NCBI GenBank assembly: GCA_001929475.1
Contig: LXFE01000243.1
Location: 1 to 64,000 of the forward strand
DNA length: 64,000 nt
Origin: Neolecta irregularis DAH-3
Taxonomy: Eukaryota
Reading direction: 5' to 3'
Shown here: positions 1 to 64,000 of the stretch, piece after piece
Layout: each line of letters begins with the position of its first letter
Position numbering within the stretch: the first letter of the stretch is position 1
The notes under the pieces: model-generated
The model's database searches: none
What the model was told of the DNA's origin: nothing
What the model saw: the letters and a program-made list of their open reading frames with translations, nothing else
Program-made: the position numbers and the translations under genes

Positions 1-167
1 CCGCCGCAGCGGTACACCTCGAGGCGGTTGGTGCGGCTGCCGTCAGCTGCGGGCTAGGATTGGGCATACGCAACAACCAGCACCGGCGGCTCCCCGGCGC
101 CGCCCAGGCTCGCCACAAGCGCGTGCCGCGTCGATGTCGCCGGGTGTGCGGCCGCAACGTAGGCCAT
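1..167 (-). CDS. DDB1: DNA damage-binding protein 1 (CUL4 adaptor), 5' end, runs off the window
   Basis: ATG at 167 and a 33-nt GT-AG intron (69-37) give MAYVAAAHPATSTRHALVASLGGAGEPPVLVVARTNRLEVYRCG, matching the fungal DDB1 N-terminus (MAY..H.P.S.RHA...LVVAK.NRLEI). Confidence 0.8.
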
Positions 168-347
168 GCGCGGTGGGCTGTTCGGGTCGGGTGGCGGTTA
201 GGGTTCGGGCCGCAGTTTGGGTCGCAGTTCGGGCTGCGGGTAGCAGTTGGGGTTCGAACCGATCTGCGCACGTGACCGTGCTCCTGCCGCGCCCTGCTGG
301 CCGCACGCGCTGCCTCCTTCTCCCCGCCCCCCTCTGTCCACCCGCAC

Positions 348-1097
348 ATGGCCACAAAGGCACGCCCCTCCCCGCAATTGCTCTGACTCCCGCAGAACTT
401 TATCCGCGAGTACAAGCTGGTCGTCGTCGGCGACGGAGGTGCCTGCCCCTGCTCGCCGTCCTCACCTTCTAGGCGTCGGCAAGTCCTGCCTGACCATCCA
501 GCTGATCCAGTCGCACTTTGTCGACGAATACGATCCCACCATCGAGGACTCGTACCGCAAACAGTGTCTCATCGACGACGAGACCGCCCTCCTCGACGTC
601 CTCGACACCGCCGGCCAGGAAGAGTATTCGGCCATGCGCGAACAGTACATGCGCACAGGCGAGGGCTTCCTGCTCGTCTACTCCATCACAAGCAGAACAA
701 GCTTTGAGGAGATTTCCACCTTCCAGCAGCAGATCCTCAGAGTAAAGGACAAGGACTATTTCCCCATGATCGTCGTCGCAAACAAGTGCGATCTCGAGGA
801 CGAAAGACAGGTCTCCGTCCAGGGTTCCTCCCCTCTCTCCTCCTAGCCTGATCCCTCAGAGGGCCGCGATCTCGCAAGAGAGTTCGGCTGCAAATTCGTA
901 GAAACCTCTGCAAAATCAAGAATAAACGTCGACGAAGCCTTTCACAACCTCGTCCGCGAAATTCGTCGCTACAACAAAGTACCCTCCCCTCCTCTCCCTG
1001 CTAACCCCAGGAACAATCAGATTCACGCGCAAACGGCTCTGCCGCACACGATGATGGAACTTCCTCGGCTTGCTGCTCCGGTTGTATTGTGATGTAA
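348..1097 (+). CDS. RAS1: Ras small GTPase
   Basis: 5 exons; introns 360-395 (GC-AG), 439-472, 824-859, 979-1010. Motifs [40 protein letters not shown]-terminal CCSGCIVM CaaX. Confidence 0.98.
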
Positions 1098-1533
1098 TCC
1101 TTCTTCTCTTTTGGATCTCGATGTTTGGTTTTCCCCTTGTTATCATTCAATGGAGTAATCGCTATGCTTTGGACGCCGCCTCCTATTTCTATTCATTTAA
1201 TACCTCTCTCTGTCTCCAGTATTTCTATATACCAGAATTCCAATCATCTTCCTCCGTCTTATTGTATGATTGAACAAGATTGATTTTGATTTTGTTTGAT
1301 TGTTATATTTCCTTTACTTTGTAGAGTCGTCTTCACCAATATTCATTCAATTCACACTTGGTCTAGTTTACATCACTACTTCATTTCTAATGAATCATGT
1401 CTTTGCATGTCAAACACTGGATATACGCCGAGGTCGGTAGAGAAAAATTGCACCCTCAACACTACATAAATTTCTAGAAAGCACTAGTACGTATACAAAT
1501 TGCAACAAACATCATCTGCCTCCCATTCTATCC

Positions 1534-2907
1534 TCAAGTATCATCGCTGGTTCTAATGATTATATCATTGGCGAAATCAGTTCGTAATCGGGTGTTGCTT
1601 AGTTTAGATTGAAAATCACTGGATTGCTGGTCCTTCCCATATACATCAGAGACCATGATTGCCATAAGATCGCGAAAGAATGGCATAGAACTTCTCGGTA
1701 AACGATTCTTTTGAGGTTTGGATTGATCAGGATGCATGAGTATGTCTACCACCTTTACAACAAGGTTTAACAAAATTTCATCGACACTACGAGGGTTTGC
1801 ACGGAGGGGTTTAGGAGGCTCGATAGAATATGTGTAGCCAAGGTCAGTCGTAAATTTTAAAAAGACTTCCGGGTAATGTGCGAAAAGTTGATCCCGTATA
1901 TCTTGGGGCACTTCAGGTGGATAAATAGCGATTACGCGTGCGGAATGGTTAGCAGACCCACGGCCCCATATGATAATATAGTGTCCGGGGGTAGGGAAAC
2001 CAATGAGTAGTTGCATATCTTTTTCTTCGAAAATTAAACACCGAGAGCTCTCATAAAAATGAGTAGTAATGCCTTCACGAATATTCCCGCCGAATATTTG
2101 TAGAAAAGTCAATGCCATAAAGCGAAGGCACTCTGGGGAAGAGCAACTTTTCGAAGGCACGGTCCATGAAGCTAGGTCCGACCTAATCATTTCAATAGCC
2201 TTGTTTTCTCCGACTTCCTGAAATATTTTGAGGCGTTTGGTTCTTCGCTCTTCATTTTTGGTGCGTAGTTGGTCTAGAGCGTTTGCAGTTGACAGAACAA
2301 CATTCTCAAAATTTAATGCCTTCTGTTGGGTGGGGTGCATCGCAATGTCCCTGCACGAGAGTAAAAGAGGGAGGAAGAGAGTTTCTCTCGTCTCTGAATC
2401 GAATACTGAAGCTCCCCCATATTTTTCTAAAATATCATTGGCCCACTTTTCTCCTGATTCATCTTTCATATCAAGAGATTTCATATCGAGAGACATATCT
2501 TTGAGAGAAAATGTTCGTCGTTCTTGTTCACGAATACTAGAATATCAGACTTTCCATTCAATTGCAGGTGCTTACTTATAAACTGCTTGCGGAGCTACAA
2601 ATGGAACACCCGGCTGCGCAACAATCTCTGATGAAGAGGTGTCAAATTTCAGACATGAGAAAGCACGGTTTATGTTTGTTACGATAAACGACTTGCACCT
2701 ATACTGACTTAAGTAGCATTGCTCTGCACATATGGCTGTTGCAACTTCTTCACGCATCTTTTCCACCCGCCACGGTATCTCCACTGGATTCGGAAAAACC
2801 GAATTTTGTCCAAAATCCATCATGGATTTATCGAAATAATGGAGATAAGATGCAGCGCAAATAACGGTCGCATGAAGTACGATCAGCCAGAAGAGCTTTG
2901 ACAACAT
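1534..2907 (-). CDS. Putative secreted protein with Cys-rich PAN/apple-like N-terminal domain and unknown C-terminal domain
   Basis: Signal-peptide-like MLSKLFWLIVLHATVICAA; CAEQCYLSQYRCKSF...CLKF pattern; a 39-nt GT-AG intron (2575-2537) joins the 111-aa and 320-aa ORFs in frame. Confidence 0.7.
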
Positions 2908-3467
2908 AATATAGGTTAAGCTGACTCGCTTGAGGGAAGGTTAGGGTTTCAGGTTGTCGTTCCTTCGTGGGCTACAGGTCTGCTATTTAATAAGAAAAGA
3001 AAAGCCTTGTTTTCTCTATGACTCTTGAGACACCCAAAGGCGCTTGGCGTTCGGGTTACGGTGAAACTTTCCCAAAAAGACCAATGGCTGACTCTTTTTC
3101 AGCACGAATCTTCTGAATGTGGGCATTGTGGGAAAATGCTATTTGAGGGTGAATTTAGGAAACTTTCTGATCCGGAAAGTACTTGTTGGAATTTCTGTAT
3201 TGTTTCAAAAGAATATAATTAACGAGTCATTCGAAAACAGGAGAGATGGGTCAAGTTGATAAGAAGGGAAAATAGACTGAATACCAGACTGCCGAAAAGG
3301 CTGACCAATATAAATGGCTTACAGACCAAAGAGACTGAATACCAGACGACTAAATATAATAGCTAATAAAGTACTCAGTACATCTTGCGGATAAAGTCGA
3401 GCTGGTTTGATGGGGTCGAGGAGCACACGTGAAGGCCAAACCCTCCACACTCCGCGGTCGGCCCGCT

Positions 3468-5034
3468 ATGATGCTGAACGCCCTTTATACCTTTATGACA
3501 AGCCCTTATATACTGCTCTGGGTGGTTCTTTCGCTAGCGAGCAATCGCGCACTTGTGTATGCAGCTGTCCATCGCCGTGTTGAGCTTTCTGTGGTTTCGC
3601 GCTTGATATTGCGGCTGCCCCCTGTTATTCTGCAGCTGCATGCGCTTGGCCGGTTTACGAAGAAGCAGCAGCACATGGACCGTCTCTTATGTGATTCTTC
3701 CATGTTTTGGGATGCCTATACGGCTGTTGTGGCGGTATGCGCCTGGTTATCGGCTATGCTCACCGCCAGGGCGCTTTTATCGGTCAGTTGAGCGATGTGC
3801 TGACTCGTTCAACTCTCCCTTCTGCAGGCCTCGGCTTGTTTGAATATTCGTATGTTCCCTTTGCATTTCTGGCCTGATGGAGCAAGGCTGTTTTTTTATG
3901 AAGCCGAAATCAGTCCAACACGGCCAACCTGCCTCATGACCGCCTTGCTCCTCTGTTCCTCAGTGCTCAAACAACTGACTTCGGTCATCGGTCTTTCCCG
4001 CTACTCGGCATATTTCCCCTTCGCTGTTTCGATGTTACTGATCTCCTGTAGCTCATCCCCTCCGCCCTCACCTTAGTTCCCACACTGGGATATTATCTCT
4101 ATATCGCCCTCTCCCTCGGTCCGTTTGTCTTCCCATCTATTCTCAGCATTGCATTCCTCCCACTTCTTCTCTCTGCATTCATCCTCGCAACGTGCCTTTC
4201 AATAAACACCTTTTCCCGAATCTTCACCTCCAGCCTACAAATATCTCCGCGCCGCTTCGTCTTTCCTATAGACCAAGAACTCAGCGCATCTCTTTTGCGT
4301 AATGGATTGCTGGCACTACTCTCTACTGAAGAATCTGGACTTCTCCGCGAAACAGATCCTATTTCGGCCGCTTTCATGACCCTCTCCCATCCTTTTGAAA
4401 CGGAACAAATGAGTTTTGCCGATATTCCCAAACCAGATATGCTAAAGCGTTATCGACCCTCAATATCTCTCTTTTTACAGATATATAGATTCTTTAAATA
4501 CCAGGTGAGTCCAAATGCTCTACCCATGATATCCCCCATCGACTCGGACTCGGAATTTTCGCCCGATTCTAGCGACACTGATTCGATAGTTTCAACTCAT
4601 CCCGACGAATCAGAGCCATCCCTCGGAGAACTCTTCTCTAAACCCGACGATTTGAAATTTCTCGTCAGTGAAGATACAAGTCTAATTCTACGCTCTCACC
4701 TTGAAAACAGCAAAGTTACAACCCGCTCAAAATATAAATCTGCAGCCTCGAAAACAGTCACGCAACAAGATTTATTCAGCCTTGTTTCTTCGCGCATTTC
4801 TCCTCAAAAAGGAGTAAGCGCACGACCCTGCGTAGTTTGCTACGCCAATGACCGAGAAATAATTCTGTTTCCATGCCGGTATTAACCCCCTCTTTCACCC
4901 TCATCTTGATTACCTCCTATAGATGTCTCGCTTTATGCGATGAGTGTAGACAAAATCTCGCGCTGAGAAGTTGGACAGTTTGTCCTTGTTGTAGACGTTC
5001 CGTCACCAGTTTTGCAAGAATTTTCTGCCCATAA
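3468..5034 (+). CDS. ASI3: Asi1/Asi3-like membrane RING E3 ubiquitin ligase
   Basis: N-terminal TM segments (FMTSPYILLWVVLSLASNRALVYAAVHRR); spliced C-terminal RING CVVCYANDREIILFPCR|CLALCDECRQNLALRSWTVCPCCRRSV; multi-exon. Confidence 0.8.
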
Positions 5035-5355
5035 TATGTATTTTCTTTCTCTATTGTATTGCTGCATTGCAAGGTGTTTGGATTTTGTTTCAGTGTAAAC
5101 CTCCTTGTTTTGAAATCGTTAAATGGGGGAGTAAGTATAAAAGGGATAAATTATATTTCTATTCCAACTGATAAAAGATTGAACTATTCGCCGTGTACAA
5201 GAACCAAAATAAAATAAAAAATGAACGTATGCGAACAGCGAAAGCGATACAGTTGAACCATCTCGGCCCATCCAAAACTCCAAAAAAAGAATGACCCGTA
5301 AAAACATACGGAAGGAATCAAGAGGCCCAAAGATGAGAAATGTGTGGAAAAAGTG

Positions 5356-5815
5356 CTACTTGTGGTGAGTGAAAGATGTGGTGATCGGTGCAAGGAGACG
5401 CTGGTTTAGATCGCGCAGGTAAGTTACTTGATTGACGAATTGTTGTAATTCGGCCATCTCCTCATCAGTCATATACGCCGCCTCACTTTCTTCAAATTCT
5501 TCTTCATCTTGGCTTTGGCCATTGACTCCTCCTTGTTCCACGTACATTTCGGCTTCTGGTAACATCAACTCGGGCACGTCTTGGAACATGAGACTTGACA
5601 TCCCTGGACTTGGCGAGTCCATGACAGTCTCAACGGGACTTGCGGATGTATCCAGATTGCGTATGCGTACTAGTTGCATCTCGAAATTCGGTACTGGATA
5701 TCGAAGTCTACCTGGTTTGGGAAGACCGACGTGCCATGTATGATATTTTGCAGTTCGAAAGGAAGGTGAAAGTGAATGGTGATCGAATACTGTCGTATCT
5801 TGCTCGTCAATTGAA
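5356..5815 (-). CDS. Hypothetical protein, main exon (5' exons uncertain)
   Basis: Open frame of about 150 codons with an acidic stretch (QDEEEFEESEAAYMTDEEMAELQQFVNQ); no recognisable family. Confidence 0.45.
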
Positions 5816-6822
5816 TTCCCACAAGGGATGATATACCATCACTCGAACATTGAACAATGGAAAGAAATCTAGAAAATGGAAAAGTTGTCATCTTTTAAGA
5901 AATCGAAATTAATTTGACTCTCTCGAATAACTCAGCTATTCTTGGCACCTGTAAGCTGGGCTGGATATTTGAACTTGTTGTATTTCAATATGTTGGGGAA
6001 ACGAGTATCGGGTGTAAAGAAAGAGGTAATATATAGGAGACTTGGAGAGCCATTTGGCGGGTAGGCTTATCCTTTTGTCGCACCTTGTTGCCTGCATTCA
6101 TTAGTGCATGACGCCGGTGTTTGGAATGTATTATAATGTGGAATTGTCTTGAGGTACGCTAACCCCAAATCAAGTTCTTTCTCCTGTTTCTTACTCTCTT
6201 TCACGCAGATTGTATATCATATTTTAAAGTACGCAGATATCTCTCAATTGTCAAATTTAGTATATCCCAGATCGTAGACAAATTTGGAGAGGGTATTAAG
6301 AGAAAACACGGGGAATATGTTTAAAGAGATTTGAATTTAACGATTGTCGTGTTAAATTCGCAAACCCAAATTAACTGAACATGATAAAGCTATCAAGGCA
6401 CATCATTGTTACAAGAGAGGCAAATTCAGATTACCTAAAAGCATCAATTGACGGCACCAGATTCTGGGCTTTGTCATGGAAAGACTTGAAATAGCCGATA
6501 ACGTGATAAAGCGGCTAGTTGATTTTCGCACATTCCTTCCAGAATAACAAGAATAGATATTTATACAACTGAGCCAAAGAGAACGGTTGAAATGATCAAG
6601 TAACAAAACAATGATTTACGCAACCTGTTCAGAAATGCTGGCGTAATATTCTTGAAACTCTGCGAAAATCACGATTAAAAGGACTAACCTGCAAACGACA
6701 ACCTGCAAACTGGAAAAAAAAATCGATAAGATATCCTTGACTAGAAAAGAAAAACGAAAACGGAAAAAACAATAGTCCATTGATCCAGTGTAAGAAACGA
6801 AAAGTAACGAAAAAAAGAACGC

Positions 6823-7741
6823 CTAAGAGCGACAGTGACTCCACGCTAAAATCGGTTTAGCCGAAAAAGGGGAAAGGAAGGGTAGAATACAAGGTAAACC
6901 GCAGCCGAACCCGATGATAATATAGAATAGAAATATAGCTGAGATCACCATGAGTACCATCAATCGAGTATTCTTCCACCACCTATGGCATGAGAAGGGA
7001 AGAAACTGGACGGGATAGAGATTACATTTGTCTTCGTAGAGTGGTACTTCGATTTCGAAATGCAAACGCTTGGGTATTCAAGTTGTCTGTCTTATTAACC
7101 AATAAATCAATACGTTCGCCTCGTTCCAAGACTCCCTATTCAGTCAGTTTTGGTTAAATGTAAATAATACCTCGATATTCTGTACCATGACTTGTTTAAC
7201 TTGATCGATTTCGTCCCTGATGTGTTTAGTTGAATCTCCGGGACATCCTCTTTCCGCCCATTGGGTTCGTTCGCAGATTTGTTTATTAAATTCAGCGAGA
7301 CCATAGACTGGGGCTGCTGCTATTTGGCTGGGAGTGTATGACTTCGTGAAGCGGTGTTGAATGTCTGATAAAAGAGTAAATGGGATTCGACGACCAAGGC
7401 TTTCGGATGAGATGCAGAGGTAAGTTATTTCTGATGCGGTGATATAGTGAACGAGATTGGACTTGTAAATGTACGTCTACCACGTCAACAGAATCCGAAA
7501 GTGATTAGTAATAAGTAATAGAATAAGTGACCAAGGCTTTGTATATATCTTGATTTATGGCATTAATCCCATCAAGTCCTCCATTCAAGGAAATCGAAAA
7601 ACATACCAATTTCCCATCTTTATTTGGAATTTTGTCCAACAAAATCGAAATGACGCTTTCCAAATCTTCGCCTTGAGGATTTTTATATTCGGCAAGAACT
7701 ATTGAATCGCGTGCGATTAGAACGTGATGAATAGCCGACAT
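6823..7741 (-). CDS. VAMP7: Longin R-SNARE (VAMP7/Nyv1-like)
   Basis: Longin start MSAIHHVLIARDSIVLAEY; SNARE motif DEIDQVKQVMVQNIE..LERGERIDLLVNKTDNL; C-terminal TM after WWKN; multi-exon. Confidence 0.92.
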
Positions 7742-8123
7742 TGTGGGTTGTCGATTGACGAGGACGGAGGTCACCCCTCGTTCGTGATAATGGTGACCTT
7801 GACGGATACATAAATTCTAGACCAAAGTGATGGAAAACAATACTATTAAATCCTTGATGAGAGCATTCTATGTTTGTGATGTGTCGTATTGAACAGAGTT
7901 GTATGATAAGGAGTAACTAAAGCGAGAGATCCCAAAAAGACCGTGGTAAGATTTGAATCTTGCGAGTTCTTGCTCAAAACAAGCTGAGAAAATTCAATTT
8001 TGTATACAAGAACTGTCAAGAATAGTCACAAAGATAGACATACTTGTACCTGTTTCTTGAGAGGACAACCGAAAGAAACAAACCCGAGCACGTGATTTCA
8101 GCTACTGGACGACATCGAAGCAC

Positions 8124-9256
8124 ATGAACGAAGAAGACGAATTTTTGTATGGGGGTGAAGGTGAAGATTATGAGCAGACGAATCTCACAAAAGATACAAG
8201 GTCTGAGACTCTGGAAGTCGCGGTGATGGGAAATGAAACGGGAGAGGAAGGGGGAATTGAATCGGACAGCGATTCGGGATGAGGTGGGGAGAAGGTGTAT
8301 GGACTAATAGGGTAGGATCTTGAAGTTATTATTGACTTGGATGCGGGGAAGAAGGCAGAACCTCCCAGCCAGCAAGCGTAATATTTGTGTATGGCGGGGA
8401 AATGGACTGATGGGACAGGCGGCCTGGGATCCGAATGGTCCGGCCTGATGCGAGTGGAGCAAAAGCGGCGGTGAAGCAAACAGGCAAGGATGTGTGGAGG
8501 GGAGAATGCTTACGGGCAAGAAGCGGTGAGAGCGGTGACGCCGCCTCCGGGAGTGGAGATTGACCGTGTGGGGATGCTTGAGGCCAAGGAGATTACCACA
8601 CTTAATCTTGAGGAGCTGGAAGAGAAGGGATGGCGCAAGCCGGGTAGGCGAGGCGGCGGGTGAGCTGTGGCTGACGGGACAGGTGCGGATATTACTGATT
8701 TTTTCAACTATGGGTTTGATGAATTTACGTGGGCGGCATACTGTTCAAAGCAGGCGGCAGTGCGGCAGGACTACAATCCAGGCAAGATCATGGCGGTATG
8801 TGGTGCCGGGGCGCATGGGTGCTGAGCGGGACAGGGCATGTATGGGATGGATGCGGGGATGATGATGGGCGGGATGCCGGGCGATCTGCATGCAATGATG
8901 GCAGGCGGCTATCCCGCGATGCACGGCGACATGATGATGCGCCCACCAGATATGTTTGGCCCGCAAATGCAGATGCAGCCAGGCGTGGGTGTGGGTGTGG
9001 GTGTGGGTATGGGTATGGGCGTGGGACCTGGGCGCGGGATAGCACCGCCACAGGCACCCCCACCCGCGGCGGTGGCTGGTGCAGAGAAAGCCGGGGTGCG
9101 ACAACCCAGTGGCGAGTGCAGACTGACGGCCAGGACTCGACGCCACAGGGCCCGCCGTCCTTCTTTGGCACCGACTTTAGCGGAGTGCCCACTGGCCCCT
9201 CTGCAAAGGCGCCTCGTGGTCCTCGTGGCCGCAGAGGGCGCTTCCCGCAGCCATAG
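8124..9256 (+). CDS. FIP1: Pre-mRNA polyadenylation factor Fip1
   Basis: [10 protein letters not shown] start; spliced Fip1 motif [30 protein letters not shown]; Met/Gly/Pro-rich C-terminus ending [22 protein letters not shown]. Confidence 0.92.
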
Positions 9257-9299
9257 CAGCCTGTATGCTATATAGCCGGTTCTCCCCTTGTCCTTCCTT

Positions 9300-9510
9300 C
9301 CCCCACCACCATCTCGTAGTCCATCCTATCTCATCCATCAGCATCTATCTAATACCTATCTCATCCATCAGCATCCATCTAATACCCATCCGGCCCATCA
9401 CATCGTCTAGGCCCATCCATCCACATCCCCATCTTCTGATCATCAGGTATCATCTAATCCCATCCGGCCCATACACATCCTTTAATACGCATACACCTCA
9501 TCTAATCCCC
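9300..9510. repeat. Degenerate ~30-bp CATC-rich tandem repeat
   Basis: cctatctcatccatcagcatc(t/c)atctaata at 9325-9354 and 9355-9384, with decayed copies downstream. Confidence 0.7.
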
Positions 9511-9523
9511 TGCAGCCATCCCC

Positions 9524-10463
9524 ATGCCTCCCTGCACTCGCTCAAAGACCGCCCCCTCGCTCAAACGCAGACGCACAACCTCTGCAGATCCTCCCTCCAA
9601 CCATTCCCTCTCAAAAAGATCAAGGTCGCTCCATTCTGCTCCCAAATCTGACATCCCCAGCTCAATTTCCCCCACAAAGCGCCCAAAAAAGCCCACCTCT
9701 ACCCAATTCCATGCATCTCCCCTGTACCTCTCTCGTCCTTATCTCTAGACTCATATCATCGACCGCCTCTTCGCCACTTGTACCGTCCATGATACAAACA
9801 TTATGGTTTATAGTAGATGCCGATCGTGAAGCCGATCTGATACCCCCCGATGGTTTCCAGACTCTCTGCCAAGACCTGCAAATCGACCTCGAGACCGTAT
9901 TCCCACACTTCCTTTCCACTCCTCTCTGACCATAGCCCGACCCAATCGTCATGTCCTATAAACTGTTCAACGCATCAGATCTCTGCTACATAACGCACCT
10001 CGAATGGTCCAAAGCGTTGACTACAAATCAGTACATGCCCCTCCTGCACACTGCCAACTTTGTTAGAATAGATTCCCTCGATACATTGAAAAATCGCCTT
10101 GCTGAATTTACAACACTCGATCCAGACCATTTGGGCGACTTTTACAAATCCCTATTCAACATCGCAAAACCAAACAATCTAAAATCCCTAGATCTGGAGA
10201 CCGCTATCCCTATTCTTTCCCTCCTTCCTCAAATCCGCCCTGTCCCTCATCTCGAATCGTTCATTGCATTCCTCACAGTATCCCCCCTTCTATGCAAAAC
10301 CTAACTTTAGGTAAAACAACCAGTCAAAGCCCTGAATAGGGATCAATGGAATTGTTTCTGGGAATTCTCAAAAAGCATGGACCCTTCATTCGTCGGGTAC
10401 AATATCGAAACAAGTGCATGGCCGACCTTGTTTGACGAATTTGTCGATTGGCTAAAACAGTAA
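9524..10463 (+). CDS. DCN1: DCN1-like cullin neddylation factor
   Basis: DLIPPDGFQTLCQDLQIDLET, KSLDLETAI, KALNRDQWNCFWEFS, SAWPTLFDEFVDW (cullin-binding PONY domain); several short introns. Confidence 0.88.
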
Positions 10464-10728
10464 ACATTAATCTTTTGCTTTGGTGTGTAGAGGTAAGGTT
10501 AGATCACGTCTGTTTATGACTTCATTCAGCATCGGATAACGTCGCATTCGTATCTTGTTCATGCGTATACAATCTGGCAAAAAATAACCGAAAACTAAAC
10601 CGAAAACAGTCTCCCAAAACTACAAAGCGGCAAACTTAAATCCAACTATGCTAAATCATCTACGGAATCATTACATCATCTATAAAAAATGCTAGAAACC
10701 CCATCACTCCAATGCCATAAAAATGATA

Positions 10729-12380
10729 TTACTGACCGGATACGATATCCATGTCAGGCGAGATAACGGGGACAACAGAATGCTCATGTCCAATCTCAAC
10801 CAAAACACGATCCTCAAATCCTGCAATGACGTCTTCCCAATCAACACACATAAGATACCGTTCACTCGGAAACCTGGCCTCGTTTTCCAGCAACCGCAAA
10901 GCCCGTTTCTTGATATGATTTTCAAGCCAAAGCAGCATATCGCCTTTGAGAAAATTCACATCGCCTCGAGCGTTGACATCTTTCAACCACGGGACTTCTG
11001 CCCGAAGGAAATTCGCATCAAGTGAAAGTTCAGAGAGCGCAGTATATCGAGTCACTGGGTTCGCTTCATCTCTGTAGTAGCGAGAAATATAAGCGGTGAC
11101 AATATCCACTGTACTCTGAAAAGCAGGTGGGTACGACCCAAACGTGCATGTAAACAATTCGCTTGAAATGGTCCGAATCTTGCGTTCGAGGAATAAACCT
11201 CCTCGGGTAATCAGCCCGCGGATATTGTTTGGTAAACAGGGGCACAATTTGTGATTTGCAACAGCGACATGATTCGAAATAGCGTGAACGGCGGCTTCCT
11301 TGAACAACACTGGGTTTCTAGTATAATCCGAGATAATCAAACACTGAATACTTCCTTCTGTATTATTAACCAGTTCTGCGAGAACATGCGTGAGATGGTA
11401 ATAGTGTAACAGTTGATGAGGAATTACTTCACATTTCAACGTATAACCAATTTCAAAGAACGCATGGATTTCCGAAAACTTTCGACTCGATACTATCGAT
11501 CCGCCAAAAATCACAGTAATCAGGTTTTTAAACCCGGTTTCTAGGATATCTGCCCAATCTGAATATACTTCACGAAATGTTTTATCGACGGGGATCTTTT
11601 CGTCGGGAAGACCAGCCGATGAAAGAACTAGCGAATCTCCTTTAAACCATACGTCGATTGCAAAATCAATGCTTTTCGCTGGTATGAATTTCTCTAGGAC
11701 TGTGGATTTTTTGCGAAGAATGGATGATTGGAGATGATATTCTGATTGCGACGAGGCGAATACCAAAGAAACGTCGGCGTGAGCATAATAAGTCGCCAGC
11801 TCACCTTCTGGTTTTCGAACGGTGAGGGTAGTTGTATCTACTTCGTCGACAGTAGTTTCAGTGTTAAATGACATTGTTTGCGAAAAGATACTTGCGTGGT
11901 CTTTGCAGATCAGTAAACATTAGAGTCAGAAAGATAACCTATGCTTGATACCCCTTTTGGAGAGGTTCCCCTCGCTTCAAGGGCCTCGATGAGCGCTTTA
12001 GACGACGTTGGACAAGTAGGAGATGATTCTGGATTGAGACAGGGAAAAATAGGCGAGTATTCCTTTTTAGGAGGAATGATGGAGGGATCTTCAACAGGCG
12101 AGGTCAATGCTTTAGTCGAATAGACCGCGTCGGTGTCTAGTTCCTGGTCGAGACCGGACGATGGCACAAAGTCTTCAACGAGCGATTTAATAGCAAGAGA
12201 TCCAATGCCGGATCCCGATTCTCGAGGTGTAAAGGGAACCGCGACTGCGTCTCGTTTGCTCAAATATTCGATCCTTTGCCGTGTCGCCCTTGGAGTTTCG
12301 GCTACGTCGTTTAATATACGTGGACTTGTGGAAACGGATTTGAATTCACGTAACACGTTTGGCGAGTCTGCGATAGACAC
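10729..12380 (-). CDS. BTB/POZ-like domain protein (5' end uncertain)
   Basis: 381-aa exon with ADVSLVF..EYHLQSSILRKKS and LFKEAAVH (fungal BTB-like), joined in frame by an intron near 11901-11938 to the upstream 156-aa low-complexity exon. Confidence 0.55.
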
Positions 12381-14362
12381 CAGTGGTATTTTTGACCTGA
12401 TTCAAAAACACCGTTGCGATTTCTCGTAATCGCAATCTTTATCAACGATAAAAATGTCGTCCTCAAATTCAAGTGAAATTTGTGACTGATCTTCAGGACA
12501 AACACTGGCCACGGATGATGATGATGACGACTGCAATCTTTGTAAGTATCTTGTACTTTGCAAGTAAGCTTAATCCTACAATAGCCATAACCATCAGCAT
12601 ACATTCGCAGATCAAAAAACTGAATTAAATCCACCTTACCTCAGTCATAAAGCCGGGGTATGTTAGCAGTGTGTCCAATAATAACGGGGAATGAAATGAA
12701 AAAGGTGGAATAGGAGACAAATATGTGTTCCGTCGTGGATTGAAGGAATCTCAGGAGGACAATTTAAATGATCTCTCTAGTCCTTGATTCATACCAAGCT
12801 ATTCTCTAGTCCCGGCTTGATTGTTTGTCAACAAATAACAGAATACTTCGCTGGCCAACATCCCATAGACGAATTAAATTCTTCCCGGAGCTTATCGTTT
12901 ACCCCCCAATCCATCACAAAACTCGTTAAATTACTCGTTTTAAGAAACGCGACTGGACCCGCCAATCTTCCGAAACAGTTTCATTCATCTCATTGCCATT
13001 GTTCCATTGTCTTTGCCAAGTGAAGACTACAATGCAAATTATCAAATTAAGAAGGTATCAGCGATTTACCAATGACATTCACCTTTTCGATGGATTTGTC
13101 TGCTTATCATCCTTTGTTATTCTTGTGAAACCACCGTTAACGTAGAACTTGACTTTGATATGTAACTAGCGCTGTACGCGAATCACGATAGTGTTTCAAT
13201 TTCCACTTTGGTCGGGATGATTATTAACATCTCGTCTTCGCAGAACAGCCTCAAGAACGTGACCAACCCCATTTGTGTTCATAATTTAAGAGGATCGTTA
13301 TTGGAAAGCGATAGAACACAAGGGGGGTTTGCTGAGAATTTAATTTCAAGGTGCTTTTCATGAGCTAGTCCGACCCTGCTAGGGAGGGCAAGGACATATT
13401 TCACTGAAACTTGTCAAGCCCGCGACGCTATAATAACTCCCTCGAAAAACTGTCGGGACCATTTTTGGAGTTTGAGATCTCAAGATCAGGATCTATTTGG
13501 GGAAAGAAAAGTATAACTGCAAAGGTCGCGTAGGGGTTGGCACAAGAATATAGCCTATCTGATGAAAGGTGATAGTTTGTTACAGGTGAGAGAGGTGAGG
13601 TACGCAGATTATAGTTTTGCATATAGCGCCAATTCTGAAATATTAGAATGTCGCAATGATACTAGGTGTTTGAATGAGGGGAATTTTTGTTGAACTTGTA
13701 GAAGCTGGACAAGTTGAAGTGATTTTCATATTACCTGTCGTTTGAGAGAACTGTCTGACTATTTATATTCTCTCCCAGAACGTAAGGCCGTGAAAAAGAG
13801 ACACGAAAAGGATGGAAAATGTAACACTAAAAACCTGGAAAATAATGCCTGAAGTTCTATACTCTGTGAGTAAGAATTCGTTTTTGTAATAGGTTGGACG
13901 CGCAGGATCTTGCTATGTCGTTTACTGAGGTCATTTTAACGACGATCAGGAGACGGAATTTCCAGACCGCAAGTCGTGGGGGGGAGGGGGGGGCGTCCAT
14001 GCCTTGAAGCCGCGAGAATAGGTCTTTAAAATGGGATCTCGAGGTGAGAATATCGGAAATGAATGACCCAGATCGAAAGGCTGGCTGCTGGGGAAGTACA
14101 TTCATTAATATTGATGCGTGTCTAGCATCTTGTACAACAGTAGCATGAAAATCTTGCGAGATTCGCTTGCTTTTGTATTATCGCTCTTCACAGAGCCAAA
14201 CGCTGTATCCACATGCCAGTAGTCCACTCAATGTCGTCAATTCTAGTCATTCATTGCTCCTTCTAACTTTTAGTTTTCGCCTGGAGGAATTCACTTACTC
14301 TATAATGAGGGTCTATCCTCTTCCGTTCTGTTATACCATAAATGTTATCAGTCCTCTTGCAA

Positions 14363-14916
14363 TCAATCTTCTTCCATGATAAATGGCAGTGCCGCGTTTT
14401 CATTATCTGCCTTTTCAGTATCGCGATTTTCATTGACTGCAGCGGTTGTTTCCCCATTCCCAAGGTGCCATTTAATCACATCAAGTAACCACTCTACACT
14501 CTCATCATTAAACCGAGCATCGATTTCTTCAATGATCGCATGTATTTCAGGAGCAGACGTAGGCCTAGTATTGATAATCATAAGTTTCTCTGCTTTCGTC
14601 AGCTGTATATGTCGTAGTTCTGCTAGAATTCCAACGATGGCACGGGGTGACTGTGTTGCGGCTGGCTGAATTTTCAGGTAATGCATCAACTATTCACATT
14701 AATCCCCTGGGTTTCAGTTGAAATTGCCTCAAACTGGATCGTCCGTAGGTTTTGACTGGATAGATTGGCGGCTACTCCTTTCACATGGGCTGTATCGCTT
14801 TGCTTTCCTTCGATTTGTTTCAAGTGATCAAATACTTCGTAATTCGAGAGAAATGCTTCCCTTGAATTCAGTATCTTGAAAATAAGTATTCTGGAACAAG
14901 AACTTTCAACCTTCAT
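14363..14916 (-). CDS. RPC17: RNA polymerase III subunit C17 (RPC9)
   Basis: MK|ILNSREAFLSNYEVFDHL...NLRTIQFE|LMHYL...LTKAEKLMIINTRPTS..EIHAIIEEIDARF; second intron 14727-14690 is GC-AG. Confidence 0.93.
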
Positions 14917-15149
14917 ATGGCAATGTTAGATGGCAGTAAAATATGTCGAGATGGGGTGGAACAGTCAACCTTGATTTACCACGATCTCATACTCGTGACT
15001 GTTTCGCCTCAAAATTTTCAAGGCAGATGTATTTCCAATTGGAAGGATTCCATCTCTTTTCCGTTGTATATTCTTACTCAAACTTTTCTTAGAATAGCCT
15101 GTGCTGATACTGGAACAAGCTGAGATCGTTACGTCAAAATTGCTGATTA

Positions 15150-15284
15150 AGCTCAGCGCCGATTTAACCGATGCCCCCCTAAACCCGACACAATATATGG
15201 GATTCTTATTATATATTTATATTGTGTCGGGTTTAGGATATTATGACGGGTTTAGGGGGGTGTCGGTTAAATCGGCGCTGGGCT
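15150..15284. mobile_element. Small fold-back MITE
   Basis: Long imperfect TIRs AGC(T/C)CAGCGCCGATTTAACCGA...CCTAAACCCG, flanked by TA on both sides (15148-49, 15285-86). Confidence 0.7.
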
Positions 15285-15438
15285 TATGTAGTGGTCCAAT
15301 GTAGACTTATCCGGCAATACGCTAATTTGGCTTCAATGGCCAAACAGCCAAAAGATATGAAAGCACGTTCTGTGGTAGACTCTAGCGCAGGCTGCATCTT
15401 GATAAAAAAAATCGCTACCGAGCGGCGAAAATGAAATC

Positions 15439-15924
15439 TGTTCCACGCGAATAAAAAGATCCGCGAATAAAAGAATCCGCGAAATAACCACCGCCACGGC
15501 GCCACCACTCCAACGCTTTGCTTATACCCACCAAGATGCCTGTTATCCGTGATCCACCTCTAAGAGAACCAGCAACACTATTCACAGATAAGAGTATTAA
15601 AGCATTTGAGCGGCCAATTCGAAGAGACCAATCCTTTTTGATCAACTACGGTACAATCACTACAAGAACTATACAATTCCCACAAGAGCCTATTCCGAAT
15701 AAGCAGGAGATTGGTAAGGAAGAGTATAAATTTCAACACCATGAGAGATACCAGGCAAAAACCAGGTACCGAATTAACAATGAAGGCTACCTTTTATGTC
15801 TTTCAGCAGCAAACAAAACCCAGTCAAGTGATACAATTCAGGTTTAGGCATCTTGGTGGGTATAAGCAAAGCGTTGGAGTGGTGGCGGTGGTTATTTCGC
15901 GGATTTTTTTATTCGCGCGGAACA
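15439..15924. mobile_element. Inverted-repeat element enclosing a truncated transposase-like N-terminal ORF
   Basis: Arms 15439-15541 and 15846-15924 with a perfect 42-bp core; internal ORF MPVIRDPPLREPATLFTDKSIKAF... starts inside the left arm. Confidence 0.6.
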
Positions 15925-16993
15925 AATCACATGTTAATTAATTAACCCAATCGTATTTGTTTTTCCTCGTGATAACAAAATAACTCCCACAACAGTTCGA
16001 CTGGGTTAACGCCATTTGAATTGGTATATGGGTGCCGTCCAGTATGACCTTGGCAATCATTGCTCTCTTTAATTGACCATTTGAAAGATTAATATTGCTA
16101 TTATCTAGCAAGCGCGTAAGGTTAAGCTTTTTGGAAGTCTCGTCGAGTTCCTATATGTCCGATCGTCCACTAGAAGCCAATCGTGGAGAAAAAGTTATCC
16201 TTTAGGAATGATTCATATCGATCAGTCCCCTGACGATTTGGAATCTGAAGAGACAAGCTTGATGGCATCGCTCGGCCATACTTTTTTCTTTCAAAATGCT
16301 TACGAGATATTCCCTTCAATTCGATATTGTCCTTTAAGTAAGGTAGATTTTCCCGCTCCAGAAGGACCCTGAATGGCCCTTGTTTAAACGGGCATATAAT
16401 CCTGAAGAATACACCAGGTTTGTCCATCTTCCAGATTTCAACTGAATCTCCTAAATATAGGGTCTACCTACATCCACCATATTCATAACATGGGATCCAA
16501 GCATGAGAAATTCGTTTCAGCGATTTATATGTTTTTCCGATGCTAGTATATTTATCGGCTTCCTCACGTTAATTGGGAAATGTATTACCAAGTGTGGTAG
16601 CACGCTCGTTGCTTCTATTCATATTCGCAACAAGGATGGCCAAAGCGAGAGACTGCTTTTGCGTTCTGGTTAAAAAAAATAAAAGGAAAATTTCAGTGAC
16701 AAAATCAAATACTTTTGCTGAGGAAGGATGCGTTTGGCGGCGATTGCATTTCTAATAACAAAGTTTAGGAAGGCGATATATTCGAGAGCCAGACACAGAT
16801 GGTATAGATTTCCTTTAGTGAGTGATGACAATTCCATTGGTTCGTCAAACACCTTTGGTCTGTTCCATTATAAGTTCAGAAAATCTGGGAGTAAAATTTT
16901 AACTACAAATATCCCCAAACTAGATGAATAGTCCATACTCGCTAGAATACAAAGCAAGTAAAACGCAGAAAACAGAGTCTAGAATAAAATCGA

Positions 16994-19900
16994 CTACGGA
17001 CTAGGAGGAGCATAGGCAGGACTAGCAGGCTCATCACCCCATCCTCCAGGTGTCTTTACAGTTTGTCCAGTCGGACCTGGCGTTGGAGCAATGTCCCAGG
17101 GTGCAGGAGTATAGGCAGGCGAAACAGCACCACCCCACTGGAAAATCAGTATCAAATACAGGTCGAAGCAAGTTACCGAAGCACCAGGTGTAGGAGCAGC
17201 CCACTCATTTGCAGGGGGAGCGGTTGGTGGAGCAGGATTTTGTTGAGATGTATCTCCTAATCCACTTTGAGATGAGGTGTTCAAGGCAGTGTTTCCCCAG
17301 CTCTCATGACTTGGTGCTGGAGCATCATTAGTCCAACCATCCCTTTTAGGAGTTGTGGCAGTTGCTGAAGTTCCCCATCCGTTGTTGATATCAGAAACCG
17401 TTTGACCGGAGGGAGTCGGTCCCCATGCAGGCGTCCGACTTCCACTGTTCCATGCAGGAGTCTGGTTTCCAACACCATGGGCAGGTGTTCGAGATCCTGA
17501 GTCCCAGGCGCTATGAGCAGGTGTGGCACTAAACTGTGAAGTCTTTTCCAAGAGCTGCTCACCTTCCGGAATTCCAAGCGGGTGTAGCATTTCCAGACTT
17601 CCATGATGGGGTTGTATTTCCAGCCGCTCCGTTCCAAGCTGGTGTACGACTACCCGCCCAAGCCGGTGTTCTAATATCTTGTCAGCGTCTCCAAAAGTTT
17701 GAACTATGAACCTTGCGTCGCTTCCTCCTGTACCTCCACCCCAGGCCGGTGTTCGTACTCCCCAAGCCGGCGTTTTGGACCCGGAGGCTCGAGCATTCTG
17801 CGCCCAAGCTGGTGCGTTACTATCAGAAGGCCCTGATCCAAACTGATCGCCCCGGCCTGGTCTCATGCCCTTTGATTGAGCGAGGAAATCGAAGTAAGAC
17901 ATGACATCTCCATTCCGACTAAGTGTCAGTATATCATCACTGGAGTGGTATACTCAGTGAATGATAATTTTTGCTTGTCAATAGTGATTGTTTTCGCCGA
18001 TGTATGCAACTCGACTCGCGCACTCTGATCAGTGGTATCCTTTATAATCCCTAAAAGCCCTTTCTGTGGGCCCTGTCGTATACGAACAGTCTCTCCGATA
18101 CATTTATCCCGACCAATCATCTTCGGCATTGCGTTGGGTTTTTTGAAGTCTCCAGAACTAGCATTGATCCTCCCATTCTTACCCATGATAGTTTGCAAAT
18201 TCCTGATATTACAAACGAACACACCAGAATTCTGATGATAATCTCTATTTGATAAAAACGCAGTTCCCCTATGGATATGTAGAATGGTTCCTTGACGAAG
18301 TTCGCCATCAGCTTCGCGAACTGTATCGCCGACACGTATTTCAGAATTCTCTCTATCCATTGCGACGGCTTTTTTGTGAGGAATAAGTTTGAGTTTATGG
18401 GATATTGGGAAAGTCTGGATGGAACCAGTTTGGTCGATTACTTTTACTGCGTTATTGTCAGATTTAATGACCACACCGACTGAAGTGACACAGGGGAATA
18501 AGTAGTGGGATATAAAGGATGCATACTTCAGTTCAACAAGATCGTGCAGATCAAGACTGTTTAATTTGATACCGGCAGTGTCCGTAGCTTCCCCAAGATG
18601 CTTTGAGAGCACCACAATCTCTTCAGTGGTTGTATCCGTTAGTAACGTAACTTGAGCATCCCGGACACGAATCACCATTCCCGTAGTGTCCTTGTGTTTT
18701 CCAGCGATTACTTTAACGTGATCACCCTGAGAAAACTGCTTTCGAAGATTCTTAGGTGGAACTGTAGTTCTGCTACCGCGTAACTGATCGGAAGCAATGA
18801 TTACCACCACATTTTGATCAATACTACTTTGGACTTTACCAATAAGACCTTTCTGTTCACCCTCTGTAATCTGAACTGTATCTCCAACCTGAAATATAGA
18901 TGTATCTGCAGCTTTGAGGTTCTGCACAAGTGCATTGAGCGATTCTTCTACAATTGGTAAGAAGATTGAGAAAGTAGCCAAGCGCGCCTTGATTGCCATT
19001 CCGATCTGGCGCAAAGAGTTCGAGCTCTTCGATACGTGGAACAATTCCCTCGATGGTCAAAGCGGCGACCTTGATATCTTTGAACAGAAAACCATCTTCA
19101 TACTCATCACCTTGAAGAACAAATGAATTATTCGAACGCCGTTGAATTGAACGGTCCGGAAGTTTCCTCGTTATCAGTATATAGGTACGGAATGGAATAT
19201 ACGCAGCTTCATGTTCATTTAGCAGTTTTGCTTTCGGACGGTTTTTAGGAGTATAAGCCTTCTTTCGTCTTTTTCCATCGGCCGAGATGACATATATGCT
19301 ATCCATATCCGTTCGTGGAACGATTTTGACCCTAGCTGATAAAGCGTCTTCCGAAATATTTTCGACCAATCCAAGATCCCCAGCATATATCCCACGTTTT
19401 ATTCGAACCCATGAATTTGGCTGCAATTCGACATTGTTAGCTTTCACTCTCATGAGGTCCATCATCTCGTTGATAGCAACTAGCTGTATACGGGTTCCAA
19501 AAAAGCCGGTGATACCATTGATAGCCTATATGGTAAGTTTTCTCTTCAAGAGAAGTAAATACTTCATCAACATAAGCTTTTTTCCGGCTTTCAAAATAGA
19601 TATATTCGTGCAGAGCATCCCGCTGAAAACACGATATGATGCTCAACTTGTTCGCTCCTTCCTGCAACCTGAAAGCTCTTTCCAAGATCTTGTACACAAG
19701 GTCTTTCTCCGTACCACGTCGACATCTTACTGCCCAAATGCTCGCATCCTCTACAGATGGAATTAATAAACGTTTGGAGACAACCGCTGCATCTCCACGA
19801 TACTTTCCCGTCATGTTCCGACCGTATCGCTGTTGAAATTTGGCAGCCATAGCTTCCGCATCATCATCTTCGATTTGTTCACGTTGGCGATCCAAATCTC

Positions 19901-20288
19901 TATGTCGGCGATCATCACGCTCGATCTCTTCGATTTCGAGATCTTCTTTCTGCAGAAATCCATCTTCTATGCCCTCCTCGTCCTCTTCGTCGATTTCGTC
20001 TTCGTCGTCGTCGACATCAGCCATAATGTCTACAAACTGGTTTACTCCTCGCATTCGTTTCCTACGACGACGCTGCAGATATTAGATCCGTCAGATACTT
20101 GACCCATTGCATACGGCTCTTCCCACTCCCTCCTCCTGACCATCGTCCTCTTCCTCATCGTCTAGATCTTCATCATCCGAAGGATCATCCTCGGGCGCTC
20201 TCTTGCGCGGTTTCTGCGAATCGATATCGTCCCCTTCTTCTTCCATCTCGTCCATCTCATCCACGATCTGCGAATCCCCATGGAACAT
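16994..20288 (-). CDS. SPT5: Transcription elongation factor Spt5
   Basis: Acidic N-terminus, LLIPSVEDASIWAVRC (NGN domain), multiple KOW motifs (WVRIKRGIYAGDLG, FSQGDHVKVIAGKH), C-terminal TPAW repeats. Confidence 0.97.
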
Positions 20289-20916
20289 TGCTGACCAAGG
20301 CCGTATCTGATTTTGAGCGTTTCGCTGGTTAGCAGAATTATGCGGTGCTCTTTGAAGACATCTGCTATAGGCGTCGGCTATTAAATCCTCAACGACAGAT
20401 ACATCACAAATATTAGTTTTCTGAAATAAATGAAATTCAAACAAATCTAGAGGTATGCAATGTTCAACTTGCCTCGTAGCAGAGTCGAACTTCGAGGTCT
20501 AAATTATCCTCGATTTGTCGCCTCACCTCAAAGCCCATAAATTCCGTTGGACAGTATCTGACTTGAAAAAAAGAAGAGATTCCATACCCGAAAGATGTTC
20601 CAAGAAGTTATGAACAGTATGCTTGAGTCAATGCCCTCAGCTAATGGATGAATCATATGTTAATTTTCTTTTCAGCTTTGATAGTTTCCAGAAGTTATCA
20701 GGTCCACTCCTTACAATGTTTTTCAACTATTGCGCTTCATGACTCTCCTAACCATTCAAAATAATTTTTATATCTGAAATCAAGAATACACATAGCTAAA
20801 ACTTCTTACAATAACGAGATGGTTTGCCATAGCAGGCAATCTTGGAAAATATCGACATTTTGTTGACAACATATTTAGAGGGTTTTCACACAAGGTTTTT
20901 CATCCACACCCAGCGG

Positions 20917-23041
20917 CTAGGTCGCATGATTTATCTTTTCACTTTTGGCGTCTTCTTTCTTTTTCCTTCTCCATCGTTCATCTTCAGGGTTAAACCCACC
21001 CATCCCGAAAACAGCCCACGCAGGAGTCGGTGACATATAGTCTTCTGGTCCGAACTCTTCACCACTTTCGATCAGCTCAAAGAATCGATCGTAGTTGATC
21101 CACGTATGCCAGACTCCATCGACACTGAATTCTTTCCGGGCAACGAGAATACAATTCGAATGTTCATGTTCCGCTGCAATTCCATAACTTGGACCAAGAT
21201 AAGATACGAGTTTCTCCGTAAAGGTCACCACTTCGTCGAAATATGGGACATTGGACATCGTGAGATTTGATTGATCGGAATTTCCACAATATGTCACTCC
21301 TAGACAGTTAACTTGGTATGTAAGAAAACAATACCCTTAATCTCGATGAAACATGGCTTTCCTCTCTTTACAAGTTCCGCGTATTCACCGATCTCGCGGA
21401 CATTATAGCCCTTAACCAACGTCAAGCGATAAATGGTGCGCTGACGCTTTGTTGAAAGAATATCAAGACATTTCAGGAAGCGCTCCCAAAAGTCCTTGAA
21501 CAAGGGTCGATCAACTGCTTTCAGAGACTCCTTAGTTGAAGCGTCAATCGAGACATAGAGTTGTGTCACTTGACCCATTCTGGCCATTGCGTCTGGATGT
21601 TGAGCATTTGTGACGAGGAAAGAGGATATATGCCGTTCGTGGAGCATGGAGACAAACTCGTTGATGTGTGGATCTAAGAAATATCAGCAAGGGTCTGAAA
21701 TGCAGCATACAAAAGATAGGTTCCCCGACAAGACTCAAAGCGCAGTGTTTAATTGTCTGTGCTTCTTCGAATCGATCAAGACGAAGACCGGGTACGCCTT
21801 TCATCTGGAGATAAGTCAAGCCTGCAAGCAACGGAAAGTCACTGTTTTGATCTTTTCCAAATGTCCTTTAATCGCTCCTTCAAGGATGACTGCGGGTGGG
21901 TCAATTTTCCATCTCCAGCTCGTTCCAACCGGATTTGTTCCATGTCTCCAACAAAATACGCATTTATTCGCACAAGCTAGACTAGGCGTGGTCTCCATAC
22001 TGTAAGATCAGAGTCAATTTTCTGAAGTTCATACCAATTATGACTTCTGATACCATAGAAACTGAATTTGTAACAACTTCCACGTCCTCTAAGTGCAGAT
22101 TTGGTCCATCGACAAATCTTAACACCGGAGTGCGTGCCAACGATTTTGTAACCTTGCTTAGTAAGAGCGTTATATGTTGGCGAATCCTTGGAAACCATCT
22201 CCTTGACACCAGGTGCTCGAGAAATTTTCATAATGGCTCCCATGTCTTCAAGATCTGCTATTGAATTTGAAGGTGGGGCATCCTCCTCGGAGTCAGATGG
22301 TGAGTCATCAGGCGTAAGATCTGGGCTCTCTAGAAGGAGATCATGTAAAACAGTAGCCCACTTTTCTATACTTCCTTGAGCGTCTAGAGTGTTAGTCTTT
22401 AATATAGATCAAGTCATACCAACCCTGATATCTCCGCATTGAACTTTCAATAGCCTTCTCGCGCCTAACTTCCCCATCAATTTATCTGCTTCTTTCGCCT
22501 GGTAACAAAATTCGTGAGCATAATCTCCATCACCGATTCCAAAAACAGCAAAATTCACCTTTAGAAGGGGATTTTTTCCGACTCGGAAGTCATGGTAAAT
22601 ATCCCTCAATGTCGACAGTAAATAATCTAGTGGTGATTGAGTATTGTAGGACGGAACAATCAAAAGGTAGGTAGAGTCTTTTGCGGGATTGGAGAAATAC
22701 TCATCGAGCCCAGGGAGATAGTCGATGTTATGTAAATGATGACCATAGGGTAAAATCGGCACGATGGACTGGGCGAAGCGCTCTGTAGATCCGTTCAAGG
22801 AGCTGTAAAATATATGCAATACTGAATTCTCAGTTAACTTGACTGGCTTTTGCGGAATTTTCTTCTTCTGGCCCACGACAAGCGATCCCTTGATCTTCCT
22901 TTTAATCTTTTTCTCGAAAATATTGGCCGGTATTTCTCTGGTAAAATCTGCTCCACATGTGATAGCTGTAAAAAGTAGAATGAAATACAGAACGGCGAAT
23001 CGCAGATCACCCCATACAGCTGCAACCAGAACGCCAAGCAT
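20917..23041 (-). CDS. TYW1: tRNA wybutosine-synthesizing protein 1 (flavodoxin + radical SAM)
   Basis: Flavodoxin FAVFGIGD; LTKQGYKIVGTHSGVKICRWTK; TPSLACANKCVFCWRH; HCALSLVGEP; EHEHSNC. Confidence 0.96.
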
Positions 23042-23602
23042 GTTGTCGAAGTAATTATATCGGGCACGTGTGCGGTTGGAGTCATCAAAAGTAAACTGGA
23101 GGCGCCTCCCCTGCCCCCGCACCTTTAAAACTGCCTTTCTACAACCACGCCAAATATCTGACAATGTCCTCTCACGGCGGAAGGAGATTTGTTCTGTATT
23201 TAAACAGACTTTAATTGGAAGATTGATGCCTAGATTTGCAGCTCCCCTCTTGACAGGATGGGTTGTGTATTCAATGACCAAGACGAAGCCCGAAAGAGTG
23301 CCCGTGGATGGGGAGGAGATTGCATTAAGAGGAGTAATTTACTCCATAAATAGACGGTGAGCTGATATCATTAGGTCGACAGAAGTGGAGGAGGCGTCTA
23401 GCTGAGACTGACGCGAAGGAAATTAAACCAAAGCGACCCTTAGATCGAATCCATACGAATAACCCATCCTATTGTTACAAACAAAAAGTTGCCTTTGACC
23501 TAAAGGCACACTTTACATCGAAACGAAAATTCATAAAATCTTTTTAAACAGCGACATCTCTACATCTACAGTTTTTCTAAAAGGAAAAAGAGGTGTAGTG
23601 AT

Positions 23603-26600
23603 TTATACCATGGGTCCCATGACCAATGCAAGCAGCGCCATGCGGATATAAAGCCCGTATTTTGCCTGTACAATTTGTCAGCAGTGTGAATAATAGGACA
23701 CATACCTGTCGAAAATACGCAGCCCGTTGATCAAAATCAACCTCCTCCGCAATCTCATTGATCCGAGGGAGAGGGTGCATCACAATCATATGATCCTTCG
23801 CACTCTTCAAAACATTGTTATCAACAATGAATGAATTTTTCAGTTGTTCATACTCAGCCCTATCTGAGAACCGTTCACCTTGAACTCGAGTACAGTAGAG
23901 AACATCAGTTTGAGCAATCACCGAATCATCCATTGTGACATATTGACTGACTTTGATATTAGATGGAACACTGTTGAGAAGCTCAGCTGGAAGAGAAAGC
24001 TGAGGTGGTGAAATGAGATTTATGGAAACCTGATAGAATCCGAGAAGTTTTACCAATGAGTGGACCGTCCGACCATATTTCAGATCGCCAACAAACGTGA
24101 TAGTAAGGGCGTTAACGCTGCCCAATTCTTCCCTGATGGTAAACAAATCTAGGAAAGCCTGGAAGGTTAGTGTCTATAGTTTTAATCTACATGCTTGAGT
24201 TGGATGCTCCAAGCTTCCATTTCCGCCATTGATAACAGGGACCAATGAGGCTTTGGCAGCTTCAGCTGCCGAGTCTTCGCTTGGGTGTCTCAATACTATT
24301 GCATCCCCATAACATCCCAAAGTTCTTATTGTATCTCGGAGCGTTTCTCCTTTGCTGACAGAACTTGATTCTGCAGAGATGGCGACAACCCGCCCGCCAA
24401 GCCTTTGCATCGCAGCGTCAAACGAAGAACTTGTCCGCGTAGATGGTTCGTAGAATATAGTACAGAGAACTCTGCCTTTCAGGATATCCAAAACACCTTC
24501 TCGTTCGACGGCTAATCGCAGTTCACTCGCAATTGTAAAGAGAAGATGGAGATCTTGCCTTTGAAATTGCGTGACTGAAAGAATGTGCTGATTTCTGAAC
24601 TGCGTTTCTGTGATTCTTCTCGCTAATGTAGATGGCTCTTTGTTGCTTCGGATGGGTGTGAAGGCGGGCTTCAGTTCAGGATGGTGATTTATTGGACTGG
24701 TGGGGAATCTCGATCCAGTCGTAGCAGTCCCTGGACGACTCAATACCAGCACAGTTGAGGAGTGATTAGCTCCATTATCACCTGAAGACCAAGACTGCCC
24801 ATTGAGGTAAACGGTTTTACTAGCGAAGGTCATCCGGCTGACAGTCCCACAAAGGATCTGTCCATTGAAGGGTGACCATGTTGAGCTCTGTACTAGAGTC
24901 CTTCGATCAACTTCGATTTCAACGAATGTTTTAATCTGTTCATGAAGACGGAAAATTTGTTTTGGATTCGTATAGAACCGCAAGACAATATCGTCGATGG
25001 TCAGTTTCTTTTCTGAAACCGCTGTAAAAAGAAGCGGTAAAACATCTGAAATTCCAACATCCGCAGCGACATTTTTTCCACTCTGGTAACCGACGAGATA
25101 AGGGAGACTGCCGATGCTGAAACAATCAATATCTTTCAAATGCTTCCAAAGACTATCCTGATCTGCTTTCGTGGGCAAGCATATGGCTTTAGGGTATTCT
25201 TCTTGGCTTAAGAACAAAGAGTAAACAGCGATATCGCAAGTAACTTTTAAACCTTTTTCTTTTGAGAGAGAAATGAGATTTATGTCATCTCTCGTGGAGA
25301 CATTAGTAACGTGGATTGGTCGATTATGGAGACTTGCGAGCAACAAAATCGATGCCAGGTCTGTCGTCTTCGCGTCCGTAACGATAGGTTTTATGGAAGG
25401 CCATTCATTGAAATGAGAAGCAACGGCAGCAATTTTATTGATATTCCCAAAGTTTTTGAACGGGATGAACAGCGAGCTAACATCTGAGGTGATTTCGTGG
25501 AGCTTCTTTGCGTTGTCTGGAGTAGCTGCAATTGAAAGATTAAAATCGCAGTGAGCTCTCTCACGACTGTTGGCCAGAGAAGTTTCCATTCCGAGGTTAT
25601 CGGTAACTGGATCGTTTAGCCCGACTGGCATTACTCGAATCATGCTGAAACCAGATTCAATAGATTTCTTCGTAACTTGCTCGAAGCTTGGATCGTTTGG
25701 CTTCCCGATTCCGGGGACAAAAGCTGCAATATTGATAAACCCTGGCAATGTTATCGCTCGATAACTGGATTTCATATCTCGTTCTGAGACTTCTAGCTCC
25801 ATATTTCTAGAAAGCGCCTCAATCAACAACTTGGCGCATTTCACATCTGTGACTAGAGGAATTGAATAATCCACAGCGAGTCGTCGGCTTCGATAACCAG
25901 AACTCATATAACTAGCTGGTCTTCGGAACCGATTGTTGGATGGCAAGTTAATGTACAACTCGATCAAATTTTTCGCGAGTGCTTGTGTCAAAGAATACTC
26001 AGACTTCTGGCCGCTTTCTCCATCTGGAAGGGCTTCGAGATAGGAAACTGGGATTCCATGTTCTTGAATAAAGTCAGTGGTCCCGGCTGTGGCAAACAGG
26101 CTGAATCCAAGGGCATGTAGTTTCTTAACAGCAGGGAGCAGCTCCATTTTCTCTTTGAAACTCCCAATCGATAGAAGAATATTTTTTTTCGGAAGTCGAA
26201 GACCAGTCGAGATAAGGGCTTTCAGATATGCCTCGTATTTGTCATGTCCAAAACAAGCAACTTCTCCAGTCGAAGCCATTTCCACTCCGAGGACTGGATC
26301 GGCACCAGATAAACGGCTGAAACTGAACTGAGGGACTTTGACAGCGACATAATCCTGAGGAATGTTGAGACTCGGGTAAGCCTCGACGGGTGCACCGATG
26401 ATAGCCAATGTGGCCATTTCAATCAAATCAATACCAATAACTTTCGATACGAAAGGGAAAGAACGAGCTGCTCGGACATTACATTCAATCACTTTAATCT
26501 CATTATCCTTGGCGATAAACTGAATGTTAAAGGGTCCAGTAACGTTGAGGGCATTAGCAATCTTTGAAGCAGCGTCTTCGATTCTCGAAACCGTCTCGGG

Positions 26601-29600
26601 AGCCAAGTCTTGAGGAGGAAGGATCAATGTTGCGTCACCAGAATGGACGCCTGCATTTTCCACATGTTCTGAAATGACGTGCATTAACATTCGTCCATCT
26701 TTAGCCACGGCGTCCAGCTCGATCTCCTTGGCTCCTTCGATATATTTGGTAATAACTACCGGATGGTCTCGCGACACCTCGACAGCTTGTTTAAGGTAGT
26801 TTGCGAGGTCATCCCGAGAGTAGACTGTATTCATAGCAGCTCCAGAGAGAACATAAGAAGGTCTAACAAGAACGGGATAACTAACCTTTTCGCAAAATTC
26901 AGCGGCTTCTTCGGTATTATTAAGCTCTTTCCAACTTGGTTGGTCAACATTAATTTGATCCAGCATTCGCGAGAATTTATATCGATTTTCAGCATTATCA
27001 ATCATCTCAGGGCTCGTTCCAAAAATCTTGACATTCTGCCGATGGAGTGACAGTGCGAGATTGTTGCTTGTCTGCCCACCCATGGAAACAACAACTCCAG
27101 CTGATGATTCAAATTCATAAATATCCAAAACGCGTTCGAGGTCGATGTTTTCGAAATAAAGTCTGTCGACCTCGTCATAATCTGTACTCACGGTTTCTGG
27201 ATTATAATTTATCATAACAGTCTTGATCCCACGTTCCCTCAATGTTCGCACTGCTCGAACAGCACACCAGTCGAATTCCACACTAGATCCAATGCGATAG
27301 ACACCGGAGCCTAAAACTATCACTCCTCGATCTTCGAAATCTATATCATTCTTAGCAGCATTGTATGTAATAAATAGATAATTTGTATATGCAGGGAACT
27401 CTGCCGCGACAGTATCAATCTGTTTAACGAAAGGGGTTATGCCGTTCTCAACTCGAAGCCGACGCACAGCGAGTTCATTGGACTTCATAAATTTAGCTAA
27501 TTGTCGATCCGAGAATCCCATTTGTTTGGCTTGGCGGATTAATGGGAGAGGAATTGACGAAGCTGAATATGCACTAATATTATTTTCAAGCAGTATAAGT
27601 CCCATGAGTCGATTGAGGAACCATTTATCAATTTTTGTCAATTCCCAGATCTGATCGACAGAGTATCCAGAATGCATAGCATTCGCAATCGCAAAAAGAC
27701 GCTGATCAGACGGAAATTGAAGCTCCTGGTCGATTGACATGAGCGCATCCGTCTATTGGTAAACAACATGAACAAGTATAAAGTTTACCTCATTAAATCC
27801 GAGATTGTTATTGTCGATAGCTCGAATAGCCTTCTGAATAGCTTCCTCAAAAGTGCGCCCAATGCTCATAGCTTCACCAACGCTCTTCATTGAACTATTC
27901 AAAAGGGTGCTGACCCTTGTAAATTTTTTCAAGTCCCATCTAGGAATTTTAACCACCACATAATCCAGACTCGGTTCAAAACAAGCAGTGGTCACCTTTG
28001 TCACGGTATTTGCGATTTCATTCAGTGGAATGCCCAGTCCAAGTTTTGCGGCGATAAAAGCTAGCGGATAACCAGTTGCTTTGGAAGCAAGTGCGGAGGA
28101 CCGAGATAATCGAGCATTGACTTCGATAATACAATATCTTTTACTGAAGGGATTAAGTGCATACTGAATATTGCACTCTCCAACGACACCAAGATGTCGA
28201 ATTACATTCACAGCGGTCGTTCGTAACATATTGTAATCTTCATCAGATAACGTTTGGGAAGGGGCAACGACTATAGAATCTCCAGTATGAATACCGAGAG
28301 GGTCAAAATTCTAAAGGTGAGTGATTTGACTTTGAAACTAGATGAAAACCTCCATATTGCAGACCGTGATACAATTATCTCGACAATCTCTGACAACTTC
28401 ATATTCAATTTCCTTCCAGCCCTTCATACTTCGCTCGATCAAAACTTGAGGACTTGAAGAAAATGCTTTATTACATAACGCAATAAGCTGCTTTTCATTA
28501 TCTGCAAATCCGGAGCCAAGTCCGCCAAGTGCATATGCAGCTCTCACAATAACAGGAAAGCCGATATTTTTCACGACTCGAAGGGCTTCTTCAATGCAAT
28601 TTGCACTAGCACTCTTTGCACATTTTTCGCCTATTTCGGCCATACTTTGAGCAAATAGTTCCCGATCTTCAGTGGTGATAATTGTGTCGATTGGAGTTCC
28701 TAGAACTTTGACCCCAAGGTCTTCAAATTCATCTTTTAATTGGATACCAACATTAAGAGCTGTTTGGCCCCCAAAGGTTACGTAGATAGAGTCAGGATGT
28801 TCGTATCTAATCACTTTTCGAACGAATTCAGGATTAACTGGAAGGAAATATACCTTATCAGCGAGACCATGGGAAGTCTGAATTGTCGCAATGTTGGGGT
28901 TAATAAGAATGGTATAGATTCCTTCTTCTTTGAGTGCTTTTATCGCCTGCACATTAAGTGGTATTCAAACGTGGAGAATGTACTTGACTTCCAGAATAAT
29001 CAAATTCTCCTGCTTGTCCAATGCTTAGGCCACCGCTTCCGAGGATGAGAACCTTCTTCACTTGAACTCGAGGGTTCTTCTTCTCGTTCTCTTCCTTCGA
29101 CCCTCCGGGAAATCGAACCAATTCCAGTTTTTTGGATTCAGCACTCCGTCGAACACTGTCAATGAAGACATCAAAGAGAAACTCAGTATCATGGGGACCT
29201 GGAGTAGCTTCTGGATGAAACTGAACGGAGAAGTATGGAAGAGAAGAGTGATATAGACCTTCGTTAGATCTATCGTTGGCATTGACGAAGAGTTCTCGCC
29301 ATGGCTCTTTAAGAGATTTGGCCTCAACCGCATACCCGTGATTCTGTGAAGTAATATAACATCGCCCAGATAGCAGTGACGTGCACGGAAGATTTTGACC
29401 TCGGTTACCGTACTTCATTTTTGAGGTAGTGGCTCCAGCTGCTCGAGCCAGGAGTTGATGGCCCAGACAGATACTATCGTATTACACAGGAACCTTTGAT
29501 AATGTGTACCCGAAAATTGGAGTTTTCTCGAGTTTTATGGCTTCATTAAGATGTTCAATAGTTTCAGACATTTGAGATGGATCACCGGGACCATTACTTC

Positions 29601-30656
29601 CGGTCAATTTGACATAACATATGTAAGAATACCTAATAAAAAGGCCATCATAGTTTTCTTCCATCAGAAAATCATGATCCCAGGGAACGACTTTCAATTC
29701 AACGCCTCGCCTGATGAAACAACGGATCTGATTGAATTTCTACATAACTTAAAGGGAGTTCTTGAGAATAGAGTGTCGTACCATTCCCATATCGATACAA
29801 AGAATCCGGAGTGTCTGGCCATTGGATTTCCTGATTGCGGTCAAAGGGTCTGGTGTGTATATCTGAATAGCTTTCGCGGAAACTACAAATATTAGGAATT
29901 AAACCGATTTGACTTCTCGCCTTCTTTAACCAGGTTAATTTGGTTGGGATCAACCCAATCAATGGTCTCAAAATCCGCCTTCCAGGTCTCTGAAGAATCT
30001 TCGATTTTACACGGTGCTCTTTTAAGACTGGTCTCTTTCGATTTGCGTAGCAAAACTCGTCCGCCCATACATCCTTCAGTCCTGATCGTTTTAGTGAGCG
30101 CTCGCGTATCGACCCCATGTATCGCTGGAACCCCCTGGCTTTTAAGCCAACTTCCAAGGGAACTAGATGCGAGGTAGTGAGAATAATCAGGTGAATAGGT
30201 TCCAACTATGAGAGCAGCGATGTGAATGGTATTACTTTCGAAGTACTTGGGAATAGACTTGACAAGCTCGTCCATTTGTTCCCGAGGCGGCACACCGTAA
30301 TTGCCCACAAGAGGGAAAGTAAGAACAAGGATCTGGCCGCGATATGAGGGATCCGTTAAGGATTCAGGATAACCAACCATGCCTACAACGTCAGTTACAG
30401 CCACTCTTTCTGTATGTAAACCCGTTTGGAACACCAGCTCACCGGCTGCGCTATTCTCCGCGCCAAAGGAATATCCTTTATAGAAGGAACCATCCTGCAA
30501 TTCGAGAATGATGTCGCTTTCCCAGTCGCTGACGCTCTGAGACATTCTTCCCGAGGAAGAGACAGGTGATGATGGCGACATAGGCACAAGATATGATGCG
30601 CGTGGCCCCAATGGCGATCCGGGTCTTGGCTGATCCAGTTGGGCTGGATGAGCCAT
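23603..30656 (-). CDS. URA2: Multifunctional pyrimidine synthesis protein (GATase-CPSase-pseudoDHOase-ATCase)
   Basis: [68 protein letters not shown]; the DHO-like region lacks the HxH metal ligands, as in fungal URA2. Confidence 0.98.
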
Positions 30657-30800
30657 TAGCTCGAAAAATATTTTTTGAGGCGGAGGATGGAAATTTTGGC
30701 GTTATAGGTCCGTGCGGAAAAGGCTCATGTTCTGTCTGACCCACCTGTAGTATCTTCCCACCTGTGGAATCGTCCAACTTTCCCACCAAATCTGTGACCG

Positions 30801-31400
30801 TCCTCCAACAACCTCACCACTACCTCACTACCACCAGCTGCTAGCCATCTACACAATGCAAGTAACCTTGAATTCCAAAGCTAGTCAATAGTAATACACA
30901 AATCTCCTTCCACAATACACCTACTACCTTGCCAGTCTCCTGCTACCTTGCCAGTCTTATATGCTTCCTCTCCACCCCTGCTTTATCATCTCGATCCTCT
31001 GGGAGTCTCTGCCTCTGCTTCCATGCACTGTTTTGATCTTGTAGACAGGGGATTTGGAATAGTTGGCTGTTGAAAAGAAGAGACTTTCTTCTGTACTAGC
31101 TTCTGCTTGGGCTCACCAAACTGAGCTTTGACATTTCTGCTTTTGTTGTAAGCTCCTTTCCCTTTCCTTTGTCTTTTCCCCTTACTGTTATCTTGTCACC
31201 TTTACCGACAAAGTCAATAGTTTGTACCATAGCCACCTGTGTTCCCCCAAGAATAGAAGACATGTTACCACAGTCTTGCTCTTCTGAAAGACAGTACTGT
31301 GTGCACTCAACATTATTCCAATAACAAGTACACTTTGTGATACATTTCTTTAAACAGTTGCAGGAAATTTGTCTATTCAGAGATGCACAGATATTTCATA
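30801..31400 (-). mobile_element. Relic of a Ginger/integrase-type DNA transposon 3' end
   Basis: Minus-strand frame ISCNCLKKCITKCTCYWNNVECTQYCLSEEQDCGN (31368-31264), a Cys-rich C-terminus like that of Ginger-type integrases; only 2 CpG in about 600 bp. Confidence 0.55.
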
Positions 31401-31596
31401 CTAGTGTTGAAATTCGTGATGATATCGAAACCGTTGAAACCGGTGAAATTTGCATATGTGGAGAGTCCTTTACGAACAGCACAAAAAGGCAGTGGTAGAA
31501 TCTGCAAGTCATTCCTTAGAATTTCTCATTGTTCACTCATCGTCTTTGGAAATAATTTCAATAATAAATGCCTATTGGTGCTATGCGCGCAGATAC

Positions 31597-33580
31597 TTAC
31601 ATTTCTAGAACGATAGTCCTGCTTTTAATTGCGTCAAAAATGCAGGTATTGTTGAAAGTGACATATTGTCTCGTAACAACCTTTACATTGTAAAGATGGG
31701 TTGATAGAAGTTCAGATTACCTTGATGACTTCCTGCGCCACGAGACCGCCTAAGAAACTCGATATGTTATGCAACTCAGCGCCTCCTGCCCGGGTACTTA
31801 AAAAAGTCAGTGGGAGGAAGACGAAGATAAGATACGTCTCGGCACAATGCTTTTGGATGAGATCTGTCATCGCAAGGCCACATTGTCCCATAATATCTGC
31901 AGCAATTTCTTGCAGTTCGGTTGTGTCTTGCTCTATCCTTTCAATTAATTTCCCTGGCGCATGACCATTCTTCTCGACAAACAGATCATATGCTCTTAGC
32001 GTGACATATTGCGGAATTAAGTTATCACCATCTTCGAATAGTTCGGCTTTATCTCAGCTTGTTTACCGAGGATGTAATACCGATCCTTTTGGTATTGGGG
32101 GTAGTATACTCTTGCTCCAAGCTTCGATATTGAATGACCTTCAGATACGCCGCGTGTTTACAGAAAACCTCAATTTCCTGGTCTTCGATCCGATCAATTG
32201 ACTCTTTGAGCACCGTGAGATGCTTATGGATATACGATTTCACTTGACTTATGTCGCATTGTGCTTTTTGGTGGTAACTTTTGACATCAGCGTTCGTATA
32301 TCATGTCAATATGGAGATGTTACATATTCTGCAAAAGGACATATCGAGAGGAATCAGCCTTCATATCCGGCAGCACTCCACTCAAGGGTAAGAATCCCGT
32401 AGCGGCAACGAAATCTGCTAAGGAGCGAACAAGGATCCAAAAGTTAGAGGACTATTTGTCAGCAAGGGATAATAACTTCCTGCACATTCGGCGTTAGGTT
32501 TTGCGCCTGTGGATCATTCAGCAGAACCTTTACATGCTTAGGTATCTGATGTTTTTCAGTGACAAAAACTGAGCGGAGAAACCTCAGTTTTAACACAAGC
32601 TTTTCGAGCTTGATTGATAGCTTCATCGAAGTTTTCCTCATCAGGAGTTAGCTTTTTCGAATTGATGAATTCTTTGAATTCTTGCTTCTCTGCAGAAGTT
32701 GAAGGTGTATTACCATTATTCTTACAGGAATTAGTGTAAGCCGGTAACTACCAACCTCATACCTCGTTCTTCCATTCTTGCACTAATTTGATCAGAAGAG
32801 CGATATACGGAACATGACTATGTTCCTGGCCATTCATTTCTTCGAGCCTTAAAGTATCGGCGAATTGGCGAAGTTCTGGCCATGGTGAGTCAAGCCGGAG
32901 GTCAACAAGACTGTCTGGATGGGTTTCCACCACTAACACATGTTGGTGGAATTGATATATTCCAATGTATGAGTACGTGTGATTTCTGGCACGGCTATAC
33001 GGAGGTATGCCATAAAGCCAACACTTTTTGCAACAAATAACGGGATTCCGGCTACCCATAGCACTTTGGATAAAGGAAGTAAAATTGTAGCGCTGAGATC
33101 GGTGGCAATAACGACGGTGAAGTCCTTAAAGAACTCTGGCTGCTTGGCTATCAGTTCGAGCGGGTCCTAGATAAGGGTGAGGCAATACAAAAAGCAGAAG
33201 AGCTAACCTCAAGAATGGCCTTTCCCTTGACTTCGTCATTTAGTTCGAGAAGGTGCTGGACAATCGTTGATGCTCTAGGCTTGCCAATAGACATAACATC
33301 TACGAAGAAGTTAACTCCTGTATCTTCCTCCAGGACAAATTTGTTATCAATTATAACGAATGACCCAATTCCTAATTAATTCAGCTCCAGAACTCGAAAG
33401 AAATATGGTTTGGAGCATATTGTACCCACCTGGAAGTACCAGATTTTTCAAAGCTTCTGAACCAACAGCAGATCCGTTGATCAGACATATCCTTGATTTC
33501 TCCAATGCCGATTGACCATTCGCAGCCCACAATCGTAGTTGACGATCATATTTCAGCGAATGATTTGCATCCATGACCAT
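31597..33580 (-). CDS. ULA1: NEDD8-activating enzyme E1 regulatory subunit
   Basis: [78 protein letters not shown]; ends RTIVLEM*. Confidence 0.96.
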
Positions 33581-34092
33581 TTCAAAATGCTATCTCTCGA
33601 GATTCAATAGATTCACGAATGATTCCAATGGAGTATTGTCGGAATGACGTTGGTGGTCGATTAGAGGCTTCGCTGCCTCATTCGAAATAGCTCAAGCACT
33701 CTCGATTAGAGCAGCAGATAAATGTCTGCTCTATGTGAGCACTTTAACATGGTTGAATACTCTCCATTCTCATGTGAGAACAATTTAATAAACCAAACTT
33801 AGCCTAGAAAAGATAGGGTACTCGCGGGAAAAGCCTTGGTGAATGGAAATCTGAGGACTCAAAACTCGACGATTGCATCAGTGGGAAGTATTCGCGAGTA
33901 CATCCTTAGAAATTTATAATGAGAATATTAAATTTCTAGCCTCTATAGTCTCAATGTTGAAGATCAAAAACTTCTAACATCCTTCGTTAGAACATAGGAT
34001 CTAAAACCAAAATTGAGACAAGTATCTACATGATTCAAAATTTGAAAGACAACGCGAAGTAACCCCTGGGCTATACGACAAGTAAGTAGTTT

Positions 34093-35047
34093 CTACAATC
34101 CAAAAAATTGCCCAAGCATGGCCATAGTTCCATCGTTCCTTCTTTGGTGCATCCTCTCAGAGTTCTCCCAATAACTCTGAGGCACTGCACTATCCAGCGG
34201 CATTGTGTTATTCATAGTTTGATGAATGCATGTTTTTCGGACTCTCTTATTGTATCGATGTAAACGCGCATAATTCTCTCGTATGTTTGCCATTACGGCA
34301 TCCATTTCTGCTTCTGTATAGTCACGACCATGTACTGGTGTAACTTGCTTGATTGTACGTTTACAACCGTGTTCGTTAACAACCAGTATGTATTTTTCGC
34401 CGAGTCGAAGACCTCTTGAACTACTACGCGGTCGAGAGGTCTTCGTCAATACCACGCTATTGTCAGACGATCTGGGTGGAGTTTGAGGGTGCTGAATTTT
34501 GGGATGAATGACATTGCATAATGTGGGTGGGCTTGAAGGATGAGCAGGTAGATCAGATTGGATAGTTGAAGCATCAGTTGTCTTGACTAAAGATATCAAT
34601 ATACTTTAGTGACAACTTCGAAGACATACCCTTCAAGATGCTTGTAGGCTGAATAGTCTTAGCTGTAGAAGGGGAGTGTAGATGATGGGGTGGTGAAGAC
34701 ATATTGCTCTTACGATGATGATCATGCTCTAGACACCAACCTAGTTCGGCCGGAGAGTCTCCCTGAGCGTCTTCGAGATCGTCAAAATAAATTTGTTCAG
34801 TGTCGTCGACTGGCCATGAACCCGGGAGTCTGCCCAGACCACCGACTAGGATGCCTCAATGGATCAGTTCAGTCAATGAATAGCTATATGTGCCTTGGTC
34901 GGTCTCCGAGGATGACAACATCTTTCGTTGAAGACTGCGAGCGGAGAAGCTCACTTTGCGAGCATGCGAACAATTCGATGTTGGTTCTTCTTCCATTTTG
35001 TGCGGGGGCTCAAAGTAGGCCCCGGGCATGCTAGCACAAAGAGACAT
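34093..35047 (-). CDS. Hypothetical protein (3 exons)
   Basis: Exons join in frame via a GC-AG intron (34893-34855) and a GT-AG intron near 34630-34588; MPGAYF and LPGSWP motifs. Confidence 0.55.
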
Positions 35048-36093
35048 CTTGGGTCGAAGTAGGAGAGTAGAAAACGATGAGTAGAGGGTTAAGAGTAGTG
35101 AGGAGAAGAGATGGAGGATGAGCGAAAAGCGATGATATAAGTTCTGAGTAGTGAGGACCAACAATAACTTCGGCTTGTTGGCCAGAGGAAACAGAATAGC
35201 CAGGAGCGAGGTTTTTTATAGATTTTTCAGAAGCGGGAATGAGGGTCTGTAAATCCACCACATCAATCGAAAAGTTGAGTCGCTGCAGATCATTCTCGAC
35301 AGATTATCACAGGTGACGTTGACCTTTCTGGAGAACAGAATAATGTTGCAACGCAGTCCTGCTTGAAGTGTGTAGACAGCCTTCATTAATAAAGTTCTCA
35401 AGAAATATCAACGTGTATGAATGAGAGAGAACCGCGGTCACAAAATGGAGAGAATCTTCTGTCATTATTCAGGGTGAACTGAATACGATAATCTTTTGAT
35501 ATATTTCACCCCATTCCACAAAAAGATCTTCATCGCTTAAGAATCTGATTTGCAATCATTGCATCTGATGATCATTCCGGTATCCCCAGAGACGCAGTCT
35601 AATCGGGGAGAGACGCCTTCATCGGTGTAGTAAGTGATAAAAGTAATCGGGATCCCGAGGTCCTTTAAATTGCCGAGGTGATCGAGATGCATCAGAAACA
35701 TCAGAAGGTCTAGAAAGTCGAATCATCAATTTGGATCTCAAAGAAAACACAAAGACAAAGATTCGAAATTGTTCTTGACTAAAGATTTGACAGTCTAAAG
35801 GCAACGTTAGCGTCACTCCAACATGCAGGATGAAGTAATCTCCATCAAATGTTGAAATTACAGTTGAAAGGATAGTAATTTCCAGATAGTCAAGGGTAGT
35901 GAAGATTTGGACATTGAAGTGATATAAAGATGTTGACAGCCCAAGAGTTACACCTGATACTAACGAGTTGAATCTAGCTGTCACAAAAAAGAGAACAGGA
36001 GCTTAAACCTAATTGTGCCAAGAAACATAAGCTCATTAGTTGAGTGCGAATGTTTTCACTGGCTGGATGAATAGCTTCGTGTATGTTAAGGGC

Positions 36094-37581
36094 TCAAATT
36101 CTTAACCGCTCTCTGACTTTGCTCAAGTCCAAAACGCACAATGGTCTCTTCCAGCTTTCTTCATCTTTAGGTAACTGAACTCCTGCACAATCTCTCCAAA
36201 ACAAAATGATCTGCTCGTCTAAAAATCGTTCCTCAAGATGACTAGAACATCCGAATATCGTCGACAGAAAATCCATTTCAAGGGTAATGGAGTTGAGCCA
36301 TCTGCAGTTCATGGAAAGACTCTTCATCGCGACCACTGAGAACGGGAGAACGGATTCATCAAATTTTAGATGCGCTAATTGTGAACACTTTGACAACGCA
36401 GATATTGTCTCGTGGGTCAAATAGTGACCTGCTCCGCGCCCCAGCGAATCTCTTTGAAATTCAAAACTTTGTAATTTTCCACAGTTTGTCGAAATCGAAA
36501 GGATATCCGTATCCCTCCAATTCCCAATTATGGAAATGTCTCGAATATCTCGATTAATCGTCACAATCGAAGGAATCAGCTCTTTAGGGAAATAAACTAC
36601 GCGACCATGAAGTTTTAACATTCTTAATTTATCAAATTTTACGGGATCAATAGTCCATTTTTGTAGCGTTCGATAAGGTGGCAAAAGGCGTTGTTCGATT
36701 TCCAGATTATGCAAATTGGGGAGAGTCTCTCTAACAGCTTTCCATGTTTCGAAGCTTAAGACCTCTGGACCGAGTATGAGGTGGTTTATCGTCTTCGATT
36801 TTATGTTGGGCAAGATTCGATGGGACTGCTCAAAACAAGTTAGATTTTGGACGGAAAGGAGCATTGATAAATTCTTTTGAGACAAACGATCGTCTGTATA
36901 ACTTGGACAGGAATCGTGAAGGTGAAGCTCCTGAAGATTTGGCAGTACAGAAACCCAGGAATTCAGTAGCGAACAGGATATTGGACGGTGAGTCGTGAGG
37001 GTTATAATTTTCATGGACAAAATGCTAAGAATGCTCGAGATGAACCTCAATTCTTCAGAACCGGAAAGTATTGGGGATGATGCTAGTGCCGGCTCTTGAA
37101 GAACCATTTCAACATTTTGAAGAGATTTTATCGAATTGATCTCTTTGATGAGGTTGAAAGTTTTTGTTGATTGATCTGACATTGAATCATGTTCGTCAAT
37201 ATTGATCTGGATAAACGATATATGTCGGGCTCGACTGAAAAACCTACCCCATCGCTCAAAAGCACTCTCGAAGCCCACAGAGTTCGTCCCACCGGGCGCC
37301 AGATCGATCCTTACTCGTTTAACGAACTTTGCGTTTTGAGGAGACAGGTCCGACATATTCTTAAAGCGATCAGCCAAGCCTCGAAATTCTCCCGCGACCA
37401 ATCGATTAGAAAAGGATACATCGATACAACGATACAGCTGTGGAGCTGCCAAGCTATAGAACAACCGACTCACGTAAAGACACGACCTCAAATCAGTTAA
37501 TTGGAGGGTTTTGAATATTTGAATCTGAAGTTCCGGCAGCAAAACAATGGTTGGTGGGGCCGAATGGAATGAAAGAAGCAT
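36094..37581 (-). CDS. F-box protein with LRR-like C-terminus (intronless)
   Basis: LLPELQIQIFKTLQLTDLRSCLYVSRLFYSLAAPQLYR F-box; repeated LxxLxL motifs; 495 aa. Confidence 0.85.
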   Translation of the reverse strand: MLLSFHSAPPTIVLLPELQIQIFKTLQLTDLRSCLYVSRLFYSLAAPQLYRCIDVSFSNRLVAGEFRGLADRFKNMSDLSPQNAKFVKRVRIDLAPGGTNSVGFESAFERWGRFFSRARHISFIQINIDEHDSMSDQSTKTFNLIKEINSIKSLQNVEMVLQEPALASSPILSGSEELRFISSILSILSMKIITLTTHRPISCSLLNSWVSVLPNLQELHLHDSCPSYTDDRLSQKNLSMLLSVQNLTCFEQSHRILPNIKSKTINHLILGPEVLSFETWKAVRETLPNLHNLEIEQRLLPPYRTLQKWTIDPVKFDKLRMLKLHGRVVYFPKELIPSIVTINRDIRDISIIGNWRDTDILSISTNCGKLQSFEFQRDSLGRGAGHYLTHETISALSKCSQLAHLKFDESVLPFSVVAMKSLSMNCRWLNSITLEMDFLSTIFGCSSHLEERFLDEQIILFWRDCAGVQLPKDEESWKRPLCVLDLSKVRERLRI

Positions 37582-37654
37582 CTATGGGATCAGGACAACT
37601 TTGGGAGGTCTGTGAAATATCCAGGCACGAGAAAGGGGGAAATGCACAAATTAG

Positions 37655-38399
37655 GGAGATCCAGGCTGGTGGCTGCAAAACATGGTGTATACCCTTGTTC
37701 TGTGTGGTGTGACCACCCTGGCCATAACGCTCGCATGTGATATGCAAGGAGCAGGAAACCTCGCAGCAGGAATCAATAATATATTCATCTCAAGGTCGGA
37801 CTATCGAACAATTATCTCGGTTAAACCTAGCACGCTTCCCCAAAGCCCCAAATTCCGGCGATTCCAACTAAGGCCGGCCAGGTGTGGTGACTACCAAGTT
37901 CCACCGCCCCTATACGGGAGTACAGGCTGGATTCGGGCTGTAGGAGGGAGAAGACGGAGGGAGCTTGCCCAGTCAGGGGAAGCGGACCTCGATGAGGAGG
38001 GCAATTCTGATCCGGGGGAGGAGACGAAGCTTGTCGCGAGTAAATGTCAAAACGCGATCTCGTCGTCTTGCCGCAGCGACTCGCTTCTCCCCTTACTCTA
38101 CCACTATTCCTATCCATCTCCAACAGCTACCTCCTGTTGCTCCGCCAGAACTTCTATCGTTCCCCATGTCGTCATATCGATTATCCCCAGCTACCTCACA
38201 TGGCATTTTTTGAAGTCAAAGCACGCAGTCAACCAAACCAACAACGTGTTCTGTGCTTGACGGGCTGGTGAGGCAGGCAGGCAGAGGGGAGGGGAAGGGC
38301 TGACCTAAATAGTATATCTCACGTGAAAAAGCCCGTATCGGCCGATGGGCCAATGGGCCGTGCTATGGCCCGGCCACCCAGGGCCCGTCCACAACACTG
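37655..38399 (+). mobile_element. Degenerate hAT transposon 3' remnant
   Basis: DPGWWLQN (37658-37681) resembles the hAT dimerization motif DPLxWWxxN; acidic tail; GGCCC-rich subterminus ending ACAACACTG (reverse complement CAGTGTTGT, hAT-type TIR). The other end was not found. Confidence 0.45.
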
Positions 38400-39005
38400 C
38401 TTCTTTCGCGGCTACTTCGAGAAAACCAACGAAAACCCTAGGCAAATATTCTGTCACTGCAGAATCAAGAACCCTCAGAAGACTGTTTCAACGTAGATAG
38501 CGGGGGCCAAGCAGGAGGGGGCCCAGGAGCAGGGCAAACGTCTATCTGTAGAAGCACGACGGGCTCTGCGAGCTTGCCCTGCGTCGCGAGAACGGCGCCG
38601 TGCTGCCGAAGTGCACAAAACAATGATCTCACGAGTCGCATCCAACGGTACCAAGATCGTCCATATCGTACCAAGATTGATGAGGTTAATAAGGGTGGGT
38701 TTGGTGCGCGCCAAATTTCATAAAATGTGGCTTTTAAAAAATTGGAATTTTAGGGGCGCGTTTGGTGCGCTCCACGTTTTATAAAATTTGTCATTGTAAA
38801 AAATTCAAAGTTTAAGCTCAGGTTTGGGGCAACCCCACAATATTCCATACGCCCACATTTAATCAAATAGGGTAACTGTTAAAGTTCGAATTTTAAGTGC
38901 ATGTTTGGTGTGCTCCACTGTTAAATTCAAATTTTAAGGGTGGTGTGCTCCACAGTTAAATTCCGATTTTCTGCCTGCATTGTACTTACAATCCATCCAA
39001 CAACA

Positions 39006-39506
39006 ATGACCAGAGCAAAATGGAATGTCAATCAAGAACAAACGTTGATATATACCTTACTTGATGAAGCAAGAGCAGGGAGAATGTCTCATGGAGGGTT
39101 TAAAAAAGATACATGGGAAAAGGTTCAGGGAATTTTAAATACCAAGTATGGTACTGTATATGATATGGACCAGATGAAATCCAAGTTCAGTACTGTATGG
39201 ACAATTATCTTATGATCAATATTTGCTAACTTGATACAGATGAAACTTGATTATCGAACATTTGCGAAACTTAAACTGAGTTCTGGTTTTGGTTGGGATA
39301 GTAGGAAGGAGACAGTAACTGCGCCAGATGATGTTTGGGATAGTTACATTCAGGAACATCCCAATGCAGCTAATTTCAGACACAAAACTCTTCCATTTTT
39401 TGAAGAACTGGATGAGCTTTTCTTCAAAAGCACCGCGACTGGAGAATTTGCCCTCCCACCTCCATCATTACCGAGGATACAACCGGGATCACGTCCAAAT
39501 CCTTAA
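39006..39506 (+). CDS. Myb/SANT-like DNA-binding protein of the PIF/Harbinger element
   Basis: Two exons (intron 39195-39239), 151 aa: KWNVNQEQTLI..GGFKKDTW..QMKSK..SSGFGWD..VTAPDDVWDSYIQEHP..FRHKTLPFFEELDELF..ATG. Confidence 0.88.
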
Positions 39507-40119
39507 CTCCACCAACGACAACATCAAACAAACTACACCCTTTTCTCCTGCCCTTCTCCTGCAGATTCTCCCCGCCCTGTCAAAACTTTCCTCCTCGCTC
39601 TTCTCGCCCAACACGCGCCGCCGCCCAATGTTTTTCGACGCCTATCTGCTCGCGCTATACCGCCCGCTGCAGCACCCTGCCCCCGCGGCCCCTCGCCGCC
39701 TCCACCTCCCCCGCCAGGCGTTCGCCGCCACAGAGAAGCTCGCCGCCCTCGACGCCTTCGTCTTCGCATGATGCAGCCGACGATCACCCTCGCAGACTGA
39801 GTCCATCATCTCGTTGACAGTCACCCCCGCAGACTGAATCCACCCACAGCAACCGAATCACTCGCTGACGGTCAGAGTCCACCATCTCGTGACGGTCACC
39901 CTGGCAGCAAGAGTCCAGCCAGATGCAGCTGACAGTCGCCCTCGACGCGCAGCTGCACGAGATTGCTGGCTGCGTTGTGCTGGATCTGCGCCAGCCGCAG
40001 GACGTCGCCGCTGTCACTGTCGTGGCCAGGCTGGAAGGCGTCGTGCGCACCAGCTTCCAGGCGCCGAGTGCGCAGCGCCCCGGCCCACGCTGCCGCCGCC
40101 GTCTGCGTCTCCCCCTTCC

Positions 40120-40410
40120 GCGTCCTCCTGCAGCCGCTCGGAAGGTTTCCCGTCGCCGCCGCCCTGGCCGCCATCGACCCCTCGCACCTCTTTCTCGCCT
40201 CCCACTTTGGCGACTCCCACCTCCTCGAGATATCCGCGGCCGCTGCCCGCTCCCTCCACGCCCTGACAAACATCGCCCCCGTCTCAGACTTTTGCGTCCA
40301 CGACTCGGCTCCTCAAAGGCCGTCGTCACCTGCTCCGGCGGCTACAGCGATGGCTCCATCTGCGTTGTCAGAAACGGCATCGCCATCGAAGAACTCGGTT
40401 CCGTCGTCCA
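40120..40410 (+). pseudogene. DDB1: Captured internal DDB1 fragment
   Basis: LGRFPVAAALAAIDPSHLFLASHFGDSHLL...LTNIAPVSDFCVHD / (frameshift near 40305) / VVTCSGGYSDGSICVVRNGIAIEELGS matches DDB1 ([41 protein letters not shown]). Confidence 0.85.
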
Positions 40411-40489
40411 CATCCGCTGACTGCAGGGAGCGCAACGCCTCTGCCCGCCTCCAGCGCCAGCGCGCAGGGACCGCCACGCCGAACAGCAC

Positions 40490-40823
40490 ACAGCCCGACT
40501 CTCTCGTCCTGCCTGCCTGTCCTGCCCGTCCATCCTGCCTCTCTCGTCCTGCCTGTCCGTCCTGCCTCTCCCATCCCGCCCGTCCGCTCTCAGGTCCCGC
40601 CTGCCTCCCCCATCATGCCTGTCCGCTCTCCCGTCCTGCCCGCCTATCTCGCTCTCCGACCCGCCTGTGCCTCCTCTCCCATTCCTCCCGCCCGCCTGCC
40701 TCGCGAGCGTTGCCCACCCATCTCTCTTGCCTCGCCCATCTTTCCTGCCTGGCTCATCCATCTCCCTTCTCACGCACCAGTTTCCTGCCTGGCTCATCCA
40801 TCTCCCTTCTCACGCACCAGTTT
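40490..40823. repeat. CCTG(C/T)-rich low-complexity tract with a perfect 40-bp tandem duplication
   Basis: tttcctgcctggctcatccatctcccttctcacgcaccag at 40741-40780 and 40781-40820. Confidence 0.85.
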
Positions 40824-41730
40824 GGCTAGTTTGGCCTGGCCACCTATTTTATCAACATTCACTCATTCTCCATCCTTTTCTCGACTTTAACCCTTGGGAT
40901 GGATTCTGAGCGACATGTGGCAGCCCTCCATCTCGTGGTAGGAAGTTGCTGCTGACCCTCCTCATGCTGTTCCCCCCACATACCTTGCTACCCCTGCTAT
41001 AAGCACGTCCTTGCTGCCACCAGCTGCTACACCTCACATTCCCCCACAAACAGTACTGCCGCCCGCTTCATGAGACAACCCATCTTGGGGATGGCCAAAG
41101 CTCACAGGATTTTCAGAGGGTTGGGCTGGCCCATTGGTCCAGGCGACGCTATTCAGACTGCTTATTCCAAAGTGTTAGCGATTGAAATACAATCTAGACT
41201 TTGTAATAGTGGATTGTAGAGTACCAATTGTTCCAGATGGGTATTCTGGGTATGGGTCTAGGGCGATTTTTCCTCTTTGGTTTCGTCGTGTAAATAGAAA
41301 AAACAGGTCCACACACAGGTCCACACCTGTTTTTTCTATTTTGAAGAATTTGGGAGGATCCTGACCAAACACGCGCTTAAAATACGAATTTTTGGAAAGT
41401 ATATTTTATAAAATGTGGGGCACACCAAACGTGCGCCTGAAATTCCTGAAAGCCACATTTTATGAAATTTAGGCACCAAACGCAATCTAAAATAAAGTGA
41501 AAGTTACCGTTTTTGATCACACGAAAGAGGAGAATAACGAGATCGACGGGTAGAATCCAACGGTACCTTAATCTTTGAACAGAACTTTGATCAACTGTTG
41601 AAATTGTCTAGCCTTGTGAAACCATCTACCTGTTACTTTTCTGTCTTAGAAAGTGTTCCAGTCAAATTTCTAGACACTGCCATATATTGTTTTAATGTCT
41701 TCCTGACACTGCCGTTGCACAACACAAGTG

Positions 41731-42670
41731 ATGGAAAACATTCACCAAGTGGCGAAAGAAGCTTGGGATAGGAACGATGCATGCGCAGGAGATTTCTATG
41801 ATCGTGTGCGACCTCCGTATCATGCTGAGGCTATTGAACTTGCTGTTGAAAAAATTGAGTTGAAGCCCGGTGATCGTGTTATTGAACTAGGTATGTATTT
41901 TCTTTGATCCAATGAAGCTAATCATAGGGTCCGGGACGGGGAAGTTTACTTGTATGATAAACGAGATCGAGCGTTATGAATGGGTAGTTATCGAACCCGG
42001 AGCAGTATGATACCTCCCATATCTAACTGAGGCAACAGAGTATGCGGAAAGTATTCGGAAAAAATATCCCTCACGTCAAATGCCTACCGGGGTCCGGATA
42101 TTCGATCCCAATACCCGACAAATGGGCTGATAAAATAATTGTCGCTCAAGTATTCCGCTCCTCAGAAACGCTACTGAATTAAAGGCTTTTCATTGGTTTG
42201 CTGATCACGACGCCCTCCGCGAAATAAATCGTGTTCTAAAGGATAATGGTAGACTATGCTTGCTGTGGATGGTACCAGATACTGCGGCATATCAGCCTCC
42301 TTGGCAACAGTCGGTGTTCGATTTGTATAGGTCATACCAAGGCTCAACTCCTGGATACGATGATCTTCTTTGGACCCGCGCTTTTCGAGACCAGAAACTT
42401 TTTGGCGAGTTGCAGCAATACATATTTCGTTATAGTCGGACTTGTCGAGATGAGGACATCTGGCTTGGCATTGCATCAATCTCATATATTTCATATTTGG
42501 ATGAGGATGTGAAAAAGGATGTGAAAGAAAGAATAACAGCCATTGTCGCAGCGGGGAATGGGATGAAGAGGGATGAGCTAGGTCGGGTTTGGAATCTGTG
42601 GAGGACAGATATATATATTTCCGATAAGCTAACGTAGTATTGGAAACTACGGAAGAGATATCAACGTAAT
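41731..42670 (+). CDS. Class I SAM-dependent methyltransferase (3' end approximate)
   Basis: YDRVRPPY, VIELG|SGTGKFT, IIVAQ|AFHWF, EINRVLKDNGRLCLLW. Confidence 0.88.
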
Positions 42671-42865
42671 TTGAGCTTCTTGCCATATGTACGGGTTTAC
42701 CGAATTTCCAGGATATTCCAATTTATCTACCTCATGAAGCTGGAATAATGAAACACTGCACCATCATTATCTTTGCGTAAAAATGGAATGTGAAAAAAAC
42801 TTATGAAGAGTTCACGAGTCAAGAAATCGAATCAGAGTTGACGCCTTCATCCTCCCTAACGCCTT

Positions 42866-43800
42866 CTATTTGTGACTAATACCCTCGGTTACCTGCAACT
42901 TTTTAACTTGGTCGTGAAGCTCAGCTACTTTATTCGCATATCCCATAAATACAGCATTGACGTCTTGCAGAGTCTTCAAGAGAACTGTAGAATGAGTGAA
43001 TGTCTAGACTCCTGGACTTACGTTGTGACGCGGTCCCAGTTCCGCCATTCCGTTCCAAAGCATCCAGATGTTTCTCAATTTCTCCAAGACTTTCCGCATA
43101 TATATGCATATTACTCATAAAACCATCCGCTGCGGTGTGAAAGTACTGAATAATAGGATCAGATGATGAGCGAGGGAGCACTGTCCCCGGGATCTTGATA
43201 GCATCAACGACGCGAGTACTGAGACGAATGGCTTCGATGTCCATATCAACGGTTTCCCTAATTCGATTTATCGAAGACATATCAGTGTTGATTGCGGCTG
43301 TTATTGCAGAGAGTTTCTGTTTTGTTTGTAAGAGTTTCATTCTTAGCAATCGAATACATACCCTTTCTACCTCCTCAATATCATGCAACACACTCGATAC
43401 AATCTCGTCAATTGCTGGTGCGCGAGCGATAAGCTCCTCGCATGTCTGGATTTGCGACAGGACATATTTGCTTACAATCAGCGAAAATTTCCCAAGTCAA
43501 AGAACTTCAGTTCCTCGAATTGATTCTGCACATCTAGTGAAAGATCTGAGACTCTGGTAGTACGTGAAATTATTTGCTGTGATACTTGAGATGTTCCACT
43601 AAAAGTATAAGTATATAACTTTGAAATCTTGACAATTGCTGCGGCTGATGTTGAGGTTGAGGCTGATTAAGTGAGGTCCCGAAGGAAAATCCACCGGTTG
43701 GTTGTGGCTGTTGCTGGGCATTAAAATTGGTATTTGTAGAAGGATCGAATGAAAATGCCGGTTTATTCTGCGATTGTTGACCGAATGTCGACTTGAACAT
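42866..43800 (-). CDS. NUP49: FG nucleoporin, Nup49/Nup58-like
   Basis: N-terminal FG/FSF repeats followed by coiled coil (IIQYFHTAADGF..LGEIEKHL..VFMGYANKVAELH). Confidence 0.65.
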
Positions 43801-44093
43801 TTTTTGGGGTCAAGGTTGGAGCTAACGATCCGACTTCTTGTTGTCTTTTACACTTCGATCTGCAACATTTAGTTATTTTATGCACTTTGTAATCCGGCAA
43901 CCACCTTTCAACCAATACTGATAAAAATCCTGCTCTCTCTGATGAGCCCTATCCATATCAACAATGCCTTATATCCGAGTTATATTCAATTGTCTTTCAG
44001 GAACATTATTGGCGAGTTTGGAGATTCATTACCCTTGTTAAAATGGAAATAGACCTATTTCAAACTCTCTATAAACGCGAACATAATTGCCCA

Positions 44094-44266
44094 TATAAGG
44101 ACATTAGTCCGTACAAGACACACGTGAGAGGATGTATATAAACTAGGGCATACCTAACCAAGTTCACTTATTCTGGTTAGGTACGCTCATGTATATTATT
44201 AAAGTTCACTTTGGTTAGTTAGAAAATAGAACCGAGTCTTATTCGTATTCCGGAGGAGCACTTACA
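44094..44266. mobile_element. Solo LTR (173 bp)
   Basis: TATAAG...CTTACA termini with a 5-bp TSD GCCCA (44089-93, 44267-71); layout resembles the LTR at 60736. Confidence 0.7.
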
Positions 44267-44712
44267 GCCCACCTAAGGAACAGATCAATGTTGCACACCA
44301 GATATCTCTACGGAAATTCCTTTAATTGCCCCGTTCAACAATCACTTTGACGTCATGTGAGTCTAATTTATTTCCTGCTTGGAAAAATCAGCAGTGGTAG
44401 ACTAACCTTTCGTAACTGAAAGATGAATTTCTATTTTTCCCTCAGATATAGTTTAGGAAACGGCCCTTCCTGAAAGTTAATGTCTGTGCCTTCTCTTAAC
44501 ATATTACAATTAGAAAGAGAGAATTCTCCAAGTCGTTAGTCTCTGAAATGACCATGGTATTTATGAATCTGAGGCAAGTACAAATCAATTTACAGTTGAC
44601 GTTTCTCTCTCTGTGTGATAGGATAAATGATGACCACAGCTTGGAACAAATAGGAACCAACCCCAGACCGTACTACAGAAATCACCGTGCTGCCAACCAC
44701 CCAAGAAGCTAT

Positions 44713-46546
44713 TTAGCTGTATAAAATTTTAACCTCAGCACAGATAACCCCAAATCCAGCAACGCTCATTGCAAAAAGCGGGAATATGTTCCATTTTGCA
44801 AACTCAAAATTTGTAACCTGCACATTTTTCATTCGTAAAAGCGATCGATAAAGAAGACCTAGAGAAATTAGATGATTCTTCATCAAGAAAAACCCACCAG
44901 CTAAAGAAGCGCTCCAAGTAACTGAAACAGCCCCAATATTCGAAGCGACAGCAATTGCTAAACCGGCGCCTTTAACAACAGCATCCGAACCACCTGATTT
45001 AGAGATAAAAATGGGATGTTTAATGACTTGGATCATCAAGACTGTTGTGCCAATGTTTGTTCCGCAGAAGTTGCAAAGAATATTGGTGAAGATTCCAATA
45101 ACCCAGATACTTGCCATCGGAGATTGTCCAACGAGATGAGATAGCCAAAGAGCGAAAATTGAGATCCAACCTGTGTGCGAGAGTGCCTGAACGAGAACAA
45201 ACTGACTTAGTGTAAACGGGAGAAGAGCTAATGGAAGGCGGGGCAGCGCAGTCATCACCGTAGGTAAACGATGTCTTAATATTTCGTGTAATCGGAATAA
45301 TATCCTTAGATATCTGTGCCCGATGATCTGTTCTTGGTTTGCTGGCGTAGGGTCTCTCGTGGAACTTGATACGCAAGAGAACTGGCCTACCTTGAAAACA
45401 CAAGTACCAGTTCTTCCTTCACATGGCAGCATGATAGAGCCTTCTTCAAGAGCTTTTTTCATCTCTTTCTCGTTTGTTGTTTGATGACTTTCTTGAATGG
45501 TTCCAGCGCTGGTATGCTGGAGGTCTCGGATCAAATCAAAAACTAATTTGGCTAGAGCAAATGGAAGCGCAATTTCCCAAACATCGACGGCTAATAATAA
45601 TCAGTATTCAGTTCGGAAGAGGGAATACCAGCAAAGCTAGTGCCGAGAATTGTCGCGAGGCATAAAGCCATTGTGATACTACCGACCCAAGCACCGAAAG
45701 GATCGAGCAAGACGCTTCCAGGGTCAAGATTGGGAGCGAGGATGCGTTGAGGGATTTGTTTTACTTTGCGAAACTGGGTATATAGCGCTACGTAGCCGAA
45801 TACAGAACATGCAAGGAATGGAAAGATGATATACGCCGTGTAGACAACGAACCCGATATTGAGGCCTTCGCATAGGACAACATTTGTGATGTTTCCTGTA
45901 TATCAAGATGGAGCTGAACATGGGCACTACCAACAAACAAGACCATAGACGCGGTATTCGCCACCGTAAACCCTGAGCATAGCCAAGGAATAGACGAAAG
46001 CTCGGTGGCACGGGTATAGTACACGAGAAACGCTATGCCATCAGAGAAATCCAAAGTGCTGACATGCGAATTGCAGATAAAACCACAGCATCGTTGCCTA
46101 GCAGGGAGCTCAGAGCAGTCTCCAGCAGATAAAAGTAGAGAAACAGTCTCCGGCCAGACCTGCCGCCCTTATTGCTGACATAAAAAGCGGCAGCCTGTAA
46201 CACACCAGTCATATCGAGGGTGATTGCCAGGTATGCCAGGGAGAAGAACAACAAGAGCACGTTGTAAGGTTTAATCGAATCAATATTGGTGAGTGCAGCG
46301 CCGACTAGAGCAGGCGAAATGCAACGTGAACAGAGCAGCACCAGCACAGCAAACAGCGGCGCGGTCGCAGTATTGAGATGTATTTTTGCCCGTTTGCACA
46401 GTGGCAAAGGAATTGCAATTGGTCGAATAACCAACACTGTCGACTAGGTGTGAATAGAGCAAGGGCAACCGGCAGAATACAAACAGGAAGACAATTATTG
46501 TGAAGACTGCCGGGAAGGTGGCTATGTCTGCAGCCATGGGATCCAT
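44713..46546 (-). CDS. ArsB/CitMHS-family (IT superfamily) membrane permease
   Basis: LLFFSLAYLAITLDMTG, LLGNDAVVLSAIPFL (after GC-AG intron 46067-46033), GNITN, GTNIGTT, ASNIGA..SASLAGL; many TM segments. Confidence 0.85.
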
Positions 46547-46673
46547 GATATACACAGTCTCTAAGGGATTTAAATATCGGCAATTGGTGGAAGATGCGAC
46601 TAGTGTGTTCCGTTCATCTGTCAAACACCAAATAAAAACTAGAGGTTGGCGCGGTGTATCGACTCAATAAATG

Positions 46674-47764
46674 CTAATCTGCCAAGTTGATCCAGTAATC
46701 CGCTCCCACTTGATGTGCCGTGCTCTGGTTCAACTCATACTGATCATTCCTCCGCCAATCATTCTCAATGAGATGGTCACCTTGCTCAACTTTATTCAAT
46801 TGGCTGTTGATTACAGAATTTCGCTTTGCCGTCAGTGGTCGCTGATTAATCACGTGAGGCAGTAATCCGTACGCCCGGAATAATTCCGATTCCAGAGGGT
46901 CCTTAATAGCCTGTACATCTACAGCTTCCCCTATCCGCGGCGCAGTAATATCTAATAATACCGGCAGTAACTCGCGTTTCACTCCGTAGGCATGTGTACA
47001 CACGGCCGATCGAACCTTATACACTGGCTTCATAGAATCGATATGACCGTTTGGTATATCGAACTGAATAAAACAATACCCTGGTAACAACATCTGCCAA
47101 TCATCCGGAACTTGATTCCATGCAATTTTCATTCTCTGCACGAGATCAATTCGTGAGTCTACGTCATCTTCTAGAATGAGTATTGTTGAGTAGTTTCTGT
47201 TAATTGCATCTTGCCACACTGATCTGTGGGACGCCCAACAAGCTATCAGGCCGGGTGTATCCTGGGTAACCAATGAAGGCAGAACCCCCTTCATATAGTC
47301 GATGGTGTCTGTCACGATCTGGCTGTCTCTGAGTTGTGCTTGAAAAAGTTCGTATTCAAGATGATGATAATCCAGTATTTTCTTTGAGTATTCCTTGCGT
47401 TCTTGCGATGCAACGATAACATAGATGTGATCGAATCCAAGCCTCTCCTTACCATGAATAATCTCTCGCTGAAGGATAATGTTGCTGGCGTTCACTCCAG
47501 TTTCGACCTTGACTTGTTCCGGCTCCTTCCTTAATCTTGAATTTGCTTGTTTATGGCTCATTATGATCACTGGAGCCAATATGCTAGCGAGTCAGTCGAT
47601 TAAAAATAGATAAATACAAGCCATGACAGAATAAAAGAGATAATAAAAATACTCAATATTGCCAATTTTCGATGGCTTCGCTTGTGCGTTTTACTCTCTG
47701 GGGTGTCATAGAGTATATCAACAGGCGGGTTCAAACTATCCGACGACGTTCGAACGGGTTTCAT
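46674..47764 (-). CDS. Glycosyltransferase family 25, type II membrane protein
   Basis: N-terminal TM exon; LGFDHIYVI, ACWASHRSVW, ILILEDDVD, CTHAYGV. Confidence 0.85.
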
Positions 47765-48100
47765 TCTTCGGTTATAAGATAAAACGAAGAGGAGTGACTT
47801 TTTGATTCCTCGGGTGGCTTTTATGTATGAAACATTTCGGTAATGAGCTATGCAGATAAAACTATATAATAAATCCGTCGTTGGATAAATTGCGAAATAA
47901 TTAGAATATTCGAGTCGGTTCAAAAAGATCGCCCAACTCAAGCAATAAAGACTCCAGGTGGTCACCTAATTTAGTGACTCTTGTACTGATGATGGTAGTC
48001 ACCATTGATCCATTTCAACTTCAAGAATCTGCAAACGATAACTCTGATAGGTTACAAGGTGATTTGCCAGATCTACCCTAAACCCTCTTTCAAGGCAAAA

Positions 48101-48640
48101 ATGAGAATTTATCTCAAAGTATCAAAACCCCAAAACGACTATTAATACTGGATTCGGTTGGCAGACAATGTGTGCACAAGGATTAGAAAGGGGCTACGAA
48201 ATCAATGTCGTAGTTAAATCATCCAAAATGATTCCTCGCGATATGCGTCATTGTGTGACCATTTTCGAAGGAGATGTACTATCGATCGATATTATAAACC
48301 TGACTTTAAGAAACGTCGAAGTGGTAGTCAGTATGTTGGCATTTCGTATTATCGGTGGTGGAAAAGACTAACCGGTGGCTACATTCTACGAGAAACTGGT
48401 ACTAGCTATGAAGCAGCAGGATGTTCAACGTATTGTTGTAATCTCGGGAGCAGGCCGAAATGACCAAGAGGATGTTGGGACAGGGAAGTTCCAATGGCTT
48501 ACCAAGCTACTGGCAAGCCTTCTCCTCAGCACATTACGAATCACATTAGTAGAGCTAATGAGATCATTACAACTAGTGGCATTCAGTTTACACTACTTAA
48601 ATTGTGTATTCCGCATGGAAGTGCAACGCTCCATATAGGC
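48101..48640 (+). pseudogene. NAD(P)-binding (BLVRB/NmrA-like) pseudogene
   Basis: LERGYEINVVV..FEGDVL..AMKQQDVQRIVVISGAG; in-frame TAA at 48369-71 and a later frameshift (ANEIITTSGIQFT lies in another frame). Confidence 0.65.
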
Positions 48641-48989
48641 TCGAATATAGAACGAATTCTCAAGGATTCTTACGAGTTTCAAGGTGCAATATCATACATT
48701 TTGTATTCAGAGAACTTTCTACGAATGAGTGGATATATGCCTATAAGTCACGATATATAACATCCTAAAGTCTAGGTATAGCATATGCAATATATGTGCA
48801 GTTAGAAATTCAATCAAGTGCCTGATCCCATTCACCACTTTTCATAAATCATCACATGTTCCTCGAAATTACTCTATATGTTTATCAACACAGTCAGTGT
48901 CTCAGGATATAAGGGCATTAATGTATACAAGGAAGGAATGCCAAACATATCTTATGTTCTTGGAATATAAGCTAGAAATATATCTTATA

Positions 48990-49302
48990 GGGTGCGTTTG
49001 GTGCGCGCCAAATTTCTTGAAATTTGGCAATTCTTCAAATTACAATTTTAAGCGCGCGTTTGGTGCCCCACTTTCTTGGAATAATTTTTCCGTCTTCCAA
49101 AATTCTTCAAAAAAGAAAAGGCCGGTTGCGCGACAAACAGTAAAAAATTGAAAACAGATTTGGTGTGCGCCAAACGTGTTGGGTGGGTTATAAAAATAAT
49201 TTCATAAATTGTACTTTTATGTGTTACACCAAACGCGCTCTTAAAATTGGAATTTGAAGAATGGCCAAATTTCAAGAAATATGGCGCGCACCAAACGCAC
49301 CC
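48990..49302. mobile_element. PIF/Harbinger (Tourist-like) MITE, 313 bp
   Basis: ~75-bp TIRs starting GGGTGCGTTTGGTGCGCGCCA; flanks ATA/TTA; same TIR family as the 38693-41487 element. Confidence 0.88.
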
Positions 49303-49751
49303 TTAGTTTGTTTTGAGGAATTTACTTTACACTCGATTTTGACTTTGAATACTCTTTCCATTCAGGTAGTAGATATTAGAAATGACTCATGACCATTCAT
49401 ACAATCTTTAAAAAGGCTCTGACATTATAATACAACAGGAACATTCTTTATTTTGTAAGGCTGACATCTTTACACCCTCCACTCAGTGTGTCCATCAATC
49501 GATCTGAATGTCCATCAGATTGATGAGGATTGATTACCGTCAGAGCTTTTGGCTTGTTGAAGTTTAAGCTCTTGTCTGAGGCTAATGAATGGCTACCTGA
49601 GTTCGATGGCAGAGACTAAAAGAGTGATTTTTTATCACGTGACCTTTTTATAGTGGCTGGCGAACGCACCATAACTTCATTCCGGTTCTCGGCGAATATC
49701 GGTCCTTGTTCTCAACCACTCAATTCCAAGTTTAGGTATACCCTACAGATA

Positions 49752-50175
49752 ATGAATACAAGGGGCTCTTTCTTCCTAGGATGGGGTGTGTTGATTCTTG
49801 GTATTAATTCTTGGTTGGGTCCCATTCAATTGCATAGCTGGTGGAGGAGCCTACTACTTTGCGAAGCGAGATATCAATGCCCGAAGAAGACAACAAGACT
49901 CTAGGAGAGTTTCTCCAACTGAATCACTCGAATGTTTGTCCTGCGATTGGAGTATATGTAGCTGATACCCTAGGGTGGCAAGTGACGGCTTTGGACGAAA
50001 AGACTCGGAAAGTATCATTTCTTGATTAACATCACATATTAATCCTTTTCAGGATCCTTCAGGAACTCCTTCGAACGATCTCAGCGAATCTGTGGATCCA
50101 GCTGCTCCAGGTGAAAGGAAAGCAAAACCGAAGACTGCCGCGGGCAGTAGGACGCCCGGGGATAGGCTAAGTTAG
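49752..50175 (+). CDS. Small fungal membrane protein, DUF4748-like
   Basis: MNTRGSFFLGWGVLIL|AGGGAYYFAKRDINARR; multi-exon. Confidence 0.75.
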
Positions 50176-50684
50176 TGAATATTCCGACATTTGAATAAAA
50201 ATATGATGGAACACACTCATAAATCTGGAACAGGAGGTAAATCACACTAACTAAAGTTTTTTAGTAAAATAGGAAAAACTTCAGAAAACATGTCACTGAA
50301 TGGTGTACTCTTTCTCTTAAATTCATCTGGTAAATTCTTTATCCAAGTCCAATCCAAATTATTTCGCATAAATATCACATAACTGCATCATTTGAAGCTT
50401 TGACTACTACTTCCTACCAAACTATCATTTTTGCATACCTGAAAGAAGGAATTCGCACTTTGCAGATAACCATGACAGAAGGTAAGCCTTCACGTGTCCC
50501 AAATTTAGATTTTACAAGCTCAACAACTAATTGGCGCCAATCCATTTATTTGAAAATCCCTCCATCGTCACGGACAGCGTTCTGATTTTTGTAAACCTGC
50601 TTGTAAAGCAATTCGTTGCAATCTCGCTTTTTATCCGGTACGACAGGCATTATTATAAACGTGTCTGTCGATCAATAACTTGCA

Positions 50685-52179
50685 ATGTGCTCGCTCAAAC
50701 ATCAACCGGTACCTGAGAAGAAGGTATCGAATCGCAGAAACATCTCTGCAAAGGCAGTTACTAGGTGAGGATTAATTCATCTCTTGAGGCTAATCAATTA
50801 GAATCGTCTTCGTTGCATTAATTCTTGATCTCTTGGCATTCACTCTTATTCTTCCATTGGTACATCTCTACATTTTGTGATCTGTTCAGAAATTAGTTTC
50901 CACGGATGATTGAATACTACCTCGTTCAAGAACTTTCACATCCATCGATACTGAGCGAAATCCTTAAATTTCTAAACTCTCTTAAACCCTCTTCTTTACA
51001 ACACGAGAAATGGGATACGGTGTTACTTGGAGGAGTAGTTGGAAGTCTTTTCTCGTTGCTGCAATGCGTTGCGAGCCCGATCATTGGGTCATTAAGTGAC
51101 CGAGGTGGCCGAAGACGAACATTATTACTGACAATGGTAAGCGTTCTCCATGATTCGATAGCGTTGACACCAAGTTTGGGAATATTCTGAGTTGTTCATT
51201 ATGGCTGTTTGCATCGAACTTTTATATATTTCTCGCGTCTCGAATCGTCGGTGGCTTAAGTGAAGGAAACGTACAATTAAGTATTGCAATTATCTCTGAT
51301 ATAACAACATCGGACACGCGTTCTAGAGGCCTTGTTCGTATTTTCCTGACTGTTGTTAATATTTAGGCTATGGTTGGTATAGCCTTTGCTATTTCGTTCA
51401 CAATTGGACCAGCTCTTGGAGCATACTTTGCTCACTTTCAAGCTGATTCGTTGCCAACTCCATTTGCCTGCTCAGCGTTGATTGCACTCGGTTTGCTGAT
51501 CATTGAGACGCTTTTCATTGCCTACGCATTACCAGAAACGATGCCAAAGTCCCAAGAAATCAAGCAGCAGACTGCTGTCTCAGAATCCCAAACTTTAGAG
51601 CTCGAGAAGCTTGGATGGATTCATTTCGGTCATCTCTTGTTCTTCTCGGGATTAGAGTTCTCGCTTACGGCATACTCGCTTATTATCATATACTAATTCA
51701 AACAGTTCCTAACCTTTGACTTGTTTTCTTATACTTCAGCTCAAAATGGAAAGTTACTGGGCTTCATCGGTCTTTTTAGTACTCTCATTCAAGGATTTCT
51801 GCGCCGCACTGCAATCACAGATAAAACTCTTGTTTATACAGGTCTTTTTTCGTGTTTCTTCTCATTTATCCTTCTTTCGTTGACGAAATCCGAGACAACA
51901 CTCTATCTCTCTGCCTCACTTCTTGCGATCGTTAGTGCAACCGTGGTCAATAATCTAAATAGTCTTGCAAGTAAAATGGCTGATGTTGAACGACGCGGGA
52001 AAGAAATGGGAGGATTTCGGGCTATGGGGCAATTCGGACGAGCGCTTGGGCCAATCTTATGTTGTGGAATTTACTGGAGGATCGGAAAGGAAGGTGCATA
52101 TCTTTTGGGTGCAGTGGGTTTGGCATTTGTGATTGCGGGATTATGGACTTTAGATGTGAAAAAGTCCAAGATTCCTTGA
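50685..52179 (+). CDS. MFS transporter, MFSD10/tetracycline-efflux-like
   Basis: LILDLLAFTLILPL, VLLGGVVGSLFSLLQ, GSLSDRGGRRR, GGLSEGNVQ, FTIGPALG, FRAMGQFGRALGP. Confidence 0.9.
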
Positions 52180-52791
52180 GAAACAGTACGTTTTAATTAA
52201 GTTGACCGATGTTGTTTTTTAAATTTGGTTATTATTACACCATGAAGTTCTTCAAGTCTGACGAATACTCTTTGATACTTTCTACTAATTCCATGATGGC
52301 AGATCTTCCATATCATGAAAACAAGGGCTCCTTTTGTTCAAATTTTCAGTTTCTGAGTTCTCTCGTGCTTAATACAGGTTGAGAATGTTGAAACCTGACT
52401 GCTTTGGGGACCCTGGCAGTCAAATACAAATTTTTAATGCTAACCTTTTGCATCTTTTTGGAAAGAATGCTCCTGATGAGCATATTTTTCTGACAGGTAT
52501 TGCCATCAACCTTGTCTTACAATTGAAGGACAAATATAAGATAAAAAGACAATTCTAAATAACGAAGTAAGTAGTATTTCGTATAATTACCACTGCACCA
52601 ACATTCAGAGCCATAAAATGATCTAAAAGATTTGCCAGTTCTACAAACATCATGTTATAATGCAGATATACTCGAAAACTTCCCTCGCTTCGTTTCGTCA
52701 TAATGACCAAAAACCCCACAAAAACTTACAAATTTGAAAAAAGAGATGGAAAACTATGTCCATTGAAAAACCCCGATGTTTGCCTTACCCA

Positions 52792-55700
52792 TCATACCTT
52801 CCCAGTCTTGTCCATGTTCATACCAACACCCTTATCCTGACCGGAAATCCGTGCAAGTACAACTTTCATCTTTTCTAGTAATTCAGGAATACGGTATGGT
52901 TTTGTCACAAAATCATCCATTCCAGCAGCGATCATTTTATCGATTTGTTCTTTTCGAGCGTTGGCACTTACCGCGATTGCAGGTACATGACCGCAAAGTT
53001 CACCTTTTTGTTCCATTTCGCGAATCTTACGGACGCATGTTATTCCATCCATGACCTTTTTGGTCAACTCTAAATAAAGAAAGGACAAAGTTTTACCGGC
53101 ATTTCTACGTCAACAAGACAGATATCCAGAGGAAAAGCATCGTCCAGGGCACTACTCCGGAATTTAGACTTTGCGATTTGTTCGAGTGCCTCTTGGCCAT
53201 GATTGGCAACGTATGTTGTCCATCCGATTTGATTCAACTGTTTTCGAAGAATCCGCTGATTAATTACATTGTCTTCGACAATCAACACGTGTAGGTCTGA
53301 CAAGTTTAAAAGAGTGAAATTGTAGCTCGATTGATTTAATTGAAATGCATCCACTAATTTTGGCGAAGTTGAGACTACCGGTAATGAATTCATCGATTTA
53401 TCATCTGGGTTTGATCCACGTTGTGCCACGATATAGAAAGCAAAAGTCGATCCTTGACCTTCTACGGAAGATACTGTAATCTCGCCACCTTGAAGTTCAA
53501 CCAATTTCCGGCATATAAAGAGGCCTAAATATTAGGCGTACTGAGATTTCAAATATACCAAGTCCACTACCACCATACTTGACATGAGTCTTTGGGGTAG
53601 CTTGCATAAATCTTTGGAAAAGGATTGCCCGTTCGCCCTCTTTAAGTCCAGACCCTGTATCCGTGACCGAAAAAATTAAATATATCGGGTTCTCGACTAG
53701 TATAGTGCATTGGTTGATCGTCGAATCCGGAAGTGAAGGTCGTTCGGTTGATGCGCTAATGTTGAGTTTGATTAGCCTATGTGGTCTCTTATCCGTGAAT
53801 TCTAAATAAATAAGTTCATAAAACTATAAGGAAATTGTACTTATGGCGTTTGTAAACAAATTGATGAGAACCTGATTGAATCGACTAGGGTCAGCTTTTA
53901 CCCAACAGATACCTAATTCAGTATAACTTTTGTCAAAATCCAACTCAGATGCGATTTGCTTCGACTGTAATTCTGCCTCAAACATCTTCAATACCCCTTC
54001 CACACATTCCTTTAGCTGGAAATCGACAGGTGTAACTAACAATAAATTTGAATCGACTTTAGATAGCGTCAATATATCATTGGTAATTCGTCTCATATGT
54101 GTTGTGCAAAGAACTATTGTTTTCATATCTAAAATATTTTCGTTGACTTTCCGAGCGATATCGATTGAAGAGAAAGATTTACGAGAAGATACCATTTGTA
54201 AAAGATTGTGTAGGCTCTCAACGACAAAATCGACCGTCTGTATGATGGCACCGAGAGGATTTCTCATTTCATGGGAAGTCATGTCGATAAAATATTCCTG
54301 TTGCCGTTTCCGTTCAATTCTTGATGTCAGAAGGAGGCACATGGATGAAATCTTACGCTTCTTCAGCCCTCTTTTGTTGATATTTTTCTGAGTTTTTTCG
54401 TTCAGATACGTTCATTATACAACCGGTAACTCCTATTATTTGACCATGATGGTCATATTCAGGTGCTGAAGAAGCGATTGTCCATCGTTCTTTACCTTGG
54501 TATGGGGTCTTCCAACGATATTCTAGCCTTCTAAATTTTCGTGATTAGTATGCTTTGGAAGAAACGAACTGCTGCTCTCCACGGAAACACTTTTCCCAAC
54601 TTGACTTTACTAGCTTCAAATCATCCGGATGTATGCTGTCCATCCATTCTGTTAATGGCTGGGATTTTGGGTTGCCAGAAATTTCCGACCACGCTTGGTT
54701 GACGTAAGATAATGCTCCTGATGAATCGGCTATGTATATTCCAGCAGGACAAATCTCTGCCATGCGAGTGAACTTCATTTCTGATTGCTTCAACTCTTTT
54801 GTTGTTTGAGCTAGCTGCCTTTGCAACTCGATGCCATTTTGACGACTGAGTTCAGTAATTTCGTTGACTCTTAGGGATAAGACTGATGATTTAGCGGGAA
54901 GGGCATACCGTTTGACATCTTCTTCGAAGAGTTGTACTCGACCCATTCCAGTTGCCAGTTGTCGTGACAATAACTCTAGAAAGATTTGATAAACTTCATC
55001 AAAAGGACGTCGAGGATTCAAGCCCATCATCAACATGCCGCTTGGCCGATCGCCTTCATTTGCAAATATTGGGTATATGACAGCTCGTTGAACCGGAATA
55101 TCCCACCCTCTCCTACATTGATCCGACCCAGCACAGAATTCCTCAACGTTTTCGAATAAAACATAAGAAATGGATTTGTGTGCGGTGATGTAGTATTCTG
55201 CAAGAGGGGATGAAGCATCTATAAGATAGGGTATCAAATTATGGTTAGAGGGAAGTCCTATCGATGCACTGAGGACAAAACTGAGTTGCTGGATTTTATA
55301 GATACAGGCGAAAGGGATATCGTAAGGATTGGAAAGCAACGATTCAAGCGCTACCTGATAAAAGTTATCGGCTTCCTGGGCGGTGGCTAGAGGATCACTA
55401 ATGGACTCGCACTCGATATACCTGCCATCTGCCCGAGATTTCTCAGTGTTTGAATATGGCGTTCTGCGATTACTCGCTTTGTACTATCGAAAGCAGGGTT
55501 CAATAGCCCGCCGACTTTTCCGTCTGGATGCAAGACGGGAACAAGGCTCCATGAAAAATAGCATTCTTCGAGGAACCCGTGACGATTTATGAAGAGGAGA
55601 TCGTCGTCTTTGGTAGAAGGTTTGGCGTTGTAGAATGCATTTTCCATTGTCTCTTCCATAAGTTGCCAGATCTGCAGGGCTATCAGCACTAGACGTCTCG

Positions 55701-56314
55701 TATGGCTAGGCTACCTCTGGCCAGCCCTCGCGATAGAGCTTCCCTAGAAGGGATGGGTGTTTTTGGGCTGTTAATTCAGTGTATGGCTTGTTGTACAGGA
55801 TGACAAGGTCTTCTCCCCAGTACAAAGCGGTTGGAAAGGGACAGGCGAGGACGAAGCTGCATATTGTTCTGAGGGCAATAGGCCACTCGCTGGGATCACC
55901 TATGGAGGTATTTGCCCAGTCCACGCTTTCCAGCAGCTTTATGTGGTTTTGGAATGCCTGCGACTGCTTATGGAGGTTCACTACGCTGGGGAACCCTGTG
56001 CTCTCCGCGGGTTGGGTTTCGCCAGTGACGATGCTCGAGCCGCGCACCAGCGTCTTTGTCCACCGAATCTGCGAGTGATGAGCAGCGAATAGCCCTGCAG
56101 GCGTGGAATAGTGCACTGGCGACATTTTGTCGAACAGGAAATGTGCAAACGGGTCTGACAGCGCGACCAACGAAAATATGCAGGATGCGCCCAGATATTC
56201 TTTGAACCGCGGGTTCGAATATGCCGTGCGCTTAGTCGTGCCGCACACAACCAGCGCAGGCACCGGAAGTGCATCCAGATATTCGACCAGCAGCAGATCG
56301 CAAGGCCCGTGCAT
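52792..56314 (-). CDS. Hybrid sensor histidine kinase (PAS/GAF-HisKA-HATPase-receiver)
   Basis: VDWANTSIGDPSEWP, FIDMTSHEMRNPL (H box), QVLINLFTNA, DTGSG, GGSGLG, VLIVEDN, DVEMP, DDFVTKP. Confidence 0.95.
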
Positions 56315-56505
56315 TTGCAGGACTGGCGCTAGAAAAAAGAATTTTTTTATTGCGGCTTAGAAAGGATGGCAGAAGGCAAAAGGGCGATTCGGATTTCGGT
56401 TTCCTCGGGTTCGGCGCGACCCCGGCGGGTGATTATAGGGTAGGGGCAGCGCCACTCCCAAACCTCGAGGTGCGCCCTTTGATCCAAACCATTCCACACA
56501 AACGC

Positions 56506-57440
56506 ATGAATCCGCCATTTATTCTCAAAGGCATCCCCGCATTCCAGGGCCTCGAGCGTTTTTTTGCAATGCCCTCGAAAATCCGCACACCTGCTTTTAG
56601 CCTCCGCGTCCGCTTTCGCGACCCCAGCGACAAAAATCCCGTTCGAGTCTTGGTTGTCGCCAGCAAGAAACAGATTTCAAACAGTGCTGTTGTCAGAAAT
56701 CGTGTGCGGAGGAGGATAATGGAGGCCGTACGAGTCTCCCTCAGAGAAACAAACCTCTCTTTTGTCTTTGGTGTGCCATCCATCTTCGTCCCTCTCGTTG
56801 ACCCGCAAAAGACTCTCCACGTGATCTTTTCTTCATCTCGCTCGTTGAAGTGTATTCCATGGAGTGGACTGCTCTGCTTCACTATGTCAGAAATGCAATC
56901 GTCCAGACGGAGACGCAAAATCCCAACCTCACAAGACGTGTGACGTTGCCTAGCCGTGTAACGTCGCGCAACCAAAAGCCCGTGCCAAAAGGACAGGAAT
57001 CTCTGAATAAAAGTCCAGTAAAACACAGATCAGAGTCGATAGACTATGTCATGACAAACTGGGCTAAACCGTTCTCCTCATATTTTTCCAACAAACCAGA
57101 AAAATTTAAACCTCGTTCTCCAGGCGACTTTAATTGTACTAAAAGAGACCGGAATTGTACAAATCCATCTCCGGAGCCACCTCAAAGATACGAGAATACG
57201 GAAAAACAGATCTCCAGGTCATCACCAGGAAAAGAAAGATCACCACCTAAACAAACAGAGACACTGCAATGGTCCAATTTTTCTCGTTCAAGTAACACAA
57301 GAGATCAAAACGATAGCCATATAAGAAACCTCGACTCACTGTCTCCGCACTGGGAACAGCCTTCCTGGTCATGCAAAGGTCCAGAAAATATCATGAACAT
57401 CCTCAAAAGAGGAACAAGGTCACAAGGAAGAAGAGACTAG
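56506..57440 (+). CDS. rnpA: Bacterial-type ribonuclease P protein (RnpA-like) with a long C-terminal extension
   Basis: VRVLVVASKKQISNSAVVRNRVRRRIMEAVR is the RnpA RNR motif; a 41-nt GT-AG intron (56771-56811) supplies DLFFISLVEVYSMEWTALLHYVRNAI (last strand and helix); 297 aa in total. Confidence 0.78.
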
Positions 57441-57879
57441 ACTTAGCAAGATCTTGTCTCGTTCCCCAATCAAGGGTTGGAAAAATTGACATCTTGCTCA
57501 TTATTTATCTACTGGTATAAAAGCGAAATTCTGGCGTTTACCGCCACATCAACCAAACAGCATGTGGGGACTTAATAATGTCCCATGATCAGACAGCACC
57601 GGCACTCCTCATCGCAAACCACCATGACTCACCCAGCGATTCAAGGCTCACTGACGTCAATGCTGATCAAAACTGTCTGACTGTGGCAAACAGTACCACC
57701 GAGTCAATTCAGGACGGTCACAAGCTTCGCCACTCGAGAGGTATGCAGGGAGGCAAACAGAGATGAGGAAGCGCATGTGCCAGTTCTTCTATCAAGCCAG
57801 GCCAAACCGGAGCAAGAATATACGTAGTTGTCTTTATTTCCTGAATCGCGATCGTATATTCCCAGCGAAGCCTCCTGGG

Positions 57880-58880
57880 AGGCAAGTCCGGACACCCAAC
57901 TCTCCCACAGCAGTCTGTTTTTTTGCATGAAATTACCCTCACAACAACATGCAGCAGTATCAAGCGAGATAATTTCAAAACTTTGCTACTAGTAACTCGC
58001 AAGGAACTCCCAGTGTAAGGATATACCCAATCGGTATACCTAACCAATACAGTAATCAGGCGTTGGTAGAATATGAAGCGGAGTTCGTAGTGATACCTAT
58101 CCTGACTCACAACATTTAGACTAGAAATATATCCTGGTCTTATTTGTAATTTCTGGCGATAAGCTTACACCCAGTTCCAGAAATCCCTCTCTTCACCATG
58201 GAATTGCAAAAAACAGTAAAGATGCAAAATATCTATACGTTGGTGTTCGTGATCTGGAAAAGCCAGGTCAATGTCTAATATTTACACCGAATATGTTGTG
58301 CTTGTCCTTCAAAGACTCTTTCAGCGCGGTTAAGCGGTAGGCCAATTATCCTTTTTTGTGGTTCCGATGAATGTTAAAACGTCCACTAGAATCTCTATTC
58401 TAAAGCACTCAAATTAGGCATTCTGGGATGTAAGCTTTCTCCTACTTATATATCCCATAGTCAAGATCCGAAGCCGAGCTTATTCACGCAGAGAATTCCA
58501 GGAGTGGAAATACCTGCTCATAACCAAAGACCCGCCGATACCCCGGGAATAAACCAGTCGCAGATGTCGTCGAATTGATATTTGGCGCAGCTTACCTTAG
58601 CGGTGCAGTTGAAGAAGGTTTTCATGTTGCGTAAGTGTTTGGGTTATCAGTGTCTGGTGCTGGTAATTTTGAGTATCTTGGCGAAACAGCTGGCATTATA
58701 TCCTTATGGTAATTTAATCGGATACTTTGTAGTTAACGCGACAAGGAATACGTCAACTAATGTAGGCAAGACTTGAGCTCGGTGATGATACTTGAACTCT
58801 AGCCATATTTCTCTTTCATAACCCAAACTATTCAAATGCCCAGAAGTAGGCCTACGATATACAAACGTTCCCTATTCTAA
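57880..58880 (+). pseudogene. Dicer-like pseudogene (platform, RNase IIIa and IIIb remnants)
   Basis: Ordered fragments KTLLLVTRKELP, NLYSKALKLGILG..IRSRAYSRRE, GNKPVADVVELIFGAAYLSG, RLE-LGD..ILE, interrupted by stops, frameshifts and deletions. Confidence 0.65.
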
Positions 58881-58963
58881 AATAAATTATTCCTACAAAA
58901 AGAAACTTGCCAGCAGCAGGCTTGAAAGTTTTACAAGTGACGTCCATTCTGTCTCTTAGAGGA

Positions 58964-60538
58964 CTAATGAATCAAAAACCTAAACGCAGGGTCCTTCAAT
59001 GCAAAGTGCCATTTGAGAGCATCCAGAGTCGGATCAAATTTTATTGCTTGACCCAGTCCCTTTATGTCAATATAAAAGAACTCTTCGTCATTTCGATAAT
59101 ATTTAGCAGGTAATTTGTATCGACCATGACTTGGGCAATTGAGGCATTGAGAAATTCGATATTTCATAAGTGCCTTTTGCATTTGTGAATCATATCCAAA
59201 GTCCGAGGGATAAAGCATGTCGACCTCGATCCATTCCATCTTCGGACAATGATAAGCTAGCAAGATGAAAACTTCGATGTCGAAATGAAATGGCCCTGTC
59301 GAAAGATTCTCAAGCTTTGTACAACCAATAAGAGATTTCAAGGATTTTGCCTGAAAAAAACTCTCTTGACTATTGAAAGAGACCGCTTTGAGATCTTCCA
59401 ACTCTCCGAGGCGGTTGATCCAAACTTCCGGGAAGTCGAAATACGGGCCGCACATGATTTCGATGATTTCGATACCGTTATTGGCATGAAGTAGAGAATG
59501 ACAGAGATTCTCAGCACTGTCTATTGCGCCGACTGTGAATTTACGAAGATTTGAATGAGTTATCACCCACGGGATTTCCCGAGTGGCCTCTGATAATATG
59601 CAGGAATAAATTTGAAAAGTCTGCAGGCATGGTAGCTGCAACAATGTCTCACGAATATCGGAAGGAAACGTAATACTAAACAAGGAAAGCTCTTTGAGAG
59701 TATTTGCAACGCTCTTTAGTTCTGGGAGGTGAAGACGACGATCGAAATCATGCATGTCTCGACCGAGATGTAACTCCATCAACGACGACGAGGTAGTAAT
59801 CTCCCTAGTATCTTCATCATCCTGGCTCCACCAGACCCTTGCTATTTTCAAATTTTCTGAATTTTGAATAAAGAGCTCGATCCGGGCTTCCGGATATTCA
59901 ATGTCGATTGAGATGACCTTCTTCGTAAGGCAACCTAGAAACGACCAAAGTGCTTGTCTTCCGGCAGGTGTATTGAGTGGATGCCCTGATATTGTTGTCC
60001 AATGCCCAGAAGAGTGAGAAGCCTTCATAACGAGTTTCACGGTCTTTATATTGGAATTGGATATATAGGACGCAAGGTTTTGCCATTCGACGAAACTGCG
60101 ATTATAAAAAGGTCTATGCATATATCGAGCAGACCACAGTAGTTCTAGATCGATGTGAGTGATTCTTGGCAAACTTCGTAGTAACTGGATAGCTTCGAAA
60201 GTTGATTCGGTAGTAGGGAGTCCAAAATCATGAAAATAGGATAACGCGATTCTATTGACATAGGTTTCGATGTCCGACCTGTTTGCGAGCTTCCGAAGAT
60301 TCAAAATGTGACGGTGATTGTGCAGACCTCTGTGCATATAGTCATGTGTGGGCCTCCTGAAATGACGAGAGATATCTGCCCAAAATACGCGCTTGGTGAG
60401 ATAGTGCCATTCTCTGCAGACAAGACGAACTGAGCATACGTCAAGGAGATCGACGCTCTCCAGGATAGTGCATTTCAATTCGACTGGCAGTTTGGCGAAT
60501 GATAAGTTGTCTTCGATAATTCCATGATTACTGCACAT
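58964..60538 (-). CDS. F-box protein with LRR-like C-terminus (intronless)
   Basis: FAKLPVELKCTILESVDLLDVCSVRLVCREW F-box; LxxLxL repeats; 524 aa. Confidence 0.85.
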   Translation of the reverse strand: MCSNHGIIEDNLSFAKLPVELKCTILESVDLLDVCSVRLVCREWHYLTKRVFWADISRHFRRPTHDYMHRGLHNHRHILNLRKLANRSDIETYVNRIALSYFHDFGLPTTESTFEAIQLLRSLPRITHIDLELLWSARYMHRPFYNRSFVEWQNLASYISNSNIKTVKLVMKASHSSGHWTTISGHPLNTPAGRQALWSFLGCLTKKVISIDIEYPEARIELFIQNSENLKIARVWWSQDDEDTREITTSSSLMELHLGRDMHDFDRRLHLPELKSVANTLKELSLFSITFPSDIRETLLQLPCLQTFQIYSCILSEATREIPWVITHSNLRKFTVGAIDSAENLCHSLLHANNGIEIIEIMCGPYFDFPEVWINRLGELEDLKAVSFNSQESFFQAKSLKSLIGCTKLENLSTGPFHFDIEVFILLAYHCPKMEWIEVDMLYPSDFGYDSQMQKALMKYRISQCLNCPSHGRYKLPAKYYRNDEEFFYIDIKGLGQAIKFDPTLDALKWHFALKDPAFRFLIH

Positions 60539-60735
60539 GACATCCAGTTCGTGTGTCGAACTTAGCGGGTTGGCCCCGTGAGAATAGCTGGAGCTGAGGA
60601 ACGAGGTGGTGGGTGCCGTCGGAAGTCAAACTCATGTTGTTATATTAGGACCCTGATAGTGCGTAGGGACTTTCGCAGCCACAAATCTTGCCGGAGTTCC
60701 GTCCCGAGAATTGCTTAGGAATGCGCCAAGCCAAC

Positions 60736-60929
60736 TGTAAGGATATGCCCTTTGGGTATATATTACCAATACGGCAAGGTGGCTTGGCGGGAAGTATATA
60801 GAGGCGGAAGTTAGATATTCCTAGCCAATTACGAATACTTAGGCTAGGTATGTCCCTTTGTAAGAAGTACGAATACTTAGGCTAGTTATAACACTTGGTC
60901 TTATCGTACTTCTAAGCGCATAGCTTACA
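60736..60929. mobile_element. Solo LTR (194 bp)
   Basis: TGTAAG...CTTACA termini; 5-bp TSD CCAAC (60731-35, 60930-34); internal TATA and duplicated tacgaatacttaggctag. Confidence 0.85.
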
Positions 60930-61333
60930 CCAACTATCTAAGCACCTTGCACATCAAGTACCCAGCACTACTAGAATACTTCCAACCACGTTCAAGTCGG
61001 GAATCATTGCACTTATATCAGTTTAATGGATTTATTTCTTACTATATCATTGCATTCCCCATTGGGATAGCACTCGCTTTCATGGCAGGAGTTAATAACT
61101 TCTGAGTACTTGGATTAACGAGGAAGGTGGGGATTGTACGGATTATCAGGTGGATTCGCTTTGGCTCTAACATTGTAAGTCACTCAAACCTCCAATGGTT
61201 GATCTCTTCAGAGTTGCAACAGCAAAAGTATTTGTAATAAGCCGTACAAAATGGGGAGCCCTAGTACGTAAAGTTGAAGATCGTTCGCGAGAAAGCGAAG
61301 AAAATGGAGATTTAGAAAGACCAGCTGAGCTGA

Positions 61334-63110
61334 TCATTCAACTAAATGCCATTGATACTCCAAAACTCCATCCCTTTTATATCTTACATTTTCCCTTAAG
61401 CTCTTCTTCTGAGAAATCCAATCATGGTCTATTTTCCAATTTACTCTTCGAGCTAGATCACAGACGATCTCATCGCACGGACCAAGGAGGCAGACGTCAA
61501 AATTCATATGTGTCACAGGCGTTTTTGAAATATAAATTTGCGGAATCATAGACAATATTCCAATCGTTTCGGCCACCGGTGAAACCTTTAGTGATGTTCC
61601 TGTTGTCAGCATTTGTTGAAAGTGAAGATACCTATTGCGATTAGGAGATCGGCTTTTTGTTTGTCCTTTTGGTGGAGAGTATCAAAAAATTCCAAGGGAA
61701 GATTCTCGTGGAAAAATATGATGTCAGGCTGGTGAAGTCAAGTCAAGCTCGATACCGGACAGAAATATACTTTCATAACACCCTGAGATCGCTCCTCTTC
61801 TTCATCACTTTCATTCTTCCTTTTTCTTCTTTTTCTTTTCATTTTCCCATTGGCGTGTTCCCGCATTGTCTTGGTACCTTCTTTAATGCACGCTGGGTTC
61901 GAGCAGTATGCAACAAGACCTGCTAGTATATCCCTTTCTATTTCCTTTCCAGGGACCTGTTGATGACACTGCATGCAAGAAGCGGTAGCGAAAGACCCGT
62001 GACATTGTACAATCTTCTCTCGAGGGAGACCACTTTTAAATTCCAAGTTATCAATATTCTGGGTGTAAATCCGTAGCAATTTGTGTTGTTCATAAAGGAC
62101 GCGTAGGAAGGCATGCGTTGGGCTTACCCTTTCTGTTTTGGGATATATTTTGTGGGCATAACGATAGAAAAGTCTTCATGTTATACCTTGGTATTAGGCA
62201 GAGGATACGTTGGATCCTGTTTGAATATATCATAGTTGAAGATTTCCTGGAATCAGTAGATTCAGACTGGAATAGCACTTGAGGATCTTGAACTTCACCG
62301 GAACCAGCGACATCAGCATAAATACCACGCGAGCTTCGAAAATCAGGAATTCCGAGGCTTGTGCTGATACCTAGATTGGCATAAGAAAAGTTCTCTAGGA
62401 ATTATTAAAGACCTGCACCTACGAGAACAACAATGTTCTTGCAGCGTTCCAGTAGTTTGACAACGTCGTCTGGCGTCCGGTATTCCTTTATTCGATCTCT
62501 TTTCCTCAGTTCTCGAAGAATCAGTCTTTTGAGCATCCTTTTGAGACTAAGTGTGTTTAGTAAACTTTATCAGTAAATTACGTACTCTGTCTCTTCAAAA
62601 TTCATACAAGATTCAAACTAATTCATGAGCATGAGACTAATGGGTTAGATGCCATGTTATATCCGAAGGCGCTGAACAATTTCAAAATCGGGATTTCCTG
62701 TTCTTTTAAGTGGTAATCCAGAAATTCCTCCCATTTTAGATCGCGCACTTTACATCTGATGTCAGTGGCCTCTTCCTTGGTGAAAGCCTCAGGATCTAAA
62801 TGAATTCAGCCGGAAGAGAGATATTACGATAGGCTATACGATCAACAGTTTCGGCGGGATCGCCCAGATTTTCGACCAAATCATCAACATAGGTGTTCGT
62901 GGACACATTTGACTCAGTGTCCGAATCTTCTGGTGATACTGACTTATACCTCTTGTGAGAAGAAGAGTATTCGCAGCTCGAATTAATTTGGGATCGCTTG
63001 GAAACCTGGACGGCAGTGGAAAGCGAGATATTCGAATCGGGTGTTAGATGCTCTCTTGTAGCGAAACCGTTTTCTTGCAAAGGTCTTTCTGTTCCGGTAT
63101 TGGAAATCAT
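61334..63110 (-). CDS. SIR2: NAD-dependent deacetylase, Sir2/Hst1 class
   Basis: VVLVGA|GISTSLGIPDFRS, YTQNIDNLE, QCHGSFATASC, PDIIFFHE, GTSLKVSPVAE, LLGPCD. Confidence 0.93.
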
Positions 63111-63617
63111 TTAATTGCAATGAAAGTATGGGAGTAGAGAATTTGCAAGTACAAATTTGTCGTACGTTAACGCGAACCACAAACAATGACAGGTTGTTTT
63201 TTCTTCAACATTTTTTTAATGTGAAATGTTTTTAGTTCTCTATGACCCGATTGATGAGCATCTAGTTCTCTTCGGTTCTCCATAGACCAATTGTTTAGCA
63301 TCTCATAGTTTAGGTTATGTTGATAGAATTTCGATCTACATGCTGGGATATTCCGTGAAAACAAAGGAATTAAAGGTGATCACGGTGATATATGCCGAAA
63401 ATTTTTGTTTGAAGTTCGGAGAACATGTGTTTGCCATATGATTGTGGTGTCCTCTAAAAACCTTATGTACAGCAAGCTCTTCCGAGTTGCTAAAACATTG
63501 GTAGCACAAGATATCCAAGCCTTAAATCCCTTCTTACAAATTCCAACATTAAGTCGTTGAGTAGTCATGCAGAGGTTTCGCTGCTTCAATATCGATTGCG
63601 AACCTTGATGTTTTATC

Positions 63618-63853
63618 ATGGTAGAGCTAAATTCGAACCTATCCTCGCAAATCCGAGTCTGAAACCGAACCCGATAAAGAAAATTCACTGAATATTGATC
63701 ATAGAGAACAAAACCTCAGACTAGTCTTAGCGGGAAAAAACTGACTCTGGAATTCACAAGTCTTTTCCTTTCAATATTCCTGGTTTCTTTGGACCAGACT
63801 ATCGTGGCCACTGCTCTCCCAGTAATTACAAGCCGACTTAATGCTTTGAATCA
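63618..63853 (+). pseudogene. 5' fragment of a DHA2-type MFS drug transporter
   Basis: LFLSIFLVSLDQTIVATALPVITSRL; the upstream part is frameshifted and no continuation is recognisable. Confidence 0.6.
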
Positions 63854-64000
63854 AGTCTTTTCATTATTCTCCAATCTAGCAGCAATTGATCTATACGATT
63901 GTCGTGTTTAAAGTTGGGAGAACATGGGTTTGCCACGCAATTTTGGTGTCCTCTGAAGATCCTCTACACACCAAACTTGTCGCGACGAACGGTATGGTGT

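What the first reader, a model, noticed from the sequence alone, without database searches (positions are those of the whole stretch)
38693..41487. Pack-type PIF/Harbinger element carrying several host-gene fragments
Seen: paired TIRs, TAA duplication, AT-rich subterminal repeats and a Myb/SANT ORF surround a GC-rich interior made of at least three unrelated coding-like fragments joined by short repeats. No DDE transposase is present. Known: PIF/Harbinger elements encode a Myb protein plus transposase and target TAA/TTA; gene-capturing Pack elements are described mainly in plants and animals. Inference: a fungal gene-capture and exon-shuffling vehicle.
Basis: partly seen in the sequence, partly recalled or inferred. 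Interest (0 to 1): 0.8.

Follow-up and report, generated by a model that had tools for sequence, protein, structure and literature searches.

The report
Fungal Harbinger transposon carrying captured DDB1 fragment
This is a defective cut-and-paste transposon of the PIF/Harbinger kind in a fungal genome that has lost its transposase and instead carries GC-rich host DNA, including a decaying piece of the DNA-repair gene DDB1, a gene-capturing habit well known in plants but rarely documented in fungi.

Summary
Window 38693-41487 (2,795 bp) is bounded by TAA/TAA, has about 45-nt imperfect terminal inverted repeats and about 61-nt subterminal repeats, and shares its ends with a 313-bp MITE-like sibling at 48990-49302. 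It encodes a two-exon Myb_DNA-bind_3 gene. An independent cDNA-like contig lacks that gene's 45-nt intron. No transposase domain was found.

The interior (39507-41130) is 54-70% GC in a 44% GC window.

One cargo piece has a donor. Window 40094-40406 is a frameshifted DDB1 fragment, 57 of 63 residues identical to a Neolecta irregularis DDB1. A donor-type contig runs on as real DDB1 and has the same depth as the unique flanks, so the donor lies in the same genome. Two other segments are coding-like by codon periodicity but have no detectable relatives. "Several unrelated host genes" is therefore shown for only one gene.

The GC-rich cargo is not foreign DNA. Other genes in the window also have GC-rich 5' parts. 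This matches the GC-rich acquisition bias reported for rice Pack-MULEs.

Verdict: a real Pack-type PIF/Harbinger element, a new fungal member of a kind known from plants. The autonomous partner, most donors and mobility after capture remain untested, because no genome was available.

The parts
38690..38692 (.). Left copy of the 3-bp target site duplication, TAA
   Evidence: Read directly. In run X1, 3 contigs with unlike flanks begin to match at 38690 and 6 at 38692. This is as expected if other copies sit in TAA or TTA sites (table 7).
38693..38737 (+). Left terminal inverted repeat
   Evidence: Aligns with the reverse complement of the right end and with both ends of the sibling at 48990-49302.
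38693..38960 (+). Left subterminal region. It is AT-rich (38% GC) and holds 5 copies of an approximately 35-nt unit containing the GTTTGGTG core, spaced 61, 62, 81 and 35 nt apart.
   Evidence: (families D3, D5, D8).
39006..39194 (+). Myb/SANT-like gene, exon 1 (ATG at 39006)
   Evidence: PF12776 profile positions 1-62 of 96, E 3.6e-7. Covered by X2 record 10.
39195..39239 (+). 45-nt intron (GTATGG...GCTAAC...CAG)
   Evidence: X2 record 10 (727 nt) covers 38793-39194 and 39240-39564 contiguously, so exactly these 45 nt are missing from it (table 8). Sequence.
39240..39506 (+). Myb/SANT-like gene, exon 2, ending in stop TAA at 39504-39506. The spliced frame is 151 codons plus the stop. Its last ~20 codons already lie in the transition to the GC-rich part, so the gene looks truncated.
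   Evidence: PF12776 profile positions 60-96 of 96, E 3e-7. Frame check. GC rises from 39450.
39507..39778 (+). Cargo segment 1. 64% GC and C-rich, coding-like on the + strand in the frame of 39499 (GC3 0.76). No relative found.
   Evidence: No hit.
39779..39917 (+). Three copies of a 27-nt motif, starts 37 and 75 nt apart, between segments 1 and 2
   Evidence: family D7, 81-85% identity. Summed contig depth in X1 is high here: 3330 against 392-490 in the flanks.
39893..40093 (+). Cargo segment 2. 70% GC, coding-like in a second frame. No relative found.
   Evidence: No hit.
40094..40406 (+). Captured DDB1 fragment covering the end of the first beta-propeller. It is 313 nt with a one-base gap near 40306 that shifts the frame.
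   Evidence: PF10433 profile positions 301-346 of 351, E 1.6e-5, below Pfam's cut-off. tblastn of P0001 gives 26/30 and 31/33 identical residues in two frames. X2 record 12 (2312 nt) matches exactly this interval with 10 differences and 1 gap, and runs on unlike on both sides.
40407..40830 (+). C/T-rich tandem repeats (periods 13, 27, 39 and 40 nt), 67% GC, with no codon periodicity
   Evidence: Up to 11 variant contigs in X1 cover this stretch (table 3).
40831..41130 (+). Unassigned interior segment, 54% GC
   Evidence: 3-6 variant contigs in X1.
41131..41444 (+). Right subterminal region, 40% GC, containing a perfect 17-nt hairpin at 41292-41341
   Evidence: (I5, I1, I3, I4).
41445..41487 (-). 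Right terminal inverted repeat. It is degenerate at its outermost bases (GATTGCG against GGGTGCG in the sibling) and lacks 3 nt.
41488..41490 (.). Right copy of the target site duplication, TAA
48990..49302 (.). 313-bp MITE-like sibling of the same family. Its TIRs are near-perfect (first 21 nt identical). Its flanks are ATA and TTA.

Best explanation
Window 38693-41487 is a non-autonomous member of a PIF/Harbinger family in a fungal genome, probably Neolecta or a close relative.

**What it keeps.** It retains both ends, the subterminal repeats and the 5' part of the family's Myb-like ORF1 gene.

**What replaced the rest.** The remainder of ORF1 and the transposase gene have been replaced by about 1.6 kb of GC-rich DNA. 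At least 313 nt of this (40094-40406) was copied from the host's own DDB1 gene and is now decaying, with a frameshift and amino-acid changes.

**Inferred, not shown.**
- The element can move only when a full-length relative elsewhere supplies the DDE transposase and a complete Myb protein that recognise the TIR and the GTTTGGTGCGC subterminal sites.
- The foreign DNA entered by template switching during repair of the gap left by an excision, as proposed for Pack-type elements.
- The GC-rich character of the cargo reflects copying from the GC-rich 5' portions that some genes of this genome have.

**Shown.** The Myb gene is spliced, and the same cDNA-like contig continues 58 nt into the cargo. 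cDNA-like contigs also bridge both element ends into the flanking DNA. The element sits 243 nt upstream of the ATG of the next gene.
For: **Ends and target site**
- TAA/TAA flanks and the termini are read directly.
- The ends are inverted repeats, E 8e-19 and align with both ends of a 313-bp sibling.
- The core motif occurs 8 times against 0.69 expected.
- In DNA run X1, 9 contigs with mutually unlike flanks start matching at 38690 or 38692, so other copies end at the same boundary (table 7).

**Family genes**
- Both exons match PF12776.
- No transposase domain in the 28 of the region's 42 ORFs scanned, nor in 39 of the 49 window ORFs of 150 aa or more.

**DDB1 capture**
- PF10433 match.
- The best protein is P0001, named 'DNA damage-binding protein 1a, partial [Neolecta irregularis DAH-3]'. 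It is 26/30 and 31/33 identical across a frameshift.
- X2 record 12 matches 40094-40406 only. It carries an extra G at 40306 that restores the frame.
- Its loose end past 40406 translates to DLEGIQAVWD, which equals P0001 residues 60-69.
- The one X1 contig with that G has depth 469.7. The contigs on the unique flanks have 392-490.

**GC-rich host DNA exists locally**
- Islands at 1-700 and 8401-9400.
- A Ras gene falls from 0.72 to 0.31 GC from 5' to 3'.
- P0001's residue composition shifts the same way.

**Transcription**
- X2 record 10 lacks the 45-nt intron.
- X2 record 14 lacks about 106 nt where I read three ~35-nt introns in the next gene. X2 therefore behaves as cDNA.

**Precedent**
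- Pack-PIF elements are described in maize and rice (PMC8903248, passages read).
Against: - **No autonomous partner.** No copy with a DDE_Tnp_4 transposase could be looked for, because no genome is held. Superfamily membership rests on the TSD, the TIRs and the Myb gene alone.
- **Most cargo unassigned.** Only 313 of about 1,620 cargo bases have a donor. Segments 1 and 2 have no relatives.
- **Degenerate right end.** The right TIR is degenerate at its tip, so this copy may no longer be mobile.
- **Weak TSD evidence.** A TAA/TAA match is expected often by chance for TAA/TTA-targeting ends.
- **Weak sibling evidence.** The X1 joints that suggest siblings sharing cargo have short sides (21-27 letters) at a 90% threshold. 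The tool warns that such joints often come from repeats.
- **Depth is not copy number.** Summed contig depth is not a copy number, by the tool's own warning.
- **No spanning record.** No single X1 or X2 record spans the whole element.
- **X2's nature is inferred.** X2 is labelled 'DNA?'. That it is cDNA-like is my inference from missing introns.
Confidence: 0.8

Rival explanations
1. Composite, not capture. Two separate family members landed near each other, a Myb-bearing fragment on the left and a MITE-like end on the right. The GC-rich DNA between them is simply local host DNA. It is either now mobilisable as a unit or not mobile at all. This is the 'fusion of neighbouring insertions' route.
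For: - This route is proposed for Pack-TYPE elements, including a maize Pack-PIF cluster (PMC8903248, passages read).
- The TAA/TAA match is weak evidence for a single insertion.
- The right TIR differs from the left at its tip.
- The left flank 37800-38700 is itself 53-59% GC.
Against: - The DDB1 piece is an internal 313-nt slice of a gene whose real copy continues differently on both sides. The interior is therefore not an undisturbed host locus.
- The interior is a mosaic of frames, tandem repeats and non-coding stretches.
- Several interior stretches are covered by 3-11 variant contigs in X1, so they are repeated elsewhere (table 3).
- The Myb gene passes straight into the GC-rich DNA with no internal TIR.
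Confidence: 0.08
2. One gene, not several. All coding-like cargo (39507-40406) comes from the GC-rich 5' half of the same DDB1 gene, rearranged and internally deleted. The element would then carry one donor rather than three unrelated ones.
For: - All three segments lie in sense orientation, are C-rich on the + strand and share extreme GC3 of 0.76-0.84.
- The 5' half of the Neolecta DDB1 is absent from the protein collection. The 75-aa query matched only over its last 36%. The blanks therefore could not have found it.
Against: - Pfam's first-propeller model PF10433 matches neither segment, even at E up to 10.
- Searches against the PDB sequences, at E-values up to 10, returned no matches.
- Segment 1 has no relative among 1.84 billion representatives.
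- The donor's sequence just upstream of 40094 is unlike the element's (table 7).
Confidence: 0.12
3. Foreign cargo. The GC-rich interior came from another organism by horizontal transfer of the element, or it is a contaminant or assembly chimera, because its composition (GC3 0.76-0.84) is unlike the window's genes (GC3 0.40-0.47).
For: - The composition contrast.
- Neither laid run has a single contig spanning the element.
Against: - The donor-type DDB1 contig has the same depth (469.7) as the unique flanks (392-490) in the same DNA run.
- Other genes in the window have equally GC-rich 5' parts.
- Exact X1 contigs bridge flank to left end (record 2), Myb exon 2 to cargo (record 4) and right end to flank (record 8). 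X2 record 11 covers 39705-40123 without a difference.
- The nearest named DDB1 is fungal.
Confidence: 0.04

Closest known systems
Pack-PIF (Pack-TYPE elements of the PIF/Harbinger superfamily) of maize and rice, e.g. Zm-Pack-PIF cluster 18 (PMC8903248, passages read)
   Same: Non-autonomous with TIRs and a TAA/TTA duplication. The interior holds a short slice (there 163 bp at 97% identity, here 313 nt at about 97%) of a host gene located elsewhere. It coexists with shorter cargo-free relatives.
   Different: The host is a fungus, not a plant. This element is larger (2.8 kb against about 0.5 kb). It still carries an expressed, spliced remnant of the family's Myb ORF1. Most of its cargo has no identified donor.
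Rice Pack-MULEs (PMC5861414, passages read)
   Same: The cargo is much richer in GC than the surroundings. It sits close upstream of a gene, is transcribed, and is a mosaic of fragments.
   Different: Different superfamily: Mutator, with long TIRs and 8-11-bp duplications. A GC bias is seen here for one element only, not for a population.
hAT-mediated transduplication of histone H3 in Pyrenophora tritici-repentis and Pseudocercospora fijiensis (PMC6710886, passages read; PMC3538342, search listing only)
   Same: A fungal DNA transposon carrying a copy of a housekeeping gene between its ends.
   Different: There the carrier is a hAT element with its transposase domain, the whole intron-less coding sequence was captured, and copies run to tens or hundreds. 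Here it is a PIF/Harbinger derivative without transposase, with a short internal gene slice at low copy.
Tourist-like MITEs (recalled from general knowledge, not from a call)
   Same: PIF/Harbinger-derived ends with a GTTTGG-type TIR motif, a TAA/TTA target and gene-proximal insertion. The 313-bp sibling at 48990-49302 fits this description.
   Different: The main element is too long and is partly coding.
Turmoil-1 of C. elegans (PMC2572040, start of abstract in a search listing only)
   Same: A transposon reported to have incorporated protein-coding sequences by transduplication outside plants.
   Different: There the captured sequences lie within the inverted terminal repeats. I did not read the paper.

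Membership tests
PIF/Harbinger superfamily | Terminal inverted repeats | tested here: met
   Ends align in inverse orientation, E 8e-19. Four ends of two elements align.
PIF/Harbinger superfamily | 3-bp target site duplication, TAA or TTA | tested here: met
   TAA on both sides. 9 X1 contigs with unlike flanks begin to match at 38690 or 38692. The sibling has ATA/TTA, one mismatch. TAA/TTA as the usual duplication comes from PMC8903248.
PIF/Harbinger superfamily | Second gene encoding a Myb/SANT-like DNA-binding protein | tested here: met
   PF12776 over the whole 96-position profile across two exons, both above Pfam's cut-off. That this domain marks Harbinger ORF1 proteins is recalled knowledge.
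PIF/Harbinger superfamily | DDE transposase of the PIF/Harbinger type in an autonomous relative with the same ends | not testable with these tools
   No genome is held. None found in the window's ORFs. The TIR scan of metagenome contigs gave 11 chance hits only.
Pack-TYPE element | Non-autonomous: TIRs and TSD but no transposase | tested here: met
   28 ORFs scanned, no transposase domain.
Pack-TYPE element | Interior contains sequence highly similar to a host gene that lies elsewhere | tested here: met
   40094-40406 against the donor-type contig: 10 differences and 1 gap in 313 nt. 57 of 63 residues identical to a named fungal DDB1. Shown for one of at least three cargo segments.
Pack-TYPE element | The captured DNA moves with the element: other copies share the cargo and its junctions | tested here: inconclusive
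   Variant contigs (2-11) cover cargo stretches in X1, and joints suggest deletion derivatives. The joints over cargo have sides of only 21-27 letters at 90% likeness.
MITE (Tourist-like) | Short (under about 800 bp), non-coding | tested here: not met
   The element is 2,795 bp with a Myb gene. The sibling at 48990-49302 (313 bp) does meet it.

The most novel reading that the evidence does not exclude
This is one visible member of a recently active fungal Pack-Harbinger family. Like rice Pack-MULEs, the family preferentially copies the GC-rich 5' portions of host genes and drops them next to other genes' 5' ends. The host would be an early-diverging ascomycete whose genes show a grass-like 5'-to-3' GC gradient. 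The same acquisition bias would then have arisen independently in a different transposon superfamily and a different kingdom. That would point to a general mechanism, such as open or recombination-prone GC-rich chromatin serving as the preferred repair template, and possibly to a contribution of such elements to the spread of GC-rich 5' segments.
Probability: 0.2. Interest if true: 0.7.

Novelty: new member of a known kind. Interest (0 to 1): 0.5.

Why it matters
Gene capture by cut-and-paste transposons is a recognised source of new exon combinations and of small-RNA cross-talk with parental genes in plants. In fungi the documented cases I found are hAT elements carrying histone H3 and Helitrons (PMC4289320, listing only).

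My four searches listed no fungal Pack-type PIF/Harbinger element. This is no proof of absence: subscription journals and unread supplements are not covered.

A confirmed fungal case with a donor about 97% identical, a spliced chimeric transcript and GC-rich cargo would allow a direct test. The question is whether the GC-biased acquisition seen in grasses is a property of the repair mechanism or of Mutator elements and grass genomes.

It also explains a local annotation hazard. The DDB1 gene model nearest to the cargo is a partial protein that starts inside the shared stretch, on a 1,935-bp contig.

Tried and rejected
- **Whole genome.** None is held. I could not do a genome-wide TIR census, a search for an autonomous partner, donor mapping or an empty-site search.
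- **Earlier findings of this scan.** Nothing by place, sequence or words.
- **Sequencing runs.** No RNA holder is listed. X2 is labelled 'DNA?'. I treat it as cDNA-like only because two of its records lack introns.
- **Spanning record.** No single record in either run spans the whole stretch.
- **Empty site.** No empty-site joint (38692 to 41491) is among the 15 joints shown; 11 more were not shown.
- **Segment 1 (39499-39768).**
  - Word-based search of longer proteins: none.
  - HMMER over 1.84 billion representatives: 0 hits.
  - PDB: 0 hits.
  - Pfam at E up to 10: 0 hits.
- **Segment 2 (39893-40093).**
  - Word-based search of longer proteins: none.
  - PDB: 0 hits.
  - Pfam: 0 hits.
  - It was not run against the representatives library, whose cap is one job.
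- **Proteins near the query's length.** I never searched these for either segment.
- **TIR scan of metagenome contigs.** A 20-nt TIR pattern gave 11 loci. All are in 55-74% GC contigs, and none continues like the TIR beyond the pattern. They are chance hits.
- **ESM Atlas.** Closed for new sequences.
- **Foreign origin of the cargo.** I considered this first, because of the GC contrast. I rejected it on the donor contig's depth and on the other GC-rich gene starts in the window.
- **Nested second transposon.** I considered whether the GC-rich interior is one. Neither internal TIRs nor TE domains were found, but this is not excluded for 40407-41130, which is the most repeated part in X1.
- **Short GC-rich direct repeats D11, D14 and D9.** I did not treat these as junction microhomologies. 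In such C-rich sequence they may be chance.
Full report
**1. What is in the sequence**

The element runs from G at 38693 to C at 41487, 2,795 bp. TAA lies directly outside both ends, at 38690-38692 and 41488-41490.

The two ends are inverted repeats. blastn gives 75% identity over 132 nt, E 8e-19. The repeat finder gives arms of 31-44 nt at 84-87%.

A second, 313-bp element at 48990-49302 has near-perfect ends of the same sequence. All four ends align over about 100 nt. Each end holds the terminal GGGTGCGTTTGGTGCGCGCC-type repeat and, about 61 nt further in, a second GCGCGTTTGGTGCGC-type site.

The core GTTTGGTGCGC with up to one mismatch occurs 8 times in 64 kb against 0.69 expected (0 of 100 shuffles reach 8). 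Seven of the 8 lie in these ends.

The right tip of the main element is degenerate: GATTGCG instead of GGGTGCG, with three bases missing further in. The sibling's flanks are ATA and TTA.

**2. The Myb gene**

The coding frame begins with ATG at 39006 and comprises two exons separated by one short intron.

| Feature | Coordinates |
|---|---|
| Exon 1 | 39006-39194 |
| Intron (45 nt) | 39195-39239 |
| Exon 2, including stop | 39240-39506 |

This gives 151 codons plus the stop. The exons match Pfam PF12776 (Myb_DNA-bind_3) at profile positions 1-62 and 60-96 of 96, both above the curated cut-off.

GC content rises from about 39450. The last ~20 codons therefore already lie in the transition to the GC-rich interior, and the gene looks truncated. 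How long full-length relatives are I could not test.

**3. No transposase**

I scanned 28 of the 42 stop-to-stop ORFs of 50 aa or more in 38400-41800. They gave only PF12776, a weak PF10433 match and a weak sub-threshold F-box-associated (PF07735) match that I take as chance. Of the window's 49 ORFs of 150 aa or more, I scanned 39, and none is a transposase.

**4. The interior**

Segment composition:

| Segment | Coordinates | GC |
|---|---|---|
| Segment 1 | 39507-39778 | 0.64 |
| Segment 2 | 39893-40093 | 0.70 |
| DDB1 piece | 40094-40406 | 0.67 |
| C/T-rich tandem repeats | 40407-40830 | 0.67 |
| Unassigned | 40831-41130 | 0.54 |

The two ends and the Myb gene are 0.38-0.40 GC, and the window as a whole is 0.44.

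The whole interior is C-rich on the + strand. Phase-specific GC marks three coding-like stretches, each in a different frame. The tandem-repeat part shows no periodicity. Between segments 1 and 2 lie three copies of a 27-nt motif.

**5. The DDB1 fragment and its donor**

- The frame at 40089-40313 matches PF10433, the first propeller of RSE1/DDB1/CPSF1, at profile positions 301-346 of 351. E is 1.6e-5 and the score of 24.5 bits is below the 26.9 cut-off.
- The word-based search of longer proteins returned one protein, P0001, which its source names 'DNA damage-binding protein 1a, partial [Neolecta irregularis DAH-3]'.
- tblastn places P0001 residues 1-30 at 40230-40319 (26/30 identical) and residues 27-59 at 40307-40405 (31/33 identical) in a different frame. 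The element copy therefore carries a frameshift near 40306.
- I laid the contigs of two public runs on 37500-42500. X2 record 12 (2,312 nt) matches 40094-40406 only, with 10 differences and one gap. That gap is an extra G behind 40306, which restores the frame.
- Beyond 40406 the X2 loose end reads on as DLEGIQAVWD in frame. That equals P0001 residues 60-69.
- Before 40094 another X2 loose end reads on unlike the element.
- The slice is thus an internal piece of a real, expressed DDB1.
- In DNA run X1 the same donor-type bases appear in 1-4 contigs per position. The single contig with the extra G has depth 469.7. The contigs on the unique flanks have 392-490.
- I read this as showing that the donor gene lies in the same genome at the same dosage. 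The tool warns that depth is no strict copy number.
- Two of the differences change residues in the element copy (C for R, I for V). Together with the frameshift, this looks like decay.

**6. Why the cargo is so GC-rich**

Window genes have GC3 of 0.40-0.47, while the cargo frames have 0.76-0.84. I first suspected foreign DNA.

Two results argue against that:
- The donor contig's depth matches the flanks (paragraph 5).
- The window itself has other GC-rich islands, at 1-700 and 8401-9400, which reach 0.72 and 0.69. The first is the 5' part of a Ras gene (PF00071), whose GC falls from 0.72 to 0.31 over 1.3 kb from 5' to 3'.

P0001's residue composition shifts the same way along its length: GARP falls from 0.30 to 0.13-0.23, and FYMINK rises from 0.15 to 0.25-0.37.

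The cargo therefore fits slices taken from GC-rich gene starts of the host. Rice Pack-MULEs are reported to duplicate GC-rich sequence preferentially, and 71% are more than 10% richer in GC than their flanks (PMC5861414, passages read).

**7. Other copies**

- In X1 the bin holding the left TIR has a summed contig depth of 10,975, against 392-490 in the flanks.
- Nine contigs with mutually unlike loose ends begin to match at 38690 (3 contigs) or 38692 (6 contigs). This is as expected for copies sitting in TAA and TTA sites.
- Interior stretches are covered by several variant contigs: 11 at 40666, 6 at 40683, 3 at 40960 and 6 at 41179 (table 3).
- Fifteen joints are listed, with 11 more not shown. 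Among them are skips 39105 to 39442, 38978 to 40640, 40081 to 40803 and 40963 to 41339, which would be deletion derivatives sharing parts of the cargo.
- Those over cargo have sides of only 21-27 letters at a 90% threshold. The tool says such joints often come from repeats. I count them as a hint only.

**8. Transcription**

- X2 record 10 (727 nt) covers 38793-39194 and 39240-39564 contiguously, without the intron. It reaches 58 nt past the Myb stop into the cargo.
- X2 record 11 covers 39705-40123 without a difference.
- X2 record 14 starts at 41424 inside the right end and runs into the next gene. It lacks about 106 nt where I read three introns of about 35 nt.
- X2 record 9 runs from 38736 in the left end out over the left flank.
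- X2 is labelled 'DNA?'. I infer it is cDNA-like. Contigs cannot give strand, starts or levels.

**9. Setting**

The element lies between an F-box gene on the minus strand (36094-37581, PF12937) and a gene whose ATG is at 41731, 243 nt from the right end.

The window is a eukaryote with very short introns. It holds CAD, SPT5, Ras and a phytochrome-like histidine kinase. Its GC of 44.0% equals the 44% published for the N. irregularis assembly (PMC5309816, passages read). Together with P0001 this suggests Neolecta or a close relative. I did not test this further.

**10. Comparison with what is known**

- Pack-PIF elements are described in maize and rice, with TAA/TTA duplications and short slices about 97% identical to genes (PMC8903248).
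- PIF/Harbinger is part of the core fungal DNA-transposon set, and Taphrinomycotina are reported to have very few such elements (PMC5751038, passages read).
- My searches listed no fungal Pack-type PIF/Harbinger element.
- For Neolecta, 8 papers hold both 'Neolecta' and 'transposable elements', with neither term in any title or abstract. I opened two of the eight (PMC7940399, PMC8476143) only as listings.

**11. Verdict**

This is a real, non-autonomous PIF/Harbinger element of the Pack type with one proven captured gene slice. It is a new fungal member of a known kind.

Still open are the autonomous partner, the donors of most of the cargo, whether the cargo-bearing form has transposed, and whether the GC bias holds for the whole family.

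Noticed in passing
window 48990-49302: A 313-bp MITE-like member of the same family with near-perfect TIRs. Its flanks are ATA and TTA. It lies in an AT-rich intergenic stretch.
   Followed up: partly
window 1-1400: A Ras-family gene (PF00071) whose GC content falls steadily from 0.72 at its 5' side to 0.31-0.39 downstream. This is a grass-like 5'-to-3' compositional gradient in a 44% GC fungal window. Other GC-rich islands lie at 8401-9400, 17401-17900, 37801-38700 and 55901-56600.
   Followed up: partly
window 38168-38501: The left flank of the element has about double the summed contig depth in X1. It also has joints (38286 to 38319, 38315 to 38378) and three loose ends at 38319. A second small repeat may sit here in the GC-rich region upstream of the F-box gene.
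   Followed up: no
window 38631-38652 and 41546-41567: A 22-nt direct repeat (86% identical, core ATCCAACGGTACC) lies about 40 and 60 nt outside the two ends of the element. It may be a promoter motif pair of the interrupted intergenic region.
   Followed up: no
window 41892-42184: The gene downstream of the element appears to have three introns of only about 34-36 nt. An X2 contig lacks about 106 nt here. The Myb intron is 45 nt. Introns in this genome seem unusually short.
   Followed up: partly
window 56236-56943 (+): An ORF matching Pfam PF00825 (bacterial-type ribonuclease P protein), E 1.4e-8, in a eukaryotic window. It overlaps ORFs on the opposite strand next to the phytochrome-like histidine kinase gene. 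Unexplained.
   Followed up: no
window 53070-56356 (-): A phytochrome-like hybrid histidine kinase with GAF, PAS, HisKA, HATPase_c and receiver domains.
   Followed up: no
window 41292-41341: A perfect 17-nt hairpin (AAATAGAAAAAACAGGT with its complement), enclosing a 12-nt tandem duplication, in the right subterminal region of the element.
   Followed up: no
protein P0001 (NCBI partial DDB1 model): The public partial DDB1 protein starts inside the stretch shared with the transposon, on a 1,935-bp contig. The repeat may have broken that assembly and truncated the gene model.
   Followed up: no

What the first reader, a model, noticed from the sequence alone, without database searches (positions are those of the whole stretch)
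56506..57440. Nuclear, intron-containing bacterial-type RNase P protein (RnpA) in a probable ascomycete
Seen: the spliced ORF aligns by eye over a full RnpA fold (LKGIPAFQ..F, central strands, VASKKQISNSAVVRNRVRRRIMEAVR, then DLFFIS..MEWTALLHYVRNAI). It has a host-style 41-nt intron and a ~170-aa Ser/Pro/Lys-rich tail, and sits among fungal genes, so it is not contamination. Known: the RNR motif defines the protein subunit of bacterial RNase P; many fungal mtDNAs encode an RNase P RNA, and budding yeast uses the unrelated Rpm2 protein. To my knowledge eukaryotic RnpA-like genes are rare (some green algae, early-diverging fungi). Inference: an endosymbiont-derived or transferred subunit of a bacterial-like mitochondrial RNase P retained in this lineage.
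Basis: partly seen in the sequence, partly recalled or inferred. Interest (0 to 1): 0.88.

Follow-up and report, generated by a model that had tools for sequence, protein, structure and literature searches.

The report
Fungal nuclear gene for bacterial-type RnpA
A fungal nuclear genome carries a spliced gene for the small protein that bacteria pair with the RNase P ribozyme, which makes it a candidate for the unidentified protein partner of mitochondrial RNase P RNA in fungi other than budding yeast.

Summary
ATG 56506 to TAG 57440 is a two-exon gene. Exon 1 alone (88 aa) passes Pfam's curated threshold for Ribonuclease_P/RnpA (37.2 bits against 22.3) and keeps the RNR motif.

The proposed 41-nt intron (56771-56811, GT..AG) is exactly absent from a contig of a second public run. 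That contig also lacks a 43-nt GT..AG stretch in the divergent neighbouring gene. The public annotation is the unspliced 145-aa ORF, so the model is corrected here to 297 aa.

After splicing, the product aligns to a 153-sequence bacterial RnpA profile over positions 19-116 of 121. A 170-codon basic Ser/Pro/Arg/Lys/Asn-rich tail stays open.

The neighbours are fungal nuclear genes. "Ascomycete" is not supported.

The origin is unresolved: the ML tree puts the protein beside Saccharibacteria, but an alphaproteobacterial placement is not rejected (p-AU 0.48).

The only named eukaryotic relatives found are two distant Rhodosporidiobolus proteins. Mitochondrial function is plausible but untested: no genome was held, so rnpB could not be sought, and the protein has no N-terminal extension.

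The parts
56506..56770 (+). Exon 1: start codon, codons 1-88 and the first base of codon 89. It holds the N-terminal two thirds of the RnpA domain (helix, three strands, RNR helix).
   Evidence: Pfam PF00825, 37.2 bits against cut-off 22.3. AF2 element order H17-21, E25-27, E31-36, E47-52, H61-82. The frame is shown.
56686..56715 (+). RNR motif (residues 61-70, AVVRNRVRRR), the P RNA-binding signature of RnpA.
   Evidence: Columns A61, V62, R64, N65, R66, R68, R69 and R70 are invariant or nearly so in alignments A1 and A2. They are identical to the majority residue of 147 bacterial RnpA.
56771..56811 (+). Spliceosomal intron, 41 nt, GTGTGC...TTGAC...AAAAG, phase 1.
   Evidence: A contig of run X2 skips exactly these 41 nt (GT..AG, cut +1), while the X1 contig keeps them. 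Removal shifts the frame by 2 and joins the two open frames.
56812..56927 (+). Start of exon 2: completes codon 89, then residues 90-127. This is the last strand (DLFFISL) and last helix of the RnpA domain.
   Evidence: The spliced product aligns to a 153-sequence RnpA profile at positions 19-116 of 121. The C part adds 6.6 bits, and 6 of 1000 shuffles do as well. D93, L110, V114 and I118 match conserved bacterial columns.
56928..57440 (+). C-terminal tail of 170 codons plus TAG. Basic (pI 10.25) and rich in Ser, Pro, Arg, Lys and Asn. No known family.
   Evidence: The frame is open over 170 codons while the other five frames have 3-10 stops, and 0 of 20000 shuffles stay open. No Pfam or NCBIfam family reaches threshold. 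All 3 base differences in X2 fall here and change two codons, N>S and S>F.
57441..57764 (+). Sequence after the stop that is still contiguous in the intron-less X2 contig. It is a probable 3' UTR and runs into a repeated element.
   Evidence: X2 record 9 covers 56811-57764 without a further joint. Depth rises 10- to 40-fold from about 57570.

Best explanation
This is a real, spliced nuclear gene of a fungus. It encodes a 297-aa protein made of a complete bacterial-type RNase P protein (RnpA) domain (about residues 1-125) followed by a 170-aa basic, probably disordered tail.

Shown: the domain match, the intron, the open tail and the eukaryotic context.

Inferred: the protein is imported into mitochondria and acts there as bacterial RnpA does. 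[quoted passage not shown] That would make it the protein cofactor of an RNA-based mitochondrial RNase P.

Whether the gene descends from the mitochondrial ancestor or came by a later transfer is open.
For: Domain:
- Pfam Ribonuclease_P is above its curated cut-off with exon 1 alone.
- All 30 Atlas feature hits are PF00825 clusters, best score 0.94.
- 52-56 bits against a profile of 153 bacterial RnpA, spanning positions 19-116 of 121 once spliced.
- 22 of 28 columns conserved in 147 bacterial RnpA keep the same residue (16) or residue class (6), including the whole RNR motif and D93 in exon 2.
- Domain pI is 11.27, against a bacterial median of 11.22.

Gene model:
- An X2 contig lacks exactly the 41 nt. 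It also lacks a 43-nt GT..AG stretch on the opposite strand in the neighbouring gene (55672-55714). This is what cDNA would show.
- The tail frame is kept open.

Context: CAD with a fungal-type 'inactive dihydroorotase-like domain' (362 bits against 166 for human CAD), Spt5, Nup49, F-box proteins and a hybrid histidine kinase.

Plausibility of the role, from passages read in papers:
- RnpA binds the P RNA C-domain and the leader (PMC4919922).
- Rpm2 is confined to budding yeasts and fungal mitochondrial RNase P proteins are otherwise unknown. Most of the longer zygomycete, and some ascomycete, mitochondrial P RNAs are close to the consensus (PMC3790967).
- rnpB occurs in the mtDNA of Microbotryum, the class that also holds Rhodosporidiobolus (class membership recalled, not from a call) (PMC3942027).
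- Rhodosporidiobolus has RnpA-like proteins. One of them has 63 N-terminal residues without an acidic residue, which is presequence-like.
Against: - There is no N-terminal extension. Residue 16 aligns to profile position 19, and the first acidic residue is at 17, so no obvious cleavable presequence exists.
- rnpB in this organism's mtDNA could not be checked.
- TIGR00188 (rnpA equivalog) gives 30 bits, below its 38.35 cut-off, with exon 1 alone.
- Six of 28 conserved columns differ, including an N-terminal Arg present in 90% of bacterial sequences.
- The fold comparison of the 88-aa model is inconclusive.
- In the ML trees the protein sits beside Saccharibacteria-type sequences, not alphaproteobacteria.
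- Exon 1 is GC-richer than its surroundings: 0.509 against 0.440 overall, and GC3 0.557 against 0.404 in the CAD ORF.
- The basic tail could equally suit a nuclear or nucleolar RNA-binding protein.
- The intron evidence comes from one study, and the kind of run X2 is only guessed ('DNA?').
Confidence: 0.5

Rival explanations
1. The gene is real and encodes an RnpA-fold RNA-binding protein, but it was recruited to another job (nuclear, nucleolar or cytosolic RNA binding, or another mitochondrial RNA step). It is not a subunit of an RNA-based mitochondrial RNase P.
For: - No presequence-like extension.
- A long basic Ser/Pro/Arg/Lys tail that bacterial RnpA lacks.
- Six of 28 conserved columns are changed.
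- TIGR00188 is below its cut-off with exon 1.
- No close eukaryotic orthologues were found, so there is no sign of a widely conserved essential role.
Against: - The RNR motif, which in bacteria contacts P RNA, is fully retained.
- RnpA domains are not known, to my recollection, in any role that lacks a P RNA, apart from a reported mRNA-decay activity of S. aureus RnpA. That activity is known to me only from the title of PDB entry 6ov1.
Confidence: 0.27
2. It is a decaying remnant of a transferred bacterial gene: transcribed and spliced, but without function.
For: - Very long branch (2.7-2.9 changes per column) and at most 33% identity over the domain.
- Both codon changes between the two runs are non-synonymous.
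- It is an orphan among eukaryotes in the searches made.
Against: - The 297-codon frame is intact across a phase-1 intron.
- The tail is open where 0 of 20000 shuffles are.
- 22 of 28 conserved positions are kept.
- There are no differences in the domain between X1 and X2.
Confidence: 0.12
3. It is bacterial contamination or a mis-assembly.
For: The best sequence matches are bacterial.
Against: - A spliceosomal intron lies inside the domain.
- Single contigs in two runs run from the neighbouring eukaryotic gene through this gene at even depth.
- There is no rpmH-rnpA-yidD-yidC context such as the bacterial locus L155 shows.
- The gene has a eukaryote-style tail.
Confidence: 0.01

Closest known systems
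Bacterial RnpA (RNase P protein; Pfam PF00825, TIGR00188; structures such as 1a6f, 1nz0, 6d1r)
   Same: - Profile match above the Pfam cut-off.
- RNR motif and 22 of 28 conserved columns kept.
- Same order of helix, three strands and long helix in the model of exon 1.
- Similar very basic pI.
   Different: - Nuclear eukaryotic gene with a 41-nt intron.
- 297 aa instead of about 110-140, because of a 170-aa tail.
- Not next to rpmH, yidD and yidC.
- At most 33% identical over the domain.
- TIGR00188 cut-off not reached with exon 1.
Nuclear-encoded bacterial-type RNase P protein of Ostreococcus tauri and close prasinophytes (Lai et al. 2011). The paper is not held; I know it from passages in PMC4264200, PMC4919922 and PMC3858429.
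   Same: A eukaryotic nuclear gene for an RnpA homologue in an organism group whose organelles can encode bacteria-like P RNA. Its function in vivo is also unsettled.
   Different: - Green alga against fungus.
- For the alga, reconstitution with bacterial P RNA and rescue of an E. coli mutant are reported. Nothing has been tested here.
- No sequence of the algal protein was available to me for comparison.
Rhodosporidiobolus azoricus GAA5826092.1 (364 aa) and R. microsporus GAA5897049.1 (400 aa), both named 'hypothetical protein'
   Same: They are fungal nuclear proteins with an RnpA-type RNR region. P0033 passes the Pfam cut-off (27.6 bits) and P0050 does not (19.1). They are much longer than bacterial RnpA, and a strand-helix stretch follows the RNR helix.
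   Different: - Similarity to the window's protein is limited to 30-38 residues around the RNR motif (50-53% identity).
- Their RNR motif lies about 110-150 residues further from the N-terminus (positions 173 and 216 against 64). P0050 has a presequence-like N-terminal extension.
- They have an insert between the RNR helix and the last strand.
- Orthology is not shown.
Rpm2, the protein subunit of budding-yeast mitochondrial RNase P
   Same: The proposed role: a nuclear-encoded protein partner of a mitochondrion-encoded RNase P RNA.
   Different: It is unrelated in sequence. Rpm2 is a 105-kDa protein confined to budding yeasts (passage in PMC3790967). The window's protein matches only PF00825.

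Membership tests
RnpA / Ribonuclease_P (Pfam PF00825) | Match to the family profile above the curated threshold | tested here: met
   Exon 1 alone scores 37.2 bits against a cut-off of 22.3, E 3.3e-09. All 30 Atlas feature hits are PF00825 clusters.
RnpA / Ribonuclease_P (Pfam PF00825) | RNR motif (A-x2-R-N-x2-[KR]-R on the second helix; the consensus is recalled) | tested here: met
   Residues 61-70 are AVVRNRVRRR. R64 and R69 match columns that are 100% R in 147 bacterial sequences, and N65 matches one that is 95% N. These columns are invariant in A1 and A2.
RnpA / Ribonuclease_P (Pfam PF00825) | [quoted passage not shown] | tested here: inconclusive
   Sequence level: the spliced product aligns to profile positions 19-116 of 121. 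The C part adds 6.6 bits, and 6 of 1000 shuffles do as well.

Structure level: only the 88-aa exon 1 could be folded (pLDDT 67.8). Foldseek gave no hit at E <= 0.001. In the VIA second look 1a6f reached Z 3.9 (68 aligned, rmsd 3.3), tied with unrelated folds whose top Z was 4.4.
rnpA equivalog (NCBIfam TIGR00188) | Score above the equivalog cut-off | tested here: inconclusive
   30.0 bits against a cut-off of 38.35. Only exon 1 or the unspliced frame could be submitted. The spliced protein was not scored against this model.
RnpA as RNase P holoenzyme subunit | A cognate bacterial-type P RNA (rnpB) in the same organism, and stimulation of pre-tRNA cleavage | not testable with these tools
   No genome is held for the window. 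There is no Rfam family and no tRNA in the 64-kb window. Activity needs an experiment.
Bacterial rnpA gene | A small stand-alone protein of about 13-14 kDa, usually in an rpmH-rnpA(-yidD-yidC) cluster | tested here: not met
   The protein is 297 aa with a 170-aa tail. The neighbours are a histidine kinase gene and a repeat element. The bacterial arrangement is seen in L155.
Eukaryotic nuclear-encoded bacterial-type RNase P protein (Ostreococcus type) | Nuclear gene with eukaryotic features that encodes an RnpA domain | tested here: met
   The intron is removed in the X2 contig. The gene has eukaryotic neighbours on the same contig.
Eukaryotic nuclear-encoded bacterial-type RNase P protein (Ostreococcus type) | Organelle targeting | tested here: inconclusive
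   There is no N-terminal extension. The first 20 residues hold 2 K+R and 1 D+E. No targeting predictor was available.

The most novel reading that the evidence does not exclude
This gene is the vertically inherited protein half of an ancestral, bacteria-like two-part RNase P that some fungi still run in their mitochondria. It would be the protein partner of fungal mitochondrial P RNA outside budding yeasts, unidentified since the 1990s. The very divergent Rhodosporidiobolus proteins would be the same subunit in basidiomycetes.
Probability: 0.3. Interest if true: 0.85.

Novelty: new member of a known kind. Interest (0 to 1): 0.66.

Why it matters
Reviews state that the protein make-up of RNA-based mitochondrial RNase P is known only for budding yeast, where it is Rpm2, a protein absent elsewhere. 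They also state that fungal mitochondrial RNase P proteins are otherwise unknown (PMC3790967, passages). Eukaryotic homologues of bacterial RnpA are named only for Ostreococcus-type algae (PMC4264200, passages).

A spliced fungal nuclear RnpA gene gives a concrete candidate. It can be tested by localisation, reconstitution and co-occurrence with mitochondrial rnpB.

It also corrects a public gene model: the annotated 145-aa unspliced product lacks the last strand and helix of the domain.

I found no paper describing a fungal RnpA. Three papers that might bear on this were not held (Lai 2011, Seif 2005, Lechner 2015), and supplements were closed.

Tried and rejected
- Expression: no RNA holder is listed among the 2 runs found.
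- Own genome: none is held, so no rnpB search was possible.
- Single-sequence searches for longer or near-length relatives: 301 candidates with none scoring; 28 candidates with only the window's own 145-aa ORF scoring.
- Exhaustive phmmer: 9 hits at E <= 0.001. One is self, two are chance sums over repeat proteins (P0002, P0003), and six are bacterial-type RnpA.
- A first profile of only six sequences could not tell splice variants apart. All scored 56-61 bits and the alignment stopped at the RNR helix. Among 1114 GT/GC-AG candidates scored with the larger profile, the 41-nt intron ranked third by score alone (52.2 bits; the top was 55.5 for an implausible 343-nt GC-AG join). Profile score alone therefore does not pick the intron; one search does.
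- The AU test on the 148-row tree did not finish in two runs. A 57-row subsample was used instead.
- A phylum sample around G004 (titled Bacillota) returned the same genomes as the Patescibacteria sample and added nothing.
- Foldseek and VIA on the exon-1 model were inconclusive.
- Metagenome scan: 441 pattern matches gave 1 relative, and it is bacterial with rpmH-rnpA-yidD-yidC.
- Earlier findings of this scan: nothing on this genome or sequence, and the word hits concerned bacterial rnpA operons only.
- Rfam and tRNA scans of the window found none.
- Exact look-ups of six window ORFs to find named near-relatives: two were found and both are single-member clusters.
- Papers not held.

Full report
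WHAT IS THERE

The + strand has an ATG at 56506. Its frame stays open to a TGA at 56941-56943, giving 145 aa. A second frame is open from 56802 to the TAG at 57438-57440.

[quoted passage not shown] The score is 37.2 bits against a curated cut-off of 22.3, covering profile positions 16-76 of 109.

NCBIfam's rnpA equivalog TIGR00188 gives 30.0 bits, which is below its 38.35 cut-off. The second frame alone matches no RnpA model.

The ESM Atlas places the 88 aa among PF00825 clusters in all 30 of its feature hits. The best score is 0.94 and all are bacterial.

THE INTRON

Removing 56771-56811 (41 nt, GTGTGC...TTGAC...AAAAG) joins the two frames into a 297-codon ORF.

The decisive evidence is a public run. 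X1, which may be the source of this DNA, has a contig colinear with the window. X2 comes from the same study under a different organism label, holds 11-12 million letters of contigs, and its kind is only guessed as 'DNA?'. It has one 4680-nt contig that joins 56769/70 to 56811/12: 'skips 41, GT..AG'. The same contig also skips 55672-55714, which is 43 nt and reads CT..AC on the + strand, that is GT..AG on the - strand, inside the divergent neighbouring gene.

Two short GT..AG stretches on opposite strands, each removed precisely, with only 3 base differences over about 2 kb, is what cDNA looks like. The alternative is that organism B's DNA lacks both introns. Even then, the joined frame is the one that is kept.

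This is one study, not independent replication. No run on record as RNA was listed.

The public annotation of this gene is the unspliced 145-aa ORF. It is present in NCBI, UniRef, nr and EukProt as a single-member cluster. The exon-2 frame as submitted (window 56814-57437, 208 aa) is not in the collection.

DOES SPLICING COMPLETE THE DOMAIN?

I built a profile from 153 bacterial RnpA sequences taken from loci. The locus from an unpublished genome was left out.

- The spliced product aligns over profile positions 19-116 of 121 (residues 16-123) at 52.2 bits.
- The unspliced product stops at position 81 at 50.1 bits.
- Residues 1-89 plus the true next 38 residues score 55.8 bits, against 49.2 for residues 1-89 alone.
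- 6 of 1000 shuffles of those 38 residues reach the real score. None of 27 windows from the tail does.

Profile score alone does not single out this intron. It ranked third of 1114 candidate joins, and a first six-sequence profile could not separate the variants at all.

Of 28 columns conserved in 147 bacterial RnpA, the protein keeps 16 identical and 6 in the same residue class. These include the whole RNR motif (A61, V62, R64, N65, R66, R68, R69, R70) and, in exon 2, D93, L110, V114 and I118. Six columns differ, among them an N-terminal Arg found in 90% of bacterial sequences.

STRUCTURE

Mean pLDDT was 67.8 and pTM 0.56. The elements run H17-21, E25-27, E31-36, E47-52, H61-82, which is the order expected for the first two thirds of RnpA.

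Foldseek found nothing at E <= 0.001. RnpA chains 6ov1_B, 4jg4, 1a6f, 7uo0_A and 2ljp appear at E 2-5 with TM 0.40-0.44.

The VIA second look gives B. subtilis RnpA 1a6f Z 3.9 (68 aligned, rmsd 3.3, 26% identity). S. aureus, E. coli and T. maritima RnpA score Z 2.9-3.4. These are tied with unrelated folds whose top Z is 4.4. The fold test is therefore inconclusive, and membership rests on sequence profiles.

THE TAIL

Residues 128-297 are basic (pI 10.25) and rich in S, P, R, K and N. They match no family.

The frame is open for 170 codons while the other five frames carry 3-10 stops. None of 20000 shuffles stays open, so the tail is probably translated and maintained.

All three base differences between X1 and X2 lie in the tail. 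They change two codons, N>S and S>F. The RnpA domain is identical in both runs.

CONTEXT AND ORGANISM

The window holds these genes:
- a CAD-type fusion;
- Spt5, with TPAWNSGSR-type C-terminal repeats;
- a Nup49-like nucleoporin;
- an RSE1/DDB1/CPSF1-like propeller;
- two F-box proteins;
- an MFS transporter;
- a GT25 glycosyltransferase;
- a PAS/GAF/HisKA histidine kinase, head to head with this gene.

The CAD dihydroorotase-like region matches PDB 5nnl, 'inactive dihydroorotase-like domain', at 362 bits, against 166 for human CAD. An inactive domain of this kind is, from recollection, a fungal trait.

Spt5 matches 8qsz_Y best, at 250 bits, against 166 for 5xon_W. The tool names no organism for either chain.

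The organism is therefore a fungus. 'Ascomycete' has no support. The nearest Atlas clusters of the F-box neighbour are Mucoromycota, Zoopagomycota, Mucoromycota and Basidiomycota. That is a lead only.

Two window proteins found by exact look-up sit in single-member 90% clusters, so no closely related annotated genome is in the collection. The window holds no Rfam family and no tRNA. No whole genome is held.

RELATIVES AND ORIGIN

Against 1.84 billion cluster representatives, exon 1 finds 9 proteins at E <= 0.001. One is itself and two are chance hits on repeat proteins. Six are 91-137-aa bacterial-type RnpA, 44-52% identical over the matched part.

A pattern-based scan of one genome per prokaryotic species gave 64 loci. 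By title these are 44 Saccharibacteria/Saccharimonadales, 11 unnamed 'bacterium', 3 gamma- and 2 alphaproteobacteria, 2 Uhrbacteria, 1 Limnocylindrales and 1 Bacillota. The best is an alphaproteobacterial MAG: 52% over residues 23-78, E 2e-10. The pattern was derived from the first hits, so this list is biased towards them.

In a 148-row ML tree the window's protein has a very long branch (2.74). It is at most 33% identical to any row. It is sister to the 58 Saccharibacteria-type rows (SH-aLRT 91), and no starred clade holds it.

A 57-row subsample gives the same picture (SH-aLRT 86). On that subsample, forcing it into one clade with 18 alphaproteobacterial rows costs 0.55 log-likelihood units, p-AU 0.48. 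The 18 rows are 14 from the class sample, the 2 alphaproteobacterial hits, and 2 rows of the phylum sample that fell inside that clade. The group was named after the tree had been seen.

Descent from the mitochondrial ancestor and a later transfer from another bacterium are therefore both open. Exon 1 is somewhat GC-richer than its surroundings, which is a weak hint at best.

OTHER EUKARYOTES

A profile search restricted to proteins of 241-2000 aa found 49 proteins among the 8000 candidates scored. Most are bacterial read-throughs or fusions with YidC, YidD or DnaA domains.

Two are named fungal proteins, from Rhodosporidiobolus azoricus (364 aa) and R. microsporus (400 aa). The first passes Pfam's cut-off at 27.6 bits; the second does not at 19.1.

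They resemble the window's protein only around the RNR motif, over 30-38 residues at 50-53% identity, so orthology is not shown. One of them starts with 63 residues free of acidic residues and holding 7 K/R in the first 60, which is presequence-like.

Proteins shorter than 241 aa were not searched with the profile. A scan of JGI metagenome contigs found one relative, a bacterial rpmH-rnpA-yidD-yidC locus.

HOW IT PROBABLY WORKS

In bacteria RnpA binds the catalytic domain of P RNA and holds the pre-tRNA 5' leader. It has an RNR motif and a central cleft (passages in PMC4919922).

From passages in PMC3790967:
- Fungi have no PRORP.
- Budding yeast uses Rpm2, which is absent elsewhere.
- The proteins of other fungal mitochondrial RNase P enzymes are unknown.
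- Most of the longer zygomycete, and some ascomycete, mitochondrial P RNAs are close to the universal consensus.

rnpB is also reported in the mtDNA of Microbotryum, Schizophyllum and Ustilago (PMC3942027).

The economical reading is that this protein is the cofactor of such an RNA. I put that at about 0.5. The reasons for not going higher are that the RNA could not be looked for, that there is no N-terminal extension, and that the basic tail would also suit a nuclear RNA-binding protein.

NOVELTY

The passages I read name eukaryotic RnpA homologues only in Ostreococcus and close prasinophytes (PMC4264200; PMC3858429). One review states that the bacterial protein has no homologues in Archaea or Eukarya (PMC3790967).

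My searches for a fungal RnpA in print found none. Lai et al. 2011, Seif et al. 2005 and Lechner et al. 2015 were not held, and supplements were closed, so a mention there cannot be excluded.

The protein's Pfam domain is already precomputed in public collections. What is new is the corrected, complete gene model and the link to the fungal RNase P question, not the bare domain hit. I file it as a new member of a known kind: a nuclear-encoded bacterial-type RNase P protein.

Noticed in passing
window 57570-58230: A repeated element lies just downstream of the gene. Summed contig depth rises from 444 to as much as about 17900 in X1 and from 55 to about 1200 in X2. There are many variant copies and loose ends, and the X2 transcript-like contig runs into it. 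Its type is not determined.
   Followed up: no
window 53824-56356 (-), intron 55672-55714: A PAS/GAF/HisKA histidine kinase gene lies head to head with the RnpA gene, only about 150 nt from its ATG. It has a 43-nt intron (GTAGCC...CTGAT...CAG) that is removed in the same X2 contig. One contig spans both divergent genes, so their 5' transcripts probably overlap.
   Followed up: partly
window 56506-56943: The public protein for this gene is the unspliced 145-aa ORF (NCBI, UniRef, EukProt). Its last 57 residues are intron and out-of-frame exon 2, so the annotated model is truncated and partly wrong.
   Followed up: yes
L021/L068 (genome G004), L015, L017: MAG contigs titled Bacillota, Limnocylindrales and Nevskiaceae carry Saccharibacteria-type RnpA. 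G004 is drawn from the same phylum sample as the Saccharibacteria genome G002. The record titles or the bins are probably mislabelled.
   Followed up: no
P0033, P0050 (Rhodosporidiobolus proteins): Two basidiomycete yeast 'hypothetical proteins' of 364 and 400 aa carry an RnpA-type RNR region, with an insert of about 40 aa before the last strand and long acidic or Ser/Pro-rich ends. One has a presequence-like N-terminus.
   Followed up: partly
window 16994-20081 (-): The Spt5 gene has C-terminal repeats of the TPAWNSGSR type. Several short frame changes between its ORF pieces suggest more very short introns like the two confirmed ones.
   Followed up: no
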